A stretch of DNA of 64,000 nucleotides from Candidatus Nomurabacteria bacterium. Its GTDB lineage: Bacteria; Patescibacteriota; Minisyncoccia; Phycocordibacterales; UBA9973. The notes beneath the pieces are model-generated. The model made no database searches and was not told where the DNA came from. It saw only the letters and a program-made list of their open reading frames with translations. How positions within the stretch are numbered: the first letter of the stretch is position 1; every line of letters starts with the position of its first letter. The stretch spans positions 1,285 to 65,284 of the forward strand of contig JAHFNJ010000005.1 in assembly GCA_023267375.1 (NCBI GenBank), in the 5' to 3' direction. This document shows, one piece after another, positions 1 through 64,000 of this stretch. The translations under genes were made by a program, and so were the position numbers.

Positions 1-158
1 TTGGTGCCAAGTATGAAGCAAAGACTGAGCTTTCAAGTAAGAATCTTGCGGTGGCACTTGAGCCGGTGATGTTGGTAATAGTCTGGCTCGGTGTTGTCAT
101 GGTTGCGCTTGCTGTTATTTTGCCTATCTATAGTTTGATTGGAGGTGTGAATAAATAA
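1..158 (+). CDS. pilC: Type IV pilus assembly / T2SS platform protein PilC/GspF family, 3' end (partial, start outside window)
   Basis: Frame 3 translates to ...LAVALEPVMLVIVWLGVVMVALAVILPIYSLIGGVNK*, matching the conserved C-terminus of GspF/PilC inner-membrane platform proteins (LEP...G...LPI..L). Stop TAA at 156-158. It sits directly upstream of the pilin genes. Confidence 0.55.
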   Translation, partial: GAKYEAKTELSSKNLAVALEPVMLVIVWLGVVMVALAVILPIYSLIGGVNK

Positions 159-206
159 GAAGCAAGAGTGCTATACAATAAGTAATGCATAGAGGATTAT
201 ATTTGA

Positions 207-2507
207 ATGCTTCATGTCAATCGTCAAATAATAAAAGTGTGCAAGCAGCGGCTTTTTTCGTACACGAAAAGTGTTCGCGGTTTTACGCTTATTGAAGTAG
301 TTTTGGTGATTGCTGTGATAGCCATCATTTCAGTTGTTAGTATCCCGCTTTCGCAATCTATCATCGAGCAGAATAATCTCAACTCAGCTCTTGATGTTAT
401 TCGTACTGATTTAGTGAGTGCACGATCGTTCGCTACTTCAGGAAAAAATAATACCTCTTGGGGTGTTCATATTGAGGCAAATAACGTTACGCTTTTTTCT
501 GGTTCTTCATATGGAGAGAATCCTGATTTTGATCAAACGGAGGCAATTCCTCGGTCTATTACGATAGAGGGGACACTACTTTCCGGTCGCACTATTGATA
601 TTGTGTTTTTGGAATGGTCCGGGCTCCCTGTATTGGAATCTACTTCTGGAACAATCACGCTTACTACAGCTAGTGGTAAACAAAAAACACTTACAATCAA
701 TTCGCAGGGAGTGGTTTATTTGTCTCAAAATGTCTCAATTGTGGAAGTGTCGTGTCATGCGGCGTATTCGGGTGATTGGTCAAGCGGTAGTGCCAACAAT
801 GGAAATGGTATTTGGCGCGGGTGTCATGGATCAGGGGGAACTCCAGCGCAAGACGAAAATATCACGATTGATGATGGAGTTGCAGTATCGATTGACACCG
901 CTCTTTCAAAAGATTTTGGTGATATTACAATTCTGGGAACACTCACTAACAATAGCGGGTCAGGATTGGTTGCACGTTCATTAACAACTCAAAGTAGTGG
1001 TTCGTATACATCATTCGGGACGACCGTAACGCTTGGCGGGAACACGGGGACGCTGGTGACTGTCGATGATGGAAGTTCGATTGATTCAAGTACTCATTTT
1101 ATTATTACGAGCGATGCTGATATTCAGGTATTTGGCGGAACCAATATTGATTCCTTTTTTTCTGGGTTCTCAGGGTCAATTACTTTTTCTCCAACACTTT
1201 CTACTGCGAGGCAGTATGTCTTGGCTGATGGAGGACATTCTATTAGTAATGCGTTTAATATTCTCTCAACTTCTCATAGCGGAGGAGTATTAACACTTAC
1301 CATTGCTGGTAGTAACACTATCGATTCTTTGCATCTCACAAACAGTGGCGACGATGCGGTGCTCCTTCTTAGTGGGGCCAATACTATCAATACAACTACG
1401 TTACTTAATTCATCAGAAAATAAACGATTATCTCTAGGGACATGGGGTGAACAAATCTTGAATGATATTTCTCTGACTGCTGGGGCGCAGGATAGCACTA
1501 TCTTTTTTTCACCGGAGAGTTCGAATACTTACGGTTCGTTTTCAGCTACGGGGAGTGTCTCGTTGAATGCGCAGGTATCTTTTTTACCGAGTGCTGGTCT
1601 TACTCAGACATTTTCCGGTTTGATAAACTTTGGTGAAAATACTAATTTTGTAATAATTGCACCATTAGTTGATTTTTCGAATATTCCGTCACTCTCTTTC
1701 TATAATTTTACTATCCAAAATAATGGCTTTCCTGTCACGGCGACATTTCCATATGCAGTTACTACTGTTATTGCCAACAATTTTATAGTGACTGGTACAG
1801 CTGAAAATAGTATTACGCTCATTTCAAGTGATGATATTACACCGACGCAATTTCAGATTGCTGGTGATGCAAGTAAATTTACTGTTACGTATGCCGACAT
1901 AAAAGATGCTGGTTGCGCAGAGATAACGGGAACGGGAATTGGGACTGACGGGTTTATTACAACAGATACCTCTGTTGATTCTGGTAATAATGGTACCTGC
2001 TGGTTTAACCATGGTATCGATCAGTCTCAGACAACACTCGATGGTAACAACATTTCAATTGGGAAGACGAGCGGCAATGGTATTCATCGAATTGCACAAT
2101 CATTTATTCCGTCAGTCGGCACCGTCTCTGGTTTTTCTCTTTCAAAGTTTACTGGGGATACAAATGAAGGAGTAATTAGTGGTGACGTTATCGTTTCAAT
2201 AGAAGCAGATGATGGATCTGGGCACCCCGACCATACTCCTATTGTTTCTTATACGATTGCAAATCAAGATTGGATTGGTTTGTCGGAAGGTCCATTCTCG
2301 TTTTCCTTCGATACACCAGGATCCCTTACTGTTGGTAATACATACTATTTAGTTGTTGAGGCAACAAGTGCGGATAACTCAAATTATGCAAACATTGACA
2401 TCAATATAAGCGATCTTTATGCAAATGGCAGCCTCTCAATATTTGATGATGCTGGTCTTGTGCAAAACTATTCAGGATACGATCTGTATTTTGCAGTTTC
2501 TTATTAA
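207..2507 (+). CDS. Prepilin-type N-terminal domain protein with large (~700 aa) C-terminal region; minor pilin / pilus-tip adhesin candidate
   Basis: 766-aa ORF. N-terminus has a class III signal peptide: ...RGFTLIEVVLVIAVIAIISVV (G|FTLIE with Glu at +5). It is Ser/Thr/Gly-rich. Its C-terminal ~145 aa are homologous to the C-terminus of the next ORF. It contains a Cys motif YADIKDAGC...DSGNNGTCW shared with the 1897-aa protein. Confidence 0.6.
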   Translation: MLHVNRQIIKVCKQRLFSYTKSVRGFTLIEVVLVIAVIAIISVVSIPLSQSIIEQNNLNSALDVIRTDLVSARSFATSGKNNTSWGVHIEANNVTLFSGSSYGENPDFDQTEAIPRSITIEGTLLSGRTIDIVFLEWSGLPVLESTSGTITLTTASGKQKTLTINSQGVVYLSQNVSIVEVSCHAAYSGDWSSGSANNGNGIWRGCHGSGGTPAQDENITIDDGVAVSIDTALSKDFGDITILGTLTNNSGSGLVARSLTTQSSGSYTSFGTTVTLGGNTGTLVTVDDGSSIDSSTHFIITSDADIQVFGGTNIDSFFSGFSGSITFSPTLSTARQYVLADGGHSISNAFNILSTSHSGGVLTLTIAGSNTIDSLHLTNSGDDAVLLLSGANTINTTTLLNSSENKRLSLGTWGEQILNDISLTAGAQDSTIFFSPESSNTYGSFSATGSVSLNAQVSFLPSAGLTQTFSGLINFGENTNFVIIAPLVDFSNIPSLSFYNFTIQNNGFPVTATFPYAVTTVIANNFIVTGTAENSITLISSDDITPTQFQIAGDASKFTVTYADIKDAGCAEITGTGIGTDGFITTDTSVDSGNNGTCWFNHGIDQSQTTLDGNNISIGKTSGNGIHRIAQSFIPSVGTVSGFSLSKFTGDTNEGVISGDVIVSIEADDGSGHPDHTPIVSYTIANQDWIGLSEGPFSFSFDTPGSLTVGNTYYLVVEATSADNSNYANIDINISDLYANGSLSIFDDAGLVQNYSGYDLYFAVSY

Positions 2508-2542
2508 CGGTAAGAAGTAAAAATTTTTTTTCTAATGGTACA

Positions 2543-3508
2543 ATGAAGTACGTGGTTAAACAGCCTTATCACAATACTGCCGGTTTTACGTTAATTGAGC
2601 TCATGCTTGCCGTGGCGCTTTTAGGACTCGTGGCACTCGGTATTTTTTCGGGCGTTTTGTTTGGACAACAAAGTATTACCAATGCTGGTACGCGCAACCG
2701 TACCACAGCTGTTGCGAATGCTACACTTGATATCGTACGCGGGTTGCGCAGTCAGATTTTTGACACCAATACCATACTTGCTGATGGGACGTATGGACTA
2801 GAGAGAAGCACCGGGCGGTGGTTGCTCGATGTGAGCAATTACGGCACAGGGGATACAAACGATTCGACGGGGCTCTATCGGGAGATTGCCATTGATCGAT
2901 CCACCAACCCAGATCAAGCAAAAATAAAAATAACAGTCTGGTCATCAGGAGACAGCAATAGTAGTACCACCCAACCACTCTCTGTTTCCACTATTGTTTC
3001 AAATTGGGAGTCCTTTGTTGATCAACAGCAAGTCTCGCAAGATTCAGCGCTCTCGTTTGGAGAAGGTACTACGACCGGTTTTACGTATGGCATTGTGCAA
3101 TCGTTTGTACCAACGGTGAGTTCTATTTCGGGTGTACGTTTGTACAAAAAAGCAGACACAGGATCTTTTACTGCTGGCGTTCAAGTTTCAATATATGCTG
3201 ATGCTGGTGGAGTCCCAGATATTGGTAGCCTTGTCACGCAGCAGAGTGGGACTTCGTTGGAACTTACTGATTGGTGGGCAAGTCTCGATGTCGGCGTTTT
3301 TTCTGTCGATTTACCTGATGCTGGTTTGACTCCTGGGAATACATACTGGATCGCTGTGGAACCGACTGCTGTTGATATTTCTGGGTCGACGCATCCAAAT
3401 CTTGGTGTCTATTCATCTGGTGGATACGGGGATGTTGAAACGTATAATGCCGATGATGGATGGAGTGTTCCAACAGGGGAGAGTTTTTATTTTGAAACAC
3501 TGTATTAA
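2543..3508 (+). CDS. Prepilin-type N-terminal domain protein (minor pilin candidate) with C-terminal domain shared with upstream ORF
   Basis: 321 aa. N-terminus is ...TAGFTLIELMLAVALLGLVALGIF (prepilin cleavage/methylation motif). C-terminal ~145 aa align with the C-terminus of ORF 207-2507 (QSFVPTV..G..L....TG...G..V.I.AD.GG.P....G.TY...VE.T). Confidence 0.6.
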   Translation: MKYVVKQPYHNTAGFTLIELMLAVALLGLVALGIFSGVLFGQQSITNAGTRNRTTAVANATLDIVRGLRSQIFDTNTILADGTYGLERSTGRWLLDVSNYGTGDTNDSTGLYREIAIDRSTNPDQAKIKITVWSSGDSNSSTTQPLSVSTIVSNWESFVDQQQVSQDSALSFGEGTTTGFTYGIVQSFVPTVSSISGVRLYKKADTGSFTAGVQVSIYADAGGVPDIGSLVTQQSGTSLELTDWWASLDVGVFSVDLPDAGLTPGNTYWIAVEPTAVDISGSTHPNLGVYSSGGYGDVETYNADDGWSVPTGESFYFETLY

Positions 3509-3513
3509 AATAT

Positions 3514-4815
3514 ATGGATACTCAAGCAAATAATAATAAAAAATATTATCGCAAGATTTTAAAGAAGAGAATGAAGCCTAGCGCTACAGGCTTTACGCTC
3601 ATGGAAATCATGCTCTATATTGCTGGTCTCTCACTTATTGTGCTCGCCATTTCCGCTTTGTATGTTATTACGCAAAAAACGAGAATTAAAACGGAGGCGA
3701 TTACCGCAGTAGAAGATCAAGGAGTCTTTATTTCTGATTTTATTACACACAAAATCCATGACGCTGTTAGTTTGACAACGCCAGCTACTATTGGGGCAAG
3801 CGCGTCCTCGCTCCAATTTGTGACATCTACTGGTACCAGTGCCACTATTGGTGTCGACACTGATAGTGGCATTCCGTATTTCCAAAATAGTACGACGTTT
3901 AATTTGTCGGATGATAGGGTAAAGCTTTCCCCTCGCATATATGCTATCAGCGAGAGTTTATCGTTGCTAGAGTACGATAATGGATGGAAAAATAAATTCT
4001 CCATCGATTGCTGTGGACTTGTGCATATAGCTTCTGATAAATATGGAAACTTATATATCTCAATAGGGGACGAAAACAAAGTATTTAAATATAATGGAAA
4101 AACTGTAAGTGCTCTTGGAGATGCTAGTGACGGGTTAAATTATCCCATAGGGATGGCTGTCGATTTTTTCGGGAATCTCTATGTTGCGAATCGTGATAGC
4201 AGTTCAATAGTAAAGTATGATGGTGCTTCTTGGAGTGAATTTGCAAATGCGGGAGATAATATAAGTGTGCCCACGGGTGTGGCTATTGATTCTCAAAATA
4301 ATATATATGTAGCAAATATCAATAGTTCTGATAATACAATTCTAAAATATGATGGTATCTCCTGGACTAGTATTGCTTCGGTTTCGGATTTTGGCACAAC
4401 CCCACTTGATATTGCTGTTGATTTATTGGATAACGTATATGTGAGTATTCCTGGAGCGGGGGCAATTATGAAATATGATGGACTTTCATGGGTTGCTATC
4501 GGTTCCCCTAGCGATGGTCTAACATCACCTAGTAGTATTTCTATAGATGCATTTAATAATGTATATGTAAATAATCAAGAAGGCTATGGTTCCATTTTAA
4601 AATACGATGGCTTATCATGGGCCACGATAATACCCGAAAGTAGTGATACCCCTCTATCTTATGGGATTGGTGCGGTTGGTCCCATAACATTTACTCGTGA
4701 TTCGGCAGATACTATCTCATATCGTTTTACGCTTAGTTCCAATACGACCAATACTGGCAATGAATATCAATATTCAAAAACATTTACCGGTACCGCATCA
4801 CTTCGGGTAAACTAA
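3514..4815 (+). CDS. Prepilin-type N-terminal domain fused to NHL-repeat beta-propeller
   Basis: 433 aa. N-terminus is ...TGFTLMEIMLYIAGLSLIVLAISALYV (pilin-like). C-terminal half has 5-6 NHL-type repeats (NLYVANRDSSSIVKYDG; NIYVANINSSDNTILKYDG; NVYVSIPGAGAIMKYDG; NVYVNNQEGYGSILKYDG). The 3' half is AT-rich. Confidence 0.6.
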   Translation: MDTQANNNKKYYRKILKKRMKPSATGFTLMEIMLYIAGLSLIVLAISALYVITQKTRIKTEAITAVEDQGVFISDFITHKIHDAVSLTTPATIGASASSLQFVTSTGTSATIGVDTDSGIPYFQNSTTFNLSDDRVKLSPRIYAISESLSLLEYDNGWKNKFSIDCCGLVHIASDKYGNLYISIGDENKVFKYNGKTVSALGDASDGLNYPIGMAVDFFGNLYVANRDSSSIVKYDGASWSEFANAGDNISVPTGVAIDSQNNIYVANINSSDNTILKYDGISWTSIASVSDFGTTPLDIAVDLLDNVYVSIPGAGAIMKYDGLSWVAIGSPSDGLTSPSSISIDAFNNVYVNNQEGYGSILKYDGLSWATIIPESSDTPLSYGIGAVGPITFTRDSADTISYRFTLSSNTTNTGNEYQYSKTFTGTASLRVN

Positions 4816-4838
4816 ACAATCGTTATGTTATATACTGT

Positions 4839-5801
4839 ATGTATCGAATGAACATTACTACGTCAAATACTACTGGTGGATATATTGCCCTTATGACGGT
4901 TATTATTGTGGCGACAGTTATTTCTGCTATCAGTGTGTCGATGCTTGCAAAGGGGACAAGTAGTTCCCAAGAAAGTTTGTCCGCATTACAGTCACAGCAA
5001 TCTCTTGCCTATGCAAGTGGGTGTATCGAAGCAGTACTCCTTGATTTAAAAACTGGCTCTACAACAGCCAACCAATATTTCCCTTCAGCAGATTTGTATC
5101 CGCTCACTGGAGTAGATATTAATGCTTTAGTAACACAACCTGTGTTACTTGAAAATCCAAATGGTGATGATTGCACCTATGCACTCGATTTAACAAATTT
5201 CTCTCAATTGAATACGCTGGCAACTGGTTCGATTACGGCGACAGGTTTTTCTGGTCCCGTCTCGAGTCAGATCGTCGCGACATTTTCAGGTAATCTCGAA
5301 AGTACTGAACCGATGATTATTAGTAACCTGTCCATCACTACATGGCATGAAAAGCCATATTTAAGTTTAAGTGTTTCCGATTCAAACGATGTTTTTGCTG
5401 TTTGGGAAGAAGACTCAGGAGATGTTCGTTGTGATGATTTGTCGACTGTCTGCGCAAAAACCTACACGATCGCAAACAATGGCGACAGTACGTTGACCTA
5501 TGATGTCACTGCGGATAAAAGCTGGGTCGTATTAGGTGGTGATCCATCGACGGGGACGTTGGGTGGTGGGCAGACTGCCACGATTCAAGTTTCTATTTCA
5601 ACCGATACATTACCTGATACACTGGCAACATCACCAACGTATCCAACGACGCCGATTGCAACTGCGACAATACAATTTGGTTTTGTGAGTTATCAAAATG
5701 GTGCCGGCGCAACAACACGCACGGTCAATTTTATGGTGCCTTCCGGGGTGACTGTCGGGAAGGCTGGTGCTACCATAGAAGGACTAGTTGCTATAAGATA
5801 A
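4839..5801 (+). CDS. PilX-like minor pilin / pilus assembly protein
   Basis: 320 aa. N-terminus is ...GGYIALMTVIIVATVISAISVSMLAKGTSSSQESLSALQSQQSLAYASGCIEAVL, which resembles the PilX N-terminal domain architecture (short leader, hydrophobic helix, then conserved A/E/G-rich segment). The rest is Thr/Ser-rich. Confidence 0.45.
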   Translation: MYRMNITTSNTTGGYIALMTVIIVATVISAISVSMLAKGTSSSQESLSALQSQQSLAYASGCIEAVLLDLKTGSTTANQYFPSADLYPLTGVDINALVTQPVLLENPNGDDCTYALDLTNFSQLNTLATGSITATGFSGPVSSQIVATFSGNLESTEPMIISNLSITTWHEKPYLSLSVSDSNDVFAVWEEDSGDVRCDDLSTVCAKTYTIANNGDSTLTYDVTADKSWVVLGGDPSTGTLGGGQTATIQVSISTDTLPDTLATSPTYPTTPIATATIQFGFVSYQNGAGATTRTVNFMVPSGVTVGKAGATIEGLVAIR

Positions 5802-5804
5802 AAC

Positions 5805-8800
5805 ATGGCTGAAACATATACAATTAGAAATGGTGCGCTCAAGAAAGTGTTTTCTTTTTTTTCAAAGCGCAGCAAACTCTTTTTTACCATAGGGGTTTGT
5901 ATGTTTCTTTTTCTCGCCTCACCACACTCGGCATTTGCGGTGAATACTTGTGTTTCAAATGCAAGTGGTAACTGGAATACTGCAGCGACGTGGACTTCTT
6001 GTAGTAGCACTGTGCCACAAACAGGGGATTCAGTAAGAATTAGTAGCGGTCATTCAGTGGTAATGGATGTCGATACACCAGTACTTGGAAATGTGACAGT
6101 AAGAGGAACACTCAATACGTCAGATGGTGTAACGAGTCATACTCTCTCAGCTTCTCAGCTTTTTGTTGGAGAAAGTCTCGGAGGATATAACGGTACCTTT
6201 ATTGCTAACTCTTCTACTATCAATCTTTCAGGGACATCTGCTGTGTTGAGTATTCAAACAACTAGTAGTATTTTTACCTATGGCACTTCTACTGTAAATT
6301 TCACTGGTAACAGTGTTTCAGGTATGATTAATTTAGCATCTTCAGGTTCAGTTACCTTGTATAATGTAAACTCATCAGGAACCGGCACAAAGACAATAAG
6401 CTTAGCGAACGCTACCATCACAATTGCTAATGTCTTTACTATTTCTGCAGGCACTGTTGCGTTTTCAACAGCTGTGACCTCTGCGAACCTCATACTTTCA
6501 GGCACTACGGGTACACCACTTAATCTTACTGGTGGAAGTTTTACGGCCACAGGGAACAACACTACCGTTACGTATTCTGGAAATAATGCCGCGGGTAATA
6601 CCACTGTTGCCGCAGCTACATATGGCTCTTTGACTTTAAATAACAGCAGTGAGAGGTATCAACTTGGCGGAGATATTACTGTGGGTGGTACAACTATTAT
6701 ATCGGCCAGCACCGAGTTTACTTCGAGTGATGGGACAGATCATAACTTAACCACTGGCGGTCTTGTTATTTCCTCAAATGCGCTCTTCCTCATGAATAGT
6801 TCGACTATTACTATTACAGGTAATGCAAATACTGTTGCTAGTCAATTTACAAATTCTTCCAGTCGCCAAGACGCGATTGCTGCCGGAACCTCTACTATTA
6901 AGTTTACTGATACAAGTGTCTATTCTAAAACAATGAGCTCTGCTACTGCCACCTTTTATAATCTTTGGATAACTGGAACTGGAACTGGAACATATACTAT
7001 TACTGGGAGTGGTAGTAGCTCTTTTACTTTTAACGACATAAAAGATGATAATACTTCTGCGCATACGGTTAGTTTAAATTCAACCATATATGTAAACACC
7101 TTTAATGTTTCTGGGGCGGATAGTTCGCATAAAATTTCACTTACAAAGGCTGGTGGGGCAGGTGTTCTACATAAGACGAGTGGGTATGTAAGTATTGACT
7201 ATGTGAATATCGCGAACCTTACAGCTCAAGGTGGTGCTGCGTTTTATGCTGGTTCACACAGTACTGATAACGGAGGTAATTCTGGATGGATTTTTGGAGA
7301 TCCTTCATGCACAGCAACAACAAGCGGTGATTGGAATACGGGAGGGAATTGGACTGGTTGCTCGGGCGGTGGCGGTATTCCAGGAACATCAGATAACGTG
7401 ATAGTTCCTTCTGGAATAAATCTCACACTGAGCACGAACACAGCTACACTTGGAAATGTAAACGTGGCTGGCTCGATTGACACAACTGGCTCAAACTACG
7501 CAATCAATGCAGCGGGGCTTGTTATAAGTTCAACAGGTACAGTTATTGCAAATGGTTCAACTATTACACTCTCAGGTACGGGGGCGGCATTTTCTCTTTA
7601 TGGGGGGATATTTAGTGCCGGAACTTCAACAATTAATTACACAAACAGTTCAAGTGCTGCTAAAGCATTTACGGGTGGCAACGGAACATTTAATAATGTT
7701 ACTTTTACTACCGGTAGTACAGGAACATATACTATTACGGGTAACAATACATTCAACATTTTCTGGATTACTGGAACAGGGACAGGAACGTTTACATTTT
7801 CTAGTTCTTCCAATACTTTTACTGAACTAAAAGATGATAATACTTCTGCTCATTCCATCTTTGGAAATTCTTCTACGCAAACAGTGACAACTTTTTCTGT
7901 ATCGGGTGCCGATAGTTCGCATAAAATAAACTTTGGTTTAAACGTTTCAAAATCAAGTGGGGTTGTTGTTGCAAATTACCTGACTCTTACTGGTAGTGTT
8001 GCGAGCGGTGGGGCCTCGTGGTATGCCGTAAACAGTAATAATGGGGGCGGTGGAACATCAGGTTGGGTTTTTATTAGTGGTTGTGTAGCGATAACAACAG
8101 GAAATTGGAATACGGGAAGTAATTGGAGTGGTTGTACTGGTGGAGGAGGGGTTCCGGCGGCTGCGGACACTGTCACCATTGTATCTGGTGTAACAACTAC
8201 ACTTGATGTAGCGACTCCTGTTGTCACTGGCCTCACTGTTTCTGGCACGCTTGATACTAGTGTCACAAATTATGCACTCAATACAACGACACTCACCATT
8301 AGTTCCGGGGGAACGCTTACTGCTAATGGTTCAACCATTACACTTTCTGGAACTTCTGGAACGCTGTTTACAAACTCAGGTACTTTTACTGCAGGTACTT
8401 CGACGGTCGATTTCTCTGGAGCGAGTTCCGTAACTCTTAATTCTGGATCAATTACATTTTATAACCTCACTGTTTCTGGTGGCACTGTTGCAACAGTCAA
8501 AACACTCGGCGCCGCCACTACGCTTGCCTCTGGTGGTACGCTGACTGTTTCTGCGGGGACATTTGATCCAAGTACGTATCTTGTTACTGGTAATGGTTCA
8601 AACACTCTGGTTGTGGCTGGTGGAGCGGTTGCTCGAGTGAAAGCATCTACGTTTACAGGGAATTATTCATCGGGTTTCAGTAGCACTTCGTTTGCCGCCA
8701 ATTCCACTATTGATTACACCTTAAACGGTACGCAGACAGTTGATAGCACTATAAGTTATGTTAATTTGACGGTTTCAACGGGAGGAACAAAATCGTTGAA

Positions 8801-11498
8801 CGGATCGACTGTTGCCACGGGCACGACTACAATTAGTTCTGGGGCGACACTTACTACTACCGCGTCAAATTATGCGCTATCGACCGGGACGATTTCAATT
8901 GCTGGTACGCTCACTGCGAATGCCGCTACTATCTCGCTCTCGGGGACAGGTTCACTTTGGACAAAAACTGGAACGTTTACTCAAGGAACCTCAACAATAA
9001 AACTCACGGATGCATCTTCATCGAGTAAAACATTTGCAGGTGGTGGTGGAACGTTTTATAACTTCTGGATTTCTGGAACTGGTACTGGAGCATATACTAT
9101 TTCAGGTTCGAACACCTTTTCTACTTTTAAGGATGATAATACTTCAGCACACACCGTAAACTTTACTGCGAGTACAACACAAACAGTAACGACGTGGACT
9201 GTTTCTGGTGCAAGTAGTTCAAACAAGATTACAATGCAGAGTACTTCTTCTGGTAGTGCATGGAATTTGTCGAAATCAAGCGGAACAGTTACTTCAAATT
9301 ATTTGATTTTGCAAGATAGTCATGCTGCCGGTGGGGCAACCTGGAATGCAAACGGTAGTACAAATGTATCGGGGAACACCGGTTGGAATTTTGGCACGGT
9401 TTCTTGTACCTCAGTAGCTACTGGAGCTTGGAACACTTCTGCTACGTGGGATTGTAGTCATGTGCCTGCAACTGGTGAAACTGTTACCATCGCGGCTTCT
9501 CATGTTGTGACAATGGATGTTAATTCAGCGGTGCTCGGTTCTATTACTATTAGTGGAACCCTGACGACGAGTGCGAGTAATTACAGTTTGTCTGGAACAA
9601 CGATCACTATCGGTTCTAGTGGAACACTCACTGCCAACAGTTCAACCATTACGCTTTCTGGAACCTCTGGAACGTTGTTTACAAAAACAGGAACATTTAC
9701 AGCTGGGTCATCAACGGTGGTACTTTCAGGAAATGGATCTGCATCGGTAAATTCAGGTTCTATAATTTTCTACAATCTGACTTCTTCAGGGACAGGAACT
9801 AAAACAATTACAGGAACTACTGAAGTTGGTGGTGTGCTTACTGTTTCTGCTGGAGTATTCAGACTCAGTTCCGGTACGCTGGTACTTTCCGGAATTTCTG
9901 GGACACCAATTGTAAATTCAGGGACGATAAGTACTTTAAGCGCGACTACTGTTGTTTTTAGTGGTGATAATCCAGGGGGTAATACCACCATTCCTTCGTC
10001 AATCTCTTACTACAACCTCTCTTTTAATGGTACTGACACATACGATCTTTCAGGTGAAACAACCGTAAATGGGTCATTAGCAATTTCACAAGGAACTCTT
10101 TCTGCAGGGGCGCAGTATCTCAACGTTGCTAGAGATTGGATAAACTCCGTTGGAGTAGGTGGTTTTAGTGCTGGCACAGGGAGAGTTATCTTAAATACTG
10201 CTAATGACAGCACTATTACTGGCGCAACAACTTTTAATGATCTGACTATTTATTCTACTGGTGGTAAAAATGTATACTTTTCATATCAGGGTGGCGACAT
10301 TATCACTGTTGGTGGATCATTTGTTGTTACTGGATCTTCTGGGTCTCTTGTGTATCTCCGTTCAACGAGCTCGGGAAGTCAGTGGCATCTTTTGCCACAA
10401 GGTTCAGCGACGGTTGACTACGCCGACGTGATGGATGGTGGTTGTGAATCAGGAGCAATCACTATCACTGACAACCTTACAGATACTTCGATTGATTCGG
10501 GCAACAATGATTCATGCTGGTCATTCTTTGTGTCGCCTGCGGTGCGGTACATGCTTACGTCTGCAAATACTATGGATGTGTACGGCATCGGTGGTGGTTA
10601 TGGAGGATCGCCCGCGAGTCCGACTAAAATCCGTTCAGTTGCGCTTTCTGGTGGTTATACGCGCGTACAGCCAAAAAGTATTTTTGCTGAGGGGAGAACT
10701 GGTCGCATTTATGTGGCAACTAGTGATTCAAATGGGGAACTGCAAGTTTATGAAACAAATAATTATAACGGTTCAGGAAGTTCACCATCAAATCCGAAGT
10801 TGCTCACTACATACAATGCTTCTGTTTCTGGTACTGGAAATCGAGTTTGGGCGGATAGTGCCGGGAACGTGTTACTTGCCGTGTCGTCTGATACCACTGG
10901 CTCACTCATACTGCTTAACTCGAGCGGGGAAGCTGTTTCAAGTGCGAGTGCCCCAGCTACTATAAGTGATATCGCTGTGTATAAAGATACCGGTAGTACT
11001 GGATATGTGTATGTGGGTTCAGATGATACAACACTCCATATTTATTATTTTGATTCAGGTGGGGTGTATGACACAGGTAGCACTTTTGATATTGCGGTTG
11101 CTTCTCCGTATATAACTTCAGTAACAGCAGGCTCAGGCACAAAACTTGCGTACACTACTCTTGGTTCTGATCAGCTCTATTTAACAAATGATATTTCTCT
11201 CGATCCCGCGAATGCTAGTAATTCGTTGGTAACCGCTGAGAACTCTTCACTAGACACAGAGGTCCAAGGAGCTATCACTGCTTCAAGTTTGGGTGAGGTG
11301 CTCTTTGTTCCCGGTGCTGATGGGCTCTATCAGCCATATGTAAGTAATATTGCGGTGATTATTAATCCAGGAAACTACGCACCCTACACTCTCTCTGGGG
11401 GATTGACTGGTGTCTTTTATGATTCGACTGCAGTACATCTTTTTGGTTCTTCCGCTGTTGATGGGACGATACATTCGTTTGAACCGTATATACCGTAG
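5805..11498 (+). CDS. Giant (1897 aa) secreted repetitive surface protein; putative adhesin of the pilus locus
   Basis: Signal peptide ...FLFLASPHSAFA|VN. Four ~300-450 aa tandem modules each begin with a G(N/D/A)WNT..(N/T)W..C motif. Three internal sub-repeats of the form F(Y/N)(N/I)FWI(T/S)GTGTG...DDNTSAH...SGA(D/S)SS(H/N)KI were found. The unique C-terminal ~400 aa contains YADVMDGGCESGAITITDNLTDTSIDSGNNDSCW, shared with ORF 207-2507. Ser/Thr/Gly/Asn-rich. Confidence 0.7.
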   Translation: MAETYTIRNGALKKVFSFFSKRSKLFFTIGVCMFLFLASPHSAFAVNTCVSNASGNWNTAATWTSCSSTVPQTGDSVRISSGHSVVMDVDTPVLGNVTVRGTLNTSDGVTSHTLSASQLFVGESLGGYNGTFIANSSTINLSGTSAVLSIQTTSSIFTYGTSTVNFTGNSVSGMINLASSGSVTLYNVNSSGTGTKTISLANATITIANVFTISAGTVAFSTAVTSANLILSGTTGTPLNLTGGSFTATGNNTTVTYSGNNAAGNTTVAAATYGSLTLNNSSERYQLGGDITVGGTTIISASTEFTSSDGTDHNLTTGGLVISSNALFLMNSSTITITGNANTVASQFTNSSSRQDAIAAGTSTIKFTDTSVYSKTMSSATATFYNLWITGTGTGTYTITGSGSSSFTFNDIKDDNTSAHTVSLNSTIYVNTFNVSGADSSHKISLTKAGGAGVLHKTSGYVSIDYVNIANLTAQGGAAFYAGSHSTDNGGNSGWIFGDPSCTATTSGDWNTGGNWTGCSGGGGIPGTSDNVIVPSGINLTLSTNTATLGNVNVAGSIDTTGSNYAINAAGLVISSTGTVIANGSTITLSGTGAAFSLYGGIFSAGTSTINYTNSSSAAKAFTGGNGTFNNVTFTTGSTGTYTITGNNTFNIFWITGTGTGTFTFSSSSNTFTELKDDNTSAHSIFGNSSTQTVTTFSVSGADSSHKINFGLNVSKSSGVVVANYLTLTGSVASGGASWYAVNSNNGGGGTSGWVFISGCVAITTGNWNTGSNWSGCTGGGGVPAAADTVTIVSGVTTTLDVATPVVTGLTVSGTLDTSVTNYALNTTTLTISSGGTLTANGSTITLSGTSGTLFTNSGTFTAGTSTVDFSGASSVTLNSGSITFYNLTVSGGTVATVKTLGAATTLASGGTLTVSAGTFDPSTYLVTGNGSNTLVVAGGAVARVKASTFTGNYSSGFSSTSFAANSTIDYTLNGTQTVDSTISYVNLTVSTGGTKSLNGSTVATGTTTISSGATLTTTASNYALSTGTISIAGTLTANAATISLSGTGSLWTKTGTFTQGTSTIKLTDASSSSKTFAGGGGTFYNFWISGTGTGAYTISGSNTFSTFKDDNTSAHTVNFTASTTQTVTTWTVSGASSSNKITMQSTSSGSAWNLSKSSGTVTSNYLILQDSHAAGGATWNANGSTNVSGNTGWNFGTVSCTSVATGAWNTSATWDCSHVPATGETVTIAASHVVTMDVNSAVLGSITISGTLTTSASNYSLSGTTITIGSSGTLTANSSTITLSGTSGTLFTKTGTFTAGSSTVVLSGNGSASVNSGSIIFYNLTSSGTGTKTITGTTEVGGVLTVSAGVFRLSSGTLVLSGISGTPIVNSGTISTLSATTVVFSGDNPGGNTTIPSSISYYNLSFNGTDTYDLSGETTVNGSLAISQGTLSAGAQYLNVARDWINSVGVGGFSAGTGRVILNTANDSTITGATTFNDLTIYSTGGKNVYFSYQGGDIITVGGSFVVTGSSGSLVYLRSTSSGSQWHLLPQGSATVDYADVMDGGCESGAITITDNLTDTSIDSGNNDSCWSFFVSPAVRYMLTSANTMDVYGIGGGYGGSPASPTKIRSVALSGGYTRVQPKSIFAEGRTGRIYVATSDSNGELQVYETNNYNGSGSSPSNPKLLTTYNASVSGTGNRVWADSAGNVLLAVSSDTTGSLILLNSSGEAVSSASAPATISDIAVYKDTGSTGYVYVGSDDTTLHIYYFDSGGVYDTGSTFDIAVASPYITSVTAGSGTKLAYTTLGSDQLYLTNDISLDPANASNSLVTAENSSLDTEVQGAITASSLGEVLFVPGADGLYQPYVSNIAVIINPGNYAPYTLSGGLTGVFYDSTAVHLFGSSAVDGTIHSFEPYIP

Positions 11499-11527
11499 AT
11501 ATATCTATAATGTAAGGTTTGTTGTGG

Positions 11528-11536
11528 TGGTATAAT
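11528..11536 (+). promoter_or_regulatory. Extended -10 promoter element (TGgTATAAT) 8 nt upstream of the ATG of ORF 11545; possible leaderless transcript
   Basis: Sequence tggTATAAT at 11528-11536, with start codon at 11545. Confidence 0.35.
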
Positions 11537-11544
11537 AAAAATAC

Positions 11545-12078
11545 ATGCAGAGTAAACATAAGAAGATTATCGTAAGGGGTTCACTGCTCATCGTCTGTGT
11601 GGGAGTCTTTTTGTATGTCTATATTAGAAATACGGCAATTCGTGCTCCAGTATCGCCAATAGTTATACCAGAGGTAAGTCCTTTGCCAGAAAATGCTGAT
11701 AATCTCACCGGCGCAGATCTTGCTGCATACAACGAACGAATTGCATGGAAATCCTTATACGTGGGAAATCAAAAGCAGCTAAAAACAGCACAGCGTTTTT
11801 CATTGCCTGCTGGTTGGATTATCCGCGAGGATTATTTGTTTACTGTTTTGCCGCCAACGCTTGAATCAAAAATAAAAACCCATCGCGCTATTATTATGCG
11901 TCCACAAAAAACAATGAGTCGTGACGATGCTATTTTTACTGTAGTTAATACAAGTGATTCGTATTTGCAAAATCGTTGCCATAAAAGCACTACAAAGGTG
12001 AGTGTCTGCTATGGCGGGTCTAATCCCGAGACAAAGCAGGTGTTTGATTTACTCTTTTATCAATTCAAAGTACAATAA
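11545..12078 (+). CDS. Hypothetical membrane-anchored protein
   Basis: 177 aa. N-terminal TM helix (LLIVCVGVFLYVYI). No recognisable domain. Located between the giant protein and the major pilin genes. Confidence 0.5.
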   Translation: MQSKHKKIIVRGSLLIVCVGVFLYVYIRNTAIRAPVSPIVIPEVSPLPENADNLTGADLAAYNERIAWKSLYVGNQKQLKTAQRFSLPAGWIIREDYLFTVLPPTLESKIKTHRAIIMRPQKTMSRDDAIFTVVNTSDSYLQNRCHKSTTKVSVCYGGSNPETKQVFDLLFYQFKVQ

Positions 12079-12080
12079 TA

Positions 12081-12635
12081 GTGGGTATGAACAATAAGAA
12101 AATCAAAAGAGTTTTACATAAAGGTTTCACCCTTCTTGAAATCCTCCTTGTTGTTGCGGCAATTGCTATTTTGGCGGCAGTTGTTATTCGGGCGCTCAAT
12201 CCATCAAAACAGCTTGCTGATACGCGAAACTCGCAACGATCACTTGATTTGAATACCATTGTGAATGTTATCTATCAATACGAGATTGATAATAAAGGAG
12301 CTCTTCCTGATACTGATGCTAATGGGGGAGTCCTCATTCCGGTTGGCACCTATGATGCATCTGACCCAGACAATATCATCGATGACTCAGTAGAAATATG
12401 TCGATCGACAAGTACTGCAGATTGTGCAACAAATGGGCTCGTTGATTTATCTCCACTGCTTGAAAATAAAAAGTATATCGTTGCCATCCCAAACGATCCT
12501 TCCAACACCGATCCCGATGGCACCGGGTATTTCATTGTACAAGATTCAGAAAGTAACCGTATTACAGTGATAGCTCCAAACACAGAGCTTGAGCCAACAA
12601 CGTCGCTTCTAGTGCCACTCAACGCTTCTTTGTAA
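12081..12635 (+). CDS. pilA: Type IV major pilin (PilA-like), paralog 1
   Basis: 184 aa. Begins ...KGFTLLEILLVVAAIAILAAVVIRALNPSKQLADTRNSQRSLDLNTIVNVIYQYEIDNKGALP, a classic class III signal with G|FTLLE and a conserved N-terminal alpha-helix. C-terminal globular part is divergent. Confidence 0.8.
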   Translation: MGMNNKKIKRVLHKGFTLLEILLVVAAIAILAAVVIRALNPSKQLADTRNSQRSLDLNTIVNVIYQYEIDNKGALPDTDANGGVLIPVGTYDASDPDNIIDDSVEICRSTSTADCATNGLVDLSPLLENKKYIVAIPNDPSNTDPDGTGYFIVQDSESNRITVIAPNTELEPTTSLLVPLNASL

Positions 12636-12735
12636 AAGGAAATTTTCACTGTGGATAACTAAACTTCGTTAGTATTTCGATGTGCAGTATACTGTCTATA
12701 TTAGTAATTAGGTTTTTTTGTTCCATTTTTAATAT

Positions 12736-13347
12736 ATGAAAAAGAAATTAGGTTTATCATTTCGAAATAACAAAGGCTTCACTCTCCTTGAAATCCTCCT
12801 TGTTGTTGCGGCGATCGCTATTTTGGCGGGTATTGTTATTTTGGCGATAAATCCAGGTAAACAACTCGGCGATACTCGTGATGCGCAACGTAGAGTTGAT
12901 GTAAATACAATCTTGAATGCAATTTATCAATATGCTATCGATAATGGAGGCGCTTTCCCAGGAGATCTTGATGGTAGCAACAACTGTATCAGTGGCAATA
13001 CGTGTGTATCTGGTGCAATTGCGATTCCAGAAGGTACCGCGCCAACTCTTCCACTTGTTATAGATCCATCGGATCTTTCTGTTGATTCAGGCGATGTCGG
13101 TGCTGCTGTTGAGATTTTGAAGTACGACGGTACTTGTGATGCTTCTGGTACTGGATTGGTTGATATTTGTACTGATCTAACAGAAGATGGTGTGTATCTC
13201 GCTGGTATTCCTAATGACCCTTCGCTTAACACTACTGTTGATCCTCATGGTACTGGATACTGGATTTACAAGACCAGCAGTGGCCGTATTACCGTGATTG
13301 CTCCGTTTGCCGAACAAGCAGCGAGTGGTATTAGTGTGACGCGTTAA
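12736..13347 (+). CDS. pilA: Type IV major pilin (PilA-like), paralog 2
   Basis: 203 aa. Begins ...KGFTLLEILLVVAAIAILAGIVILAINPGKQLGDTRDAQRRVDVNTILNAIYQYAIDNGGAFP. The N-terminal ~75 aa and the underlying DNA (about 12123-12180 vs 12775-12832) are near-identical to paralog 1; the C-terminus is divergent. Confidence 0.8.
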   Translation: MKKKLGLSFRNNKGFTLLEILLVVAAIAILAGIVILAINPGKQLGDTRDAQRRVDVNTILNAIYQYAIDNGGAFPGDLDGSNNCISGNTCVSGAIAIPEGTAPTLPLVIDPSDLSVDSGDVGAAVEILKYDGTCDASGTGLVDICTDLTEDGVYLAGIPNDPSLNTTVDPHGTGYWIYKTSSGRITVIAPFAEQAASGISVTR

Positions 13348-13361
13348 TTACACCTAACAGA

Positions 13362-15641
13362 ATGAAGGAGACACTTGGCACAATTTTTGCCAAATTCGGC
13401 GGCGCACAGAATAAATTGCACCGCCGAATTTATTTGGGAGGCACGCTCATTGCTTTCTCAGTTTTTGTTTTTGCCTTAGTCCTTACGTTTATCGCTTGGC
13501 GATATAATGTGCAAGTATTTAATCTTCAGTCGCAGTTGCGGTTTGATACAGTAAATCACAACGTTGTTGCCGATCTACAGAATAAAGCAAACAGAGATAT
13601 GGATGTCTTGCTTGCAACACAAGGTTTCTTTTCTGCCGCAGCAAGTATCAACCAAAAATCATTTCATGATTTTGTCGGAACACTTGATATTACTTCTCGC
13701 TACCCATCACTCTATGCACTCAACTACATAAAACGTGTTCCTGAAAGTTCGAAAAATATATTCCTCCAGTCGGTTCGTAATGATTCTTCTGTCAACAAAA
13801 AAGGATCACCGAATTTTACGATCACACCTACTACTACTTTTTCAACGTATGATATTTTAACCTACAGCCATGCGCGTGATATACCATTTCCTGCAATAGG
13901 AACAAATGTGAGTGCTGACGCTTCTTTTAAAGCTGCAATCGAACAAGCTCGTGATGAAGCAAAACCCATTGTTTTCAATACGCTCATGTCTACCTCTGAT
14001 GGCACACAGGTGTTTGCCGTGCTTGTACCGATTTATACAAAAACACCGACCCCTGAGACAGTAGCTCTTCGTCGCGCAGCATTTCGTGGCGTTATAGAAG
14101 GGGTATTTGAGTTAAAGTCATTTTTCAATGAAGCATTTCCTAATAAATTTGCATACCAAGGTGTCAACTTTGATGTGTACTATGGCGAGAATCTAATAAA
14201 AGATAATGTACTCTATAGCAATACCGTAAGTCCGGTTCCTGAGAATGAAAATCCTGAGATGCTCCTTGTTAATACAAGCAAGGTGATTGTCGCGAACACA
14301 CCACTCACTGTTACCTTCAGTGCAACACGCCAGGCGGTGGTTGGAGGGGTAACTGCTAAAATTCCACGAATCATTGGTTTGGGTGGTATTTTGGCGAGTC
14401 TATCACTCTTTGTCTTGGTATTGTCGTTTACAACCTCGCGACGTCGTGCTACTGAGCTTGCAAACATGATGACCTCGAGCATCAAGGAAAAAAATGAGCA
14501 GCTCGAAGCAAGTACCGCACTGTTGCAGCACGAGACGCATAAAATTAATGCCATCTTTTCTTCGATGGCAGAGAGTTTGATTGCCATCGATGATCAAGGT
14601 CGTGTGAAGTTGCTGAATCAAGCTGCCTCGGTTACATTGGGAATCGCAGAAGGTGATGCGCATGATAAAAAGATTGAAGAAATATTGCCCCTCTTTAGAA
14701 ACAAAGTACCTATTACTGAAAAGGAATCACCAGTCTATTATGCAATTCGCGAGAAGAGTATTGCTCGAACATTACTTCGTGATGATATGTATACTATGGG
14801 TCGCGATGGGAATACTTTCCCGATTGTGCTTTCTGCAACGTCGCTGTTAAATAAGGCTGATACAGGAGGTGTGTCTGGTATTATTATGTTTCGTGATGTA
14901 ACTGTAGAAAAATCAATTGACCAATCAAAGACAGAATTCGTGTCGCTAGCATCGCACCAGCTCCGCACGCCACTCACCGCTATTGGTTGGTATACCGAAA
15001 TGCTTATGTCAAACGACGTAGGTAAGACAACAAAAAAACAGCGTGAGTATCTTTCCGAAATTTCAACAAGTACCAAACGTATGGTTGACCTTATGAACGC
15101 GCTCCTTAACGTATCACGTATTGATTTGGGCACTTTTGCTATTGAGCCTGAAATGGTTGATGTTACCGAAATCGCAGAGAGTGTCATTAAAGAACAAGAG
15201 CCAACCATTGCGCTTAAGAAAATGAAAGTGACGCATGCATACGATAAGGGAATTCCAAAGATGTCGATGGATCCGCGTCTGACCCGTATTGTGTTCCAGA
15301 ACTTGCTTTCGAACGCCATAAAATATACTCCAGAGAAAGGATCTATCCATATGGCCGTTGAGAAACAGAAAGATAAAATACGCATTTCAGTTTCCGACAA
15401 TGGCTATGGTATTCCAAAATCAAATCAGGTAAAGATTTTCACAAAGCTCTATCGTGCTGATAATATTCTTATTAAAGATACCGACGGCACAGGGCTTGGC
15501 CTCTATATCGTGAAAGAAATTGTGGAACAATCAGGTGGTTCTATTTCGTTCACTTCAGAAGAAAATAAGGGGACAACATTTTATGTCATCTTTCCCAAAG
15601 AGGGGATGAAACCCAAAAAGGGCACAAAAGGGTTATCGTAA
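13362..15641 (+). CDS. Sensor histidine kinase with large periplasmic sensor domain, PAS, HisKA and HATPase_c domains
   Basis: 759 aa. Two TM segments flank a ~290-aa extracytoplasmic domain. H-box is FVSLASHQLRTPLTAIGWYTEML. ATP-binding G-boxes are DNGYGIP...GTGLGLYIVKEIVEQSGG. No adjacent response regulator. Confidence 0.8.
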   Translation: MKETLGTIFAKFGGAQNKLHRRIYLGGTLIAFSVFVFALVLTFIAWRYNVQVFNLQSQLRFDTVNHNVVADLQNKANRDMDVLLATQGFFSAAASINQKSFHDFVGTLDITSRYPSLYALNYIKRVPESSKNIFLQSVRNDSSVNKKGSPNFTITPTTTFSTYDILTYSHARDIPFPAIGTNVSADASFKAAIEQARDEAKPIVFNTLMSTSDGTQVFAVLVPIYTKTPTPETVALRRAAFRGVIEGVFELKSFFNEAFPNKFAYQGVNFDVYYGENLIKDNVLYSNTVSPVPENENPEMLLVNTSKVIVANTPLTVTFSATRQAVVGGVTAKIPRIIGLGGILASLSLFVLVLSFTTSRRRATELANMMTSSIKEKNEQLEASTALLQHETHKINAIFSSMAESLIAIDDQGRVKLLNQAASVTLGIAEGDAHDKKIEEILPLFRNKVPITEKESPVYYAIREKSIARTLLRDDMYTMGRDGNTFPIVLSATSLLNKADTGGVSGIIMFRDVTVEKSIDQSKTEFVSLASHQLRTPLTAIGWYTEMLMSNDVGKTTKKQREYLSEISTSTKRMVDLMNALLNVSRIDLGTFAIEPEMVDVTEIAESVIKEQEPTIALKKMKVTHAYDKGIPKMSMDPRLTRIVFQNLLSNAIKYTPEKGSIHMAVEKQKDKIRISVSDNGYGIPKSNQVKIFTKLYRADNILIKDTDGTGLGLYIVKEIVEQSGGSISFTSEENKGTTFYVIFPKEGMKPKKGTKGLS

Positions 15642-15685
15642 ATAAGCTTTCAAAAACAACCCTTTTTTGCTAAAATGGGCTCCAT

Positions 15686-16396
15686 ATGAAAGACGCACAT
15701 ATCCCAGGCCACCCGCACCCACTCTCAGCTACAATTGAAGAAGCAGTAGCTATTTTTGCTAAAATGGGCTTTTCGGTTGCGCTTGGCCCTGAACTTGAGG
15801 ACGAGTATCACAATTTTGATGCGCTCAATATCCCCAAAGAGCACCCAGCTCGGGATATGCAGGACACCTTTTGGATAAAAAATAAACCAGGGTATGTCAT
15901 GCGGACGCACACTTCCAATGTGCAGATTCGCTTTATGGAGCAATTGGTGAAAGCGGGCAAAACACCGCCGTTTGCGATCATCGTGCCGGGCAAAGTGTTC
16001 CGCAACGAAGCAACTGATGCGACACACGAAATGCAGTTTTCTCAAATTGAAGGATTGGCTATCGGTAAGGACATTACGATGGCGCACTTAAAAGGGACAC
16101 TCCTTGCATTTTTCAAACATTTTTTTGGCGACGATAGCGAGATTCGTTTTCGTCCTTCATTTTTCCCATTTGTGGAACCAGGCGTTGAGGTTGATGTTAA
16201 AACTGGTGGTCGCTGGGTGGAACTTTTGGGTGCTGGCATGGTGCATCCAAAAGTGCTTGAAAACTGCGGTATTGATCCGAAGGTGTACCAAGGCTTTGCC
16301 TTTGGTATGGGCGCTGATCGTTTGCTTATGATGAAAAAGGGTATTCCTGATGTCCGCTACTCTTACCAGGGTGATTTACGGTTTAATCAGTTTTAA
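15686..16396 (+). CDS. pheS: Phenylalanine--tRNA ligase alpha subunit, catalytic core only (N-terminally truncated form, 236 aa)
   Basis: ...ALNIPKEHPARDMQDTFWI...FRNEATDATHEMQFSQIEGL...GRWVELLGAGMVHP...GFAFGMGADRLLMM are the class II motifs of PheS. It begins at a position equivalent to about residue 95 of E. coli PheS. The stop codon directly abuts the pheT ATG. Confidence 0.8.
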   Translation: MKDAHIPGHPHPLSATIEEAVAIFAKMGFSVALGPELEDEYHNFDALNIPKEHPARDMQDTFWIKNKPGYVMRTHTSNVQIRFMEQLVKAGKTPPFAIIVPGKVFRNEATDATHEMQFSQIEGLAIGKDITMAHLKGTLLAFFKHFFGDDSEIRFRPSFFPFVEPGVEVDVKTGGRWVELLGAGMVHPKVLENCGIDPKVYQGFAFGMGADRLLMMKKGIPDVRYSYQGDLRFNQF

Positions 16397-16397
16397 T

Positions 16398-18209
16398 ATG
16401 AAAATTTCCTATAATTGGCTCCAAGAATATTTTGATGAGAAGTTGCCCGCACCAGAACATGTTGGTGCGATGATAACAATGCACTCGTTTGAGGTTGATT
16501 CTCTTGAAACGGTCGGCACTGACACCGTTTTTGATTTTAAAATCTTACCTGATCGTGCACATGATTGCATGAGTCACTATGGCATAGCCGCCGAGATCGG
16601 TATGCTCTTTGATCTCTATCCCAAAGAATTGGCGATTGACGCAAAAACGACGAAAGATTTCTCCTCTCACAATTTAGTGACAGTGACGCTCGATGATGAA
16701 AGCCGCTGCCGTCGTGCAACAAAGCGGGTTATCAAGAATATAAAAGTAGGGGAATCGCCGTTGTGGCTCAAGGAACGCTTGGCGGCTATTGGACAGCGCA
16801 GCATCAACAATGTTGTAGATATCGCAAACTTTGTGATGTTTGAGACGGGACAGCCAGTGCACACCTTTGATTTTGATAAGGTTGCTGGCGATACGAAACA
16901 CATTACTATTCGCGCAGCAAAACCGGGCGAGACACTGAAAGCGCTTGATGGAAAAGACTATACACTTGATGAAACCATGCTCGTTATTGCTGACGAAAAA
17001 GAAGCACTCGATATTGCTGGTATTAAAGGAGGAATGGCGTCGGGTATCGATGAGAAGACTACTACTGTCATGCTTTCTGTCTGTAGTTTTGAACCGACCA
17101 TGATTCGAAAAACACGGACGAAGCTTGGCTTGAAAACTGATGCATCGGATCGTTTTGAGAAAGGGCTTTCACCTGATCTTGTAAAAACAGCACTGCTTCG
17201 CCTTTCCTTTTTACTGCAGCGTGTTGCTGGCGGAGAATTGTCGGAAGATTTTGTGGATGTCTATCCGCAGCCAGTAGAAATGCGGCACATCATCCTTTCT
17301 CTCGAGTACGTTAATTCTCTTCTAGGAATTACCCTTTCTGAGGAGGGGATTGAGGGCATGTTTCGTAAGCTTGGTTTTGGTACGGAAAAAATCGATCACA
17401 GTATCTACCGTGTCGCCGTGCCTACAAATCGTCTTGATATGAATTTGCCATGCGATGTTGCCGAAGAAATTATTCGCATTATGGGCTATGATCGGCTGAC
17501 CCCAATAGACAATCCGCACTTCGCTGAAAATTCGATCACGAATACGTTGTTTTTAGAAACAACTGCTGCGCGTAAAAAATTGTTGAATGAGGGTTATTCA
17601 GAAATCTGTACTTCAAGTTTCTCTGCAAAAGGGGAAGTGGAAGTGCTTGCAAGCGCGTCGAACAAAAAATATTTACGCGCAAATCTTACTGACGGTCTCA
17701 AGGAAAGTATCGCTCTCAATCAGACCAACCTTGCCCTTTTGGGAGTGGACACTGTGAAAGTATTTGAAATCGGTGCTGTCTTCACTAAAGATGGTGAAGC
17801 ATTGCATGTGGCTTATGGTGATAAGAAAAAGGTGACCGAAGTTGCTTTTGAAACATTTATGAAAGATGTTGATGTCTCAGCAATTGATACAAGTACTTCA
17901 ATGCTCTCTAGAACATCTCGATTTAAACCATGGTCGCTCTATCCGTTTATCGTCCGTGATATTGCGCTCTGGGTTCCCGAACAGGTGCAAAGTGATGAAA
18001 TAAAAACAGTGCTCGAAGAAAATGCAACCGAACTGCTGGTGCAAGAACCGCGATTATTCGATGAATTCTCAAAAGATGGTAAGAAGTCATACGCCTTTCG
18101 GCTCGTTTTTCAATCATTTGAACGTACGTTAACCGATGATGAGGTGAATAAAATCATGGAGGGTATTACTGGTGAGATTAAAAAACACCCAGATTGGACA
18201 ATTCGCTAG
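16398..18209 (+). CDS. pheT: Phenylalanine--tRNA ligase beta subunit (compact form)
   Basis: Starts MKISYNWLQEYF (canonical PheT N-terminus) and contains B3/4 and B5 domains plus a C-terminal FDX-ACB-like region. The 604-aa form is shorter than the usual ~800 aa. The track ORF start at 16350 overlaps pheS; the ATG at 16398 immediately follows the pheS stop. Confidence 0.8.
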   Translation: MKISYNWLQEYFDEKLPAPEHVGAMITMHSFEVDSLETVGTDTVFDFKILPDRAHDCMSHYGIAAEIGMLFDLYPKELAIDAKTTKDFSSHNLVTVTLDDESRCRRATKRVIKNIKVGESPLWLKERLAAIGQRSINNVVDIANFVMFETGQPVHTFDFDKVAGDTKHITIRAAKPGETLKALDGKDYTLDETMLVIADEKEALDIAGIKGGMASGIDEKTTTVMLSVCSFEPTMIRKTRTKLGLKTDASDRFEKGLSPDLVKTALLRLSFLLQRVAGGELSEDFVDVYPQPVEMRHIILSLEYVNSLLGITLSEEGIEGMFRKLGFGTEKIDHSIYRVAVPTNRLDMNLPCDVAEEIIRIMGYDRLTPIDNPHFAENSITNTLFLETTAARKKLLNEGYSEICTSSFSAKGEVEVLASASNKKYLRANLTDGLKESIALNQTNLALLGVDTVKVFEIGAVFTKDGEALHVAYGDKKKVTEVAFETFMKDVDVSAIDTSTSMLSRTSRFKPWSLYPFIVRDIALWVPEQVQSDEIKTVLEENATELLVQEPRLFDEFSKDGKKSYAFRLVFQSFERTLTDDEVNKIMEGITGEIKKHPDWTIR

Positions 18210-18242
18210 AATATCCTTGTTTTTCAAGGTAAAAAAGAGATA

Positions 18243-18270
18243 AAAAAGCTTCCTATCTGGAAGCTTTTTT
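18243..18270 (+). terminator. Rho-independent terminator after pheT
   Basis: aaaaaaGCTTCCtatcTGGAAGCtttttt: 6-7 bp GC-containing stem followed by a T-run. Confidence 0.6.
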
Positions 18271-18278
18271 GGTATACT
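18270..18278 (+). promoter_or_regulatory. Extended -10 element (TGgTATACT) upstream of gyrB
   Basis: tggTATACT immediately after the terminator T-run, about 85 nt upstream of the gyrB ATG. Confidence 0.35.
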
Positions 18279-18362
18279 AGAGGGGTAAAAAAGACGAGTA
18301 TTTCAAGCATTTTCCACCAATAGCGGATTCGCCGTTGGCGGACATTTTTAAAATAAATCACT

Positions 18363-20432
18363 ATGGCAAAAGAATCTGAAAAAGCAAAAAAGTATGGTGC
18401 AGAGTCTATTTCTGTCCTTGAAGGATTGGAGCCGGTACGTCGCCGTCCGGGCATGTATATCGGTACGACTGGTATCGATGGTCTCCATCACTTGGTTTGG
18501 GAAATTTTCGACAACTCACGCGACGAAGCGATGGGTGGTTTTTGTACGCACATTGAAGTAGCGCTCCTTCCAAACAATCGCATTCGTGTCGCCGACAACG
18601 GCCGCGGTATTCCTGTCGACGTGCACCCAAAAACAAAAGTATCCGCATTAGAAACTGTCATGACGACGCTTCACGCCGGCGGTAAATTCGGTGGTGATGA
18701 TTCTGGCTACAAGGTATCTGGCGGTTTGCACGGGGTAGGCGCATCTGTGGTGAACGCACTTTCTACGTATACAAAAGCAGAAGTGCATCGCGATGGCGGA
18801 AAGTATATGCAGGAGTATGCGCAGGGAAAGAAAAAAGGCGCTGTTAAAAAAGTGGGCTCATCAAAAGCGCATGGCACCATCATTTCATTTGAACCAGATC
18901 CAGAAATTTTCAAAGAGGGAACTGCGTTTGATTACAATACGATTGTGAATCACTTGCGCCAACAGGCATACCTCGTGCGTGGTTTGCGTATCAGTATTAT
19001 TGATGCGCGTCTGTATGAAGGAAAGATCGACGACGATGTGATCTATCTCGCAGAAATCGGATTCGAAATGCCTTCAACAACATTTTATTTTGAAGGCGGA
19101 CTCGTGTCTCTCGTAAAATACTACACGCGTATGCAGAAAGCGCTCCACGACAATATTTTCTATGTGGAGAAAGAGCAAGACGGTGTGGGCGTAGAAATCG
19201 CCCTCCAGTATGTAGATGACATGAGCGATAAGATCGTTCCATTTGCGAACAACATCTACAACCCAGAAGGTGGTACACACGTGACTGGTTTCAAAACTGC
19301 GCTTACTCGTTTATTGAATACCTACAGCAAGAAAAATAATATTTTGAAAGAAGCGGAAGGAGGATTTACTGGTGAAGATGTCCTTGAGGGTCTCGTGGCG
19401 GTTATTTCAGTAAAGCTTCGTGAAATTCAATTCGAAGGCCAAACGAAAGCGAAGTTGGGCTCAATGGAAGCACAAGGAGCTGTGGCTACGGTATTTGGAG
19501 AAGCTTTTGCGAACTTCCTTGAAGAGAATCCTGATAACGCTAAAGCTATCATCAATAAGGCAATTTTGGCGCTTAAAGCTCGTAAGGCGGCAAAAGCGGC
19601 AAAGGATTCAGTGCTCCGTAAGGGGGCGCTTGAAGGTATGACTCTTCCAGGTAAACTCTCCGATTGTCAGAGTAAAGATGCAAGTGAATCAGAAATCTTC
19701 ATCGTAGAGGGAGATTCGGCAGGCGGTACGGCAAAAATGGGACGTGACCGAAAGACACAGGCAGTGTTGCCACTCCGCGGTAAAATCTTAAACGTTGAAC
19801 GTGCACGTCTTGATCGCATGCTCGGTTCTGAACAAATCAAGAACTTGGTTATCGCAATGGGTACTTCGATCGGCGACACTTTCGATCTTTCAAAGATGCG
19901 CTATCACAAGATCATTATCGCGACAGATGCGGACGTCGACGGTGCGCACATTCGTACGCTTTTGTTGACGCTCTTGTACCGTTACTTCCGTCCAATCCTC
20001 GACGCTGGATTTATTTATATTGCGCAGCCACCGCTTTTCAAGATAAAAAAAGGAAAGGAAATTCACTATGCATACAGCGACGAAGAGCGTAACGCTATTG
20101 CTGGAGATATGCCTGATATCGAAGAGATGATTAAGAAAGCTGAGGACGAGGATGCTGAAGGGGGAGGCGAGGAATCAGAAGAAGCTGAAGAAGAAAAAAC
20201 AAAGAAAGGTTCTACAAAAGTGCACATCCAGCGTTACAAAGGTCTCGGAGAAATGAATGCTGAAGAACTCTGGGAAACGACTATGGATCCAGCTCGCCGT
20301 GTACTTAAACAAGTAAATATCGAAGACGCAGAGCTTGCAAACGAAGTCTTTGACACGCTCATGGGTTCTGATGTCGGTCCTCGTAAATCGTTCATCCAAT
20401 CGCACGCAAAGACTGCAGAGATTGATATCTAG
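18363..20432 (+). CDS. gyrB: DNA gyrase subunit B
   Basis: 689 aa. Motifs: ...GLEPVRRRPGMYIGTTG..., EGDSAGG, PLRGKILNVE, IIATDADVDGAHIRTLLLT. The ATPase, transducer, toprim and C-terminal domains are all present. Confidence 0.85.
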   Translation: MAKESEKAKKYGAESISVLEGLEPVRRRPGMYIGTTGIDGLHHLVWEIFDNSRDEAMGGFCTHIEVALLPNNRIRVADNGRGIPVDVHPKTKVSALETVMTTLHAGGKFGGDDSGYKVSGGLHGVGASVVNALSTYTKAEVHRDGGKYMQEYAQGKKKGAVKKVGSSKAHGTIISFEPDPEIFKEGTAFDYNTIVNHLRQQAYLVRGLRISIIDARLYEGKIDDDVIYLAEIGFEMPSTTFYFEGGLVSLVKYYTRMQKALHDNIFYVEKEQDGVGVEIALQYVDDMSDKIVPFANNIYNPEGGTHVTGFKTALTRLLNTYSKKNNILKEAEGGFTGEDVLEGLVAVISVKLREIQFEGQTKAKLGSMEAQGAVATVFGEAFANFLEENPDNAKAIINKAILALKARKAAKAAKDSVLRKGALEGMTLPGKLSDCQSKDASESEIFIVEGDSAGGTAKMGRDRKTQAVLPLRGKILNVERARLDRMLGSEQIKNLVIAMGTSIGDTFDLSKMRYHKIIIATDADVDGAHIRTLLLTLLYRYFRPILDAGFIYIAQPPLFKIKKGKEIHYAYSDEERNAIAGDMPDIEEMIKKAEDEDAEGGGEESEEAEEEKTKKGSTKVHIQRYKGLGEMNAEELWETTMDPARRVLKQVNIEDAELANEVFDTLMGSDVGPRKSFIQSHAKTAEIDI

Positions 20433-20446
20433 TGTAGTAAATTTTT

Positions 20447-21187
20447 ATGGATGAGACTCCTATAAAAAAGACAAACTGGAAACTAATATCTATTACAATA
20501 ATATTAGTTGTTATACAAGCAGCACTAGTTTTTTATGGATTTCTTCTTGTTATTTTTAATGGTCTCGATACTTATAGTCCAGAACTCGTTTTTCAGGGGG
20601 CAATTTTTTTACTTATTGCCACAGCCCTACCTATACCATTTGTACGTTCTGCTAAAAAATCAGGATCGCTTTCTATTCTTAGTTTAAACTTGTTTATTAG
20701 CGGAGCAACTGCTTTATTTTTGATAGGATTACTTCTCTCCTCTATTCTAGGTAGTATACAACACCATAAAGAACAAAAAGACTTTCAAAATAAAACTGCT
20801 ATCTATGCAGATGCTGCAAAAATTCAATATGAAAAAATACTAACTGAAACAAATGAAGTAAAAATTATAGGGTGGATGAATAACAATTCAGGAACTAATC
20901 TTTTGCAGACTGACAAGGGTTTCGAAGTCCACTTCAATGATATGTCATATGTACCTGAAGTAGTTGACTATATAAATAAAAACGTAATTGGGCGTACTGT
21001 TGATGTTGTTGTTCCTAGTTTTGTCTCTGAAAGTACAATATTTTTTGTTGATTCTAACGGCGGAGCTACGGATTCCACGATTAATTCAATACCTGTATGC
21101 GGATGTGATCTTAATGTTGATGGTAAAACTCTGACCCCTATTTTATCAAATATGCTACAGCAGCTTTTTAAGGAAGGAAAGTATTAA
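20447..21187 (+). CDS. Hypothetical membrane protein (3-4 TM) with extracytoplasmic C-terminal domain
   Basis: 246 aa. Hydrophobic N-terminal half. Markedly AT-rich (~30% GC) relative to the flanking gyrB and rdgB genes. Confidence 0.5.
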   Translation: MDETPIKKTNWKLISITIILVVIQAALVFYGFLLVIFNGLDTYSPELVFQGAIFLLIATALPIPFVRSAKKSGSLSILSLNLFISGATALFLIGLLLSSILGSIQHHKEQKDFQNKTAIYADAAKIQYEKILTETNEVKIIGWMNNNSGTNLLQTDKGFEVHFNDMSYVPEVVDYINKNVIGRTVDVVVPSFVSESTIFFVDSNGGATDSTINSIPVCGCDLNVDGKTLTPILSNMLQQLFKEGKY

Positions 21188-21732
21188 TGAAATCAAAACT
21201 CATCATTGTTACCGGCAATCCGCTCAAATTTCGAGAGCTCTCAGCCGCACTTGGTGAGTTTTTTGATTGTGAACAGCGGGTGCTTGAAGACAACTATGAA
21301 ATACAGGGAGCTCCAGAAGAAATTCTTCAACACAAACTCTTGCGCGCCTATGAGACTTTTAAACAACCGGTTTTGGTAGATGATACCTCGCTCCATTTTG
21401 AAATACTCGGAGGTTTTCCTGGTCCGTACATTCGAGATTTTTTTCGAGCACTCAAGCCATGGCAGATGGGGGAACGGTTTGCAGGGAGCCGTATTGAAGC
21501 AGTCTGTCGACTAGGAATTTGCAAAGGGGAGAATAATATAACTATCGGCGAAGGTCGCGTGCAAGGGGTGGTGGTGAAGCCTGAAACAAAAGATGATAAC
21601 GCACGAGAGTTTGATTTATTTTTTCTTCCTGATGGCGTAGAAAAAGTGATGCTCGAATATTCTCCCGAAGAGAAAAATGCTTTCTCTCACCGTGGGAATG
21701 CCATACGAGATTTGATAAGCAAATTACAATAA
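21187..21732 (+). CDS. rdgB: Non-canonical purine NTP pyrophosphatase (RdgB/Ham1 family ITPase)
   Basis: 181 aa. Motifs: KLIIVTGNPLKFRELSA..., VLVDDTSLHFEILGGFPGPYIRDF, FSHRGNAIRDL. These are typical Ham1/RdgB motifs. Confidence 0.75.
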   Translation: MKSKLIIVTGNPLKFRELSAALGEFFDCEQRVLEDNYEIQGAPEEILQHKLLRAYETFKQPVLVDDTSLHFEILGGFPGPYIRDFFRALKPWQMGERFAGSRIEAVCRLGICKGENNITIGEGRVQGVVVKPETKDDNAREFDLFFLPDGVEKVMLEYSPEEKNAFSHRGNAIRDLISKLQ

Positions 21733-21733
21733 C

Positions 21734-21759
21734 AAAAATCCCGCATATGCGGGATTTTT
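21734..21759. terminator. Bidirectional rho-independent terminator between rdgB (+) and thrS (-)
   Basis: Perfect palindrome aaaaaTCCCGCAtatGCGGGAttttt, flanked by A-run and T-run. Confidence 0.65.
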
Positions 21760-21760
21760 G

Positions 21761-23515
21761 TTATTTTCTTTCTTTAATTTCAGCAGAGACTGTTTGTATA
21801 AATTCTTCCGTTCCCATTTCCACTTTTGTCCCGTCACGTTTTTCAATCGTCAGATTACCGGACTCGATTTCTTTATCGCCCAGAACGATGGTGTAGGGAG
21901 TTTTCATTGCCTTTGCTGCATGAATGCGCTTCCCGAGGCTATCATTTGAAGAAATAATTTCGACGCGGATGTTTGCAGTTTTTAATTTTTTTGCAATCTC
22001 TTTGGCGCCCTCATCATGATTTTCGCGTACGGGAACAATCGCAACTTGAATGGGAGCAAGCCAAGTAGGGAAGTTTCCAGCGTAGTGTTCAAGGAGAATT
22101 CCCATGAATCTATCGGGAGATCCAATAAGTGCACGGTGAATCATTACCGGTGTTTTTCGGAGTCCGTCGCTATCAGTGAACTCAAGTTCAAATCTTTTTG
22201 GTTGATTGAAATCAAGCTGAATGGTAGATATCTGCCATTCACGTCCTAGTGCGTCGACTGCCATGATGTCTATCTTTGGTCCATAAAACGCAGCTTCACC
22301 CTCTGCGTCTTTATGAGGAATTTTTTTTTCTTCTAGAAGTTTCTTCATGATTGTTTGAGATTTTTCCCATACAGCATCTTCTCCTAGATATTTTTCTTTT
22401 TTGTTCGGGTCACGCAGTGAAAGTCGCATCCAGTATTCTACGTTATAGACAGCGAGCGCTTTTTCAATTGCCTCAAGTACGTGTTCAATCTCGCTTTCGA
22501 TTTGATCCTCTCGGCAGAAAATATGTCCATCATCTTGCGAAAATGCTCGTAGGCGCGTAAGCCCAGACATTTCCCCTGGACGCTCATCGCGGTAGAGGAC
22601 TGCAAAATCAGAATAACGGATGGGAAGGTCGCGATAACTTCTTGGTTTTGATGCGTAGATCTGGGTGTGCTGTGGGCAGTTCATCGGCTTTAAGAACATT
22701 TCATCGGAAACGTATTGTGATGTTACTGAAAGCATATCTTCTTTATATTTGTCGTAATGACCAGATATTTTGAATAGTTCTCCCTTGTTTATATTTGGTG
22801 TGTGTACTTCTCCGAAACCAAGCGCATCATTTAATTCGCGAGAGAATTTTATTATTTCTTCGCGTACAATATTTCCTTTTGGCGTAAACAATGGCATTCC
22901 AACACCGACTAAATCAGAAAAAGTGAAAAGATCCATTTCTCGTCCAAGTTTTCTGTGATCTCGTTTTTTTGCTTCTTCTTGCTGGAGAATGTATGCATCG
23001 AGTTCTTCTTTGGTAGGGAACGCTAGGCCGTAGATGCGGGTGAGCATCGGATTTTTTTCATCGCCGCGCCAGTAGGCGCCGGCCACACGATCTAGTTTGA
23101 ATGAGTCGGGTGAAATTTCTTTGGCTGGATTTTCAGCGTGTCCGCCGCGACACAGATCAGTAAATCCTCCGCAGGTATAGAGAGTGATTGTTTCGCCACG
23201 ATCAGCGATTTCATTGATGAGTTCTATTTTGTATTGATTGCCACTAAAGAGTGCGAGGGCTTCATCCTTTGACACTTCCTTGTGGGTAAATTCGGTCCAC
23301 TTCGGGAGGCTTTTCTTCATGTATTTCTCGATTTTCGCCAAATCAGCGTCGCTGATCTTTTCAGTGCCGAAATCAATATCGTAGTAGAAGCCATTATCTA
23401 CAGCAGGACCCAATGTAAGGTGGGCGTTTGGGTACTGGTCTTTGACAACTTGTGCCAAAAGGTGCGCCAATGTATGGCGGACATGGGCTAGTTTTTCATC
23501 GTTCATACCGGTCAT
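21761..23515 (-). CDS. thrS: Threonine--tRNA ligase (lacks N-terminal TGS domain)
   Basis: 584 aa. Begins in the editing-domain His motif (HVRHTLAHLLAQ...CGGFTDLCRGGH), followed by the class II catalytic core and the C-terminal anticodon-binding domain (...VAIVPVRENHDEGAKEIAKKLK...). Confidence 0.85.
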   Translation of the reverse strand: MTGMNDEKLAHVRHTLAHLLAQVVKDQYPNAHLTLGPAVDNGFYYDIDFGTEKISDADLAKIEKYMKKSLPKWTEFTHKEVSKDEALALFSGNQYKIELINEIADRGETITLYTCGGFTDLCRGGHAENPAKEISPDSFKLDRVAGAYWRGDEKNPMLTRIYGLAFPTKEELDAYILQQEEAKKRDHRKLGREMDLFTFSDLVGVGMPLFTPKGNIVREEIIKFSRELNDALGFGEVHTPNINKGELFKISGHYDKYKEDMLSVTSQYVSDEMFLKPMNCPQHTQIYASKPRSYRDLPIRYSDFAVLYRDERPGEMSGLTRLRAFSQDDGHIFCREDQIESEIEHVLEAIEKALAVYNVEYWMRLSLRDPNKKEKYLGEDAVWEKSQTIMKKLLEEKKIPHKDAEGEAAFYGPKIDIMAVDALGREWQISTIQLDFNQPKRFELEFTDSDGLRKTPVMIHRALIGSPDRFMGILLEHYAGNFPTWLAPIQVAIVPVRENHDEGAKEIAKKLKTANIRVEIISSNDSLGKRIHAAKAMKTPYTIVLGDKEIESGNLTIEKRDGTKVEMGTEEFIQTVSAEIKERK

Positions 23516-23570
23516 AGTAGCATATCTCTACAGTGAAAAAAAGTTCCGTTTGTTGCAGAAAACCTTATTT

Positions 23571-23580
23571 TTGCTATACT
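23571..23580 (+). promoter_or_regulatory. Putative promoter -10 (TGcTATACT) for the tRNA-fMet transcript
   Basis: ttgcag-N16-TATACT with an extended TG. It lies 20 nt upstream of the tRNA start. Confidence 0.35.
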
Positions 23581-23600
23581 GCGTGGACGAGTTTTTACAT

Positions 23601-23672
23601 CGCGGGGAGGAGCAACGGTTGCTCGTCGGGCTCATAACCCGAAGGTAGTTGGTTCAATTCCAGCCCCCGCAA
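23601..23672 (+). tRNA. tRNA-fMet (initiator, anticodon CAU)
   Basis: Manual fold: CGCGGGG/AG/GAGC-AACGGTT-GCTC/G/TCGGG-CTCATAA-CCCGA/AGGTA/GTTGG-TTCAATT-CCAGC/CCCCGCA/A. It has the C1:A72 mismatch and three G:C pairs closing the anticodon stem, both hallmarks of the bacterial initiator. It is near-identical to E. coli tRNA-fMet. CCA is not encoded. Confidence 0.85.
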
Positions 23673-23678
23673 CAATTC

Positions 23679-23810
23679 AACAAACCGGTAGGTTTGTGAA
23701 TTTTGCGAGGGGAGTAAGCAAATTGATTTGCTTACGTCTGGAATTGAAAGACTTTTCGTTGCCGAGCTTTGCTCGGTCGAAAAGTACCTGGCTACGTGGT
23801 AGCCAATGAA
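23679..23810 (+). mobile_element. 132-bp insert flanked by a 17-bp direct repeat of the tRNA-fMet 3' end; putative small non-autonomous integrative element or remnant
   Basis: agcccccgcaacaattc occurs at 23662-23678 (tRNA 3' end) and again at 23811-27. The insert contains hairpins caaaccGGTAggtttg, gtaagcaaatTGAtttgcttac, ccgagcTTTgctcgg and ggctacGTGgtagcc. It is homologous to the insert at 59306-59412. Confidence 0.35.
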
Positions 23811-23868
23811 AGCCCCCGCAACAATTCGGCACGTGACATGCCCACTATGTCTATTTGCTGAATAATAT

Positions 23869-23942
23869 GTCGGCGTAGCTCAGGTAGTTAGAGCATGGCA
23901 CTCATAAAGCCAAGGTCGGAGGTGCAAGTCCTCCCGCCGACA
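23869..23942 (+). tRNA. tRNA with anticodon CAU (elongator Met or Ile2-lysidine)
   Basis: Manual fold: GTCGGCG/TA/GCTC-AGGTAGTTA-GAGC/A/TGGCA-CTCATAA-AGCCA/AGGTC/GGAGG-TGCAAGT-CCTCC/CGCCGAC/A. The acceptor stem is perfect. There is one A.A mismatch at the base of the anticodon stem. Confidence 0.7.
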
Positions 23943-24135
23943 CCCGTTTAGGCGGAACAAGCAAATTTATTTGCTTGTGTGAGGACTTGCAAGGCGCAGC
24001 TATACTTTGCCAGTAGGCAAAGTAGCGAGCCGGGGTCGAGAAATTTTGCGAGTGACGGCGAGCAAAATATTCGTGACCAAGTCCTAGAAATTAGAAAATT
24101 TTTCTAATTTGTGGTAGTTTAGAGAAGTTATATTT

Positions 24136-24209
24136 GCGGGCGTAGCTCAGCTGGTTAGAGCGCTCCCCTGTCACGGGAGAGGTCGTGGGTTCAAATCCCA
24201 TCGCTCGCG
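24136..24209 (+). tRNA. tRNA-Asp (anticodon GUC)
   Basis: Manual fold: GCGGGCG/TA/GCTC-AGCTGGTTA-GAGC/G/CTCCC-CTGTCAC-GGGAG/AGGTC/GTGGG-TTCAAAT-CCCAT/CGCTCGC/G. There is one G-U pair in the acceptor stem. Confidence 0.85.
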
Positions 24210-24214
24210 CAATT

Positions 24215-24241
24215 AAAAAATCCCCTTTATGGGGATTTTTT
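24215..24241 (+). terminator. Rho-independent terminator after tRNA-Asp
   Basis: aaaaaaTCCCCtttatGGGGAtttttt: stem AAATCCCC/GGGGATTT followed by a T-run. Confidence 0.7.
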
Positions 24242-24389
24242 AATGCGAGCGAAGCAAGACAACTGCTTGTCTTGCGTTGGGATTTGAACAGCGGAGCTAT
24301 GTTTTACAAGCTTGCAAAACAAGCGAGCTGGTGCCCAGACCGAGCCGAGTGGCGACGAGGCGAGAGTCGCGGGAAAATCCCATCGCTTA

Positions 24390-24433
24390 CACACATAAGA
24401 AAATTCCCATAAAAAGGAATTTTCTTATGTGTG
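24390..24433 (+). promoter_or_regulatory. Perfect 18-bp stem hairpin 35 nt upstream of the AsnB-like gene start
   Basis: CACACATAAGAAAATTCC-cataaaaa-GGAATTTTCTTATGTGTG: 18/18 complementary pairs with an 8-nt loop. No clean T-run follows, so it is more likely a regulatory or protein-binding structure than a terminator. Confidence 0.4.
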
Positions 24434-24468
24434 GTCGAAAATATTTTTTATCTGCTATAATTCTCAAC

Positions 24469-27400
24469 ATGTGTGGCATTACTGCAGTTTTCAATTCTAG
24501 TAACTCAGAATTAAAAGCCAATAAATCTCTAGAAAAAATCCAACATAGAGGAGGTAGTACTTTTGAGCTGGAAACATTTCCAAACGCAACTATCGGCGCT
24601 AATCGTTTGCCTATAGTTGGAAGACTCTCTGGAAAGCAACCTCTCCATAATGAAGACAAGACTATTTTTGCAGTTCAGAATGGTGAAATTTTTAATCATA
24701 AAGAATTACGTGCTGAACTTGAAAAACTGAATCATGTTTTTTCATCTGAATCAGATACAGAGGTTCTCGTGCATGCGTACGAAGAATGGGGATCTGAAAT
24801 GGTATATAAGCTGGATTCGGAGATGTATGCATTTATTGTATACAACACAAAAACTAAAGATATCTTCGCCGCTCGTGATCCACTTGGAGTAAAACCTTTT
24901 TATTACACAAAAACTAAAGATGGAGAAATATTATTTGCTTCAGAGTTGAAGCAGCTAGTGCAATTTGAAAACGTAACTACAGTGAATGAATTTCCACAAG
25001 GTAGCTATTACTTCAATGGAAAATTCACTAAATACTTTAAAATAGAAGATCCAAAAACGAAGCTTTCCGAAACTTCCGCTATTCGTTTGCTTGAAAAAAA
25101 TATTGTTGAGGCAGTGAGAAAACGAGTAGATACAGATTTACCTATCGGTGTCTTTTTAAGTGGAGGAGTTGACAGCTCTCTTGTTATGGAAATCGCGACG
25201 CGTTTTCATCCGGATGTCACTGCTATTATTTTAGGAAATACCGGTTCTTCGGATTATGAATTTGCTCTACGTCTCTGTAAGGACCGTGGATACAAATATC
25301 AGATAGTATCTCCAAATATCGACTATAAACAAGAGCTTGATGAGGTACTCTATTACCTGGAAACATATGAGCCATTGGTGATTCGGCAAGGATTTGCCAA
25401 CTGGATTTGTTCTCGTGAAGCACAGAAGCTCGGCTTGAGCATTGTTCTTGTTGGCGAAGGAGCTGATGAATTGTTTGCTGGATACAATGAGTTTTCTGCT
25501 CTGTCAGATAATAATATAAATAAGGGGTGTAAAATGCTTACTGAAAATCTTGGCAAAGGCCATCTCAAGCGAGTTGATCGTGGGGCGATGCGTTTTACCG
25601 TAGAAGTAAGATCTCCCTTGTTAGATACCAAAGTCATTGATACCGCGTTTAAAATCAAAGGAGATTTAAAAATTAAAAAAGAAAATCATCGTGTTACTAC
25701 AAAATATATTCTTCGCAAGGTGGCTGAAAACTTTCTACCAGACTACATTGCATGGCGCTATAAGATGCCTTTTGCTAATGGAGCCGGAATGAATGTGGGT
25801 TATAACTATAAATCTGGCGATGGTGCGCTTGGAGAAATAACTAAATCATACAAGACTACAATTGATTCAAAAACCGCAAAAGAATTTAAACTCGAAACCC
25901 CAGAAGAGAATTATTACTTCCAAAAGTTTAAGGAATTTGGCTACGCAAAGCTTGCCGAAGCAAAGGACCGAATAATAGTAAAAGACATTCTACAAACCCT
26001 CAATACCTCAAAAAAGCAGAGGATTGTTGTGGCAGAGTTCGGAAAGTTAGCTCTTTATTTTCCTGTATATTTAGCTGCACAAAAGAAAATTTTTGATATG
26101 CATGAGTTGGAGGTTGATTTCATTGCAACTGGTGGCGACGATAAAACATACGCGACCCTGTTGAACAATTCAGGACAAATAGGTCTTTCTGACCCTCTAT
26201 TCGCAATGTTTGAAGACGGAATAAACATGAATGGATACGGTGAAATAATTGGAGAGTTGGTTCACTCAACTCCAATTGTTGCAGTAACACTTAACCCAAA
26301 GATTACTATCAATTCACTTCAGGATTTTTCTCAATATAAGGTTGGATCTTTTCAAAAATACTCCACGACAAACACCGTAGCTTCGTATCTTTTGAAAAAC
26401 CAAAACATTTCTGCCTATGACTTTAAAGAGTTTCCAAGCAAGCTAGTTGATAGAGAGATCGATATCGCCGTAGTACTGCTTGAACAAGCACTTAATATCG
26501 AAGCATTAGGTGGCAGAATCGTACACGATTTTAGAAACGATATGTCTCAATACCTATTTTCTGGTTTTACAATTGCTTCGACGTTACCTAAAAATGTAAG
26601 GGGTAAACTTCCTAGTTTCACTTCAGCTATTAAAGAAGCTTTGAAGTACATCAAATTCAATCAAGCAGATGCTGTTGCTGAATTTAGAGCATTGTTCCCA
26701 GAGTTGATAAACCCAGAAAAAGTATTACTTGAATACCAAAAGTTTTGGGTCCAGAGTCTTAAAATCAACAGAGAAGACTATCTCAAGTCGCACACTACGT
26801 GGAAAAGCTTGTACCCAAACATACTTAAGAATCATGACCTCCCTTACTACCGAAGTTATTCAGACGCAGATAAAATCCTAGATACGATAAATGCCCGGGC
26901 AATTCGTAGAGAATATCCATATCGTGAAGATAAGCTTATTGAACTAATAAATAAAAAAATCAGCACAAAAGAACCACTTACTTTTTTTGGTTTTTGGGGT
27001 GCAGGACCAAAAAAAGATACGGATGATCGCGATAAACGAACCTTGGACTATCTCGCTCAGTACATCTCGAACTTAAACAAAGTATATAAAAATGGAGTTT
27101 CTGTGACTTTTATATTAGCGGACAAGCATGCTGAAAATAACGAGTACGACAAATCAAATATTGGCCCATACATTCAACAAGTAAAACAAGAGATGGCAAA
27201 TCGTGGGTTTAAAACGGTTTTACTGTCCGATATCTGGAAAAAATATGACCTTACCCGCGATAAAGTTGTTTCCACACTTAATTCCAAGCCAAAAGGATGG
27301 TGGCAGAAGATTTCCATTGCAAAAAAACTAGAAGAGAAATCCAATGAATATTTCAATGGAGCTGACAAGTTACTTGGTGCACAGCGCTATTATGTATTAA

Positions 27401-27561
27401 GAGATCTAGAAAAAAGAATACTAAAACAAGAGTATCCGGACTCAATATTCTTTGTATATGGAGACAGTTTTGCCCAGCAAATCTATCCGGATATGCCTAC
27501 TCTGTATTTCTTTACTGAAAAGATCTATTACGGCAATTGTCCTTGGTTTAATCTTGATTAG
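24469..27561 (+). CDS. Asparagine synthetase-like class II glutamine amidotransferase fused to a ~500-aa C-terminal extension (NMT1/THI5-like periplasmic-binding-fold segment plus unknown domain)
   Basis: 1030 aa from the MCGITAVFN start (Ntn Cys2 nucleophile). The PP-loop is VFLSGGVDSSLVM and the AsnB C-domain is ...GEGADELFAGY.... Residues ~560-800 (...IVVAEFGKLALYFPVYLAAQKKIFDMHELEVDFIATGGDDKTYATLLNNSGQIGLSDP...) resemble SsuA/NMT1-type binding domains. The last ~200 aa are unassigned. AT-rich (~35% GC). The track start at 24277 is an upstream extension through the hairpin. Confidence 0.7.
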   Translation: MCGITAVFNSSNSELKANKSLEKIQHRGGSTFELETFPNATIGANRLPIVGRLSGKQPLHNEDKTIFAVQNGEIFNHKELRAELEKLNHVFSSESDTEVLVHAYEEWGSEMVYKLDSEMYAFIVYNTKTKDIFAARDPLGVKPFYYTKTKDGEILFASELKQLVQFENVTTVNEFPQGSYYFNGKFTKYFKIEDPKTKLSETSAIRLLEKNIVEAVRKRVDTDLPIGVFLSGGVDSSLVMEIATRFHPDVTAIILGNTGSSDYEFALRLCKDRGYKYQIVSPNIDYKQELDEVLYYLETYEPLVIRQGFANWICSREAQKLGLSIVLVGEGADELFAGYNEFSALSDNNINKGCKMLTENLGKGHLKRVDRGAMRFTVEVRSPLLDTKVIDTAFKIKGDLKIKKENHRVTTKYILRKVAENFLPDYIAWRYKMPFANGAGMNVGYNYKSGDGALGEITKSYKTTIDSKTAKEFKLETPEENYYFQKFKEFGYAKLAEAKDRIIVKDILQTLNTSKKQRIVVAEFGKLALYFPVYLAAQKKIFDMHELEVDFIATGGDDKTYATLLNNSGQIGLSDPLFAMFEDGINMNGYGEIIGELVHSTPIVAVTLNPKITINSLQDFSQYKVGSFQKYSTTNTVASYLLKNQNISAYDFKEFPSKLVDREIDIAVVLLEQALNIEALGGRIVHDFRNDMSQYLFSGFTIASTLPKNVRGKLPSFTSAIKEALKYIKFNQADAVAEFRALFPELINPEKVLLEYQKFWVQSLKINREDYLKSHTTWKSLYPNILKNHDLPYYRSYSDADKILDTINARAIRREYPYREDKLIELINKKISTKEPLTFFGFWGAGPKKDTDDRDKRTLDYLAQYISNLNKVYKNGVSVTFILADKHAENNEYDKSNIGPYIQQVKQEMANRGFKTVLLSDIWKKYDLTRDKVVSTLNSKPKGWWQKISIAKKLEEKSNEYFNGADKLLGAQRYYVLRDLEKRILKQEYPDSIFFVYGDSFAQQIYPDMPTLYFFTEKIYYGNCPWFNLD

Positions 27562-27629
27562 CTAAACTTGGGGGTATAGATATCTCGGGTGTTTTTTTGT
27601 TTGCATTTCATATATACATATGCTAATAT

Positions 27630-27920
27630 GTGCATATGTCTGATTTATGTAAAGAAATAGCCAAGATGGGCAAGGGGATAGGGAACGAGAACCGTTTCCG
27701 TGTCCTTGAAGCAATTATGAAAAAACCGCAAACAGTAGGGGAGATTGCGGTGAAGGTAAAACTCCCGCAGCCCGCTGTCTCGCAACATCTTAAAATACTC
27801 AAATCCGCAAATTTAGTCGAAGATGTGCGGTGTGGAAAAACAGTAGTGTATACAGTAAACGTCGCTTACATGGCTTCACTTCTGAGAAAATTAACAATTG
27901 GATTACCTAATAAAAAATAA
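27630..27920 (+). CDS. ArsR/SmtB-family winged-helix transcriptional regulator
   Basis: 96 aa. ...ENRFRVLEAIMKKPQTVGEIAVKVKLPQPAVSQHLKILKSANLVEDVRCGKTVVYTVN matches the ArsR HTH signature. Confidence 0.6.
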   Translation: MHMSDLCKEIAKMGKGIGNENRFRVLEAIMKKPQTVGEIAVKVKLPQPAVSQHLKILKSANLVEDVRCGKTVVYTVNVAYMASLLRKLTIGLPNKK

Positions 27921-27921
27921 T

Positions 27922-28539
27922 ATGAATTACACTACATTAGCAAACAAAGAAACAGTACAAAAAGTTGCCGATGCGCTTGCGCTCAGGAACGTAGAGGCTA
28001 TTGTTGTAGAAAATGGTGTAGCGGCAGTTGCGAAACTCAAAGAGCTTATTCCCGCTGGAACTTCTGTCATGAATGGATCCTCAGTAACACTTGAACAGAT
28101 CGGCTTCGTCGATTATTTAAAAGGAGATCAGCATGGTTGGAACAATTTACACAAAGCTATTGTGGAAGAAAAAGATCCTGCCAAACAAGCGGCGTTAAGA
28201 AAACAAGCTTTGCTGTCTGATTATTATCTAGGTAGCGTGCATGCTCTTGCTGAAACAGGCGAATTTGTCATTGCTTCAAACACTGGTAGCCAGTTGCCGC
28301 ATATTGTTTTCAGTTCTGCCAATCTTATTTTTGTGGTGAGTACGAAGAAAATTGTTCCAACACTCTCCGATGCTATGCAGCGACTCATGGAACACGTTGT
28401 TCCACTAGAAGATAAGCATATGCAAGAAAAATACGGTGTTGGCACGGCCGTTAATAAGATTGTTACTTTCAACAACGAGAATCCCATGATGGGAAGGAAG
28501 GTGCGAATGATATTGGTAAACGAGGATTTTGGCTTTTAG
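27922..28539 (+). CDS. LUD-domain protein (YkgG/LutC family)
   Basis: 205 aa from the ATG at 27922, which immediately follows the ArsR stop. ...AETGEFVIASNTGSQLPHIVFSSANLIFVVSTKKIVPTLSDAMQRL... matches the LUD/DUF162 core (ETG..V......G..R.LP..HI.V....KIV). Confidence 0.55.
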   Translation: MNYTTLANKETVQKVADALALRNVEAIVVENGVAAVAKLKELIPAGTSVMNGSSVTLEQIGFVDYLKGDQHGWNNLHKAIVEEKDPAKQAALRKQALLSDYYLGSVHALAETGEFVIASNTGSQLPHIVFSSANLIFVVSTKKIVPTLSDAMQRLMEHVVPLEDKHMQEKYGVGTAVNKIVTFNNENPMMGRKVRMILVNEDFGF

Positions 28540-28575
28540 CTGAGTCCAAGCAGTGTTTTATTATTTCGCGTCCTG

Positions 28576-28606
28576 AAAAAGAACCCTAGAAATGGGGTTC
28601 TTTTTC
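28576..28606 (+). terminator. Rho-independent terminator after the LUD gene
   Basis: aaaaAGAACCCtagaaatgGGGTTCTtttttc: 8-bp stem, 8-nt loop, T-run. Confidence 0.55.
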
Positions 28607-28616
28607 TGTGTACTGA

Positions 28617-29315
28617 TTGGACCGAGGAACTGGTATAATAGATTGTATGAAAAATAATAATTCAAAGTATTCTACTGTGCGAGGATTTGCGCCAGTAATG
28701 ATTATTCTGGCAGTTGTAGTTGCTGGCAGTATTGTCTATGCAGTAGTATCGCGTGATGTTCTTAAAAGTTTTTTTGAAAAAGGGGACAAGCCGACTTCAG
28801 CACAGTTCAGTACTACGATTGATTCATCAGTGAATCGAAATGACGATCGAAACCTTCTTGGACTCAAAGAGTATAATCCTACGAAGCAGTATCAATCGGG
28901 CGATACTGTTGTTGTCTCACAACCTGTATATCAGGCAAAAATTCTCACTGAAGATCAAAAAGAATTCAAGCTTGATAGCAAGCAAGATGTTACATTTAGA
29001 TGGACGCCGCTGGTGCCCAAACCAAAAGAACCAGTAACCTATCGCTTGAAAGTATGGCAACTCATGCAGGGGCAAACTGGTATACAAGCCATGAAAACAA
29101 ACCAGCCAATCGTTACTAAAGATGTCGATGCTAGTACTGAAGCAACTATCAGCAATATATACACCGGTCCCTGCAAGCCCCCATATCTCTGTGATTTTGT
29201 CTGGAGTGTTGAAGTGCTAACAAAAAATAATGCTGATACGGGAACGAGTGGAGGATCAGCAACCGGCGTGATAGATGCATCTATTTCTTCTGACGGTACT
29301 GCTACAACTAGATAA
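28617..29315 (+). CDS. Hypothetical membrane-anchored secreted protein
   Basis: 232 aa. N-terminal TM anchor (FAPVMIILAVVVAGSIVYAVV). It is pilin-like but lacks the Glu at +5. The rest is hydrophilic. Start may be the ATG at 28644. Confidence 0.45.
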   Translation: MDRGTGIIDCMKNNNSKYSTVRGFAPVMIILAVVVAGSIVYAVVSRDVLKSFFEKGDKPTSAQFSTTIDSSVNRNDDRNLLGLKEYNPTKQYQSGDTVVVSQPVYQAKILTEDQKEFKLDSKQDVTFRWTPLVPKPKEPVTYRLKVWQLMQGQTGIQAMKTNQPIVTKDVDASTEATISNIYTGPCKPPYLCDFVWSVEVLTKNNADTGTSGGSATGVIDASISSDGTATTR

Positions 29316-29359
29316 TACAATTACTAACGTATTGAGTAGGGAATTGGTATAATAAAAAC

Positions 29360-32300
29360 ATGAAAAATAAAACTACGCTTTTGGTTCTCGGCGGAATTAT
29401 AGTTATTGCAGTCATTCTTTCGACTGACCACACATTTGAAAAAACATTGCGTGGCTTAGGTCTTACCGCAGGGAGTGGTGATGCATCACCAGTTCCTTAT
29501 GTCCCAATCAAGCCTACTGTCGTTAATTTTCTAGAAATTACACAGCAAACCGTAAAGGATAATAAAAAAAATATAAAAGCAGATACTCACCCCCCGATGA
29601 TTGTCAGCGTGTTTCCTACTCCCAATGACACACTTTCTGGTATCACCGCTCTGAAGGTTCAGGCTAACGACAATGTTGGTGTCGCAAGTGTGGAATATTT
29701 TGTAGATGGAAAGTCTGTAGGGAAAAGTACTACGCCACCTTTCATTTATATGTGGGATACAACGAAAGTAACCACGGGTTCCTATACATTAGTTGCTAAA
29801 GCTCTTGATCTAAATGGAAACACCACGACATCCCGAGGCATTTCTTTTGCTGTTGATAATAGCGATCCCTTTAATAAGCAGAAGAACAAGAAAAAAGGTG
29901 GGTATCCTCAATTTACGTCATCTGATTTTGCTGGTCAAGAAGGAACATCTGTCTGTGATTGCAATATTGCGGTAGGCCCGAAAGACATCGTGGCTGTGAA
30001 CAACTATAGTATTAGTACGTATGATAAAAATGGTGTGCCGACTACATCAAGCATTAGCCTAGAGAAATTTTTTGATCCAACGAATACCTACATTCCAGGG
30101 GCATTGTTTCAGATGGGTAGTGCGCGAGCCTACTTCGACGACAAGAGTCAGAAGTTTTTTGTTACCTCTATATCAACTTCAAGGACGAGAGCTGACTACA
30201 CATTTCTTGCTGTATCGCAAACAAGTGATCCCACCGGTAACTGGTGGGTCTATCCTTTCTCTCATCCGTGGGATACAGGCAATAATGGGTTTTATAAAGT
30301 TTCCTATCCTCAATTGGGGGTGAATGCAACAATGGTTGTGATAACTGAGAAAGAAGCTGCCGGTGGTGTCCAGTTATTTATAATCGATAAAGCTACTCTT
30401 ATCACTGGAAGTCCGGCCGTATATTCTCTACACAATCGAAACATCAATGAATCTCCTTGGCCACCCCTTACCGATGAATTGCAACTTGCCCCCGTGCGAG
30501 AATACGATGATAATGGTGTACCTTTACCAATGTATCTTGTTGCTCGTTCAGGTAAAGGGGTTGTTATCTATTCTATTAAAGGACCTGCAGCTACTGCTAC
30601 TTTTACAGTAGTAGGTAATGTAATTGGGCCAAAAAGTACGGTACCAGTAGTTATGCCTCCTGCACCTGAGCCACAAGCTGGTGGAATTGATTATGTGCTA
30701 CTCACCAATGGATATTCAGATGTAAGTCCAACCAACAATTTTGTAAATGATCCAGTTCTTCGGAATAATTCTCTTTACTATACATACAATATAAATCCTA
30801 CAACTGGTGGAGGCACAGGTCCCTCTCGTATATCAGTATATTGGGCGCAAATTGATATGTCAGCAGTTCCTTCTGGCGGAGCTCCTATTTTTGTTCAAGA
30901 CGGTCTTGCTGCAGATGATCCGACAGGGAATATGAACTATCTTTTCCCCGCCCTTTCTGTAAATGAGTGTAACGATGTAGGAATTGGATTTTCTGGTTCA
31001 TCATCCACTACTTTTCCAAGCACGTACTACACAAGCAGAGCTTCGGGTGACCCGCTTGGATATATGTCCGCACCAACGTTAGGGCATGCTGGTTTATCTA
31101 CGTTCTCTTCTTCTACTATGTGGCCTTTTTCAGATTGGGGACGTTACAGTGGAACCCATGTTGATTCTAGTGATAACTCATTTTGGACATTCCAACCTTT
31201 TTCTCCATCTCCTGATGTAGGAAAATCAATAAGTTCACGTTGGGCAGGTTGGATAAATAATTTTTCAGTGCCGTCAGTACTAGGTGTTCCAACCTTTACT
31301 ACTAGATATATCAACTGGCCAGTCAATTCAGTAAATCCTGCAAGTACGACTGGACTCAATAGTCCTACTAACGTACTTGTTGATGCAGCGAACCAACGGA
31401 TCTTTGTGTCTGACACAAACAACAATCGCGTGGTTGTTTTTAAACAATCATGTGGTAAATATATGGTGCAGTATTCTCTTGGTCAACCAACACTTACTTC
31501 AAACTATGAAAACTGGGACGGAGTAACTGCGCAAAGCAACGTAGCTGCTTCTCAGTACGGACTATCATATCCAGGAGGGCTTGCATATGATGCTGTTCGA
31601 AAAATTCTTTTCGTTGCGGACTCCAACAACCGTGTAGTGACATTTAATGTTGACCCTGCAACCATGACTACTGGTGAGCCCGCTTCGTATGTACTCTTTG
31701 GTCAACCGAACTTTACTGCAGTGCAAGTGAATGCAGGGAATCTTAACCCTACTGCCAATTCTCTCTGGGATCCTCGCGGGCTTTTGTATGATGATGCAAA
31801 CAAAATGCTCTATATTGTTGATCGTAACAATAGTCGTGTTCTCGGAGTAGGTGTCACAACACTTTCTAACGATATGTCTGCTACCTCTATACTCGGTCAA
31901 CCAGTATTCACTTCAAATGTTCCAACAGTAACTCCTACTGGTTTGTGGGGTCCAGAGTTTGCTGTTATCGATAAAACGGGTCACTTCCTGTACATCTCTG
32001 ATACTGGTTCAAGTCGAGTGCTCGCGTACCCACTCACTGCTGGCAATCAGCTCATGACGCCAATAGGTCAAGCTGCTTCGGTTGTTCTTGGTCAGACAAG
32101 TTTTACAACACAGATGCCAAATGGTGGACCAACGGGAACATGGACGTTGCCGCCGACACAATCAAGTTTATATATCCCGTATGGACTTGCGTTTGATCAA
32201 ACAAAAAAACTCCTCTACGTCGCTGATCCGGGTAACAACTGGGACAGCTATACTGCATCAAACAATCGCATTATGGTATTTAATATGTCGAGTGGTCCTT

Positions 32301-32539
32301 CTACGAATATGTTGGCTTCGTACGAGCTGGGGCAGTCAAGCTTTACTGCTTCAGGTATTGATGGTGGTCTTGGAGGACCAAATGCGAAAGGTTTACATGC
32401 ACCGTTTGGAATTGACTTCGATCCTGCAACTGGGAAACTCTTTGTTGCAGAACAAGATAACAACATCATCAAGATCTTTGATGTGACAACTCTCTCTAAC
32501 TATATGTCTGCTGTGGATGAGATTGGACAGCCGCATTAG
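29360..32539 (+). CDS. Large secreted protein with Ig-like (Big) domain and C-terminal NHL-repeat beta-propeller
   Basis: 1059 aa. Signal anchor is LLVLGGIIVIAVILS. The Big-like domain is ...VSVFPTPNDTLSGITALKVQANDNVGVASVEYFVDGKSVG...YTLVAKALDLNGN. There are six or more NHL repeats (RIFVSDTNNNRVVVF; ILFVADSNNRVVTF; MLYIVDRNNSRVLGV; FLYISDTGSSRVLAY; LLYVADPGNN; KLFVAEQDNNIIKIF). Confidence 0.65.
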   Translation: MKNKTTLLVLGGIIVIAVILSTDHTFEKTLRGLGLTAGSGDASPVPYVPIKPTVVNFLEITQQTVKDNKKNIKADTHPPMIVSVFPTPNDTLSGITALKVQANDNVGVASVEYFVDGKSVGKSTTPPFIYMWDTTKVTTGSYTLVAKALDLNGNTTTSRGISFAVDNSDPFNKQKNKKKGGYPQFTSSDFAGQEGTSVCDCNIAVGPKDIVAVNNYSISTYDKNGVPTTSSISLEKFFDPTNTYIPGALFQMGSARAYFDDKSQKFFVTSISTSRTRADYTFLAVSQTSDPTGNWWVYPFSHPWDTGNNGFYKVSYPQLGVNATMVVITEKEAAGGVQLFIIDKATLITGSPAVYSLHNRNINESPWPPLTDELQLAPVREYDDNGVPLPMYLVARSGKGVVIYSIKGPAATATFTVVGNVIGPKSTVPVVMPPAPEPQAGGIDYVLLTNGYSDVSPTNNFVNDPVLRNNSLYYTYNINPTTGGGTGPSRISVYWAQIDMSAVPSGGAPIFVQDGLAADDPTGNMNYLFPALSVNECNDVGIGFSGSSSTTFPSTYYTSRASGDPLGYMSAPTLGHAGLSTFSSSTMWPFSDWGRYSGTHVDSSDNSFWTFQPFSPSPDVGKSISSRWAGWINNFSVPSVLGVPTFTTRYINWPVNSVNPASTTGLNSPTNVLVDAANQRIFVSDTNNNRVVVFKQSCGKYMVQYSLGQPTLTSNYENWDGVTAQSNVAASQYGLSYPGGLAYDAVRKILFVADSNNRVVTFNVDPATMTTGEPASYVLFGQPNFTAVQVNAGNLNPTANSLWDPRGLLYDDANKMLYIVDRNNSRVLGVGVTTLSNDMSATSILGQPVFTSNVPTVTPTGLWGPEFAVIDKTGHFLYISDTGSSRVLAYPLTAGNQLMTPIGQAASVVLGQTSFTTQMPNGGPTGTWTLPPTQSSLYIPYGLAFDQTKKLLYVADPGNNWDSYTASNNRIMVFNMSSGPSTNMLASYELGQSSFTASGIDGGLGGPNAKGLHAPFGIDFDPATGKLFVAEQDNNIIKIFDVTTLSNYMSAVDEIGQPH

Positions 32540-32555
32540 TACTGCGATAAGCCGA

Positions 32556-32596
32556 AAGAAAAAAGCCTCGGTGCAAAATGCACCGAGGTCTTTTTT
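32556..32596. terminator. Bidirectional rho-independent terminator between convergent genes
   Basis: aaaaaaGCCTCGGTGCAaaaTGCACCGAGGtctttttt: perfect 10-bp stem (CCTCGGTGCA/TGCACCGAGG), 3-nt loop, with A-run and T-run on either side. Confidence 0.75.
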
Positions 32597-32612
32597 ATTG
32601 AGCACTGAATAT

Positions 32613-34172
32613 TTATTTTTTTATCAGTGTTTTTGAAACTGTTTTTCCTCGGGTGCGTACCTGTATGTGGTACACACCAGAAGACAATGAACTTATGGGG
32701 AGTACAATCGATTGAGTACTGAGAGTTTCTTTTTGAAGCACTGGTTGCCCAAAAGAATTAAAGATTTCGATCGTTCCTGTAAGTGGAGCATTAGATTCAA
32801 CAGTAACGTACTGTTCTGCCGGAAATATTTTTATTTCAGAATGTTCTGACTCAAAAATGTCCGTCGGAAGTTCTGCTCCCAAAAATACTAGCCATGCACT
32901 TGATCCAGTGTGGTTCGAATTGATGTCTCCATCAGTTGACCAGGTGGTTCCACCGATAATAAGATCGTCAGTTGTTGTTTCCACAACTCCCCGCGCTTCA
33001 TCATCGGCTGTTCCGCCAAGAGACTTTTGCCACATGAGCGACCCCATGTTGTCTACGCTGACGATCCAGTAGTCATAACCGCCATGATTGAGAGTTGTAT
33101 TGCCGTTCCAGGAATTGCTTTTTCCGGCAACAATAAAGTCACCATTTTTTCTCTCAATTACTGAATAGGCAACATCAGTGCCACTACCCCCCAGACATTT
33201 CTGCCACTGTAGATTTCCATCGGCTTCAATTTTGATTACCCAATAATCCGTGTTGCCATGGTTACCGGTGACATCGCTGTCATTTGAAGCTGTAGATCCG
33301 ACAATAAGGTAGCCACCATCACTCGTCTCCGTCATAGAGTTGGCTTCTTCGTTCCCCGAACCGCCGTAGCATCGCTGCCACAGGATAACGCCATTGAAAT
33401 CAATCTTGATAATCCAGAAATCTGAACCTCCATTATTGTCGGTGACATCACCATCAGTTGAAGTGGTAGAGCCAGCGATGATATAACCACCGTCTGTGGT
33501 GGTGGCAATACAATTGCCAAGATCATCACCTGTACCGCCATAACATTTGCTGGTAATGGGGGACATGGTGTATGTCCTTTTTATGAAGAAAACATCTTTG
33601 CTGGCGACCTCGTGATTTTTTGGAACATCAAAGCTGTTGCTTGAAGTTGTCCATCCGACAGCAGTATAACTTTCGTCGCTCGCATTTTGAACAATGTCTT
33701 TAAAAACATCGTAAACGGATCCGCCGATTGTTTTTACCCCGGCATTCGTACCAAAGAGTGTGGTGCCGCTCATAAGTCCATTCACTGGACCGTTCTTTTC
33801 CCAGATATCTCCGGTATAAGCGATCGAGCCTGTGCTGCCAATTGCCTTACAGCCGACAAATGAATTAGCTTCATGGCGATACGGAATGACAGAAAACAGT
33901 GTGTCGTTCCCATTTCCACCAATAGCGAGATGCCATGTTTCATTACCCAGACTATCTGTCAGGATGTAATAAAAATCAGTGCCTGCCCCGTGATATTGCG
34001 TAGAGTAGGTTATTCCTCCGATGACAAAAGTGCCACCAGGATTTTGTTTGATGGAGAAGCACATCGTACTGTCTCCATACAAGCGTCCCCACTTTACATG
34101 AGGAACTTGTTGGGCAAAAACTTCGCCATCGAAGGCGAGGAATGTGAAGAGAATTACTAGTATTTTTTTCAT
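32613..34172 (-). CDS. Secreted SBBP (beta-propeller repeat) protein with T9SS-type C-terminal sorting domain
   Basis: Signal peptide is MKKILVILFTFLAFDGEVFA (track start 34205 adds 11 aa). Repeated units are CYGG(T/S)G(D/N)(D/E)...DGGYIIAGST.S.DGDVT.N.GG.D(F/Y)W(I/V)IKID. The C-terminal ~75 aa, ...IFPAEQYVTVESNAPLTGTIEIFNSFGQPVLQKETLSTQSIVLPISSLSSGVYHIQVRTRGKTVSKTLIKK, fits the Por/T9SS sorting-tail pattern. Confidence 0.6.
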   Translation of the reverse strand: MKKILVILFTFLAFDGEVFAQQVPHVKWGRLYGDSTMCFSIKQNPGGTFVIGGITYSTQYHGAGTDFYYILTDSLGNETWHLAIGGNGNDTLFSVIPYRHEANSFVGCKAIGSTGSIAYTGDIWEKNGPVNGLMSGTTLFGTNAGVKTIGGSVYDVFKDIVQNASDESYTAVGWTTSSNSFDVPKNHEVASKDVFFIKRTYTMSPITSKCYGGTGDDLGNCIATTTDGGYIIAGSTTSTDGDVTDNNGGSDFWIIKIDFNGVILWQRCYGGSGNEEANSMTETSDGGYLIVGSTASNDSDVTGNHGNTDYWVIKIEADGNLQWQKCLGGSGTDVAYSVIERKNGDFIVAGKSNSWNGNTTLNHGGYDYWIVSVDNMGSLMWQKSLGGTADDEARGVVETTTDDLIIGGTTWSTDGDINSNHTGSSAWLVFLGAELPTDIFESEHSEIKIFPAEQYVTVESNAPLTGTIEIFNSFGQPVLQKETLSTQSIVLPISSLSSGVYHIQVRTRGKTVSKTLIKK

Positions 34173-34287
34173 GGTTACAAAGAATTTTGATTGGTTAGTT
34201 TGCAACTATAATACTACATTTATATGACTATGTCAATATTCTGTTATTGTTCACTATACTTTGCAACCTCCTTAATCTAGTGAGAAC

Positions 34288-34296
34288 TGATATAAT
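34288..34296 (+). promoter_or_regulatory. Extended -10 element (TGaTATAAT) 7 nt upstream of ATG 34304; possible leaderless transcript
   Basis: tgaTATAAT at 34288-34296. The element overlaps the alternative ATG at 34295, which favours the MKNKKQ start at 34304. Confidence 0.35.
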
Positions 34297-34303
34297 GGAA
34301 TGT

Positions 34304-35203
34304 ATGAAAAATAAAAAACAAGTCATATCAATCGCAGCTATTTTCCTGTTATTAGTGTTTATTGCATCTGCTTTGAGTAAAAATAATGATAGTAATCAGT
34401 TGGGAGCAGCAGCACTTAAGCCGGGAATCGCTAATGGGATATATGTCGTGAATGCGGAAAGTAGTACATTGCTCCGGTCGCTCGATGAGGGAAAAACATG
34501 GAAAGAGGTAGCGAACAGCAGTTCGTTGTATAGACCGTATGGCGTTGCTGTTTCAACCTCAGGAGTTATCTATGTAACTGATGCAGGTAATTTGAAAGTT
34601 CTCAAATCAATAGATGGTGGTACTACCTGGACTGATACGACGAACAATATGCAGACAATGGGTCCATTCGCTGTTGCAACTTCTGGGAAAAACATTGTGT
34701 ACGTTACTGACGGCATCGGCAACAGGATTTTTAAATCAGTTGATGCCGGAGCTTCGTGGGTGGATATAACCAATAATGCCGTCCTTAATCATCCATTTGG
34801 GATAGCTGTCGGTCCAGCAGGGGCCGTATATGTGACGAACTACAGCGTTAATACTATTTTTAAATCAACAAACGGGGGCGCTAGCTGGACAGAAATTACC
34901 AATGGCGGAGCATTCAATATCCCTGGCGGAGTAGCTGTCGGGCCAAATGGAACAGTGTACGTTACGAATACAGGAAACAATACTGTCTTAAAATCAACGA
35001 ACGGCGGAACGACATGGACTGATACAACGAATGGAGGAGCATTCTATGTGCCACTTGCAATCGCTACTGCTGGTCCTGGGGTGGTGTATGTTTCAAACTA
35101 CGATGGCAATAAGATATTAAAATCTACAAACAGTGGAGGAACTTGGATTGATATATCCAACGGTGGCGCCTTCAGTCTTCCCGCGGGAATTGGTATCCGT
35201 TGA
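34304..35203 (+). CDS. Secreted beta-propeller protein with BNR/Asp-box (S-x-D/N-x-G-x-T-W) and YVTN-like repeats
   Basis: Signal peptide is MKNKKQVISIAAIFLLLVFIASALS. Five repeats of ...(V/I)YVT(D/N)...(I/V)(L/F)KS.(D/N)GG.(T/S)W.(D/E)(I/T)(T/S)N... (SIDGGTTW, SVDAGASW, STNGGASW, STNGGTTW, STNSGGTW). Confidence 0.6.
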   Translation: MKNKKQVISIAAIFLLLVFIASALSKNNDSNQLGAAALKPGIANGIYVVNAESSTLLRSLDEGKTWKEVANSSSLYRPYGVAVSTSGVIYVTDAGNLKVLKSIDGGTTWTDTTNNMQTMGPFAVATSGKNIVYVTDGIGNRIFKSVDAGASWVDITNNAVLNHPFGIAVGPAGAVYVTNYSVNTIFKSTNGGASWTEITNGGAFNIPGGVAVGPNGTVYVTNTGNNTVLKSTNGGTTWTDTTNGGAFYVPLAIATAGPGVVYVSNYDGNKILKSTNSGGTWIDISNGGAFSLPAGIGIR

Positions 35204-35217
35204 GACTCTCAACGTAA

Positions 35218-36762
35218 ATGGTACAATGGTTTTGTATGGAAAATCATGAAGATTTTATAAAACCAAAGCAGGAAGAAAGTTCAGCAAAGAAAGGCATTAA
35301 GCGTTTTTTCAAGAAGGCGCTTTTTGCGACGACTGGGGTAATGATGGCGACTTCGCCGATGGTCTCTGCCAATCCGGAAAAAGGTGAAAATACAGATCAT
35401 GCGAAAAATAAAATAGAAGTGACTTCAGTAACAAGTCCTGAGAAGTTAAAAGAGGCAACAACAATAAACTTTTCCCAGTATTTCGAAACTGACAAGGCTG
35501 AAATTTCACCCGAAAATGCAGAGAAAATTGAGAAAGATTTCGACGAATTCCTTTCAAAGATAAATGCAGAAAATAGTAAACAGCTCCTTGCTTCTTCGTT
35601 TGTGTTGTATGGATCGAGCGATGAACGTCCGACAACGAAATGGGAGAATAATCTAGCGCTTACCAAGGCGAGGCTTTCTGTTGCAGAGCAGATTCTTTCT
35701 CGTGACCTAAAGAAGTATGATTTTTCTAAGCAGGGACTTTCGGTAGCGCAAATTGAGGCGCTCAAAAATCACCCATTTACTTTTAAAGTCGCGAACGAGG
35801 GACAGAAAGAATTTCCAAATGTTGAGGAAGGGACAACTCCATGGACTGCTATTACAAATCCAACTACTGGGAAACCGTATACAGAAGCAGAGAAATCACA
35901 AGCTCTTCAAGAAGCTCGCCAGGTAAAATTTTATGCAGAAATAATCGCTAGTGCTGAGAAAGGAATTGTGGGAAGCGAATCTGATATTTATGATATTCTC
36001 ACACATAAATTTGCTCCGTATTCAAAAGTAGCAGTTCTTGTCGACAACAGTCCTTCGATGATTAATTCTAAAAATTTACTTGCACGGGCGCTCACACGTA
36101 CCAAGGAAAAGCTTCCGCCGTTTATGGTTGGTACTTTTTCAAATACGGTTGATCGGTTAGTAAAAACTAATGATCCTGGTCAAGTACTCAGTAAACAAGT
36201 CATCGGGCAGGGTAGCGGTAATGAGCGTGTGCTCAAATCAATGATTGATGCGTTTGATCTAGGAGCTGGGAATACAAATCTTTCTGAAAAAGAAGTGATG
36301 ATCTTCGTTACCGATGAAGCGGTTCAGGATGCATCGAAAGTGAATTTCGAAGAACTGCAAAAACGGGCGCAGGAGAATAACTGTGATCTCTACATCATTC
36401 TTATTTCTAAAGATGCTAATAAAACAGTGATGCTTCCATTGAGTGAAATAGAAGCATCATATGACAGAGCTTTCGAGCAGGAAATGAGTGTTCTTGAAGA
36501 GCAAATTGCGAAACTCGAAACAAAAATAAAAAATACAAGTGAGAAAATTACTGAGATGCAGAATGAGGATGCTGTCGGAGGTGGAGACATCACTGTCGCT
36601 GAAACCCGTAAGCATATTCTGCAGAAACATCAGGTAATACTGCGCAAGGTTTCAAACGACCTTCAAGAATTGAAAGAGAAAAGAGATTCGATGACGAAGA
36701 AAGATTTTACCGTCACTCGATACAAGGTTGGGGATGAAACGCTCGCAATGAGCGCTATATAA
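35218..36762 (+). CDS. Secreted von Willebrand factor A (vWA)-domain protein with C-terminal coiled coil
   Basis: 514 aa. Hydrophobic signal-like segment is ALFATTGVMMATSPMVSA. MIDAS-type motif is VAVLVDNSPSM...MIFVTDEAVQD. The K/E-rich C-terminal heptad region is ...EEQIAKLETKIKNTSEKITEMQNED.... The true start may be an internal Met. Confidence 0.55.
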   Translation: MVQWFCMENHEDFIKPKQEESSAKKGIKRFFKKALFATTGVMMATSPMVSANPEKGENTDHAKNKIEVTSVTSPEKLKEATTINFSQYFETDKAEISPENAEKIEKDFDEFLSKINAENSKQLLASSFVLYGSSDERPTTKWENNLALTKARLSVAEQILSRDLKKYDFSKQGLSVAQIEALKNHPFTFKVANEGQKEFPNVEEGTTPWTAITNPTTGKPYTEAEKSQALQEARQVKFYAEIIASAEKGIVGSESDIYDILTHKFAPYSKVAVLVDNSPSMINSKNLLARALTRTKEKLPPFMVGTFSNTVDRLVKTNDPGQVLSKQVIGQGSGNERVLKSMIDAFDLGAGNTNLSEKEVMIFVTDEAVQDASKVNFEELQKRAQENNCDLYIILISKDANKTVMLPLSEIEASYDRAFEQEMSVLEEQIAKLETKIKNTSEKITEMQNEDAVGGGDITVAETRKHILQKHQVILRKVSNDLQELKEKRDSMTKKDFTVTRYKVGDETLAMSAI

Positions 36763-36859
36763 CTTTTTTATAAAATGCATTTATACAACCTAAAAAGGCC
36801 TCATTCTAAGGGGTTTTTGGCTGGTTGTTGTTCGTTCGTTTTAATGACATAATCTTGGT

Positions 36860-37969
36860 ATGGAAAACAACAGTGGCGGTGGATTTGAACGGTATATCTA
36901 TGGATACAAACGTGCAAAACAGGAAGCCGGAAAGGTGGGAGAAGAGACGAAAGGGATAGAAGTAAAAGAGTTTGGCCCGATTGATACAGAGATCAATGGC
37001 TATTTTTTTGAACTCCAGTCGCGTCTTGAGAAAAAAGCAGAAAAAGAAGGTGGGCGATTCAATTACAATACCTACGCCGAAACACTCTGGAAGGAGGTGC
37101 TCGATGGTGGCCAGTCACCAGAACGATTGCAAACTTTCAATAACTTATTGGTCCGAGAGCTACATAAGATAGATATGACTGAACATGTCTACGAACACGT
37201 ACAGCAAAGTTTGATTGATCTCGTAGAACAGTACTCTGATAAGGTAAAAAATATTGCACTCTGGTCAACGGGGGATACTTCGACAACGGGGTATCAGGCG
37301 GGTAAAATCCATAGTGCAGAAATTATTAAGAATTATCTTGCCGCGGTACGGGAATTAAAGAAACCCAAAATTCAGAAAGGTCAAGATAATAAAAAAGAAA
37401 AAACAGCGGATCAGAAATATCTTGATGAAAAAACTGCATACATGGTAGACGATAATAAATTCTCGCGACTCGTGAGTTTTATGGAAGGTAAAATTCCAAG
37501 CGAAGGTGATGAAAAAGTGAAAATAGTTATCATTGAAGATTCCCGAGGCAATTTTGCTAAGGCAGAAAAAGCGCTAACAGCACAGCTTGGAGAAAAAATG
37601 AAAAATGTAGAAATAATTCCAATCTGGGCTGCGTATAGTCGGGAGGGGATACAGGCACAAGAAAAAGCACAAAAGGATGCAAATCCAGATGAAGCGATCG
37701 AAAGACTTCATGATGAAAAAGAGAAGCTCAATACAATTCACAGTTTCAAAGAACTAAAAGGCGAAAAATTTCAGGAGATACTCTCGGATGCGTATGTCTT
37801 TGTCGATTTTGATGGGGTCATCGGTAACAATGTCACCATGCGCCAGAGCCAAGCACGGGCAATTTATGATTCGTTGATGACTACTGTTGTTGATGAGAAT
37901 CATACAGAAGAAAAAATAAAACAAGAAATGATCGAACGGATTAGGAGTATGAAAGAGTCTTCAAAATAA
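36860..37969 (+). CDS. Hypothetical K/E-rich cytoplasmic protein
   Basis: 369 aa. No confident domain. Contains a DxDG-like segment (YVFVDFDGVIGNN) near the C-terminus. Charged and low-complexity. Confidence 0.45.
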   Translation: MENNSGGGFERYIYGYKRAKQEAGKVGEETKGIEVKEFGPIDTEINGYFFELQSRLEKKAEKEGGRFNYNTYAETLWKEVLDGGQSPERLQTFNNLLVRELHKIDMTEHVYEHVQQSLIDLVEQYSDKVKNIALWSTGDTSTTGYQAGKIHSAEIIKNYLAAVRELKKPKIQKGQDNKKEKTADQKYLDEKTAYMVDDNKFSRLVSFMEGKIPSEGDEKVKIVIIEDSRGNFAKAEKALTAQLGEKMKNVEIIPIWAAYSREGIQAQEKAQKDANPDEAIERLHDEKEKLNTIHSFKELKGEKFQEILSDAYVFVDFDGVIGNNVTMRQSQARAIYDSLMTTVVDENHTEEKIKQEMIERIRSMKESSK

Positions 37970-38026
37970 TCTATGCATTTTCCCGAAAAAAATGAACACC
38001 TACCAAGTAGTAACAAAAATCGTCCT

Positions 38027-38686
38027 ATGACTCAACCAGAATTTCACACAAGTGCTTCACCCGAAAAAGAAGCAACAGCATATCTTGCAGAAACGTTGAA
38101 GCATGAGCTTGTGGGTGGTAAAAAAGTGCTCTGGCTACTCTCTGGTGGCTCTGCAGTTCTTGTTGCACAAAAAACAGCAGAAGCATTGCAGGGCATCGAT
38201 ATGAGCAACCTTACTGTTACTTTAATCGATGAGCGGTATGGCGATGTTGGGCACACTGATTCCAATTGGACAAAGCTTCAGAATGCGGGATTTTTTTTAC
38301 CGGGAGCAATGCTACACCCTGTACTTACCGGAGAGAGTAAAGAGACGACCTCGAAACAGTTTGCCGTATTCCTTGAGAATGCCCTCAGGGAAAATGAGTA
38401 TAAAATAGGTCTTTTTGGTATTGGAATAGATGGGCATACTGCCGGAATATTGCCGCACAGTCCGGCTGTGGCAGATACCCGTTTAGTGGTAGGATATACG
38501 ACGGAAACACACGAACGTATTACGACTACACCCGCACTCATCAGAGAACTTGATGAAGCAGTCGTGTACGCAGCTGGTGATGAAAAAAAACAAACACTTG
38601 AAATGTTGAAAGGAGACTATTCGATTGACGAACAACCGGCGCAGGCATTAAAACAAGCAAAAAAATTTATTATTTTTAACGATTAA
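38027..38686 (+). CDS. pgl: 6-phosphogluconolactonase (NagB/RpiA/DevB superfamily)
   Basis: ...KVLWLLSGGSAVLVAQKTAEAL...VTLIDERYGDVGHTDSNW...GLFGIGIDGHTAGILPHSP... matches the Pgl/DevB signature. The track start at 37973 adds 18 aa. Confidence 0.65.
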   Translation: MTQPEFHTSASPEKEATAYLAETLKHELVGGKKVLWLLSGGSAVLVAQKTAEALQGIDMSNLTVTLIDERYGDVGHTDSNWTKLQNAGFFLPGAMLHPVLTGESKETTSKQFAVFLENALRENEYKIGLFGIGIDGHTAGILPHSPAVADTRLVVGYTTETHERITTTPALIRELDEAVVYAAGDEKKQTLEMLKGDYSIDEQPAQALKQAKKFIIFND

Positions 38687-38700
38687 GGGAAAATCATTTT

Positions 38701-39609
38701 ATGAAAATAGCAATTTCTGGTTTGGGGAAAATGGGCATGCAGATTGTTCGCAAGCTGACTGAAGATGGACATGAAGTCATTGCGCACGATATTAATGCAA
38801 GTGCTATCGATGAAGCAAATACATATAACGCAATTCCTGCTGCTACACCAAAAGAAGTTGTCGGCGCGTTCAAAGAAGGGGAACAGTTTGTTGTTTGGAT
38901 TATGGTTCCTTCAGGCGTGGTTGATGATACGCTCGCAAACTGGCTCGAGATTATGCCAAAAGGAAGTATTATTATCGATGGCGGTAATTCAGATTTCCGT
39001 TTGACCAAAGAGCGCTCAAAGAAAGTGAGCAGTGCTGGTTCGTATCTTATTGACTGCGGTACGAGTGGTGGTGTGTGGGGATACAAAAACGGATTTGCCA
39101 TGATGGTTGGAGGTGATGAAGCATCTTTTAAAAAAGTGGAGCCGGTGTTACAAACGCTCGCAAAACCTGAAGGCGCATACCATTATTTCGGCGAAAGTGG
39201 CGCAGGTCACTTTGTGAAAATGACACACAATGCGATCGAGTACGGCATGATGCAGAGCTTGGCGGAAGGGTATCAGTTATTGAAAGATGGTCCGTATAAA
39301 ACTATTGACCTCGGTGCTGCGGGCGAAGTGTGGCAACACCACAGCGTGATTACGTCATGGCTCAATGAACTCTGTCGTGATGCGCTCAAAGCGAATCCAG
39401 AACTTTCCGGTATCGATGGCTTTGTTGCCGAATCTGGCGAAGCACGCTGGGCGCTTGAAGTTGCAAAAGAATTTGCGGTGCCGACGCCGTCGATCCAAGC
39501 ATCGTTTAATGTTCGCTTGGCTTCACAGAAAGGAGTTACCAACTTTGCTACGAAACTATTAGCCGCGATGCGTAATGCATTCGGTGGGCACCAGATTAAT
39601 AAGTCGTAA
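38701..39609 (+). CDS. gnd: 6-phosphogluconate dehydrogenase, decarboxylating, short YqeC-type
   Basis: 302 aa. MKIAISGLGKMGMQIVRKL (Rossmann GxGxxG) followed by the 6PGDH C-terminal domain (...HFVKMTHNAIEYGMMQSLAEGY...). Confidence 0.75.
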   Translation: MKIAISGLGKMGMQIVRKLTEDGHEVIAHDINASAIDEANTYNAIPAATPKEVVGAFKEGEQFVVWIMVPSGVVDDTLANWLEIMPKGSIIIDGGNSDFRLTKERSKKVSSAGSYLIDCGTSGGVWGYKNGFAMMVGGDEASFKKVEPVLQTLAKPEGAYHYFGESGAGHFVKMTHNAIEYGMMQSLAEGYQLLKDGPYKTIDLGAAGEVWQHHSVITSWLNELCRDALKANPELSGIDGFVAESGEARWALEVAKEFAVPTPSIQASFNVRLASQKGVTNFATKLLAAMRNAFGGHQINKS

Positions 39610-39620
39610 TTTATTTATTG

Positions 39621-39812
39621 GGAATCTACCTCAAAAATAATCATGATTATCAGTAATAAAAAAGAATCATTTCGCTACTACGGTCGCCAAAATCAGGCTA
39701 CGAACCGTCGAAACCTTAGTTGCAGTACGATGAGTACTGTTCCTGCGGTTTCTCGGATTCTCGCTTCTGATTTTGGCGACCTCGCGACGCGATTATTTTT
39801 GAGGTAGATTCC
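39621..39812. repeat. 192-bp nested inverted-repeat element (MITE-like or structured RNA) between gnd and zwf
   Basis: Outer 22-bp perfect inverted repeat: GGAATCTACCTCAAAAATAATC (39621-42) paired with GATTATTTTTGAGGTAGATTCC (39791-812). Inner 14-bp inverted repeat: GTCGCCAAAATCAG (39683-96) paired with CTGATTTTGGCGAC (39767-80). The outer right arm ends 10 nt before the zwf ATG. Confidence 0.5.
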
Positions 39813-39822
39813 TTTCTACGCT

Positions 39823-41166
39823 ATGGACACCGAAACACCAGTTATTCTCGTTATTGTAGGTATCACCGGAGACTTGGCGAAGCGTATGATCTTGCCGGCA
39901 ATTGGAAGAATCGCTGCAGCAGGTACGTTGCCGCATCATTTTCATATTTTAGGTGTGACGCGACAAAAGAATGTGTCTATCGACCACTTGCTCGCCAGAG
40001 TTGAGAATAAAGAATTTGTTACCGAGCACCTGCAAATTTTCCAGATGGATTTGGATAGTCCGAAAGAATACCATCGCTTAAAAACAGAGCTTGAAAAAAT
40101 AGAAAAGAAATTTGGTCGTGGAGCACAGCGACTCTTCTATCTTTCTGTCCCACCGCATGTTTCTGAAACGATTATTAAATATCATGGTGCATCTGGTTTG
40201 GCGAAAGTGGAAAAAACAAAACTGTTGCTTGAGAAGCCCTTTGGTATTGATATGGCGACTGCGACTGATCTTGTCGGGGAAATTGAAAAATATTTTTCGA
40301 ATGAGCAGGTATACCGTATTGATCATTATGTGGCGAAGGGAATGGCTCAGAATATAATCGTCTTCCGCGAGGAGAATTCACTGTTCCGTCGGACGTGGAA
40401 TAAAGAGTTTATTGAGCGCATAGAAATTATTGCGAGTGAATCAATTGGGATTGAAGGCCGTATTGGTTTTTATGAACAAGCTGGTGCGTTGCGTGATTAC
40501 GTACAAAACCACCTCTTACAACTAGCCGCACTTACTCTTATGGAAATTCCACCGTCGGGCTCTATGATGGAAGATGTTTCCGTGCGACGACTGGCAGCGC
40601 TTAAGGATCTTTATTTCCCGACAGATGCACCTCTTCAAAAGTACGTGAGGCGCGGGCAGTACCGAGGTTACACACAAGAAGTAGATAATCCAAAAAGTAC
40701 TGTGGAAACATTTACTGCGGTAACACTTTTTTCAAAAAACAGTCGATGGAAGGGGGTTCCTATTGTTCTGGTTGCTGGAAAAATGCTTGAGAAAAAAATG
40801 ACTGAAGTCCGTATCTTTTACAAAAAAGATCAGGAGACAGAATCAAATGAGCTCGTGCTTCGGTTGTATCCCGACGAGGGGGTGCTTATTCGAGTGTGGG
40901 CGAAGCGGCCAGGCTATCAGAAGGACGTAGAAAAACATATACTACGATTTACCTACGCAGATCACTATAAAGTCTTGCCTGAGGCGTACGAGCAGGTGCT
41001 GCTTGACTCCATTCGCTCCGATCAAAGTCGCTTTACCTCAAGTGCCGAGGTGCTTGAATCGTGGCGCATCCTTGCTCCTGTGCAGGAAGCATGGAAAAGG
41101 GGGAGCGACGATTTGTTTCTCTACGAACCAGGAGCCAGTGTCGCGGAGATTCTTACGCAAGAATAA
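39823..41166 (+). CDS. zwf: Glucose-6-phosphate 1-dehydrogenase
   Basis: 447 aa. ...VIVGITGDLAKRMILPAI..., EKPFGIDMATA and RIDHYVAKGMAQNIIVFR are the Zwf signature motifs. Confidence 0.85.
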   Translation: MDTETPVILVIVGITGDLAKRMILPAIGRIAAAGTLPHHFHILGVTRQKNVSIDHLLARVENKEFVTEHLQIFQMDLDSPKEYHRLKTELEKIEKKFGRGAQRLFYLSVPPHVSETIIKYHGASGLAKVEKTKLLLEKPFGIDMATATDLVGEIEKYFSNEQVYRIDHYVAKGMAQNIIVFREENSLFRRTWNKEFIERIEIIASESIGIEGRIGFYEQAGALRDYVQNHLLQLAALTLMEIPPSGSMMEDVSVRRLAALKDLYFPTDAPLQKYVRRGQYRGYTQEVDNPKSTVETFTAVTLFSKNSRWKGVPIVLVAGKMLEKKMTEVRIFYKKDQETESNELVLRLYPDEGVLIRVWAKRPGYQKDVEKHILRFTYADHYKVLPEAYEQVLLDSIRSDQSRFTSSAEVLESWRILAPVQEAWKRGSDDLFLYEPGASVAEILTQE

Positions 41167-41200
41167 TCTAATCGGTGCTATTTCGTACAACGGCTCACGC

Positions 41201-41860
41201 ATGGTATATACTTATCCAATGAAACGTTTTTTCGTTTTTTTACTAAAGACCTGTGGCATCATTCTGGGCGCCGTTGTCATTGTTAATGTGAGTATCGTCT
41301 TGGGATCTGCGCCTTACATATATGAGACTGTTGAGGAGGCGCCAGAAGCAGATCTTGTCTTGGTGCTTGGCGCGGCCGTGTATTCAAACGGTAATTTAAC
41401 TCCGCTGTTTAAAGATCGGGTTGATACCGCGATTGCTTTGTACAACGCAAAGAAAGTCAAAGATATTTTGGTTTCAGGAGATAATGGGACTCTGGAGCAC
41501 AACGAGGTAAATCCTGCTCGGGTATATCTCTTAAAACAGGGCATTCCCGATAAGGACATTTTTTTGGATCATGCCGGCTTTGATACATATAGTACGCTCT
41601 ATCGTGCTCGTGATGTGTTTGGGGTGAAGTCTGTCCTCATCACTACGCAGTCCTTTCATCTGTCGCGTGCGTTATTTATAGCTCGCATGTTAGGCTTACA
41701 TGCCTATGGTGTTGCCGCCGATAATCATGTTCCGCTTCTCAAAAATTATGTTCGGGAATTATTTGCCGATGAGAAGGCCGTGTTTGACGTGATTGTGCAC
41801 CGCGTGCCAAAATACTTAGGAGAACCGATTCCGATAACACCCGAAGGTCAACCACATTAA
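41201..41860 (+). CDS. DUF218 (SanA/YdcF/ElyC-like) membrane-anchored protein
   Basis: Start is MVYTYPMKRFF. N-terminal TM helix. ...DLVLVLGAAVYSNGNLTPLFKDRVDTAIALYNAKKVKDILVSGDNG...GFDTYSTLYRAR...ITTQSFHLSRALFIA matches the DUF218 pattern. The track start at 41003 overlaps the zwf 3' end. Confidence 0.6.
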   Translation: MVYTYPMKRFFVFLLKTCGIILGAVVIVNVSIVLGSAPYIYETVEEAPEADLVLVLGAAVYSNGNLTPLFKDRVDTAIALYNAKKVKDILVSGDNGTLEHNEVNPARVYLLKQGIPDKDIFLDHAGFDTYSTLYRARDVFGVKSVLITTQSFHLSRALFIARMLGLHAYGVAADNHVPLLKNYVRELFADEKAVFDVIVHRVPKYLGEPIPITPEGQPH

Positions 41861-41863
41861 TAT

Positions 41864-42958
41864 ATGAAATTTTCAATCACGCACATTCGAAATTGGTATG
41901 CTCGCAATGAGCGCAGGGTCTCTTCGGTGTCTCTGTTTGGTGGTTTCGTTTTTAATGCGCTTACGCTAAAGCGTGTCGATTTTTTTTGGGAAAATTTTTG
42001 GGTTGTCATCCATCTGCTTGTTGTTGCTCTCTGTATCATCCTCATTAATCGCAATGAAAATAATCCGCAAGCAGAAAAAGATCCGGGGCGGTTTCATTTT
42101 TGGCTGATCACTATCGTACAGTTTTTTTTCGGGGGCCTATTATCCACGTATATTGTTTTTTATTTTCGCTCAACGACATTTTCAGTCACATGGCCGTTCC
42201 TTTTTCTCTTAGCTATTGCCTTTCTTGCGAATGAATCACTCCGCAAGCATTCAACGCGTCTTACGTTTCAGATAAGCCTCTTCTTCCTCTCGGTGCTATC
42301 CTTTGCTATTTTTATCGTGCCAGTATTTTTTCACAAAATTGGAGATGGAGTATTTATCGTCAGCGGAATTGCAAGCCTGGTCATCCTCATGTTTTTTCTC
42401 TACGGTCTTCGTTCTTTTGCTCGTGAACGATTTAAAAAAAATAAACGATGGCTCGCTTTTTCTATTGTTACAATTTTTACACTTGTAAACGTGCTCTACT
42501 TTAGTAATCTCATTCCACCGATACCGCTTTCACTTAAAGACGGAGCTATTTACCACGAAGTTGTAAAAGATGGGAATGGTAATTATCTTGTGCGGGATGA
42601 GGTGAGGGGGTGGCTCGATTATTTTAAAATACACCAAAGCATCCATGTACTTCCCGGTGATGTCTTGTATGCATACAGCGCTATATTTTCTCCGGCGTTA
42701 TTCAATACTGATATTATTCACGAATGGCAACTCTATGATGAGTCGTCACAATCATGGATCACCACAAATCAAGTGATTCTTTCTGCGCTTGGCGGGCGAG
42801 AAGGAGGGTTTCGTACGTATTCAAAAAAAAGTGGAATAACTCCCGGTAAATGGCGGGTGAACGTTGAAACACGAAAAGGGCAAGTGATTGGCCGTTTGCA
42901 GTTTAATGTTGCTGTGGTTGGGGAAGAGCCCGTTTTAATACAAAAAATAAAAGAGTAG
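41864..42958 (+). CDS. Hypothetical polytopic membrane protein with soluble C-terminal domain
   Basis: 364 aa. About 6 predicted TM helices in the N-terminal 220 aa. The C-terminal ~140-aa hydrophilic domain is unassigned. Confidence 0.5.
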   Translation: MKFSITHIRNWYARNERRVSSVSLFGGFVFNALTLKRVDFFWENFWVVIHLLVVALCIILINRNENNPQAEKDPGRFHFWLITIVQFFFGGLLSTYIVFYFRSTTFSVTWPFLFLLAIAFLANESLRKHSTRLTFQISLFFLSVLSFAIFIVPVFFHKIGDGVFIVSGIASLVILMFFLYGLRSFARERFKKNKRWLAFSIVTIFTLVNVLYFSNLIPPIPLSLKDGAIYHEVVKDGNGNYLVRDEVRGWLDYFKIHQSIHVLPGDVLYAYSAIFSPALFNTDIIHEWQLYDESSQSWITTNQVILSALGGREGGFRTYSKKSGITPGKWRVNVETRKGQVIGRLQFNVAVVGEEPVLIQKIKE

Positions 42959-43053
42959 ATACCGATGCACTGAATTAAAATACACCACGATTTCATATTT
43001 TTTCAATGTCATATAAGTTTACTAACTTCACAAAATACTAGTATACTAGAGCA

Positions 43054-46035
43054 ATGATTTCACGAATCTATGTCGCTCAAAAAGCGATAGATAGCCGTGC
43101 CAAAGTGTTGCAAAATTCCTGGAATAAATTGGGTCTTTCTGGTCGCGTGACGGGTGTGACATTGCTTGATTCGTACACCATCCACGCTTCGCTTACATCT
43201 TCGCATCTCAAAAAAGCAGCTTCTGCGCTTTGTAATCCCTCACTTGAAATTGCGACTATCAGCAAGTTGCCGAAAGTTGCCTCGTATACGTATGTCATTG
43301 AAATCGGCTTTATGCCAGGGGTAACAGACAATGTTGCTAAGACGGCAGAAGAGGCGATCGCGGACACGCTCCATCGACCCTTTAAAAAGGGTGAAGCAAT
43401 TTATACCTCAAAAGTTTTTTTTGTTTCAGGAACACTTTCCAAAAAAGATGCTGAACTAATCGCCGGATCACTCCACAATCCGCTTATTGAGCGTGCTGCT
43501 ATCTTTTCAAAAAATGAAATTGCCAAGAAGGGAACATTGCCACTTGTGGTACCAGAAGTGGTACTACCAAAACGTACGCCAGTCATCCCTGTATCGCTCG
43601 CCTTGCCGGACGAAGAACTCATTCGTATCGGTAAAGAGGGTATCTTTGATGCTGAAATCGGTACGCGTCGCGGTCCGCTTGCGCTTGATCTTGCTTCAAT
43701 GCGTGTTATTAAAGACTATTTCAAAAAACTGAAACGCAATCCGACCGACATTGAGCTTGAATCGCTTGCGCAGACGTGGAGCGAGCACTGCAAGCACACT
43801 ATTTTTGCGAACTCGATCGACGACATCAAAGATGGTTTGTATAAAACCTATATCAAAGGCGCGACGAATATTATCCGTCAGAAAAAAGGAACAGATGATT
43901 TTTGTCTCTCTGTTTTCTCTGACAATGCTGGCGGTATTATGTTTGATAATGATTATTTGGTAACGCATAAAGTTGAAACGCACAACAGTCCTTCAGCGCT
44001 TGATCCGTTTGGTGGGGCCATCACTGGTATCGTCGGTGTGAATCGCGATACGATCGGTTTCGGTCTGGGAGCTAAACCTGTCGCAAACTGCTACGGCTTT
44101 TGTTTCGGTGATCCGTTCGATACGCGTCCGCTCTATCGCGATAAAAATCGCACACAAAAAATGCTTTCACCCCGCCGCATTATGGATGGGGTAATCAAGG
44201 GTGTGAATGTCGGCGGCAACTGCTCAGGCATTCCAACCTTAAACGGTTTCGTGCGATTCGATGACCGTTTCCGCGGCAAGCCACTCGTCTTTGTGGGAAC
44301 AGTAGGACTCATGCCGCGCGAGAAAAAAGGAAAACGGCTTGATGAAAAAGAAGCGAAGGCTGGCGACTACATCGTGGTGGTTGGTGGACGTGTGGGTGCC
44401 GACGGTATTCATGGGGCGACATTCTCTTCAGTGGTGATGGATACATCGTCGCCAGCAACTGCAGTGCAGATCGGGGATCCCATTACCCAGAAAAAATTAT
44501 CTGACGCGATTGTGAAAGAAGCGCGTGATCTTGGACTGTACTCAAGCATTACCGACAACGGTGCTGGCGGTATTTCTTGTTCAGTCGCAGAAATGGCAAA
44601 GGAGTGCGGCGGGGCGAAAGTACATCTCGAAAAAGTGCCGCTGAAGTATCCTGGCCTTCAGCCATGGCAGATTTGGATCTCTGAATCGCAGGAACGCATG
44701 ACACTTTCGGTGCCGAAGAAAAAGTGGAAGGCATTTCAATCGCTTATGAAAAAGCGCGGTGTTGAAGCGACTATTATCGGTGAATTCACGAGCTCAGGAA
44801 ACATGGTAGTGAACTGGAAAGGTAAGAAGATTATGGATTTGCCGCTTGAATTTTTGCACAATGGTTTGCCAAAACACCAACTTCAATCTGAGCAAGTTGT
44901 TCACACATACAAAACACCAGCACTTCCGAAAGGTGGCGATCGTACAAAGATACTTGAAGAATTGGTGGCGGTAGGGAATATCGGTAGTTTTGATTGGATT
45001 TCTACACAATACGATCACGAGGTACAGGCTGGATCAGTGGTGAAGCCACTTTCCGGTCGGGGTCGTATCAACACTGATGCACAGGTATTTCGTCCACTGC
45101 TTTCATCAAAAAAAGGTGTCGTTCTTTCGTCGGCGCTCTATCCTTCATATTCTGATCTCGACACCTACGCTATGGCAGCAGCAGCAATTGATACAGCAAT
45201 CAGAAATGCGGTAGCAGTTGGCGGATCGCTCGATATGCTCGCTATCCTCGATAACACCTGTTGGTGCTCCTCGTATGATAAAAATCGCCTAGCAGAACTC
45301 GTGGATGCCATCCGTGCTTGCTACGATGTGGCCGTGGGTTTTGAAACGCCGTTTATTTCCGGAAAGGACAGCATGTTTAATGATTTCAAAGGCTACGATG
45401 GGAAAGGGAATCCAGTAAAAATTTCTATTCCGCCAACATTACTCATTTCAGCTATTGGAGTAATGTCTGATCTCCACAAAGCTGTTACGCCAGAATTTAA
45501 AAATGCTGGTGATTCTATTTACTTACTCGGTGAGACAAAAGATGAACTTGGTGCATCTGAATATTTCAAACTCCTTGCGAAAAAACAGAAGTCTGAAGCA
45601 CTTGGGAAAAATGTGCCGAAAGTTGATATTGAGAAAAACAAAAAGACGTATCGTGCACTTGAAAAGGCAATTGGGCTTGGCTTGGTTGCATCGTCGCTCT
45701 CAGTGACTTCTGGTGGGCTTGCTGCAGCGCTTGGAAAAGCGGTTGTTGGGGGTATGCTTGGTGCAACTATCTCACTCAAGAATCTTCCTGGTGAAAAACT
45801 GTCTGTGGATCAAGCGCTTTTTTCTGAAAGCCAAGGACGTATTTTGGTTTCAGTTGCGCCGCAAGATATTACCGATTTTGAAGAAATCATGAAAGAAGTA
45901 CCACATGCAGAAATCGGTATTGTTTCAGCTGGGCGTGCACTCGTTGTGAATGATGCAAAAAATAAAGTAGTCGTTAAGACAACCGTTGATAAATTGAATA
46001 AGGCGTACCGAATGTTATCAACAAAAGTCGCATAA
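43054..46035 (+). CDS. purL: Phosphoribosylformylglycinamidine synthase subunit PurL with N-terminal PurS-like/N-domain extension
   Basis: 993 aa. Two AIRS/AIRS_C repeats (...GGAITGIVGVNRDT..., ...DNGAGGISCSVAEMA...). The ~220-aa N-terminal region resembles the N-domain of large-type FGAM synthase. Confidence 0.85.
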   Translation: MISRIYVAQKAIDSRAKVLQNSWNKLGLSGRVTGVTLLDSYTIHASLTSSHLKKAASALCNPSLEIATISKLPKVASYTYVIEIGFMPGVTDNVAKTAEEAIADTLHRPFKKGEAIYTSKVFFVSGTLSKKDAELIAGSLHNPLIERAAIFSKNEIAKKGTLPLVVPEVVLPKRTPVIPVSLALPDEELIRIGKEGIFDAEIGTRRGPLALDLASMRVIKDYFKKLKRNPTDIELESLAQTWSEHCKHTIFANSIDDIKDGLYKTYIKGATNIIRQKKGTDDFCLSVFSDNAGGIMFDNDYLVTHKVETHNSPSALDPFGGAITGIVGVNRDTIGFGLGAKPVANCYGFCFGDPFDTRPLYRDKNRTQKMLSPRRIMDGVIKGVNVGGNCSGIPTLNGFVRFDDRFRGKPLVFVGTVGLMPREKKGKRLDEKEAKAGDYIVVVGGRVGADGIHGATFSSVVMDTSSPATAVQIGDPITQKKLSDAIVKEARDLGLYSSITDNGAGGISCSVAEMAKECGGAKVHLEKVPLKYPGLQPWQIWISESQERMTLSVPKKKWKAFQSLMKKRGVEATIIGEFTSSGNMVVNWKGKKIMDLPLEFLHNGLPKHQLQSEQVVHTYKTPALPKGGDRTKILEELVAVGNIGSFDWISTQYDHEVQAGSVVKPLSGRGRINTDAQVFRPLLSSKKGVVLSSALYPSYSDLDTYAMAAAAIDTAIRNAVAVGGSLDMLAILDNTCWCSSYDKNRLAELVDAIRACYDVAVGFETPFISGKDSMFNDFKGYDGKGNPVKISIPPTLLISAIGVMSDLHKAVTPEFKNAGDSIYLLGETKDELGASEYFKLLAKKQKSEALGKNVPKVDIEKNKKTYRALEKAIGLGLVASSLSVTSGGLAAALGKAVVGGMLGATISLKNLPGEKLSVDQALFSESQGRILVSVAPQDITDFEEIMKEVPHAEIGIVSAGRALVVNDAKNKVVVKTTVDKLNKAYRMLSTKVA

Positions 46036-46037
46036 GT

Positions 46038-47765
46038 ATGGAAACTCGCAACTGTCAAAACTGCAAAAAAGATTTTACGATCGATCCAGAAGATTTTTCT
46101 TTTTATGAGAAGATAAAAGTCCCACCACCAACATTTTGTCCTGAGTGTAGAAATATACGTAGGACTATTTGGAGAAACGAAAGAACTCTCTATAAGAATG
46201 AGTGCAATCTTTGTAAAAAAGGCATTGTTTCAATTTATTCCCCAGATAAACCATACAAGATTTATTGTGATAAATGTTTTCACGGAGATGGATGGGATCC
46301 TTTTGAACACGGTGTCGATGTAGATTTTACAAAACCATTCTTACAGCAATTTATGGAGTTGCAATTGAAAGCCCCCCGTCTCTATTCTCTTGTTTTCCAG
46401 AATCACAACAGCGAATATGTAAACGGTGCCGCATTCAATAAAAACTGTTACTTGATCTTCGTAAGCGATTACAACGAGGACTCGATGTACTCATATTCTC
46501 TGGTAAAATCGAAGAATACGCTCGACTGTCTCAATTCTTCTGAGTGTGAACTGTGCTATGGGGATATCTCATGTAATAAATGCTATCGCGTTATTTTTTC
46601 AGAGGATTGTCAAAATTCACAAGAATTGATGTTCTGCAAGAATTGCGTCAATTGTAGCGATTGTATCCTTTGTGTGAATCAAAGGAATAAGAAATACTGT
46701 ATAGAAAATATACAGTATACAAAAGAAGAGTATCTGAAAAAGAAGGAAGAATTATATACCGCAAGCAGCAAGAGTTTAGATTTACTGAAGAAGAGATTCA
46801 ATGAATTTAAGAAAGGTTCCATCAATAAATATATTAATGGATTCCAAAACCAGGACGTTTTGGGAAATTTTGTAAATAATTCCAAGAACTCAAAATTTAT
46901 TTTTAACTCTGAAAATGTTGAAGATTCAAAGTATATAAATCATGGCAATAAGATAAAATCTGTTTATGATGCGTACGTTGTAGTCGATGGAACTACTGAT
47001 AGCTATGAAATAGTTTCCGCGATTGCTTTAAATAATGTTATTTCTGGGTATTCTATATGGCATGATTACAATGTTTTCTATTCTGATACTTGCGAGAATT
47101 CAAATAATCTATTCGGTTGCGTCGATTTGAAAAATAAATCCTACTGCATACTCAATAAACAATACACAAAAGAAGAATATGAAAATCTTGTTCCTAAAAT
47201 CATCAAACATATGGAAGAGATGCCTTATACAGATAGATTGGGAAGAACGTATAAATATGGTGAATTTTTTCCAGCAGAATTAACCCCATTTTGCTATAAC
47301 GAAACAATTGCCCAGGAATATTTCCCATTAACTAAAGAACAAGCTTTAGAACAGGGATATGAATGGAAAGATAAAGAAGAAAGAAGTTATAAAATCGATA
47401 TCGCATTAGAACATATTCCAGATGTTATTGAGGAAGTAAAAGATGATATTACCAATAAAATAATAGAATGTGGTCATAAAGGAAATTGTAATCATCAATG
47501 TACAGAAGCATTCAAGATAATTGCTGATGAGCTTAAATTTTATAAAAGAATGAATCTTCCTATACCGCAACTCTGTCCTAACTGCAGACATTACGAACGA
47601 TTGTTACAACGCAATCCTCTGAAACTTTGGCATCGTTCTTGTATGTGTTCCCAAGACAATCATGATCACTCAGGAAATTGTCAAAACGAGTTTGAAACTT
47701 CGTATGCCCCAGATAGACCTGAAAAAGTATATTGTGAAAGTTGTTACCAAAAAGAAGTATTGTAA
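46038..47765 (+). CDS. Cys-rich multi-zinc-ribbon protein of unknown function inserted in the pur operon
   Basis: 575 aa, about 45 Cys. Related N- and C-terminal modules: F.ID.EDF.FY.KI..P.P..CP.CR..R.......L......C.........Y.PD.P..I.YC..C. Internal repeats of CxxC...YC(I/L)(E/L)N.QYTKEEY were found. About 30% GC against ~48% for the flanking purL and purQ. The ATG lies 3 nt after the purL stop. Confidence 0.55.
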   Translation: METRNCQNCKKDFTIDPEDFSFYEKIKVPPPTFCPECRNIRRTIWRNERTLYKNECNLCKKGIVSIYSPDKPYKIYCDKCFHGDGWDPFEHGVDVDFTKPFLQQFMELQLKAPRLYSLVFQNHNSEYVNGAAFNKNCYLIFVSDYNEDSMYSYSLVKSKNTLDCLNSSECELCYGDISCNKCYRVIFSEDCQNSQELMFCKNCVNCSDCILCVNQRNKKYCIENIQYTKEEYLKKKEELYTASSKSLDLLKKRFNEFKKGSINKYINGFQNQDVLGNFVNNSKNSKFIFNSENVEDSKYINHGNKIKSVYDAYVVVDGTTDSYEIVSAIALNNVISGYSIWHDYNVFYSDTCENSNNLFGCVDLKNKSYCILNKQYTKEEYENLVPKIIKHMEEMPYTDRLGRTYKYGEFFPAELTPFCYNETIAQEYFPLTKEQALEQGYEWKDKEERSYKIDIALEHIPDVIEEVKDDITNKIIECGHKGNCNHQCTEAFKIIADELKFYKRMNLPIPQLCPNCRHYERLLQRNPLKLWHRSCMCSQDNHDHSGNCQNEFETSYAPDRPEKVYCESCYQKEVL

Positions 47766-47814
47766 AAATGACCGACAACTAATTTCAATGAAAAAAATAA
47801 CCAAAAAAATAAAT

Positions 47815-48591
47815 ATGAAACCAAAAGCGTTGATTCTTTCCGGTTACGGACTCAACTGTGAGGAAGAAGCAAAATTTGCTTTTGAGATGGCCGGCGGGGA
47901 AGGAGATATTATACACATCAACGATTTGATTGTGAAGCCAGCGATGCTTTTGAAATACCAGATTTTGGTTTTTCCTGGTGGTTTTTCATACGGTGATGAT
48001 ACAGGATCCGGTAAAGCGTATGCGAATAAATTGCGGAATCACTTGAAAAAGGAACTCGATGTATTTATCAAGCGCGACACACTTACGATTGGTATTTGTA
48101 ATGGTTTTCAGATTATTACAAGCTTGGGCCTTGTGCCTGGCGCATTAACGCACAACGAAAGCGCGCAGTACATTGATCGCTGGGTTGATTTGAAAGCAGA
48201 AGGAGATAGCCCATGGCTTACCGGGATTGAGAAAATATCGGTGCCAATTGCTCACGGCGAAGGACGTTATATTATCGACGAAAAAGAATATAAGAAAATG
48301 AAAGCAAATGGTCAGATTGCATTTACCTATACCAAAGGGGATATGTGTGCGTACCAAAACTTACCATCAAATCCAAACGGAGCGATGTATGATATTGCTG
48401 GGGTGCTGTCATACGATGGCCGCGTGTTAGGTATGATGCCGCATCCAGAACGTGCCCTCTTTTTCCATCATTTACCAGACTGGACCGAAAAACGTGAACA
48501 ACTACGCCGTAAAGGTATTACTGAAATCCCTGAAGAAGGTCCAGGGCTTGCGCTTTTTAAGAACGCTGTAAACTACTTTAAGAATAAATAG
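47815..48591 (+). CDS. purQ: Phosphoribosylformylglycinamidine synthase glutamine amidotransferase subunit PurQ
   Basis: Starts MKPKALILSGYGLNCEEE. ...GICNGFQII... is the catalytic Cys and ...MMPHPER... is the His. The track start at 47662 is an upstream extension overlapping the previous gene. Confidence 0.8.
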   Translation: MKPKALILSGYGLNCEEEAKFAFEMAGGEGDIIHINDLIVKPAMLLKYQILVFPGGFSYGDDTGSGKAYANKLRNHLKKELDVFIKRDTLTIGICNGFQIITSLGLVPGALTHNESAQYIDRWVDLKAEGDSPWLTGIEKISVPIAHGEGRYIIDEKEYKKMKANGQIAFTYTKGDMCAYQNLPSNPNGAMYDIAGVLSYDGRVLGMMPHPERALFFHHLPDWTEKREQLRRKGITEIPEEGPGLALFKNAVNYFKNK

Positions 48592-48635
48592 AGCTAGAAT
48601 ATTTTCTTGCTTCATGCTCATAAAAAACCAAAAGT

Positions 48636-49181
48636 ATGAAAAAGTCGTCTCTTACGATGGATAATGAATGGTATGTCATCACCGGGGCTCCGTGTTCAGG
48701 TAAGACAACTGTTTTAAATGGGCTTGTTGCTCGTGGCTACAATGTCGTGCCAGAAATTGCTCGAGCTTACATTGACGAGTCACTAGCAAAAGGTGTTTCG
48801 GTTGAAGAATTGCGTAAAGATGAAGTTTCATTTCAAAAAGAAATTTTGCACAGAAAAATTGAAGAAGAGAAAAAACTTTTACCGCACACAATAGTATTTT
48901 TTGATCGTGGTATTCCAGATACCTGGGCATATCTGGTATTCCATGGCATCAAAGATAAAGCACTTTTACAGAAGTCTCTTCTCGGAAAGTATCAAAAAGT
49001 ATTTATCCTTGATCCCTGTCCATTCAAGAAGGATTATGCTCGGATAGAAACAGAAGCTGACCAGAAAGAACTCCATCGGCTCATTGTCGAAGGGTACGAC
49101 AAAACAGGCATCCCGATCGTGCACGTGCCAATTCTTGAGACGAAAGAAGCGCGTGTTGATTTTATATTGAAACACCTATAA
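48636..49181 (+). CDS. P-loop NTPase, AAA_28 / nicotinamide-riboside-kinase-like family
   Basis: 181 aa. Walker A is ITGAPCSGKTT. ...VVPEIARAYIDE...VFFDRGIPDTWAY... resembles the NadR-C/NRK-type small kinase fold. Confidence 0.55.
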   Translation: MKKSSLTMDNEWYVITGAPCSGKTTVLNGLVARGYNVVPEIARAYIDESLAKGVSVEELRKDEVSFQKEILHRKIEEEKKLLPHTIVFFDRGIPDTWAYLVFHGIKDKALLQKSLLGKYQKVFILDPCPFKKDYARIETEADQKELHRLIVEGYDKTGIPIVHVPILETKEARVDFILKHL

Positions 49182-49190
49182 AATGCTTGT

Positions 49191-50657
49191 ATGAAACGTG
49201 AAAATTCCGCGGAATCCTTTTCTTTTTCTTCTGAAACGGAACCAATAGACGATACGCTTCGTGAAAAATGCGGTATTTTCGGCATATACGGAACAGGCGA
49301 TACTGCCGCTCACACTCTCTTCTATGGGCTCTTTGCATTGCAGCATAGAGGACAAGAAGGTTCAGGTATGTGTGTTTCAGATGGTGAGGAACTCCACTCG
49401 CACAAAGGTATAGGGCTCGTCTCTCAGATCTACAACGAAGAGCATATGCAAAAACTTGTCGGAAGTATCGGCATTGGACACAACCGCTATTCGACATCGC
49501 GCGGAGGGCAAGCACTTCTCGAAGATGTGCAGCCATTCGTTTCAAAAACAATGAGAAGCTCACTCGCACACAATGGTAACTTGCCGTCAGTTGAAGCGCT
49601 TCGAACATTTTTAAAATCAAAAAATATTGAAACTGCAGGAGCAAATGATTCACGACTCATGCATCTAGCGATTGAAGCATATCTTGATGAAGGATTTACC
49701 TTGCCAGACGCTGTAGAAAAAGCATTCCCGCTTTTTACTGGAGCGTTTTCTGTTTTGGTTATGGACAAAGAAGCAATCGTTGCGGTACGCGATAGTTTTG
49801 GCATGCGACCATTTTCCATGGGAATGATCGGAGATGATACCTATATTTTTGCGTCTGAAACGTGTGCTATCGATACTGTCGGCGGAAAGGCGCTTCGTGA
49901 TGTTAATCCTGGAGAAATGATTGTGGTAAAAGCAGGGAAGATGCAAAGCAAGCAAGTGGCGAATCCGACGCCAAAATTCGACATTTTTGAACTCGTGTAT
50001 TTTGCTCGCCCTGATTCAGTGCTTTTGGGAGAGACTGTGTATCGCGTGCGTTCAAATTTTGGCAGAGAGCTTGCCAAGGAAACAAAAATCGAAGCCGACA
50101 TTGTGATCCCTGTTCCAGAGACCGCTATTCCTTCAGCCGTCAGTTTTTCTCGTGCATCGGGTATTCCGCTTGAAATGGCACTGACGAAAAATCGTTACAT
50201 TCACCGCACATTCATTCAGCCAGACCAGCGTACGCGTGAACTTGGCGTGAAGCTCAAATTGAATGCACTCCGGGAAATTATTGATGGTAAGCGCGTGATC
50301 GTGATGGATGATTCTATCGTTCGTGGTACAACGTCGCGTGAAATTGTAAAACTTCTTTTTGCTTCTGGCGCCACTGAGGTGCATTTTCTGGTGGCTTCAC
50401 CACCGGTACGTTTTCCTGATTTTTATGGCATCGATACGCCGAAGCAAGAAGACCTGATCGCGTCGCGCATGAGTGTGGCTGATGTGGCAACATTTTTAGG
50501 TGTGACATCACTGCACTATCTTTCTGTCGATGGTATGGTACGTGCGACAGGTGTTTCTCGTGATCTTCTCTCGCTCTCTGCTTTTACTGGCGAATATCCA
50601 ATCCCACTTTTGGAACGTGAAAAAGAAGTAAATCATAATGTGTTTATCGGCGAGTAG
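49191..50657 (+). CDS. purF: Amidophosphoribosyltransferase
   Basis: ...EKCGIFGIYG (Ntn Cys after propeptide processing). PRTase motif is ...VIVMDDSIVRGTTS.... About 470-aa mature protein. Confidence 0.85.
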   Translation: MKRENSAESFSFSSETEPIDDTLREKCGIFGIYGTGDTAAHTLFYGLFALQHRGQEGSGMCVSDGEELHSHKGIGLVSQIYNEEHMQKLVGSIGIGHNRYSTSRGGQALLEDVQPFVSKTMRSSLAHNGNLPSVEALRTFLKSKNIETAGANDSRLMHLAIEAYLDEGFTLPDAVEKAFPLFTGAFSVLVMDKEAIVAVRDSFGMRPFSMGMIGDDTYIFASETCAIDTVGGKALRDVNPGEMIVVKAGKMQSKQVANPTPKFDIFELVYFARPDSVLLGETVYRVRSNFGRELAKETKIEADIVIPVPETAIPSAVSFSRASGIPLEMALTKNRYIHRTFIQPDQRTRELGVKLKLNALREIIDGKRVIVMDDSIVRGTTSREIVKLLFASGATEVHFLVASPPVRFPDFYGIDTPKQEDLIASRMSVADVATFLGVTSLHYLSVDGMVRATGVSRDLLSLSAFTGEYPIPLLEREKEVNHNVFIGE

Positions 50658-50663
50658 CCTTTT

Positions 50664-51383
50664 ATGAGAATCGCGCTTCTTACTTCTGGTGGTGGGACAA
50701 CGATGGCAGCGATTATTTCAGCATGCAAAGAGGGTGTGTTACAAAATGTAATACCTGCACTTGTGATCGCAAGCAAGGAGGATGCAGGAAGTATTGCAAA
50801 GGCGCGTACTCTCGGTATTTCAGAAAAAGATATTCTGGTTATTAATCCAAAATCATTTGAAACCCGTGAAGCATTTGGAGAAAAAATTATCGCCGAGTGC
50901 AAGGCGCGCGGTGTGGAATTTATCGGCCAATATGGTTGGATGGTGAAAACCCCAGAAAATGTTATTGCAGCATTTCCAAATATGGTAGTGAACCAGCATC
51001 CTGGTCCACTCGATACCGGACGGATCGATTTTGGTGGTCCGGGTATGTATGGCATGCGTGTGCATCAAACGCGGCTTTGTTTTGTGCAAAAGACGAACCG
51101 CGAATTTTGGACAGAAGCAACCTCGCATCGAGTGGTTGGAGAATATGACAAAGGTGCAATTGTCGGACGTGAACGAGTGCCGATTTTATCAGACGACACC
51201 ACTGAAACGCTTCAATCTCGGGTACTTCCAGTTGAACACGCTGTGCAGATTAAAACATTGCAAGATTTTGCGAATGGTACAGTACAAGAATATCATCGCG
51301 AAGAACCACTTATTCTCCCTGGCGAAGAGGTGCTGTTTGAAGAGTGTAAAGAGAATGCTATAAAATTATACCCACATGGATAA
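50664..51383 (+). CDS. purN: Phosphoribosylglycinamide formyltransferase (formyl_trans_N family)
   Basis: MRIALLTSGGGTTMAAII...NVIPALVIASKEDAGSIAKA...NQHPGPLD: PurN-like fold. The longer C-terminus is atypical for PurN. Confidence 0.7.
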   Translation: MRIALLTSGGGTTMAAIISACKEGVLQNVIPALVIASKEDAGSIAKARTLGISEKDILVINPKSFETREAFGEKIIAECKARGVEFIGQYGWMVKTPENVIAAFPNMVVNQHPGPLDTGRIDFGGPGMYGMRVHQTRLCFVQKTNREFWTEATSHRVVGEYDKGAIVGRERVPILSDDTTETLQSRVLPVEHAVQIKTLQDFANGTVQEYHREEPLILPGEEVLFEECKENAIKLYPHG

Positions 51384-52653
51384 CAAACAAACTATTTTAA
51401 TAATCGGTGGTGGCGGACGCGAACATGCCGTTGGCTGGAAAGTGGCACAATCGCCACGTGCAGGGAAACTATACTTTGCTCCTGGAAATGCTGGCACGGC
51501 AAAATTGGGCGAGAATATCTCAATCAAGGCAACTGATATCGACGGACTTTTAGATTTTGTAAAAAAAGAAAAAATCGATCTAACACTTGCTCTTCCCGAT
51601 GATCCGCTGGCTCTCGGTGTTGTAGATGCGTTTCAAAAAGAAGGGTTACGAATTTTTGGCCCAACAAAAGCCGCAGCGCAGCTTGAATCATCAAAAGCAT
51701 TTTCGAAGCATTTTATGCAGAAGCATAATTTGCCGACCGCACAATTCGAAACATTCACTGATTTTGAAAAAGCTGATGAGTATCTCAAGAATCACTCCTT
51801 GCCGGTTGTGGTGAAGGCAAGTGGTCTGGCCCTTGGAAAGGGGGTGGTAATCGCACAAACATACGAAGAAGCTCATGAAGCACTCGAGAACATGATGATT
51901 AAGAAAGTATTCGGGGAAGGTGGAACAGAAGTTGTGATTGAAGAATTTTTAACCGGACCGGAAATTTCAATTCATGCTTTTTCGGATGGGAAAAATTACT
52001 CTCTATTCCCGTCGGCTCAAGACCATAAGCGAATCGGAGAAGGGAATACAGGACTCAACACTGGCGGTATGGGTACCATTTCACCACTGCCATTTGTTGA
52101 CAGCGCACTTATGGAAAAAATCGAAAAGGAAATTGTGGCACCAACATTGGCCGCGATGGCTAGCGAAGGAATGTCGTTTCAAGGAGTACTCTACCCAGGA
52201 CTCATGCTTACGAAAGATGGTCCGAAAATTTTGGAATACAATGCACGTTTTGGCGATCCGGAAACAGAAACATATATGCGACTACTCGATACAGATTTGC
52301 TTGATATTGTGGATGCGACGATTGATGGTACGCTCGGTACGTTTGATGTAAAGTGGAAGCCTCTTTCTGCCTGCACGATTATTTTGGCTTCAGGTGGGTA
52401 TCCTGAAAAGTATGAAAAAGAAAAACCAATTTCAGGAATTGAAGAGGCCGAAAAAAATACGGACATTATCGTTTTTCACGCTGGAACAACCCTAAAAGAA
52501 GGAGTACTTGTGACAAATGGCGGACGAGTCCTTGGTGTAAGTGCTACCGGTGTCACTCTCAAAGAAGCACTTCAAACAGCTTATGAAGCTATCCCAAAAA
52601 TATCCTTTGAAGGTATCTATTATCGAAAGGATATTGGCGATAAATATATTTGA
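51376..52653 (+). CDS. purD: Phosphoribosylamine--glycine ligase
   Basis: ILIIGGGGREHAVGWKVAQSP..., an ATP-grasp core, and the C-terminal ...GGRVLGVSATG.... Confidence 0.85.
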   Translation: MDNKQTILIIGGGGREHAVGWKVAQSPRAGKLYFAPGNAGTAKLGENISIKATDIDGLLDFVKKEKIDLTLALPDDPLALGVVDAFQKEGLRIFGPTKAAAQLESSKAFSKHFMQKHNLPTAQFETFTDFEKADEYLKNHSLPVVVKASGLALGKGVVIAQTYEEAHEALENMMIKKVFGEGGTEVVIEEFLTGPEISIHAFSDGKNYSLFPSAQDHKRIGEGNTGLNTGGMGTISPLPFVDSALMEKIEKEIVAPTLAAMASEGMSFQGVLYPGLMLTKDGPKILEYNARFGDPETETYMRLLDTDLLDIVDATIDGTLGTFDVKWKPLSACTIILASGGYPEKYEKEKPISGIEEAEKNTDIIVFHAGTTLKEGVLVTNGGRVLGVSATGVTLKEALQTAYEAIPKISFEGIYYRKDIGDKYI

Positions 52654-52740
52654 TTTGTATATCAAAGCTTGCTTGGAGTCTGGTTGACTTCATTTTGCGA
52701 GTTGCTATGCTTAAATGGAATAACGTAAAAATAAGCAACA

Positions 52741-52911
52741 ATGAGTAAACAACAGCACCCTGATGACCATGAGGAAGGAGATGTTCTTCCACCCATAGAT
52801 CCGCTCAAAAAGCAGGAACCGTCGGATGCTATATCCGAACGTTTGGGAAATAATGAACCAGGAGGTCCTGGTTCGGGCTATGATACTGCAGAAGATAGAA
52901 AAGGAAAGTAA
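52741..52911 (+). CDS. Possible small acidic protein (56 aa); weak call
   Basis: ATG..TAA ORF MSKQQHPDDHEEGDVLPPIDPLKKQEPSDAISERLGNNEPGGPGSGYDTAEDRKGK, sitting in the purD-purK gap. No Shine-Dalgarno sequence. It is followed by a hairpin plus T-run at about 52935-52975. Confidence 0.2.
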   Translation: MSKQQHPDDHEEGDVLPPIDPLKKQEPSDAISERLGNNEPGGPGSGYDTAEDRKGK

Positions 52912-53156
52912 AATTGGTTAGGTTAGAAAGGAGAGAAAGAGGCGTTCCGCACATTGTGGGGCGCCTCTGATTTTTTATCTTGTCCTTACCTCTTCCTGAT
53001 GTTACAGTACTCCTATGAAATCCTGTAGTAGAACTTCAAATGATTGCTTTGTTTTTACAGACTATTGGGATGGACAGCCTTATTTATTATCAGTGTAATT
53101 AATACTTTAAAACGTTATTTTTCGCAATTAAAAACGATTTGAAGTTTCACTACGGG

Positions 53157-54281
53157 ATGAAAACCATTGGTATTGTTGGCGGAGGACAGCTTGGCAAAAT
53201 GCTCGCTGATGCAGCTAAAAAGCTTGGTTTTAAAACCATTGTTCTCGACCCGACACCAAATGCGCCCGCTTCACTTTCGGCCGATAAACAGATTGTTGGT
53301 AGCTTTAAAGACAAGCAGAAAATTTTGGAACTTGCAGATGAAGTCGATGTGATTACTTTTGAAATTGAATCCGCGAATGCAGAAGCACTTGATGAATTGG
53401 AAAAGAAGGGAAAGGAAGTACACCCATCCCCAAAAACACTTTCAATCATCAAAGATAAATTTGAACAGAAAAATTTCCTGCGCGAGCACGATATCGCAGT
53501 TGCAGATTTTGCCTTGATTGAAAATGAAGATGACTGTTTAAAACAAGGTAAACTATTCGGCTACCCATTTTTACTCAAGGCACGTTTTGATGCCTACGAT
53601 GGTCGTGGCAATTTTGTGATAAAAAGTGAGGGTGATATTACTCCAGCATTTGAAAAGCTTAAATCAAGCCCGCTCTACGCTGAAAAGTTTGTGCCATTTG
53701 TAAAAGAATTGGCTGTTGTTTCCGTGAGGGGGAAGGACGGCAAAATAGTTTCATTCCCGACTGTTGAGACGGTGCATAAAAACAATATTTGTCATATCGT
53801 ACGTTCTCCAGCTCCGGTCTCTGAAGAAATACGCTCTCGCGCAGAAACACTTGCACGCAGCGTACTTTCTGCGCTTGAAGGGGTTGGTGTCTTTGCTATC
53901 GAAATGTTTTTAACAGCCGATGGTGAAGTGTTGGTGAATGAAATTGCTCCACGCGTACACAATTCAGGACACCACACAATTGAAGCCTTTACTGCTTCGC
54001 AGTTCGAGCAGCATATCCGCGCTATTGCTGGCATGCCACTCGTTGATCCATCACCCAATGCAGAAGTCTCAGTTATGATCAATATTTTGGGTGAACAGAG
54101 CGGTCCCGCGATTCCAAAAGGTGTTATGGAAGCAGAAAATCTTGGCGATACTACTGTACATATTTATGGTAAAATGGAAACTCGTCCAGAGCGTAAAATG
54201 GGACACATTACTACGTTGGCTAAGACGCTTTCCGAAGCTGAAGAAAAAGCGGTGAAAGCGCGCAAACATATTTCAATATAA
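53157..54281 (+). CDS. purK: N5-carboxyaminoimidazole ribonucleotide synthase
   Basis: [25 protein letters not shown]... followed by an ATP-grasp domain. The stop overlaps the purE start. Confidence 0.8.
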
Positions 54282-54802
54282 TGAAAAAAAATATTCAAGT
54301 TGGGATAATTATGGGTTCCGATTCAGATTTGCCAGTCATGCAGGACGCAGCGGCAATACTCGATGATTTTGGGGTGAGTTATGAAATCACTGTTGTTTCA
54401 GCGCACCGTACGCCTGATGTGCTGGTGAGCTATTCAACAAAAGCAGCTAGTCGCGGGCTCAAGATTATTATCGCAGGTGCAGGCGGGGCAGCTCACCTGC
54501 CTGGTATGGTAGCTTCTATGACGGTGCTTCCAGTTATCGGCGTGCCGGTCAAAACAAAAACAATGGATGGTCTTGATTCACTCCTTTCAATTGCTCAGAT
54601 GCCGCCTGGTGTGCCAGTAGCGAGTGTTGCTGTGAATGGTGCAAAAAATGCCGGCCTTTTGGCGGTGCAGATGTTAGGAATGACTGACAAAAATCTCCAG
54701 AAGAAAATGGCTGCGTACAAAAAGAAAATGAATGTTGAAGTAAAAGGAAAAGCAGAGAAGCTTATCAAGAAAGGATACAAAAAATATTTAGCTGAAAAAT
54801 AA
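54281..54802 (+). CDS. purE: N5-carboxyaminoimidazole ribonucleotide mutase
   Basis: ...[40 protein letters not shown]...[17 protein letters not shown]: canonical PurE motifs. Confidence 0.85.
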
Positions 54803-54805
54803 TCT

Positions 54806-55846
54806 ATGTCGGATTTATACACACAAGCAGGAGTAAATATTGAAGCAGGGAATGAAGTCGTGCGACGCATTAAGGCAGACGTGGCAGCAACGCATACGAG
54901 TGCAGTGCTCACGGGTATTGGCAGCTTTGGTGCGCTCTATGATCTGGGTGATATCATCAAAAACTACAAACACCCGGTTTTGGTGCAGAGTATCGATGGC
55001 GTCGGTACGAAGCTCTCTGTTGCTCGCATGATGAACAAATATGATACCGTTGGTGCAGACATTGTGAATCATTGCTGCGATGATCTTTTAGCTATGGGTG
55101 CCCGTCCACTGACCTTTCTCGATTATGTAGCCCACGATAAGCTTGATCCAGCTGTGATGGCCGCAATGGTGGCTGGGATGGCAAAAGCCTGCCGAGAGGC
55201 TGGGGTAGCGCTTACTGGAGGAGAAACAGCTGAAATGCCAGGTGTGTATATGAAAGGCGAGCATGACATTGCTGGTTCAATTACTGGGGTTGTTGAAAAA
55301 GAAAAAATTATTACCGGTGAACGAATCGAGGAAGGTGATCTTATTTTTGGCTTTGCCTCAAGTGGTTTGCATACGAATGGTTTTTCTTTGGCACGTAAAT
55401 TACTTTTTGATGTCGCAGGACATACCGTCGAAACAAATGTGCCAGAACTTGGGATGATAGTGGGGGAAGCACTTTTGAAAACGCATGTGAACTATTGTCC
55501 GCCGGTGCTTTCGATGCTCGATGCTGGCGCTGATATTCGTGGTATTGCGCATATTACCGGTGGTGGATTTTTAGAAAACATTCCGCGCGTTTTACCAAAA
55601 AATCTCGATGCTGAAATTACAAAAGGAACCTGGCCAATGCTGCCAATTTTCCCGTATATGCAAAAAATCGGCACTGTTGCCGAAGAAGAAATGTACCGCG
55701 TATTCAATATGAGTATTGGTTTGGTGGTTGTGGTGCCAGGAACCGAAAAAGAAAAAATACAATCCATGATACAAAAATATTCTGATTACAAAATGTTTGA
55801 GATTGGGAAAATTATAAACGGGGAAGGGAAGGTTGTTCTTAAATAA
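54806..55846 (+). CDS. purM: Phosphoribosylformylglycinamidine cyclo-ligase (AIR synthetase)
   Basis: MSDLYTQAGVNIEAGNEVV...DGVGTKL...AHITGGGF: PurM signature. Confidence 0.85.
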   Translation: MSDLYTQAGVNIEAGNEVVRRIKADVAATHTSAVLTGIGSFGALYDLGDIIKNYKHPVLVQSIDGVGTKLSVARMMNKYDTVGADIVNHCCDDLLAMGARPLTFLDYVAHDKLDPAVMAAMVAGMAKACREAGVALTGGETAEMPGVYMKGEHDIAGSITGVVEKEKIITGERIEEGDLIFGFASSGLHTNGFSLARKLLFDVAGHTVETNVPELGMIVGEALLKTHVNYCPPVLSMLDAGADIRGIAHITGGGFLENIPRVLPKNLDAEITKGTWPMLPIFPYMQKIGTVAEEEMYRVFNMSIGLVVVVPGTEKEKIQSMIQKYSDYKMFEIGKIINGEGKVVLK

Positions 55847-55849
55847 TAT

Positions 55850-56809
55850 ATGGAAATTGAAACTATTAAAGCGCATTTGAACGACGTCATAAAAGAAACT
55901 GATTTTCCGTCGCTTGGCGAGAAGAAGATCGGCAAAGTGCGCGACATTTATATTGCGCCGGATAAAATTACGCTCGTTGCTACAGACCGTCACTCCTCAT
56001 TTGATCGCATCATCGCCCATATTCCATTTAAGGGCGAAGTATTAAATCAGATCAGCGCGTTTTGGTTTGAGCAAACGAAGGACATTATTCAAAATCATGT
56101 TATTTCAGTGCCTGACCCAAACGTACTGATTGCCAAAAAGTGTACACCACTACCCATCGAAGCTGTGATGCGCGGATATATTACTGGCGTGACCTCGACG
56201 TCACTGTGGACGCACTACAAAGATGGCAAGCGCGACTTTGGCAATTTTGTCTTGCCGGAAGGTCTCAAGAAAAATCAAAAACTTCCACAGCCGGTTTTTA
56301 CGCCTTCCACCAAATCCGACGAACATGATCGCACGCTTTCACCGCAGGAAATTGTGGCCGAGGGAATTCTCTCGGCTGAAATGGTGGCTGAAGTTGAACG
56401 CGTAGCGACAGCACTCTTTTTACGAGGACAAGAAATTGCTGCTAAACACGGCCTTATTTTAGTCGACACAAAATATGAGTTTGGTTTAGATAGCGACGGC
56501 AAGCTCACGCTTATCGATGAAATCCACACACCGGATTCATCACGTTATTGGAAAGCGGGAAGTTATGACGAGCGATTTAGCAAAGGTGAAGAACCAGAAT
56601 ATTTTGATAAAGAATTTTTACGTCTCTGGTTTAAAGAAAACTGCGATCCGTACAAAGATGCAGTATTGCCAGAAGCTCCGGCGGACCTTGTGGCGGAACT
56701 CTCTAGACGCTATATTGAGATTTACGAGACGATTACTGGCAAGCCATTTACTCACGATTTCAACCTGCCGTTACTCGAACGGATTAAGAAAAATCTTTCA
56801 ATCATCTAA
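55850..56809 (+). CDS. purC: Phosphoribosylaminoimidazole-succinocarboxamide synthase (long form)
   Basis: ...GKVRDIYIAPDKITLVATDRHSSFDRI...LILVDTKYEFG...: SAICAR synthetase motifs. 319 aa. Confidence 0.85.
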   Translation: MEIETIKAHLNDVIKETDFPSLGEKKIGKVRDIYIAPDKITLVATDRHSSFDRIIAHIPFKGEVLNQISAFWFEQTKDIIQNHVISVPDPNVLIAKKCTPLPIEAVMRGYITGVTSTSLWTHYKDGKRDFGNFVLPEGLKKNQKLPQPVFTPSTKSDEHDRTLSPQEIVAEGILSAEMVAEVERVATALFLRGQEIAAKHGLILVDTKYEFGLDSDGKLTLIDEIHTPDSSRYWKAGSYDERFSKGEEPEYFDKEFLRLWFKENCDPYKDAVLPEAPADLVAELSRRYIEIYETITGKPFTHDFNLPLLERIKKNLSII

Positions 56810-56811
56810 CT

Positions 56812-58182
56812 ATGAATACAAATGCTATAGACCCACTGGATGGACGATATTCCGAGAGAATACAGGCCCTTGTGCCATATTTTTCAGAGCCGGCACTCAT
56901 GAAGTATCGCGTCATGATGGAGTGTGAATATTTGATCACCCTTTCTTCATCTGGTAAGACTGGTTTGCGGAAGTTTACACCGGCGGAAATAAAAACACTT
57001 CGCGGTCTGTATGAAAAATGGAGTGATGAGTCTTACACAAAAATAAAAGAATTTGAGGCAACAACAAACCACGATGTAAAATCGGTAGAATATTTCATAA
57101 AAGAGAAAATGAAAAATACCTCACTCAAAAATGCGATTGAGTGGGTGCACTTTGCGACGACCTCCGAAGATACGAACAATATCGCTTATGCGCTTATGAT
57201 TCGTGATTCACTCGAGAATGTGATGATTCCAAAACTAAAAGAAATCGTCGGGGTGCTTGATGTAATGGCAAAAAAATATAAAGCATTGCCGATGCTTGCC
57301 CGTACGCACGGACAGAGTGCTTCGCCGACAACTTTTGGTAAAGAGATGAAGGTGTTTATTGCCCGTCTCCAAAAACGTCTTGATGGTCTAATGAATATTA
57401 AGATTCAGGCAAAACTAAACGGTGCGACAGGCAATTGGAATGCGCATATGGCGGCATATCCTAAGGTAAACTGGCCAGATTTCAGTAAGAAATTTATTGA
57501 AAGTTTCAACACTGGCCATACGCAAAAACTCGAGGCAAATCTTATTACAACGCAAATAGAATGTCATGACAGTTATGTAGCGGTGTTTGATGCGGTCCGT
57601 CAGATCAACAGTGTTCTTCTCGATTTCAACCAGGATATGTGGCGCTACATTTCTGATGGTTGGGTGACACAGAAACCAAAGGCCGGAGAAGTTGGCTCAT
57701 CGACCATGCCTCACAAAGTAAATCCGATTGATTTTGAAAATAGTGAAGGGAACTTAGGTATTGCAAACGCACTCTTTGAATTTTTTGCGCGCAAGCTTCC
57801 TGTTTCGCGACTACAGCGCGACCTTTCTGATTCCACGGTGGAGCGTGCCTTTGGAACGGCATTCGGTCACTCCTATCTTGCGTATGTGATGCTTGAAAAG
57901 GGATTAGGGAAAATCACTGTCAACGAGCAACGTATCCAGCAAGATCTCCTTGCTCATCCAGAGGTGATTGCTGAAGCAATTCAGACCATTCTCCGTCGTG
58001 AGAGCTACCCAGTGCCCTACGAAGCCCTCAAAGAGTTGACGCGTGGCAAAGAACTCGTGATGGCAGATTTTGCAGCGTTTATTGATGGGCTCAAAGTATC
58101 AGCGCAAGTTAAGACAGAGCTTAAGAAAATCACTCCGCTTTCATACACGGGCCTCGCAGAGAAGTTGGCGGGAGATAAGTAA
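56812..58182 (+). CDS. purB: Adenylosuccinate lyase
   Basis: 456 aa. Fumarate-lyase signature ...GSSTMPHKVNPIDFENSEG... and ...HFATTSEDTNN.... Confidence 0.85.
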   Translation: MNTNAIDPLDGRYSERIQALVPYFSEPALMKYRVMMECEYLITLSSSGKTGLRKFTPAEIKTLRGLYEKWSDESYTKIKEFEATTNHDVKSVEYFIKEKMKNTSLKNAIEWVHFATTSEDTNNIAYALMIRDSLENVMIPKLKEIVGVLDVMAKKYKALPMLARTHGQSASPTTFGKEMKVFIARLQKRLDGLMNIKIQAKLNGATGNWNAHMAAYPKVNWPDFSKKFIESFNTGHTQKLEANLITTQIECHDSYVAVFDAVRQINSVLLDFNQDMWRYISDGWVTQKPKAGEVGSSTMPHKVNPIDFENSEGNLGIANALFEFFARKLPVSRLQRDLSDSTVERAFGTAFGHSYLAYVMLEKGLGKITVNEQRIQQDLLAHPEVIAEAIQTILRRESYPVPYEALKELTRGKELVMADFAAFIDGLKVSAQVKTELKKITPLSYTGLAEKLAGDK

Positions 58183-58189
58183 TTTCACT

Positions 58190-58957
58190 ATGCGTATCAA
58201 TTTTTTTGAGGAGTATCCAACAGCGGAAAATCTACTCAAAGCAAAAATGGTCGACTTTCCATCGACGATTTTTTTAGCAGCTCATTCTCTGCAAGAATTT
58301 AAAGAAGTTCGAGAAAAATTAAAAGCAGTAAACCCGCTTGTCGAAGTTGCCTACTGGCCTATCTTGCCCAAAACGTACTGGCTATCGCCATTTATGGATA
58401 CTGTCGATCTTGTGCATTTTATTGATGAAATGAAAAATGCCGGTGAGTCAATTACTGTCTTGGCAGACCTTGAGCTCCCGCTGGCAAAACTTGCGTATCT
58501 ATATGTTAAAAACTGTTTTGCGTTTTCAGAAAATAAAAAATTGCTACAATCTTTTTTTGCGAATGCACCAGAATGGGGGATAAAAATCATCGCTGCCGAA
58601 TATCCGCCACCATCTGATTTTTGGGCAAAACTATTCCGTAAACTGGGTGTTTCGTATGACGTGAACGAGTATCACCATACGTCGTGCGTGATGTATTACA
58701 CGAGCATGATTCCTCAGGCGATACTTCCTAGAACGCGTGAGATGATTCAAAAACTACAGAAAGAGAATGGAGCGCTCGAGCTTGGGTTGGGTACGATCGC
58801 TACGGGGATGCTTGAAAATGAGCCGCTTTTGCCCGCGGAAGAATTGGATCGAGATTTAGCTTTTATGAAAGAAAATAATTTCACTACAGCCACCATTTTT
58901 CGACTCGGAGGTCTCACTGAAGAGTATTATCGAGTCATTCGAAAATACACGAATTGA
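58190..58957 (+). CDS. Hypothetical protein
   Basis: 255 aa from the MRINFFEEYP start; the track start at 58070 overlaps the purB 3' end. No recognisable domain. Confidence 0.45.
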   Translation: MRINFFEEYPTAENLLKAKMVDFPSTIFLAAHSLQEFKEVREKLKAVNPLVEVAYWPILPKTYWLSPFMDTVDLVHFIDEMKNAGESITVLADLELPLAKLAYLYVKNCFAFSENKKLLQSFFANAPEWGIKIIAAEYPPPSDFWAKLFRKLGVSYDVNEYHHTSCVMYYTSMIPQAILPRTREMIQKLQKENGALELGLGTIATGMLENEPLLPAEELDRDLAFMKENNFTTATIFRLGGLTEEYYRVIRKYTN

Positions 58958-59012
58958 AAACATCGGTAATTTGTAGTACCATCAGTGCTGTTGTTTTTTA
59001 GTTTGCTGATAA

Positions 59013-59085
59013 GCCGTTGTAGCTCAGTTGGTAGAGCACGTCATTGGTAATGACGAGGTCTCCGGTTCAATCCCGGACAACGGCT
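59013..59085 (+). tRNA. tRNA-Thr (anticodon GGU)
   Basis: Manual fold: GCCGTTG/TA/GCTC-AGTTGGTA-GAGC/A/CGTCA-TTGGTAA-TGACG/AGGTC/TCCGG-TTCAATC-CCGGA/CAACGGC/T. All stems are perfect. Confidence 0.85.
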
Positions 59086-59231
59086 CTAGAGAACCTGTTC
59101 TTTTGAATAGAATAATGATATGGACGTTTGTTTCGGATTCAACCACACTATTCAAATACAATCCGTTTCAAATTAATTTGTCCAGCTTTCCATCTTTTCA
59201 ACCCCGTAAGGTTGTACCGGAAAGCCTTTTT

Positions 59232-59304
59232 GCCACCTTAGCTCAGTTGGTAGAGCACGTCTTTCGTAAAGACGGGGTCCGCAGTTCGATCCTGCGAGGT
59301 GGCT
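59232..59304 (+). tRNA. tRNA-Thr (anticodon CGU)
   Basis: Manual fold: GCCACCT/TA/GCTC-AGTTGGTA-GAGC/A/CGTCT-TTCGTAA-AGACG/GGGTC/CGCAG-TTCGATC-CTGCG/AGGTGGC/T. Confidence 0.85.
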
Positions 59305-59305
59305 C

Positions 59306-59412
59306 ACGAAGTGAGGTAGCTCAGTTCGCAACCTGCGTTGCGAACGGCAGGATCGAAAGACTTTTCCGTACAAGCGAAGCGAGGTGGAAAAGTACCTGGC
59401 TATGTAATAGCC
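59306..59412 (+). mobile_element. 107-bp insert flanked by an 18-bp direct repeat of the tRNA-Thr(CGU) 3' end; homolog of the element after tRNA-fMet
   Basis: gatcctgcgaggtggctc occurs at 59288-59305 (inside the tRNA) and again at 59413-59430. The insert shares gaaagactttTC...GAAAAGTACCTGGCTAyGTrrTAGCC with the 23679-23810 insert, including a covarying hairpin (ggctatGTAatagcc vs ggctacGTGgtagcc). It also contains a tRNA-like fragment, GGTAGCTCAGTT...GGATCGAAAG. Confidence 0.35.
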
Positions 59413-59448
59413 GATCCTGCGAGGTGGCTCCAAATATCCACATTTTCT

Positions 59449-59475
59449 TGATATTTTTCGAGAATCTGCTATAGT
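59449..59475 (+). promoter_or_regulatory. Putative sigma70-type promoter for rpmF (TTGATA-N16-TATAGT with TGc extended -10)
   Basis: ttgata tttttcgagaatctgc TATAGT. The -10 ends 9 nt before the rpmF ATG at 59485, a leaderless-like arrangement. Confidence 0.4.
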
Positions 59476-59484
59476 ATCCACATT

Positions 59485-59712
59485 ATGGTAGTACGAATGC
59501 GACACACACGGGCTCACACGGCAAACCGCCGTTCCCACCACGCTTTAAAAGCAGCGTCTTTTTCAGTATGTTCAAATTGTAAGGCTAAGGTTGTTCCTCA
59601 CACTGTTTGCAAGGCGTGTGGTTTCTACAAGGGCCGAAACGTTATCGACTTGGTTAAGAAAGTTGAAAAGAAACAGAAGAAAGCTAAGGCAAAGGCAGCA
59701 GAAGCAAAGTAG
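59485..59712 (+). CDS. rpmF: 50S ribosomal protein L32
   Basis: 75 aa. MVVRMRHTRAHTANRRSHHALK... matches the L32 N-terminal signature, followed by a Lys/Ala-rich tail. Confidence 0.8.
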   Translation: MVVRMRHTRAHTANRRSHHALKAASFSVCSNCKAKVVPHTVCKACGFYKGRNVIDLVKKVEKKQKKAKAKAAEAK

Positions 59713-59776
59713 TATCTGGGCTTGTTTCTTGAGGTTTAACATATACTAAAATGGTGCGCGGGTTAGTGAGTTCTTT

Positions 59777-60673
59777 ATGGCAAATAGACATTTATCACGA
59801 TCAATTGTGCTCCAAATCCTCTTTGAGTGGGATTTTAATGGGGGGCATACTGAAAATGTAAAAGAAATAACTGGACGAATCATTGAAGAATTCGGCCCTG
59901 GTTTAAACGACAGCGCCTTTGTGAATGGCCTTGTTGATCTTGTCATTACAAAACAGAAAATAATCGATGAAATCATCGAGAAAGCTGCGCCTGATTGGCC
60001 GATCGCAAAAATCTCCATCGTTGATCGCAATATCCTCCGCATGGGACTTACGGAGCTTCTTTTTGGCGACCGTGAGCAAGTGCCGCCGAAGGTAGCCATT
60101 AATGAGGCTATTGAGCTCGCTAAGACCTTTGGAGGTGAGAACTCAAGTAAGTTCGTCAACGGTGTACTCGGTGCGGTATACAAGGAAATTGGCGAACCAG
60201 GCAAAGAACAAGTAAGTAAGAAGAAAAAGGAAGATGTCGTGATTGACCCATCAAAACTACCTGTTGAAAAGAAGGGTGGTGCGGTTGTGTATGCGAGGCA
60301 TGATGGTACAATTTACTTCGCATTAGTGCATGACGTTTTCGGTTATTGGACGCTCTCAAAGGGCGGTATCGAAGCCGGAGAAGATGAAAAGCAGGCGACC
60401 ATCCGTGAAATCAAGGAGGAAATCGGACTTGATATCACCATTGTTGAAAAGCTCGGCGAGAACGAGTATATTGCTTCACATCCGGTGCAGGGCAAGATTC
60501 GAAAGCAGGTGTCCTATTTCTTGGGCGAATCTGAGTACAAGCCAGTTGTGCTTGAAGAATCTGGTGGACTCGATGATGCCAAATGGTTTTCAATGGCGGA
60601 AGTTGCAAACCTGAAGATGTATGATGATATTTTTCCGCTGATCGGCAAGTCGGTTGAACTATTAACAAAGTAA
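59777..60673 (+). CDS. nusB: NusB antitermination factor fused to a C-terminal NUDIX hydrolase domain
   Basis: The N-terminal ~150 aa are NusB-like (...SRSIVLQILFEWDF...VDRNILRMGLTELLF...AINEAIELAKTFGGENSSKFVNGVLGAV). The C-terminal ~140 aa carry a NUDIX box, GGIEAGEDEKQATIREIKEEIGL (G-x5-E-x7-REUxEExGU). Confidence 0.7.
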   Translation: MANRHLSRSIVLQILFEWDFNGGHTENVKEITGRIIEEFGPGLNDSAFVNGLVDLVITKQKIIDEIIEKAAPDWPIAKISIVDRNILRMGLTELLFGDREQVPPKVAINEAIELAKTFGGENSSKFVNGVLGAVYKEIGEPGKEQVSKKKKEDVVIDPSKLPVEKKGGAVVYARHDGTIYFALVHDVFGYWTLSKGGIEAGEDEKQATIREIKEEIGLDITIVEKLGENEYIASHPVQGKIRKQVSYFLGESEYKPVVLEESGGLDDAKWFSMAEVANLKMYDDIFPLIGKSVELLTK

Positions 60674-60675
60674 CT

Positions 60676-60745
60676 AGGTTCTAGGTTCTAGTTGCTAGGT
60701 TCTAGTGGAATGCACTAGCCCCTAACAACTAGCCCCTAGCCACTA
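60676..60745. repeat. Tandem CTAG-containing heptamer repeats (about 10 units) in the nusB-rnc intergenic region
   Basis: ctaggtt ctaggtt ctagttg ctaggtt ctagtgg aatgca ctagccc ctaacaa ctagccc ctagcca ctatggc: 7-nt periodicity with a CTAG core. Confidence 0.6.
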
Positions 60746-61446
60746 TGGCTATGGTTGATTTCGGAGAGTTTGAGAAAAAAACAAAAATTGTTTTCAATGA
60801 TAAAAAATTACTAACGCAGGCATTTGTGCATCGTTCGTATATAAACGAAAATCCAAACTTGGGTCTCTCGCACAATGAGCGACTCGAGTTTTTGGGTGAT
60901 GCCGTGCTTGAACTTGTGGTGACTGATTATCTCTATAAAAAATATGGAACACAGACCGAAGGGGAACTCACCTCATATCGTGCAGCCCTCGTGAACGCAG
61001 TTATTATCGGTGAAATTGCAGCAGGACTCATGATGAATGATTACCTGCTTCTTTCTCGTGGTGAGGCAAAAGATAATGGTAAAGCACGTCAGTATATTCT
61101 CGCCAATACCTACGAAGCATTTGTAGGCGCAGTGTATCTTGATCAGGGCTATGCAGTTGCAGAAAAATTTATCGCCGAAACACTCTTCCCTCGTGTAGAG
61201 AAAATCGTTTCCCAGAAACTGTGGCGTGATGCAAAAAGTTTGGTACAGGAAAAAGCACAGGAGTATGTAAACGTCACACCATCATACAAAGTACTCTCTG
61301 AAGCTGGCCCTGATCATGACAAGCATTTTACGGTTGGTATATACTTTGGTAACAACGTGATTGCGGAAGGAAAAGGAAAATCAAAACAAGAAGCTGAACA
61401 GAAAGCCGCTCAAGAAGCATTAAAGGTGAAGAAGTGGGAAGATTAA
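60745..61446 (+). CDS. rnc: Ribonuclease III
   Basis: 233 aa. ...HNERLEFLGDAVLELVV... is the RNase III catalytic signature. A C-terminal dsRBD is present (...GKGKSKQEAEQKAAQEAL). Confidence 0.85.
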   Translation: MAMVDFGEFEKKTKIVFNDKKLLTQAFVHRSYINENPNLGLSHNERLEFLGDAVLELVVTDYLYKKYGTQTEGELTSYRAALVNAVIIGEIAAGLMMNDYLLLSRGEAKDNGKARQYILANTYEAFVGAVYLDQGYAVAEKFIAETLFPRVEKIVSQKLWRDAKSLVQEKAQEYVNVTPSYKVLSEAGPDHDKHFTVGIYFGNNVIAEGKGKSKQEAEQKAAQEALKVKKWED

Positions 61447-61453
61447 TCATTAT

Positions 61454-63724
61454 ATGAATTTACTCGCACTCAAGCGTATTGAGATGAATGGATTCAAGTC
61501 ATTCGGTAAAAAGACCGGACTTGATTTCACCACTCCCATCACTTCGATTGTGGGTCCGAACGGTTCTGGAAAATCAAACATCGTTGAATCGATGCGCTTT
61601 GTGCTGGGCGAGCAGTCGATGAAATCAATGCGCGGTAAAGCGGGGAGCGATCTCATCTTCAAGGGCTCGAAAGGCGTCAGTTCGCCATCTCGCGCCTCTG
61701 TCGCTATTACATTTGATAACCGTCAGAAGATTTTCTCTTTTTCAAATTCGGACAAGAATATTCCGCTCGACTACGATGAAGTCACCATTTCTCGTGAAGT
61801 GTATAGCGATGGTGCAAACAAGTATCTCATCAATGGCAGTGAAGTGCGTTTGAAAGATGTTGTAGAGCTGCTTTCGTCAGTGCATATCGGTGCGTCGGGT
61901 CACCATATCATTTCTCAAGGTGAAGCCGATCGTATTCTTTCGTCGTCGGCAAAAGATCGCCGCGCAATGGTGGAAGATGCATTGGGTCTTAAGGTATATC
62001 AATACAAAATAAAAGAGAGTGAACGGAAGCTTGAGAAAACGGAAATCAATATGAAAGAAGTGGTAGCGCTTCGCCGTGAACTTGCACCGCATATAAACTT
62101 TTTGAAAAAACAGGTAGAGAAGATTGAGAAAGCAAATGATATGCGTGGAGAACTTAAAGTGCTCTATCGTGATTATTTCGCTCGTGAGTCTGGATACATT
62201 CGCATGAAAGAAAAGATGCTCGCGGATGAAAAGAATGAGATTCATCACTCAATCAAAGAGTGCGATGCGCAGATTGCAAAATATAAGAACAATGCGCTTC
62301 ACGAAGGAAAAAGCGTGCATACTGAGCATGTGCTCTCACTCGAGAAAGAACTGATAGCACTTCGCAGTAAGAAGGAAGAAATAACCCGCGGTATCGGCAA
62401 GCTTGAAGGTGCACTTGAAATGCTTAAAGTGGAAGAAGAGGCTGGTGAGGAAGCGGCTGAGGGATCAGTACCATTTTCACGCATCAACACGTTGATTGGC
62501 GAAGCGTTAGCGGACATTGAACTTGCGCTCGAAGCAGGAGATATTGAAAATACCAAAAGCGCGCTACAGCTCGTAAAAAATCGCCTGAAAGAATTTTTAC
62601 AGACTACCGCAATTGCCAAAGAAGAAAAAAATACAGAACTCAAAGAGAAAAAAATAGCGGAACTTGAACACAGCAAGAAAATGCTTGCAGAAGAACTCTC
62701 TGGCGTAACTACAAAAGAAAAAACACTGCTTGAAGAAGTGGCAGGTCTTCGTCAGCGTGCCGATGCTGAACGTGCCGCATTTCGTGAAGATGAACGTTTA
62801 TACTACGAGCTTTCTGCAAAGAAAAATGAATTGATCGGTCAAGAAAATGTCCTTAAGATGCAGGAAGAAGCGCTTGCAAAAGTGGTTTCTGAATTTGGCG
62901 AGGAACTTCGCGAAGCGCGTATTTTAGTTGGGGCTGAAGTTACCACGTATGAAGAACTTGTTGGTGAAGCGAGCGACCGCGAGGCCCAAGAAGCGCTCCA
63001 TAAGCGTATTGAACGCATCAAGATAAAACTCGAAGATATCGGCGGGGGTGGTGCAGACACGCTCAAAGAATATGAAGAGACAACCGCACGCGATGCATTT
63101 CTTGCGCGTGAACTCGATGACCTTACCATTTCGATTGAATCGCTCCGTACGCTTATTCGTGAATTGAAAGACAGGCTTGATACCGAGTTCAAAGAGGGAA
63201 TTGAAAAAATAAACCAAGAGTTTCAGAAGTTTTTTGCGCTGATGTTTGGCGGAGGTTCTGCTTTTCTTTCGGTGATTACTGAACACAAACGTGTACGCAA
63301 AAATATTCCAGCTGATGAAGAGCTTGATGAAGACGTTGTACCCGAAGACGAAGGCGAACTCGACTTTGAGCGGGGGATTGAAATCAATGTGTCACTGCCA
63401 CAGAAAAAAGTCCGCGACCTTCATATGCTCTCCGGTGGTGAACGTTCACTCACTTCAATCGCACTTCTTTTTGCCATGTCACAGGTAAATCCACCGCCAT
63501 TTTTAGTGCTCGACGAAACTGATGCTGCGCTCGACGAAGCAAACAGTCGTAAGTATGGCGACATGCTCGAAAATCTTTCTAGGTACTCTCAGCTTATTGT
63601 GGTAACCCATAATCGCGAGACGATGTCTCGCGCCCAAGTGCTCTACGGCATTACAATCGGATCTGATGGTGCCTCAAAACTTCTCTCGATAAAGTTTGAT
63701 GAAGCAGTGCAGATTGCAAAATAG
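61454..63724 (+). CDS. smc: SMC-family ATPase, miniaturised (756 aa), no recognisable hinge motif
   Basis: The N-terminus MNLLALKRIEMNGFKSFGKKTGLDFTTPITSIVGPNGSGKSNIVESMRFVLGEQSMKSMRG is the SMC head signature. The C-terminus has LSGGERSLTSIALLFAM (signature motif) and FLVLDETDAALD (Walker B). About 450 aa of coiled coil lie between them, with no G-rich hinge consensus. It occupies the canonical position downstream of rnc. Confidence 0.7.
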   Translation: MNLLALKRIEMNGFKSFGKKTGLDFTTPITSIVGPNGSGKSNIVESMRFVLGEQSMKSMRGKAGSDLIFKGSKGVSSPSRASVAITFDNRQKIFSFSNSDKNIPLDYDEVTISREVYSDGANKYLINGSEVRLKDVVELLSSVHIGASGHHIISQGEADRILSSSAKDRRAMVEDALGLKVYQYKIKESERKLEKTEINMKEVVALRRELAPHINFLKKQVEKIEKANDMRGELKVLYRDYFARESGYIRMKEKMLADEKNEIHHSIKECDAQIAKYKNNALHEGKSVHTEHVLSLEKELIALRSKKEEITRGIGKLEGALEMLKVEEEAGEEAAEGSVPFSRINTLIGEALADIELALEAGDIENTKSALQLVKNRLKEFLQTTAIAKEEKNTELKEKKIAELEHSKKMLAEELSGVTTKEKTLLEEVAGLRQRADAERAAFREDERLYYELSAKKNELIGQENVLKMQEEALAKVVSEFGEELREARILVGAEVTTYEELVGEASDREAQEALHKRIERIKIKLEDIGGGGADTLKEYEETTARDAFLARELDDLTISIESLRTLIRELKDRLDTEFKEGIEKINQEFQKFFALMFGGGSAFLSVITEHKRVRKNIPADEELDEDVVPEDEGELDFERGIEINVSLPQKKVRDLHMLSGGERSLTSIALLFAMSQVNPPPFLVLDETDAALDEANSRKYGDMLENLSRYSQLIVVTHNRETMSRAQVLYGITIGSDGASKLLSIKFDEAVQIAK

Positions 63725-63727
63725 TAT

Positions 63728-63756
63728 TTGACACACTTAAAAATTACCCCTAGAAT
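63728..63756 (+). promoter_or_regulatory. Near-consensus sigma70 promoter (TTGACA-N17-TAGAAT) upstream of the last ORF
   Basis: TTGACA at 63728-33, a 17-nt spacer, then TAGAAT at 63751-56. An AGGAG Shine-Dalgarno sequence lies at about 63800. Confidence 0.45.
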
Positions 63757-63819
63757 CCTTTATGTTAAAGTTCTTTAACAGCGGCGCTCCGCCGGTCAGG
63801 AGATAATACTGATAGAGCC

Positions 63820-64000
63820 ATGCCAAAAAAATCGCATGTTATCGGTGATATTCCGAAGGATAGGGATCCTTTTGGTTTATCCTTAGACCTGCTTCTCAAG
63901 GTAAGAAGCGGGCATTATTCTTGGGTCAACTTGGCCCTTATGTTACAACGTAAGAACCCTTTCGATCCTCTGCTTATTGCGCAGGAAGAATGGAAAATGT
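63820..64000 (+). CDS. Hypothetical protein, 5' part only (runs off window end)
   Basis: ATG at 63820. Open to the window end: MPKKSHVIGDIPKDRDPFGLSLDLLLKVRSGHYSWVNLALMLQRKNPFDPLLIAQEEWKM.... No confident family assignment. Confidence 0.3.
   Translation, partial: MPKKSHVIGDIPKDRDPFGLSLDLLLKVRSGHYSWVNLALMLQRKNPFDPLLIAQEEWKM

Follow-up and report, generated by a model that had tools for sequence, protein, structure and literature searches.

Bacterial MITEs are non-coding elements of less than 200 bp with terminal inverted repeats and a stem-loop fold in transcripts (PMC2229807). MITEs that fold as long stem-loops include Correia/NEMIS in Neisseria, ERIC in enterobacteria, RUP in pneumococcus, RPE in Rickettsia and YPAL in Yersinia; RPE and YPAL are without TA ends, and open reading frames occur in RPE and in the 107-bp form of Correia (PMC2229807). 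Compensatory changes are common in the mobile hairpins known as REPINs (PMC3116915). In the literature that we searched we found no MITE described from small-genome uncultured bacteria such as the hosts of the element analyzed here. Mobile repeats are thought to be scarce in very small, packed genomes of the Patescibacteria-like type. REP/BIME and other intercistronic hairpins are known to set differential mRNA stability in operons, an example being malE-malF of E. coli.

Here we analyzed a nested inverted repeat that lies between gnd and zwf in a 64-kb stretch of DNA, hereafter the window. We conclude, with a probability of about 0.75, that this element is a solitary copy of a new low-copy, MITE-like family of non-autonomous, hairpin-forming mobile DNA, found so far in three uncultured bacteria. 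Like bacterial MITEs, the element is shorter than 200 bp, has no conserved protein, carries terminal inverted repeats that close a long stem-loop and is intergenic within transcription units, with copies at unrelated loci and empty orthologous sites in relatives. Its likeness to Correia/NEMIS, ERIC, RUP, RPE and YPAL is one of described architecture, and we claim no similarity in sequence. It differs from bacterial MITEs in being present in 1–2 copies per genome as opposed to tens to hundreds, in having no detectable target duplication, in its unequal conserved subterminal motifs and in that no candidate parent insertion sequence was found.

The element is a rod-like, imperfectly palindromic, non-autonomous insertion of 192 bp at positions 39621–39812, which is exactly where an earlier note on this DNA had located it (the element and its internal parts are given without strand). 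Its outer inverted repeat is 22 nt long and 100% complementary, with the left terminal arm GGAATCTACCTCAAAAATAATC at 39621–39642 pairing with the right terminal arm GATTATTTTTGAGGTAGATTCC at 39791–39812, and the right arm ends 10 nt 5' of the zwf ATG. The terminal repeat is thus as perfect as had been claimed. The inner repeat was likewise perfect and enclosed a core of about 70 nt as described, but at 15 nt it proved one base pair longer than the 14 bp first given: its left arm GGTCGCCAAAATCAG is at 39682–39696 and its right arm CTGATTTTGGCGACC at 39767–39781, 100% complementary and with 70 nt between them. The predicted fold adds an asymmetric left internal loop of 39 nt (39643–39681), composed of a small variable side hairpin and the motif TTCGCTACTAC (39671–39681), and an apical region of 70 nt (39697–39766) that forms an imperfect hairpin. 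A conserved block, CCTCGCGACGCGATTATTTTTGAG (39780–39803), includes the mini-hairpin TCGC-NAC-GCGA (39782–39792).

In the 64-kb window the outer 22-mer occurs at these two places only, against 0.00 occurrences expected from shuffles, and the inner arm sequence is found at the element only, with none expected by chance. The RNA fold of a 221-nt region has a free energy of −90.1 kcal/mol on the plus strand and −91.6 kcal/mol on the minus strand, as compared with approximately −46.5 ± 4 kcal/mol for dinucleotide shuffles of the same region (z of −10.8 and −11.1, respectively), and none of 200 shuffles folds as well as the element region. Folding with DNA parameters gave z values of −10.2 and −11.8. 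The nested inverted repeat is a genuine feature, well outside what chance would give.

The element separates two genes of a pgl-gnd-zwf cluster. Upstream of gnd lies pgl (37973–38686); gnd itself (38701–39609, plus strand) encodes a short-form, 302-aa 6-phosphogluconate dehydrogenase with Pfam domains NAD_binding_2 and 6PGD, and the gnd stop codon is 11 nt 5' of the element. Downstream, zwf (39823–41166, plus strand) encodes a 447-aa glucose-6-phosphate dehydrogenase with Pfam domains G6PD_N and G6PD_C, whose N-terminus aligns with its homologues. Flanking spacers are thus 11 nt on the gnd side and 10 nt on the zwf side. Among the related loci, 25 have gnd immediately upstream of zwf, with a distance of −11 to +25 nt between the gnd stop and the zwf start, and the median gene-to-gene gap in the window is ∼25 nt. 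At the window locus this distance is 213 nt, of which 192 nt are the element, so that 21 nt are left once it is removed. A spacer of 213 nt, as opposed to 25 nt or less in relatives, indicates that the element is an insertion. The comparison of the gnd-zwf spacer among relatives that the earlier note had called for thus bears out an insertion, with 25 of 25 junctions free of the element and the genes either overlapping or no more than 25 nt apart. With the 192 bp excised, the gnd-zwf junction would read TTTATTTATTG joined to TTTCTACGCT.

These relatives are distant, the closest Zwf homologue having just 62% identity; those with taxon names belong to Nomurabacteria, Falkowbacteria, Saccharimonadales and Paceibacterota, by which we judge the bacterium that carries the window to be Patescibacteria/CPR-like. 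Sequences identical to the Zwf, Gnd and 54-aa open reading frame of the window recur in four further assemblies of this organism, and the spacer is base-for-base identical where it was aligned (L001, L002). Exact Zwf and Gnd look-ups in these four assemblies returned no empty-site variant of the strain; the site is filled throughout. We also note that tight packing recurs at the 3' end of zwf, which is overlapped by 29 nt (window 41138–41166) by a DUF218 gene as called in L001 (genes 10001–11344 and 11316–12038), and that two open reading frames on the same strand directly upstream of pgl, at 35218–36762 (514 aa) and 36860–37969 (369 aa), are without significant Pfam matches.

Two other uncultured bacteria carry homologous elements of 186–188 nt with the same architecture, which occupy three unrelated sites between genes. 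A full-length copy at L090:1817–2002 (L010 is the same contig) was found by an nhmmer search with the element against fetched zwf loci; the spacer that holds it is 337 nt long and separates a DUF5667 gene from a DUF5666 gene, to both of which the copy is antisense. The other two copies were reached through P0122, a relative of an open reading frame embedded in the element. One, at L106:4459–4646, lies between scpA and scpB and is present on L106 and four other contigs; the other, at L107:7141–7328 and also on L109, is flanked by a lactamase_B_3 gene and by a 68-aa gene that lies upstream of gyrA. The exact P0122 sequence is encoded at these two loci, which co-occur in one JGI metagenome and one ENA assembly (whose independence is uncertain), and the scpA/scpB locus is additionally present in three further assemblies. 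From the co-occurrence in two assemblies and from similar G+C contents we infer that L106 and L107 derive from one genome. As a separate observation, gyrA on L107 (7691–11554) carries an intein with a LAGLIDADG domain according to precomputed Pfam matches.

Over 188–189 nt the copies on L106 and L107 are 100% identical. Their flanks are unrelated, and the identity breaks off precisely at the base of the stem, TAGAACC...GGTTCTA, as is characteristic of a discrete unit that has recently moved or been duplicated. In all, the family counts four insertions from three lineages, and the two identical copies occupy different loci. Between lineages identity falls to 61–72%, and the G+C content of each copy is roughly that of its host contig (42% vs 48%). 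Terminal repeats are 22 bp and perfect in the window copy, 21 bp in L106 and L107, and 18 of 22 in L090. Covariance models score the family copies at 126–226 bits in one orientation, and the window copy scores 203–227 bits against models R1 and R2 in plus orientation but 42–65 bits when reversed.

Insertion sites were compared at base resolution. Removal of the 188 bp from L106 yields ...CCA AAA TAT / TAA TCCT ATG (the slash marks the junction), which gives scpA a normal stop codon four bases before the scpB start; the present scpA stop codon is a TAG supplied by the left end of the element. For L107 the same removal predicts TAG ATT / GTCA ATG as the junction before insertion. The pre-insertion junctions of the three sense-oriented copies thus measure 4–21 nt. 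An alternative model, in which a terminal TA is a duplicated target, leaves scpA without a stop codon and fused in frame to scpB, and is rejected at the scpA/scpB site for that reason. Family-type ends can be written as GAAYCTAYCTCAAAAATAA, with terminal dinucleotides of TA...TA or CA...TA in the other copies as compared with GG...CC in the window; the 5'-TA...TA-3' termini of L106 and L107 are missing from the window copy. Since the terminal dinucleotides covary (GG with CC, TA with TA), they behave as positions of the stem and not as a duplicated target. The window copy has no direct repeat in ...TATTG / GGAATC...GATTCC / TTTCT, and across the insertion sites of the family we found neither a consistent target-site duplication nor a common target motif. 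The TA or TTA duplication that the earlier note had proposed to look for is thus absent at the window copy, and its TA form fails at scpA/scpB.

To describe the conservation of the fold we scored covariation on an alignment of four sequences from three lineages with a consensus of 56 pairs; these are few lineages for such statistics, though the control in which pairing partners were slid along the alignment is clear. Paired cells amounted to 95.5%, compared with 35–44% when partners were slid by 1–3 columns, and 25 of the 56 pairs had changed on both sides with pairing kept, compared with 1–4 when slid and a value reached by none of 500 shuffles. In helix 1, formed by the outer arms, differences in one arm of the other copies are compensated in the partner arm; both sides had changed in 7 of 14 pairs of helix 2 (the inner stem) and in 14 of 17 pairs of helices 3 and 4 (the apical region). 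This number of two-sided changes indicates that the rod shape is conserved. The right terminal arm is the best-conserved part of the family. The block at 39780–39803 is nearly invariant in the three lineages, its mini-hairpin TCGC-NAC-GCGA varying at the loop base only (G, C or A). In the left internal loop the motif TTCGCTACT is invariant in all four copies, with the remainder of the loop variable in sequence and length. Two conserved regions are without a palindromic partner, namely TTCGCTACT on the left and CGC-N-ACGCGATTATTTTTGAG on the right.

Because pairing is equal on both DNA strands, this covariation is uninformative as to whether the folded molecule is DNA or RNA. The minus strand of the element folds better in every lineage (−98 vs −72.8 kcal/mol for L106, −72.7 vs −56.6 for L090 and −91.6 vs −90.1 for the window). 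As the better-folding strand is the same whatever the direction of the host genes, the asymmetry is a property of the element and gives no sign of selection on host mRNAs.

A conserved rod of 186–192 nt with a large asymmetric internal loop, strongly covarying helices (25 of 56 pairs compensated) and unpaired conserved motifs TTCGCTACT and CGC-N-ACGCGATTATTTTTGAG might also be expected of a free-standing small RNA gene, for example a 6S-like rod of ∼190 nt that each genome carries once or twice at variable intergenic positions. The presence of 1–2 copies per genome fits such a gene, and a single match in ∼450 kb of related DNA would agree with about one copy in each small genome. We nevertheless regard an RNA gene as unlikely. 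The block of identity between L106 and L107 ends at the foot of the stem, so that no promoter or terminator travelled along, and the window copy has just 11 and 10 nt of spacer at its sides. No promoter-like or terminator-like site was detected at the element on either strand, and the lack of a U-tract after the stem on either strand makes an intrinsic terminator unlikely. Rfam gave no match at the gathering threshold or at E values up to 10, 6S included. Perfect helices of 22 bp and 15 bp are moreover unusual for a stable RNA, and the stop codon supplied to scpA at one site fits better with an insertion. Conceivably, the rod is a novel small RNA that has its own function and spreads as DNA. 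Integron attC sites, retrons and SRP RNA were considered and set aside, since the end motifs did not match, the vicinity had no reverse transcriptase and Rfam gave no match.

The position of the window copy had suggested in the earlier note a dedicated cis-regulatory RNA of zwf, in which the outer stem would sequester the ribosome-binding region in a pgl-gnd-zwf read-through transcript and thereby regulate the opening step of the oxidative pentose-phosphate pathway. The copy does lie in sense orientation in a co-directional cluster and forms an extremely stable hairpin whose end, 10 nt before the zwf ATG, would place it at the 5' edge of the footprint of an initiating ribosome. On the other hand, none of the 25 other gnd-zwf junctions that we examined carries the element, nor do the remaining sequences upstream of zwf in the fetched loci (538 kb for R2, ∼600 kb for R1), and it is found instead before scpB, before the 68-aa gene and antisense between the DUF5667 and DUF5666 genes. 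Shine-Dalgarno sites also appear to be rarely used here, since GGAG or GAGG occurs at −16 to −5 in only 1 of 43 long open reading frames of the window; the GAGG of the right arm is 18 nt from the zwf ATG, which is itself unpaired in the predicted fold. No alternative fold of the ligand type was seen and, as noted above, there is no Rfam match. A dedicated zwf regulator is thus very unlikely and largely refuted. As the family adjoins unrelated genes elsewhere, we view the window copy as an inserted passenger and not as a switch built for zwf.

It had also been stated that the element holds no open reading frame, which is wrong: a 54-codon ATG open reading frame (39643–39807, plus strand) lies entirely inside it, with its stop codon 15 nt before the zwf ATG, and is called as a gene in several public assemblies. 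If these calls were taken at face value the element would be the gene of a 54-residue protein. A full HMMER search of 1.84 billion representative proteins returned a single relative, P0122, the 52-aa open reading frame of the L106 and L107 copies (58% identity, E = 2.7e-8), and no other; P0123 and P0124, from the same search, were rejected as unrelated repetitive proteins. A word-indexed protein search missed P0122 despite several common exact 5-residue words, so its negative results on short peptides need caution. The exact open reading frame occurs at the window locus only, in all assemblies found, and P0122 at no more than two loci in the other genome. Although the gene calls and the 58% identity of P0122 favor a protein, the two versions differ at 17, 11 and 19 first, second and third codon positions, respectively, and thus show no third-position excess, with 22 non-synonymous and 7 synonymous codon changes. 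In L090 the frame is broken and has no ATG. There is no Pfam match, and the peptide is a translated palindrome. The open reading frame therefore bears no sign of selection at the protein level and is very probably not a protein gene.

The layout of the open reading frame is nonetheless regular. In all three sense-oriented copies an ATG follows immediately upon the left arm, the frame runs through the whole rod and the stop codon lies 10–15 nt before the start of zwf, scpB or the 68-aa gene; in the antisense copy (L090) it is destroyed. From two independent sense lineages and one antisense lineage, it is conceivable but improbable that the element is a self-contained mobile module compatible with operons, its rod maintained by selection and traversed by a through-reading frame. 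Were this frame translated, ribosomes would melt a hairpin of −73 to −90 kcal/mol and terminate beside the downstream start. Translational coupling could thereby be re-established across the insertion, which might account for the tolerance of the element within junctions of 4–21 nt between tightly packed genes.

Returning to the low-copy mobile family, we searched for more copies and for an enzyme that could mobilize them. No second copy was found in the 64-kb window with exact arms, blastn-short, nhmmer or covariance models, so the high copy number typical of a MITE, which the earlier note had proposed to check, was not seen. Further family members were likewise absent from the ∼600 kb (R1) and 538 kb (R2) of fetched loci, and blastn of plasmids and phages with the element gave nothing relevant. 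Exact scans with the terminal 20-mer or 18-mer of the window copy across 185,579 representative genomes returned one match, in an AT-rich coding region of a Flavobacteriaceae genome; it has no partner arm and was taken as chance. The same end had 0 exact matches in JGI metagenome contigs and 0 in IMG/VR viral contigs, and a degenerate family-consensus end had 0 in viral contigs. Genomes and metagenomes were thus scanned with the window-type end, and the family-consensus end was applied to viral contigs; within this coverage no transposase or parent insertion sequence with matching ends was found.

The conserved 17-mer ACGCGATTATTTTTGAG has 12 matches in viral contigs, about the number expected by chance, and only that in L096 extends further. 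This stretch (L096 7325–7356, IMG/VR 3300033144_006355) has ∼31 nt, GGGACGCGATTATTTTTGAGGTGGATTCGAG, that are nearly identical to the conserved right end of the element; it lies inside an open reading frame of the viral contig (...TRDAIIFEVDSSAH...) without a partner arm and may be a chance match or the trace of a source sequence.

Taken together, the MITE proposed in the earlier note largely holds. Insertion, a family at unrelated sites and identical dispersed copies speak for it, while a target duplication, a high copy number and an empty site within the strain were not found.

A variant of this explanation is that the element moves as single-stranded DNA through a Y1 (HUH) transposase in the manner of REPINs or IS200/IS605 elements, and not as a cut-and-paste MITE. 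We consider this a possible route, though on balance a doubtful one. As in the REPIN/RAYT system, the unit would be an extragenic, non-autonomous hairpin with compensatory changes of the kind reported for REPINs and no classical target duplication (PMC3116915). In agreement with such movement, no target duplication is seen, the element ends exactly at the foot of its hairpin, its two ends are unlike and carry conserved subterminal motifs and mini-hairpins, and one strand of the element is always the better folder whatever the direction of the host genes. In addition, a RAYT-like Y1 (HUH) transposase gene (L107 11609–12379, also on L109; 229 aa) lies 4.3 kb from the L107 copy. This gene scores only 42 bits against the NCBIfam model REP_Tyr_transpos, for which the cut-off is 80. 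It is flanked by palindromes of its own of 25–35 nt (ATGTGGGACATCCGATGTCACACAT), a third copy of which lies in frame inside the coding sequence at 11807–11841. As these palindromes are unrelated to the element, we dropped a partnership with this Y1 gene. The element thus differs from the REPIN/RAYT system in that no RAYT is flanked by it and the lone RAYT-like gene nearby has different palindromes. It also differs in that its arms are not REP-like palindromes, and in that it is about twice the usual REPIN length (∼190 nt vs roughly 70–110 nt). Also against this route, the 64-kb window has no Y1 gene, and no copy other than that of the window has a GTAG tag.

Based on these results we propose that an element of the low-copy, MITE-like family inserted into a very short gnd-zwf junction of the pgl-gnd-zwf cluster, with the ends of the insertion forming the base of a long rod-like stem. 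The compensatory changes suggest that propagation is restricted to copies that can fold as single-stranded DNA or RNA, and the enzyme that moves the element would presumably act in trans. The copy between gnd and zwf is most likely a tolerated passenger that probably does nothing by design. If the cluster is co-transcribed, as gene spacing and strand suggest, the mRNA would contain a rod of about −90 kcal/mol 10 nt before the zwf start. Such a rod would end the close gnd-zwf coupling typical of relatives and, as a by-product of the insertion, could lower or otherwise alter zwf translation or create a site of mRNA processing. By analogy to REP/BIME, to which we do not assign the element, a very stable stem-loop between two cistrons of one transcription unit would be the likely route for a side effect on gnd/zwf expression.

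These results imply that a 190-bp hairpin element can insert precisely into junctions of only 4–21 nt between genes that are co-transcribed and be maintained in them; at one site the upstream gene now takes its stop codon from the element. They also call for caution, in that a perfectly paired, covarying structure before a metabolic gene resembles a regulator of the riboswitch type and yet appears here to be a passenger. Should the hairpin shift the ratio of gnd to zwf expression, the locus would represent a case of operon expression altered by an insertion.

Several other features of the window were noted. An extended −10 box, TGGTATAAT, occurs 6–8 nt 5' of the ATG at several genes (starts at 11545, 28647 and 29360), which suggests leaderless or near-leaderless mRNAs. 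A perfect 38-nt palindrome, AATAACAAAAATCCCGCAT/ATGCGGGATTTTTGTTATT (21728–21765), lies between the convergent genes 21187–21732 (plus strand) and 23515–21761 (minus strand) and resembles a bidirectional intrinsic terminator. The T-arm region of tRNA-Asp is repeated in inverted orientation ∼70 nt downstream of the gene (24189–24204 and 24274–24289), and a perfect 18-bp hairpin at 24390–24433 overlaps the start of a 1044-aa open reading frame at 24427.

Follow-up and report, generated by a model that had tools for sequence, protein, structure and literature searches.

A guest gene between purL and purQ belongs to a large, undescribed Patescibacteria family of cysteine-rich proteins

The gene between purL and purQ in the window (the whole 64,000-nucleotide stretch analyzed) encodes a cysteine-rich protein, here called ZnR. 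Comparison with its homologs shows that ZnR is intact and belongs to an ancient and very large multi-copy family, so far undescribed, which is confined to Patescibacteria (Minisyncoccota, or 'Parcubacteria'-type lineages). The reading we favor, at a probability of roughly 0.45, is that ZnR belongs to a family of zinc-dependent cytoplasmic adaptors and resides in the pur operon as a co-expressed guest.

Results

The ZnR gene and its host operon

ZnR is encoded by an intact ATG open reading frame (46038..47765, plus strand; 575 amino acids). The preliminary description of this DNA had placed such a frame between purL and purQ, and the frame is real, beginning 2 nt after the purL stop at 46035 (spacer 46036..46037, plus strand, TAA-GT-ATG) and ending 49 nt ahead of the purQ ATG at 47815 (spacer 47766..47814, plus strand). 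Upstream, purL (43054..46035, plus strand) encodes FGAM synthase II (993 amino acids; Pfam AIRS, AIRS_C and FGAR-AT_linker), whose C-terminus is unaltered in an alignment with six relatives. Downstream, purQ (47815..48591, plus strand) encodes FGAM synthase I, the glutaminase (GATase_5, 7e-73), a product of 258 amino acids that is identical to database entry P0121. As its pathway genes are intact and ZnR is not one of them, the insertion appears benign for the purine operon.

Two values first given for the gene had to be corrected. Counted from the sequence, ZnR has 35 cysteines, in 10 CxxC motifs, rather than about 45, and the GC fraction, put at 30% against 48% for the neighbors, was 0.332 for ZnR, 0.458 for purL, 0.429 for purQ and 0.424 for the window. 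ZnR had also been called a compositional island, which it is in GC (z=-3.5 relative to the 37 other long open reading frames of the window) but not in GC3 or codon usage, where it is no outlier. Relative to the same frames, GC12 was 0.346 (z=-3.9) and GC3 was 0.304 (z=-1.3), and AT-richness is family-wide, with GC below that of the neighboring genes at 74 of 79 ZnR loci. The low GC is therefore attributable to amino acid composition, acting at codon positions 1 and 2, and not to foreign codon usage, so that AT-richness does not serve as a sign of horizontal origin. An orphan gene or a horizontally acquired island was ruled out on these grounds and by the size of the family described below.

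At ZnR, promoter and terminator signals did not rise above chance, and the 49-nt spacer ahead of purQ contained no Shine-Dalgarno, promoter or terminator signal. Together with the 2-nt gap to purL, this agrees with the earlier suggestion that ZnR relies on the expression of the operon; we infer that it is co-transcribed with purL, and the two genes are probably also translationally coupled. ZnR is under purifying selection (pN 0.12-0.25, with pS saturated at >0.8), and since it also retains all of the family-invariant residues, it can be regarded as a functional gene. Neither a signal peptide nor a transmembrane segment was predicted, and the protein is predicted to be cytoplasmic.

ZnR belongs to a very large family of ancient paralogs

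At least 7,970 homologs of ZnR were found, all of the named ones in Patescibacteria, and the notion of ZnR as an oddity of one genome had to be abandoned. The top 120 matches are 50-80% identical to ZnR at 100% coverage, and the family comprises 5,316 clusters at 50% identity, with uniform lengths of 540-600 amino acids, profile matches spanning positions 1-577, and at least 580 loci in reference genomes. The window's protein, which is the reference row of both family alignments, has the family's A-M-M-L-A' architecture over its full length and carries all of the invariants, i.e., 16 terminal cysteines, F22/Y23, R38, W86, N224, Y232, N373, G408, N421, R517, R521, Y556 and Y570. Literature searches on the family, on zf_Tbcl accessions, and on treble clefs combined with Patescibacteria returned nothing.

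Within a genome, the copies are well separated. Identity reached at most 62% among 178 within-genome pairs, with none above 70%, and 95 between-genome pairs exceeded 70%; the within-genome limit therefore argues against recent duplication or transposition. Tandem arrays contain 2-7 copies, and one assembly carries eight copies in two loci. Neighbors of ZnR are co-directional in 86% of cases, at a median gap of 38 nt, and family members turn up repeatedly within operons of housekeeping genes. A gene for the divalent-ion-tolerance protein CutA1 lies directly beside ZnR in 9 loci.

Two zinc modules are predicted to enclose a solenoid core

In its predicted layout, ZnR has a double-zinc module at each end, a pair of beta-solenoid modules and a conserved acidic domain; the zinc modules are homologous to each other, as are the solenoids. 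Its AF2 model has a pLDDT of 85 and a pTM of 0.84. The N-terminal double-zinc module (residues 1-95; 46038..46322, plus strand; pLDDT 88-95) contains site 1 (C6/C9/C34/C37), a treble clef of zf_Tbcl type followed by an Arg-rich helix, and site 2 (C56/C59/C77/C80), a CxxC-x17-CxxC ribbon; these cysteines are 93-100% conserved in the family. The C-terminal double-zinc module (residues 476-575; 47463..47762, plus strand) contains site 3 (C478/C484/C488/C513/C516) and site 4 (C535/C548/C566/C569), its cysteines are 97-100% conserved, and the C-terminus of the protein follows a strictly conserved YCExCYQxEVx pattern. The two modules had been described as related, and hhalign confirmed it (residues 7-81 against 486-570, E 7.8e-22). 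The termini are mildly basic (pI about 8.1) and the core is acidic. Four Cys4 zinc sites are thus predicted, two in each terminal module. The earlier idea that ZnR binds nucleic acid is retained to the extent that these zinc-finger modules are of a kind that could do so.

Between the zinc modules, the first solenoid module, M1 (residues 100-228; 46335..46721, plus strand), has a Cys/Ser/Asn ladder with 3-residue spacing and ends in YCIxNxQYTKEEY. Its sequence has a periodicity of 9 residues, and its modeled strands have a 12-residue period at residues 183-222 (AF2, pLDDT 80-96). A helical hairpin (residues 229-262; 46722..46823, plus strand; AF2 helices 229-239 and 244-259) joins M1 to the homologous M2 (residues 263-377; 46824..47168, plus strand; pLDDT 63-88), which is cysteine-poor (C352, C361 and C370). 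The YC(I/L)xNxQYTKEEY repeats noted earlier were recovered by hhalign between residues 106-240 and 255-388 (E 1.6e-28). The acidic L domain (residues 378-475; 47169..47462, plus strand; pLDDT 87-97; net charge -10) follows and is the most conserved part of ZnR in the family alignments, with the motif GEFFPxELSPFAYNETxAQEYFPLTKE. Across the two family alignments, G408 and N421 are invariant and Y420, E422 and W443 are at least 90% conserved, and searches of Pfam and of PDB structures and sequences gave no family or fold match to the L domain.

Only about 16-17 cysteines make up the four terminal sites. The CxxC runs of M1 are variably conserved, have 3-residue spacing and lie inside the predicted beta-solenoid, and in the model they therefore probably belong to the core instead of binding zinc. 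Cysteine content also bears on the possibility that ZnR is a protein for zinc storage, buffering or metallochaperone activity, which could draw on the four conserved Cys4 sites and the many further cysteines, on the multi-copy state of the family, and on the CutA1 genes at 9 loci. We consider this highly improbable, as buffering would need neither the conserved non-Cys domains (L and the solenoids) nor ancient, subfunctionalized paralogs, and the solenoid cysteines are conserved only variably.

Relatives of the zinc modules and likenesses of the fold

Searches of ZnR against Pfam, NCBIfam, PHROG, PADLOC and PDB gave no informative family match, and the anti-phage defense models of PADLOC gave 0 matches. 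The zinc modules did have recognizable relatives. The N-terminal fragment matched zf_Tbcl (PF13451) at residues 3-43 with 17.9 bits (E 0.003), below the gathering cutoff of 24 bits; the homolog P0009 exceeded that cutoff (24.8 bits, E 2.1e-5), and zf_Tbcl matches at E up to 1 were present in 8 of 39 family members. Matches to zf_Tbcl_2 (PF23477) at residues 49-82 and 547-573 scored 11.3 and 16.9 bits, below the cutoff of 27. ZnR has the CxxC-x17-CxxC spacing (C56-x2-C59-x17-C77-x2-C80), and zinc binding by domains of this type has been demonstrated experimentally in small proteins of Methanosarcina mazei (PMC12704099). No NCBIfam model, including TIGR04272, matched ZnR at E up to 1, but in hhalign comparison residues 51-80 aligned with the TIGR04272-positive ribbon of long VirD4-like ATPases (94%, E 1.4e-7). 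ZnR resembles zf_Tbcl, zf_Tbcl_2 and TIGR04272 proteins in that each of its ends pairs a treble clef with a CxxC-x17-CxxC ribbon. However, those proteins are small and mostly single-domain, whereas in ZnR two such pairs cap a chain of 575 residues that includes solenoids and an additional domain.

In Foldseek searches of PDB with the ZnR model, nearly all of the best matches were left-handed beta-helix proteins, and none was significant (E 0.3-6, TM at most 0.2). These proteins (gamma-carbonic anhydrases, PglD, GlmU and LpxD) were the sole consistent class among the top matches, and the M modules are likewise predicted to be regular short-strand solenoids. Hexapeptide proteins have coils of 18 residues, in contrast to the period of ~12 residues, the Cys/Ser/Asn ladder and the lack of a catalytic His triad in ZnR, which also carries no Hexapep Pfam signature. 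Narrow, Cys-lined coils of 12 residues recall the antifreeze beta-helix of Tenebrio. Two other candidates were rejected: Med15_N KIX matches in 16 of 39 members, which cover a 33-residue helix (residues 365-397) and were judged spurious, and a match to the PI-PfuI endonuclease subdomain at noise level (E 0.049, below cutoff).

ZnR is an insertion at a recurrent landing site

Where purQ comes directly after purL (28 loci), the gap was -4 to +6 nt in 23, and the purL junction of relatives, with either purQ or ZnR as the next gene, is a 4-nt ATGA overlap. Close relatives with an empty junction had gaps of 1 nt (L086) and 15 nt (the P0129 contig), and L085 had a gap of 43 nt. A proposed check, whether relatives have purL followed directly by purQ, was therefore positive, as the genes overlap by 4 nt or are at most 6 nt apart in most. 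Because relatives' purL and purQ overlap by 4 nt, ZnR is an insertion into an ancestrally coupled junction, and the proposal of a horizontal insertion survives in this part, though not in its appeal to AT-richness. Among the 19 other loci listed, the spacer from ZnR to purQ was 158 nt in L137 and 1-58 nt in the remaining 18. A stretch at the purL 3' end (TGTTATCAACAA) that might be left over from an earlier copy upstream was dismissed as chance (p about 0.09), the PurL C-terminus being conserved.

The frequency of such insertions was evaluated in two samples, one centered on the family (79 ZnR loci) and one centered on the pur genes (38 de-replicated purL|purQ junctions). Only 3 of the 79 family-centered loci were in pur operons, and from this ZnR seemed rare there; the pur-centered sample overturned that impression, with ZnR at 18 of 38 purL|purQ junctions and in 4 of 23 purN-purD intervals. 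At least seven distinct ZnR lineages were present at purL|purQ, and about six at purN-purD. Each singleton pur-embedded copy was nearer to a non-pur copy than to the others, and the nearest relatives of the window's ZnR (80%, 67% and 62% identity) lie in unrelated contexts. These sequence comparisons indicate that the window's ZnR reached purL|purQ independently of the other pur-embedded copies, and a single ancient insertion for all pur copies was ruled out for it and for the other singletons. Within host group 3, a single insertion may have been followed by tandem duplication and differential loss. The same junctions also hold IS200-like transposases, RhuM-Fic, a PRK kinase, a C15 peptidase, an LMW phosphatase and a PD-(D/E)xK-like open reading frame. 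Comparison of the loci thus establishes purL|purQ, which is normally translationally coupled, as a site where accessory genes land repeatedly, ZnR being one such guest.

The preliminary description had held that its view of ZnR would fall if homologs were regularly found in pur operons with a known function. Homologs are indeed regular at purL|purQ in related bacteria, but they come from a family without any described function, they represent several paralog lineages, and most copies of the family reside elsewhere. This mixture also bears on the alternative that pur-embedded paralogs are accessory or regulatory proteins selected for co-expression with FGAM synthase, e.g., as a regulator, a sensor or a PurL/PurQ assembly factor. 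One member per operon is typical of regulator paralog families. In a host clade of 16 loci, the junction is always occupied, the ATGA coupling to purL has often passed to ZnR (gap of -4 in 5 loci), and repeated recruitment of different paralogs to one operon, as at the occupied purL|purQ and purN-purD sites, could reflect selection. We nevertheless regard this alternative as unlikely. About half of the related pur operons lack ZnR, including those of the window's nearest relatives, so that its presence is not consistent, and the occupants of one junction come from unrelated lineages rather than from a single orthologous pur paralog. Both junctions house transposases, Fic and nuclease-like genes as well, pur operons account for few of the family-centered loci, and clade A orthologs follow dnaJ in other genomes. 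No similarity to PurS, PurR or any other pur protein was found in Pfam or NCBIfam, in agreement with the earlier statement that ZnR is not a component of purine biosynthesis, and a function outside this pathway is quite likely.

Many independent lodgements at two junctions, patchy presence among close relatives, and sites that are common to IS200-like transposases, Fic and the PD-(D/E)xK-like frame would also be expected of a selfish or mobile gene, homing-like or other, that invades conserved junctions of operons and profits from their expression. The low GC relative to neighbors across the family, and GC3 values 7-14 points lower at three loci (L041, L046 and L050), point the same way, although GC3 and codon usage in the window are ordinary. 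Free-standing homing endonuclease genes similarly occupy junctions of coupled conserved genes in a patchy manner, with repeated independent arrivals. ZnR differs from them in being a 575-amino acid protein that has no nuclease domain or fold and belongs to a set of ancient paralogs under purifying selection, with no recent copies and none on phages. Profile, PDB and BFVD searches did not turn up a domain or fold of a nuclease, recombinase or transposase; the flanks had neither repeats (direct or inverted) nor a conserved boundary motif, and enriched flanking k-mers that resembled cassette boundaries proved to be coding termini of adjacent tandem ZnR copies. ZnR was not found on IMG/VR viral contigs, INPHARED phages or PLSDB plasmids, and the supposed purL remnant offers no trace of an earlier copy. 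The selfish element first proposed is weakened accordingly: ancient paralogs of at most 62% within-genome identity, strong purifying selection on a uniform architecture, and absence from phages and plasmids argue against an active one, and we consider it improbable.

ZnR genes adjoin genes for soluble VirD4-like ATPases

VirD4-like ATPase genes numbered 35 in 1,315 kb of ZnR-centered loci, compared with 0 in 567 kb of pur-centered loci, and 24 of the 35 directly adjoin ZnR and are co-directional with it. The adjacent ZnR copies represent about 19 ZnR subfamilies; no clear subfamilies of the ATPases emerged from clustering. Long forms of these ATPases carry the TIGR04272 zinc ribbon (8.8e-13), the class matches PADLOC mad8 (2e-12) and, weakly, HerA, and no transmembrane segments were found in the ZnR-adjacent ATPases, which are therefore soluble. 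A survey of CPR genomes lists 5,713 VirD4-like T4CPs, only 148 of which are near virB4 (10.1101/2025.01.22.634366). ZnR is comparable to partners or substrates of T4CPs (VirD4/TraD/TrwB; in CPR bacteria, also the 'orphan' ones of that survey) in that it adjoins such ATPases and has a zinc ribbon in common with their long forms. It differs in that neither a relaxase nor an HUH motif nor T4SS channel genes accompany it, transmembrane segments are missing from the ATPases, and most ZnR copies, including the window's, have no ATPase neighbor.

The same neighborhoods could be read as those of a translocated, effector-like cargo of a VirD4/FtsK-type ATPase machine. Arrays of 2-7 divergent ZnR copies adjoin the VirD4-like genes, the ATPase genes often follow a membrane protein (C6, 1-2 transmembrane segments) and a small membrane-anchored protein (C18), and the ZnR C-terminus is strictly conserved. 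Against this, the ATPases contain no transmembrane segment and have no adjacent T4SS channel genes, few CPR T4CPs lie near virB4 (10.1101/2025.01.22.634366), and ZnR, with its four predicted zinc sites, is tightly folded and lacks a signal sequence. Its paralogs are also highly conserved rather than diversifying, and pur-embedded copies have no ATPase nearby, which makes a translocated substrate very doubtful.

Discussion

For the adaptor reading, a mechanism can be put forward tentatively, in which ZnR works as a zinc-stabilized adaptor or specificity factor with orphan VirD4-like ATPases. The terminal zinc modules would hold a protein partner or nucleic acid, with the solenoid core serving as a rigid interaction surface, and the several paralogs of a genome would cooperate with soluble 'orphan' VirD4/TraD-like ATPases, which have the same zinc ribbon and are often neighbors. 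It is a more speculative step, and on balance rather doubtful, to propose that the thousands of soluble, orphan VirD4-like ATPases of Patescibacteria have their missing partner in the ZnR family, and that the two form a new zinc-finger/ATPase system of CPR bacteria. If this were true, the cytoplasmic system, which would combine folds in an undescribed way, might for example handle DNA or RNA taken from hosts, with the ancient paralogs acting as specificity subunits that are regularly built into pur and other housekeeping operons.

Patescibacteria account for much of the diversity of bacteria, and despite their tiny genomes they retain several ZnR paralogs of 1.7 kb each, which places ZnR among their larger investments in an unnamed and unmodeled protein. 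A description of the family would clear thousands of 'hypothetical proteins'. ZnR also documents operon junctions as recurrent landing sites for guest genes, and it gives the unexplained orphan VirD4-like ATPases of CPR bacteria a concrete candidate for a partner.

Position and Composition of ZnR

ZnR, the cysteine-rich gene at the purL|purQ junction, is an ATG open reading frame on the plus strand (46038-47765) that encodes 575 aa. Its start lies 2 nt past the stop codon of purL (993 aa, with AIRS, AIRS_C, and FGAR-AT_linker domains), and 49 nt separate its end from the ATG of purQ at 47815 (GATase_5, 7e-73); these ORF coordinates, together with the Pfam identities of both neighbors, confirm the location and length given in the preliminary description. 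The approximately 45 cysteines counted there proved to be 35, with 10 CxxC motifs, although the protein is indeed Cys-rich with CxxC pairs. The claims of internal relatedness in that description were borne out by profile-profile comparison between slices of one family alignment, which joined the N- and C-terminal modules (residues 7-81 versus 486-570, E 7.8e-22) and the two internal repeats (residues 106-240 versus 255-388, E 1.6e-28). Once the numbers are corrected, the observation is real, and overall it is partly confirmed; the interpretation placed on it is partly supported.

GC content was 0.332 in ZnR, 0.458 in purL, 0.429 in purQ, and 0.424 in the window. Among the 38 long ORFs of the window, ZnR stood out for its overall GC (z=-3.5) and for that of codon positions 1+2 (z=-3.9), but was no outlier in GC3 (z=-1.3) or codon usage. 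Family GC was below that of neighboring genes in 74/79 loci (mean -3.8 points), and the ZnR protein is enriched in Asn, Lys, Tyr, Ile, Phe, and Cys. Since the low GC is family-wide, driven by codon positions 1+2, and found with a protein rich in these residues, the composition reflects the make-up of the protein. The "compositional island" described previously therefore stands as a GC outlier but not as evidence for horizontal origin, and AT-richness was rejected as a sign of recent transfer. GC3 deficits of 7-14 points in three comparison loci (L041, L046, and L050) hint weakly at exchange from one genome to another. In codon usage, the real outlier of the window is a 246-aa ORF (20447-21187, plus strand; GC 0.328, GC3 0.206), which had the largest codon-usage distance and no NCBIfam match.

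Size and Host Range of the Family

Searching 5.8 billion proteins returned at least 7,970 homologs of ZnR at E <= 1e-3 (out of 8,000 candidates scored), a very large set of relatives that removes any notion of an orphan. Across 1.84 billion cluster representatives, searched exhaustively with an HMM, 5,316 clusters at 50% identity were recovered, uniform in length, 2,230 of them at E <= 1e-30. Nearly all of the best 120 homologs had 560-600 aa, full query coverage, and 49-80% identity, and the named ones among them were all "hypothetical protein" from Patescibacteria (Nomura-, Giovannoni-, Staskawicz-, and Yanofskybacteria, and Paceibacterota; NCBI taxonomy lists "Candidatus Paceibacterota" as the phylum Minisyncoccota). 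When one genome per species was scanned, at least 580 relatives were confirmed, all in Patescibacteria-type MAGs save one labelled "Burkholderiales". No meaningful match was found in Pfam, NCBIfam, PHROG, PADLOC families, or PDB sequences, and literature searches did not find a description of the family. The family to which ZnR belongs is very large, specific to Patescibacteria, and represented by no model; the window copy is an ordinary member, and it is the family itself that is extraordinary and undescribed.

The "Burkholderiales" locus (L006, JAMPXW010000002.1) carries, in order, a VirD4-like gene, DnaJ, ZnR copies, an arginase-family gene, CysRS, and an AI-2E-like transporter, matching Nomurabacteria loci L017, L021, and L071 in content and order, and its label probably stems from an error of binning or labelling. 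The closest homolog (P0002, L080:5426-6865, 80%) is called as a 479-aa product that omits the N-terminal zinc module, which could reflect truncation, frameshift, or a mis-called start.

Predicted Protein Architecture

The AlphaFold2 model reached pLDDT 85 and pTM 0.84 with an alignment of 114 homologs (77 and 0.77 in an earlier model with 39 sequences), and the termini were modelled at about 88-97. Cys4 sites that are 93-100% conserved lie in the N-terminal module (C6/C9/C34/C37; C56/C59/C77/C80) and the C-terminal module (C478/C484/C488/C513/C516; C535/C548/C566/C569). The first finger of each is of the zf_Tbcl type (E 0.003 for the window fragment in Pfam; 2.1e-5, exceeding the cutoff, in homolog P0009), and the second is a CxxC-x17-CxxC ribbon of the zf_Tbcl_2/TIGR04272 type, sub-threshold in ZnR; this domain type binds zinc by ICP-MS in Methanosarcina mazei small proteins (PMC12704099). 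Between them, the sequence has a periodicity of 9 residues, with Cys/Ser/Asn spaced every 3 residues, and residues 183-222 form regular strands with a 12-residue period in the model. Because conservation of the solenoid cysteines is variable, we read them as core residues of a narrow solenoid and not as zinc ligands. Foldseek gave no significant match in the PDB, the top 50 matches to the better model being mostly left-handed beta-helix proteins (non-significant, E 0.3-6), and BFVD matches were small phage zinc-ribbon proteins only. The L domain (residues 378-475, GEFFPxELSPFAYNETxAQEYFPLTKE) has the highest conservation and acidity within ZnR, and had no match. The pI is about 6 for the whole protein and about 8.1 for the termini, and no TM segment or signal peptide was found in it. 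The architecture is internally duplicated, and four zinc sites, two beta-solenoids, and a cytoplasmic location are predicted. Such sites might also serve a zinc buffer, a role that we find hardly credible given the variable conservation of the solenoid cysteines.

Occupancy of the pur Junctions

The order purL-ZnR-purQ occurred in 3/79 family-centred loci (L041, L046, and L050), which first suggested that ZnR is rare in pur operons. Sampling centred on pur overturned this impression: in 53 metagenome loci (43 after de-replication), 38 informative purL|purQ junctions held ZnR (18), nothing (18), or another gene (2); purN-purD intervals held ZnR in 4/23 cases. The preliminary description had raised the question of whether relatives keep purL directly before purQ, and the nearest PurQ relatives do so (L085, 43 nt; L086, 1 nt; the contig of protein P0129, 15 nt). 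Empty purL|purQ junctions usually have a 4-nt ATGA overlap (12 loci) or a gap of -1 to +6 nt. Where present, ZnR itself often overlaps purL by this ATGA (5 loci with a gap of -4), with purQ 1-58 nt downstream (window gaps, 2 and 49 nt). Judging from these arrangements, direct succession of purL and purQ is ancestral and ZnR an insertion into a normally coupled junction, probably co-transcribed and coupled with purL. Promoter-like and terminator-like sites near ZnR were at chance level only. The likeness between the 3' ends of purL and of the family, considered as a remnant, does not exceed chance (p about 0.09), and PurL has a conserved C-terminus.

The purL|purQ copies comprise two clades of 8 and 7 loci (74-78% identity inside each) and five singletons (the window copy, two in L097, L109, and L124), and the purN|purD copies (L041b, L086, two in L089, L103, and L136) are mutually distant, at most 57% identical, so a single orthologous group was rejected. 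Clade A shares 70-76% identity with copies placed after dnaJ in other genomes; for every singleton, some non-pur copy is a closer relative than all other pur-embedded ones; and the nearest relatives of the window ZnR (80%, 67%, and 62-64%) adjoin unrelated genes such as murD/efp, trmB, and other ZnR copies. In a PurQ+PurF tree, one 16-locus host clade (>=75% identical) was always occupied, by three partly interleaved lineages, while other host clades were sporadically occupied and the window stood alone in its own group. Since L097 and L122 have tandem copies at the junction, the 16-locus pattern may in part be due to duplication followed by differential loss.

Pfam was also used to check unrelated guests (genes lodged between host operon genes) at both junctions. 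IS200-like Y1 transposases (Y1_Tnp) lie at purN|purD in L129 (plus strand, 137 aa, 2e-6) and L131 (minus strand, 195 aa, 7e-11), a PRK-type kinase at purN|purD in L093, a RhuM-Fic/DOC gene flanked by two ZnR copies at L089:~14900-15900, a C15 peptidase and LMW phosphatase in L041, and unknown ORFs in L105, L115, and L050. We conclude that both junctions are permissive landing sites, with ZnR by far the commonest occupant, and that the window copy represents a lodgement of its own; lodging is recurrent and lineage-independent, at sites open to mobile-element genes as well. A pur-linked accessory or regulator would fit the frequent occupancy and coupling to purL, but given these scattered origins it appears unlikely, and ZnR probably has no role in purine synthesis.

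Several further features of these operons were seen. Between purQ and purF, which overlap by 4 nt in relatives, the window has a 181-aa P-loop protein (48636-49181, plus strand; AAA_28, 1e-34; GC about 0.38), hence a second guest in the same operon. The closest PurQ relative (L084, 80%) has a different 210-aa ORF at purL|purQ (7372-8004), whose (E)RIDILI...AIELKYK motif and weak HSDR_N_2 (E 0.002) and NERD matches mark it as PD-(D/E)xK nuclease-like. PurL residues 1-200 (43054-43650), ahead of the FGAR-AT linker, had no domain assignment and may be a fused PurS-like region. The purL of L085 is two split ORFs; purN directly follows purQ in L110 and L135, with purF missing from its usual place; and host-group-3 loci L112, L114, L116, and L126-L128 have an extra 607-624-aa gene, about 27% identical to PurF, 1-2.8 kb upstream of purL.

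Selection, Paralogy, and Mobility

Compared with four homologs, pN was 0.12-0.25 and pS above 0.8, i.e., saturated at synonymous sites; ZnR is real and intact, and purifying selection acts on it. Tandem arrays are common: loci of 20 kb carried one copy (32 loci), two (21), three (12), four (7), five (3), six (3), or seven (1), and neighboring tandem copies share just 30-54% identity. Among 178 same-locus or same-assembly pairs, the maximum identity was 62%, with none above 70% and nothing to suggest recent duplication or transposition, while 95 between-genome pairs exceeded 70%; every genome therefore keeps old, distinct paralogs with orthologs elsewhere, and the paralogy is ancient, without recent copies. 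IMG/VR viral contigs, INPHARED phages, and PLSDB plasmids yielded no copies, and flanking repeats were absent at the window ZnR. No boundary motif is conserved: the enriched flank k-mers are coding termini of adjacent copies. A selfish gene might be expected to lodge repeatedly at permissive sites, but with these signs of old, distinct paralogs we consider that explanation distinctly unlikely.

VirD4-Like ATPase Neighbors

In family-centred loci, ZnR genes were 86% co-directional with their neighbors (median gap 38 nt), and the sole strongly recurrent non-self neighbor was a soluble VirD4/TraD/TrwB-like ATPase (Pfam T4SS-DNA_transf 1e-7, TrwB_AAD_bind 1.3e-7; NCBIfam VirD4-like CD1115 1.4e-15; PADLOC mad8 2e-12), in which no TM segment was found. 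Many ZnR members adjoin such genes: 24/35 VirD4-like genes are immediately adjacent, on either side, all 24 co-directional (median gap 60 nt), and the partners span about 19 ZnR subfamilies. The ZnR-centred loci (1,315 kb) contained 35 VirD4-like genes and the pur-centred loci (567 kb) none, and none was found within the 64-kb window. Long ATPase forms (600-830 aa) have a C-terminal TIGR04272 CxxC-x17-CxxC ribbon (8.8e-13, above cutoff) that matches ZnR residues 51-80 (94% probability, E 1.4e-7). Previous work counted 5,713 VirD4-like T4CPs in 2,918 CPR genomes, 148 of them near virB4, and noted possible exaptation (2025 preprint, 10.1101/2025.01.22.634366).

Genes for a 460-aa membrane protein and a membrane-anchored protein of 173 aa often stand ahead of the ATPase gene, and neither product matched a family (Pfam/NCBIfam for the latter). 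The 173-aa protein (C18 cluster; L015:7781-8302, L014, L012, L018, and L025), encoded between the other two, contains the motif RNDLAH, which recalls HEPN RNases. The long VirD4-like genes (L021:4563-6749, L016, L023, L033, L039, L047, L049, L051, L052, L059, and L071) encode a long low-complexity tail after the ribbon, and 8/11 end in (R/K)E(V/I)PEDxL, e.g., REVPEDVLRKILE.

Adjacency and the shared ribbon domain suggest a functional partnership, a link that we draw from gene order. A protein encoded beside a T4CP-type ATPase might be its translocated substrate, which we regard as very improbable. We give a probability of roughly one in three to the reading that ZnR would act as an adaptor or specificity factor working with VirD4-like ATPases, and interest in ZnR would rise if this partnership were true.

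Follow-up and report, generated by a model that had tools for sequence, protein, structure and literature searches.

Several described systems share features with the element that we report here. Islands and prophages of the tyrosine-integrase type leave a repeat that runs from the T-loop to the 3' end of a tRNA gene or past it, supply a replacement gene end, use tmRNA genes and the 3' ends of protein genes as well, and on repeated integration leave nested partial copies. Group I introns, which occur in the same host clade and show the same preference for tRNA genes, possess a contiguous internal guide that pairs with the last nucleotides of the left exon and alternates between the intron's own start (the P1 extension) and the right exon (P10). 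In IS200/IS605 and PATE, and in IS110/IS1111 with their bridge or seek RNAs, the joining point is set by base-pairing of the flank or the target with a short sequence that the element encodes; the ends of these guide-using insertion sequences are structured as single strands, and IS200/IS605 has non-autonomous derivatives. Lastly, CTX phage attP(+) and integron attC form a single-strand hairpin that reproduces the sequence of the target duplex, and such sites predict an integrated topology of repeat, inverted copy and repeat.

We analyzed the region behind tRNA-Thr(CGU) in a window of 64,000 nucleotides from Candidatus Nomurabacteria, by which we mean the whole stretch of DNA that was examined. 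An earlier note on this DNA had claimed that the last 18 nucleotides of the tRNA are duplicated around an insert, and that the insert is homologous to one associated with the fMet tRNA. Both claims were confirmed. The window contains GATCCTGCGAGGTGGCTC at two places and no more, 59288-59305 and 59413-59430 (at least two matches in 0 of 100 shuffles), so that the second copy lies 125 nt downstream of the first and 107 nt (59306-59412) separate them; the repeat is 19 nt long if the preceding C is counted. The insert shares GAAAAGTACCTGGCTA with the one behind the initiator tRNA-Met, this sequence being found in the window solely at 59387 and 23779, and the two inserts can be aligned from the P2 hairpin through TAGCC. 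The parts of the Thr-CGU locus are:

59232..59305, + strand: tRNA-Thr(CGU), the target gene (ARAGORN; Rfam 62 bits)
59288-59305, + strand: copy 1, the last 18 nt of tRNA-Thr(CGU), from T-loop G57 to the discriminator plus 1
59311..59323, + strand: GTGAGGTAGCTCA, a degenerate sense-like version of the acceptor 3' strand (there GCGAGGTGGCTCA)
59324..59345, + strand: P2 hairpin, a 9-bp stem with a CUGC loop
59347..59357, + strand: arm A3, GCAGGATCGAA, the reverse complement of tRNA positions 54-64
59359..59393, + strand: P4, a stem that does not vary (GACUUUUC/GAAAAGU(C)) and a distal hairpin that does
59394..59412, + strand: junction ACCU and the P5 hairpin GGCUAUGUAAUAGCC (GUR triloop), the 3' end of the element
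59413..59430, + strand: copy 2, which repeats tRNA-Thr from G57 to its 3' end; CCA comes next

The insert had also been said to contain a tRNA-like fragment. This was a misreading; GCAGGATCGAA is no sense fragment but the reverse complement of the T-loop and T-stem of the element's own tRNA, and it spans the junction, with TTC on the left and GATCCTGC on the right. The sense-like GTGAGGTAGCTCA abuts P2 and stands where other copies have an antisense arm, A1; the ortholog of this element in another genome (L069) carries the same degenerate sense-like acceptor copy at the A1 place. Copy 2 at Thr-CGU is inferred to be the displaced original gene end.

Elements are present behind four of the five tRNAs in the window, namely Met-i, Met-e, Asp, and Thr-CGU. 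Those of Met-e and Asp, overlooked earlier, follow a like logic with another internal scaffold, which we call type B in distinction to the type A of Thr-CGU and Met-i; in both, a stretch of 11-12 nt is antisense to the T-arm of the tRNA in front, and a short sense copy runs from the T-loop onward. A covariance model made from the family and run over the whole 64 kb returned these four sites, all tRNA-linked, and no others below E = 0.2.

59322-59419: covariance-model hit, Thr-CGU, 96 bits
23712-23811: covariance-model hit, Met-i, 86 bits
23955-24026: covariance-model hit, Met-e, 24.5 bits
24252-24342: covariance-model hit, Asp, 23.3 bits
23601-23673, + strand: initiator-type tRNA-Met
23662..23827, + strand: type-A sister element behind the initiator tRNA-Met, repeat to repeat
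23679-23697, + strand: hairpin of the Met-i element
23698-23712, + strand: A1 of the Met-i element
23714-23735, + strand: P2 of the Met-i element
23738-23748, + strand: A3 of the Met-i element
23750-23785, + strand: P4 of the Met-i element
23790-23804, + strand: P5 of the Met-i element
23946..24085, + strand: type-B element behind the elongator tRNA-Met (23868-23945)
23951-23955, + strand: A1 of the Met-e element
23957-23978, + strand: P2 of the Met-e element
23981-23991, + strand: A3 of the Met-e element (antisense of TGCAAGTCCTC)
23992-24078, + strand: scaffold of the Met-e element
24078-24085, + strand: short copy 2 of the Met-e element
24245..24387, + strand: type-B' element behind tRNA-Asp (24136-24210; terminator 24212-24244)
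24245-24252, + strand: A1 of the Asp element
24254-24275, + strand: P2 of the Asp element
24278-24289, + strand: A3 of the Asp element
24290-24373, + strand: scaffold of the Asp element
24374-24387, + strand: copy 2 of the Asp element

The Met-i repeat, AGCCCCCGCAACAATTC, lies at 23662-23678 (copy 1) and 23811-23827 (copy 2); when copy 2 is counted from position 57 it occupies 23805-23827, with 20 of 23 positions identical.

We then asked how far the family extends. The type-A core motif, GACTTTTC-N12-40-GAAAAGTACCTGGC, was searched in one-genome-per-species contigs and gave 90 loci, all but one in metagenome-assembled genomes labelled as Patescibacteria (Paceibacteria, Nomurabacteria, Minisyncoccia and similar); the single match outside the phylum lies inside a coding region of Polyangia and was set aside as chance. 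Sixty of 95 motif matches sit 30-106 nt behind a tRNA on the same strand, and the tRNA targets cover 18 amino-acid identities. Most other matches belong to tandem arrays behind a tRNA, stand behind tmRNA (L029, L036, and L037, by ARAGORN tmRNA calls) or behind degraded tRNA ends, or are cut by contig ends. The covariance model counted 127 copies in 697 kb from 93 fetched loci. Among the "bystander" tRNAs, 27 of 88 had an antisense T-arm match of at least 10 nt within 260 nt downstream, compared with 5 of 159 in the upstream control. The type-B motif was found in at least 120 metagenome stretches; of the type-B matches listed, which were filtered by scaffold end and base composition, 25 passed and 16 of these are tRNA-adjacent. 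Tandem arrays can mix scaffold types behind one tRNA. The family of small tRNA-targeting elements that had been proposed from two copies is much larger than those two: at least 127 model hits in 93 loci, nearly all behind a tRNA or tmRNA. It is widespread in Patescibacteria and apparently undescribed.

The elements are about 110-190 nt long, and their inserts, of 107-190 nt, have no ORF. On the gene strand the order is gene, copy 1 (often with a terminator), A1, P2, A3, scaffold (about 54-90 nt), and copy 2, and the tRNA upstream is complete. The terminator between tRNA and arms is of the A-rich/T-rich intrinsic type and is present in ~75% of loci. A1 is antisense to the acceptor 3' strand, including the trailer, or CCA where it is encoded. 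P2 is located between A1 and A3 in the 60 tRNA-adjacent type-A copies, and its loop is CTGC in 50 of 90 copies. The type-A scaffold consists of an A, P4, the UACCU junction, and P5 (GGCUAYGURRUAGCC), directly ahead of copy 2. Islands and prophages, in contrast, have an integrase and kb-scale cargo, neither of which these elements contain, and lack a constant, RNA-type covarying scaffold, on which some 20 specificities are found here, as well as an arm complementary to the junction.

A3 comprises 12 nt antisense to T54-N65, with 12 of 12 positions complementary in 37 of 60 loci and 11 of 12 in 17 of 60, and pairs with 3 nt to the left and about 7-9 nt to the right of the junction C56|R57. The arms match the adjacent gene throughout the family while the scaffold stays constant; an exception is L077, whose arms fit copy 2 and not the present-day tRNA. 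A3 follows the non-canonical T-loop TGC of tRNA-Met-e and the diverged tRNA-Asp of a related genome (L094), and it spans the junction outside T-loops too: at tRNA 3' ends in type-B elements (CAC|AAAAGCG) and in the topoisomerase gene topA (ACC|AAAACTA, CAC|AAAAAC). Only 21 of 672 A3-tRNA pairs were mismatched, merely 5 of them G·U-type, from which we conclude that the arms are exact copies of their targets and not stems merely kept paired by selection.

The arms also separate the elements from the guide-using insertion sequences. Here one contiguous guide of 10-24 nt, sometimes split by a hairpin, covers both sides of the junction, and the right side of the target is duplicated. Compared with IS110/IS1111 there is a single contiguous guide (plus A1) in place of two split-guide loops, and a recombinase ORF is missing both within the elements and next to them; compared with IS200/IS605 there is no tnpA, tnpB or recurrent ORF nearby. 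As at CTX attP(+) and attC, a single-strand hairpin of copy 1 and the arms reproduces the sequence of the target duplex, and the integrated topology is the predicted one. This hairpin, however, is specific to the target and not to an enzyme, and the junction shows no XerCD/dif or integron-integrase motif (GTTRRRY).

Copy 2 begins at position 57 right after P5 in 41 of 60 loci. It reaches or passes the tRNA end in many loci and is truncated or degenerate in about a third. The repeats had been taken for target duplications, but their length, from 4 to 28 nt and beyond, does not fit a classical target-site duplication.

We next examined whether the structure is under selection, as the earlier note had argued from compensatory changes in the terminal hairpin (GGCTAC/GTAGCC versus GGCTAT/ATAGCC). 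These changes are real, and across 90 copies the pair is UA in 39, CG in 32, and UG in 14. Covariation was tested on P2, P3 (A3 with copy 2), P4, and P5 with 500 shuffles and with slid-partner controls. Paired cells made up 94.1% against 79.3% in shuffles, and cells changed on both sides numbered 301 against 74.5 expected, a value exceeded in 0 of 500 shuffles; with slid partners, pairing fell to 33-48%. All nine P2 pairs, the ninth P4 pair (CG 24, UA 20, GC 16, AU 5), and two P5 pairs covaried. Across the family, strong covariation in P2, P4, and P5 supports the argument for selection on structure. Overall, G·T-type wobbles outnumbered A·C-type 170 to 15. The hairpin search is biased towards G·T; an unbiased count in fixed P5 columns gave 16 G·T-type and 1 A·C-type. 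We conclude from this one-sided wobble that a single strand, of tRNA polarity, folds. The G·U share of about 11% in P2, P4, and P5 is most simply explained if the folding strand is RNA, whereas CTX attP(+) and attC fold as DNA. A scan had flagged P5 as a terminator on the minus strand, which was ruled out by the wobble pairs on the plus strand.

These results raise the possibility that the elements do not move at all. They could encode a stationary non-coding RNA in cis, made from the tRNA 3' trailer and cut by RNase P and RNase Z as mascRNA is, in which A1, A3, and copy 2 mimic the acceptor/T-stem "top half" and P2 takes the place of the D/anticodon domain; such an RNA might be a regulator, a decoy or a substrate, with new copies arising by local duplication. 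The location on the tRNA strand, the RNA-like covariation, and the G·U share all agree with this proposal. So do the predicted folds, in which P1 and P3 can form with copy 2 (z-scores near -4.7) where copy 2 is intact, the position of P2 at exactly the 65/66 acceptor/T-stem boundary, the conservation of the scaffold sequence across distant Paceibacteria, and the apparent vertical inheritance of some elements. However, the arms still match the tRNA in the third or so of loci where copy 2 has decayed, and they include the complement of T54-C56 and of the trailer, which are absent from copy 2 or from the mature tRNA. In addition, the arm pairs are almost purely Watson-Crick while the internal stems are not, and in most loci the intrinsic terminator precedes the arms. 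Further objections come from orthologous tRNAs and from topA, described below. We consider a tRNA-like RNA unlikely, though it deserves to be kept in view.

A second possibility is that the folding strand is a new, small, self-splicing or self-cleaving intron-like ribozyme acting on RNA only. Its excision from the transcript at C56|R57 and the P5 terminus would join the tRNA body to copy 2, with DNA mobility absent or secondary. The minimum-free-energy fold of tRNA plus element does take copy 2 as the tRNA 3' end, leaving copy 1 paired with the arms (-93 kcal/mol, z = -6.9). Like the internal guide of a group I intron, with its P1 extension and P10, A3 brings the two junctions into line; each of them reads C|R, and the junction nucleotides GAAAG and UACCU are conserved; group I introns, moreover, are plentiful in the tRNA genes of Patescibacteria (PMC13011429). 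Those introns lie in the anticodon loop and are unrelated to our elements, which insert at 56/57 in the T-loop. The elements also lack the P3-P9 core, and they have a C-G pair at the left junction and a C at the element end (GCC or ACC) with neither the U·G pair nor the omega-G of group I introns. We regard the resemblance of A3 to a group I guide as an analogy of layout only. Unlike an intron, the element leaves the gene uninterrupted, since it brings a second 3' exon of its own. This second exon stands in full at the "intron start", so the host has no need of splicing, which would be pointless with a finished tRNA upstream. Copy 2 has often decayed too far for use as an exon, and terminators stand ahead of the arms in most loci. 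Rfam gave no match to group I introns or self-cleaving ribozymes even at E = 10. We hold splicing of RNA alone to be very unlikely as the whole explanation, but an intron-like ribozyme remains possible as the chemistry behind the model that we prefer.

The three-way junction was compared by inspection with the hammerhead, hairpin, and HDV ribozymes and did not fit them, GAAAG/UACCU being unlike the hammerhead core (CUGANGA, GAAA, UH). UACCUGG resembles the 3' end of the hairpin ribozyme, which we take as coincidence.

We also compared the same sites in related genomes. A relative of the window, L094 (GCA_040384425.1), has the same gene order and a NusB-Nudix protein 80% identical. At the Met-i site the window has ~149 extra nt before the flank TTCGGCACGTGACATGCC, which in L094 follows the tRNA directly; at the Met-e site it has ~140 extra nt before the terminator AAATTAGA...TCTAATTT, again directly behind the tRNA in L094. 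Both sites are thus empty in the relative. At Thr-CGU, where the window has a type-A element, L094 has an unrelated 63-nt insert with the same copy 1 and copy 2 plus CCAA. At Asp, L094 has an element of the same type B', the arms of which have changed in step with a much-diverged tRNA-Asp. The orthologous Met-Met-Asp cluster of three further loci (L044, L057, and L072) differs in occupancy and type. The spacer between Thr-GGU and Thr-CGU is 145 nt in the window and 8 nt in L094, and L069 has a bona fide element there; the window spacer itself (59087-59231) was considered as a decayed element and rejected, as it shows merely weak similarity to the L069 element.

Elsewhere, many copies are found as the same element at the same tRNA in related genomes, while at some orthologous tRNAs the element is absent, of another type, or represented by decayed copies. 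Judged from such comparisons of sequence, many copies look vertically inherited and old, and mobility may be rare. The earlier note had left two choices, a mobile family or a conserved 3' processing or regulatory module that travels with tRNA 3' ends. Empty and filled sites favor the first. Because occupancy and type differ at orthologous tRNAs and tandem arrays mix types, an obligatory 3'-processing signal fits worse; orthologous tRNAs with no element, or with one of another type, likewise speak against the stationary tRNA-like RNA considered above.

The elements found in protein genes were informative about the origin of the repeat. In L045 a type-B element (P2, A3, and scaffold) is found where a topoisomerase I-like ORF ends, and the final 19 codons of this ORF flank it on both sides. 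Between the two repeats there are 10 nucleotide differences, which fall in 7 codons and are all synonymous (7:0), and a third, more decayed copy of the topA end lies behind a further insert. In another lineage (L159), another type-B element occupies the same topA site, and its repeats differ at 18 nt in 18 codons; of the codon changes, 11 are synonymous and 2 non-synonymous (11:2). The flanking repeats in topA are 57-70 nt long. Such a synonymous bias can build up only if both copies were coding in separate lineages, and hence the element must have arrived with a working gene end, as integrative elements do. A mirror case was read by eye in L042, where a 75-nt insert has the first 12 codons of lepA on either side, with 3 differences between the copies, all synonymous. 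On this evidence, two topA loci and one atypical lepA case, one copy of the topA end was imported as a working replacement. Since the repeats differ at synonymous sites, one copy must be element-borne, and the idea of a target duplication fails here as well. Because the differences are not adenine-specific, the topA repeats were rejected as the template and variable repeat of a DGR. A MITE or other cut-and-paste transposon is a poor comparison: the sole inverted repeat is derived from the target, no target-site duplication of fixed length exists, and the divergence predates insertion. Nor does a tRNA mimic explain why the same scaffold occurs at the topA end with repeats that have diverged only synonymously.

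An imported gene end would also be expected if the elements were deletion scars of prophages or other integrase-mediated elements that have lost nearly everything between attL and attR. The direct repeat from the T-loop to or past the 3' end, the use of tmRNA, the imported end that restores the gene, and the serial integrations all recall such elements; Williams (Nucleic Acids Res 2002) reportedly gave a T-loop repeat, a tmRNA target, an imported end, and serial integration as hallmarks of T-loop-type integration. Random deletion, however, would not produce the same covarying scaffolds of 65-90 nt in more than 120 copies, nor an antisense arm matched to each site. No integrase and no kb-scale repeats of tRNA ends, as an autonomous version would have, were found in the ~0.7 Mb surrounding the loci, and the core-motif scan of viral contigs gave 0 matches. 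We give this explanation very little credence.

Searches for a known family or a linked enzyme were negative within their scope. At the gathering score, Rfam recognized no family in the whole window besides tRNAs; at E up to 5-10 in both tRNA regions it returned tRNAs and noise, with neither Intron_gpI nor IS605-orfB/omega-RNA, and cmscan for self-cleaving ribozymes, from hammerhead, hairpin, and HDV-like to twister, twister-sister, pistol, and hatchet, at E up to 10 returned merely weak CRISPR-repeat noise. When 800 ORFs from the loci were clustered all-against-all, no protein family occurred in more than 11 loci, and Pfam assigned eight window proteins to housekeeping families or to none. 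The elements have no linked recombinase, reverse transcriptase or nuclease. Reverse transcription primed by tRNA at a primer-binding site was ruled out because the arms pair with the gene trailer and not with the added CCA. T-box-like control of the downstream gene was rejected too, since the downstream genes are unrelated to one another (in the window, L32, another tRNA, and asnB). We found no description of these elements in the literature. The finding is real, and within the libraries available to us it is undescribed.

Taken together, we lean, with little more than even confidence, towards the explanation that the insert is a copy of a small, ORF-less, guide-bearing, horizontally mobile integrative (intron-like) element family of Patescibacteria (Paceibacteria/Nomurabacteria). 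Under this explanation, the element would carry a replacement for the 3' part of its target gene, which in tRNAs would run from position 57 to the 3' end, often with a terminator. The antisense guide A3 is inferred to select the target by base pairing, with A1 presumably extending the guide across the acceptor strand in tRNA elements, and the folded scaffold (type A: P4-UACCU-P5) would end exactly at the insertion point. Insertion, inferred to occur at C56|R57, would join the 5' part of the gene to copy 1 and leave the gene intact; the original 3' part would be pushed downstream as copy 2 and decay, except for the 7-9 nt that pair with A3. The active form would be a folded single strand, probably RNA, and movement might proceed through a trans-acting enzyme or an unrecognised ribozyme activity, both of these being inferences.

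The architecture, the family, the strand-specific structure, the empty and filled sites, the serial and tandem insertions, and the imported, coding-constrained ends are established by our data. The means of movement is wholly inferred, as there is no linked protein and no expression or read-level data. The Met-e site, where the flanking repeat is no longer than 7-8 nt and the native terminator of the tRNA (24088-24110) follows the element, would fit insertion only if 16 nt of copy 2 were lost by later deletion. The model also leaves unexplained how one scaffold acquired arms for ~20 targets. We can go one step further, to a reading that we regard as improbable at present: the elements may represent a new RNA-based mobile class, a minimal "exon-carrying intron", in which the scaffold (~65-90 nt), as an unknown ribozyme or as the handle for an unknown trans-acting enzyme, would serve to cut and join at the site specified by A3, and in which a swap of guide and gene end would retarget the element to any sequence.

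If the elements do move, no smaller site-specific integrative elements would be known, and they would be the first to unite a guide of nucleic acid, a folded scaffold, and a spare gene end of their own while encoding no protein. They would also point to an unknown recombinase or ribozyme, whose simple guide rule (~3 nt left, 9 nt right) would be of interest for programmable insertion; were the exon-carrying intron to prove true, it would be a natural, protein-less, programmable insertion system. Even as a tRNA-like non-coding RNA, the family would be a large, conserved, uncatalogued RNA class that affects how tRNA loci are annotated in thousands of metagenome-assembled genomes. For the organisms themselves, mobility would mean a new way for tRNA genes to evolve and to be exchanged horizontally, and it could account for the harmless persistence of selfish DNA in Patescibacteria, whose genomes are extremely reduced.

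Two elements in the window followed the arm logic of type A but were built on different scaffolds:

Window 23946-24085, type-B element behind the elongator tRNA-Met gene
Window 24245-24387, type-B' element behind the tRNA-Asp gene

The type-B scaffold is laid out as GGAGC-hairpin-GCGAG-YCGGGGUCG-hairpin (loop GAGYGACGGCGA)-CGUGACC, and the type-B' scaffold as AGCGGAGC-hairpin-GAGCUGGUGCCCAGAC-hairpin-GUCGCGGG. The window also encodes, at 24427-27561, a 1044-aa asparagine-synthase-like protein with an NMT1/THI5-like domain, an unusual fusion.

Among the Patescibacteria loci fetched for comparison, elements were also found at genes other than those for tRNAs:

L029 4792-5350, type-A element behind the tmRNA gene
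L036 5726-6274, type-A element behind the tmRNA gene
L037 1474-2013, type-A element behind the tmRNA gene
L045 2939-3412, type-B element near the 3' end of the topoisomerase I gene
L159 5600-5875, type-B element near the 3' end of the topoisomerase I gene

The arms of the three tmRNA-linked elements match the T-arm and acceptor end of tmRNA. The two topoisomerase I elements, which come from two lineages, share an identical insertion point (…EGT|KTIPERC…), and on either side of them the gene end is repeated under coding constraint; at L045, three copies are nested. At another locus (L042 3381-3527), a 75-nt insert lies between duplicates of the first 12 codons of lepA, and the duplicates show 3 differences, all of which we read as synonymous. 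This is a mirror-image case that supplies a replacement 5' end, and its scaffold could not be assigned.

Copies also occurred in pairs or nested. Two near-identical tRNA-Val-specific elements (L009 and L061) lie about 6 kb apart on one contig (CALQZW010000002.1), one behind tRNA-Val and the other behind an apparent degraded T-arm remnant, with copy 2 more intact in the latter. A nested rearrangement is present at L075 (6185-6500, minus strand of the locus), where an inverted type-C-like element comes first after tRNA-Phe, then a partial duplicate of this tRNA spanning the anticodon arm to the T-arm, and finally a type-A element.

The spacer between tRNA-Thr(GGU) and tRNA-Thr(CGU) is 145 nt in the window (59087-59231) versus 8 nt in the relative L094, and L069 carries an intact element in this position. 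Because the window spacer keeps only faint element traces (CGGATTCAACC versus antisense GGATTGAACC), it may, judging from sequence alone, be a decayed element. In both the window (59431-59433) and L094 (9598-9601), CCA directly follows Thr-CGU copy 2, whereas none follows the 3' end of the functional tRNA-Thr(CGU) gene; the displaced original gene end perhaps once encoded CCA. At 59777-60673, the window encodes another unusual fusion protein, in which NusB is joined to a NUDIX domain; this architecture is conserved across thousands of homologues from Paceibacteria.

In about one quarter of type-A copies (e.g. L006, L011, L040 and L048), P5 and copy 2 are separated by an additional hairpin, GAWAAGYGUACUCRYGG. 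Its GUACU motif is seen again within the P4-P5 junctions of several types of scaffold and may mark a common binding site.
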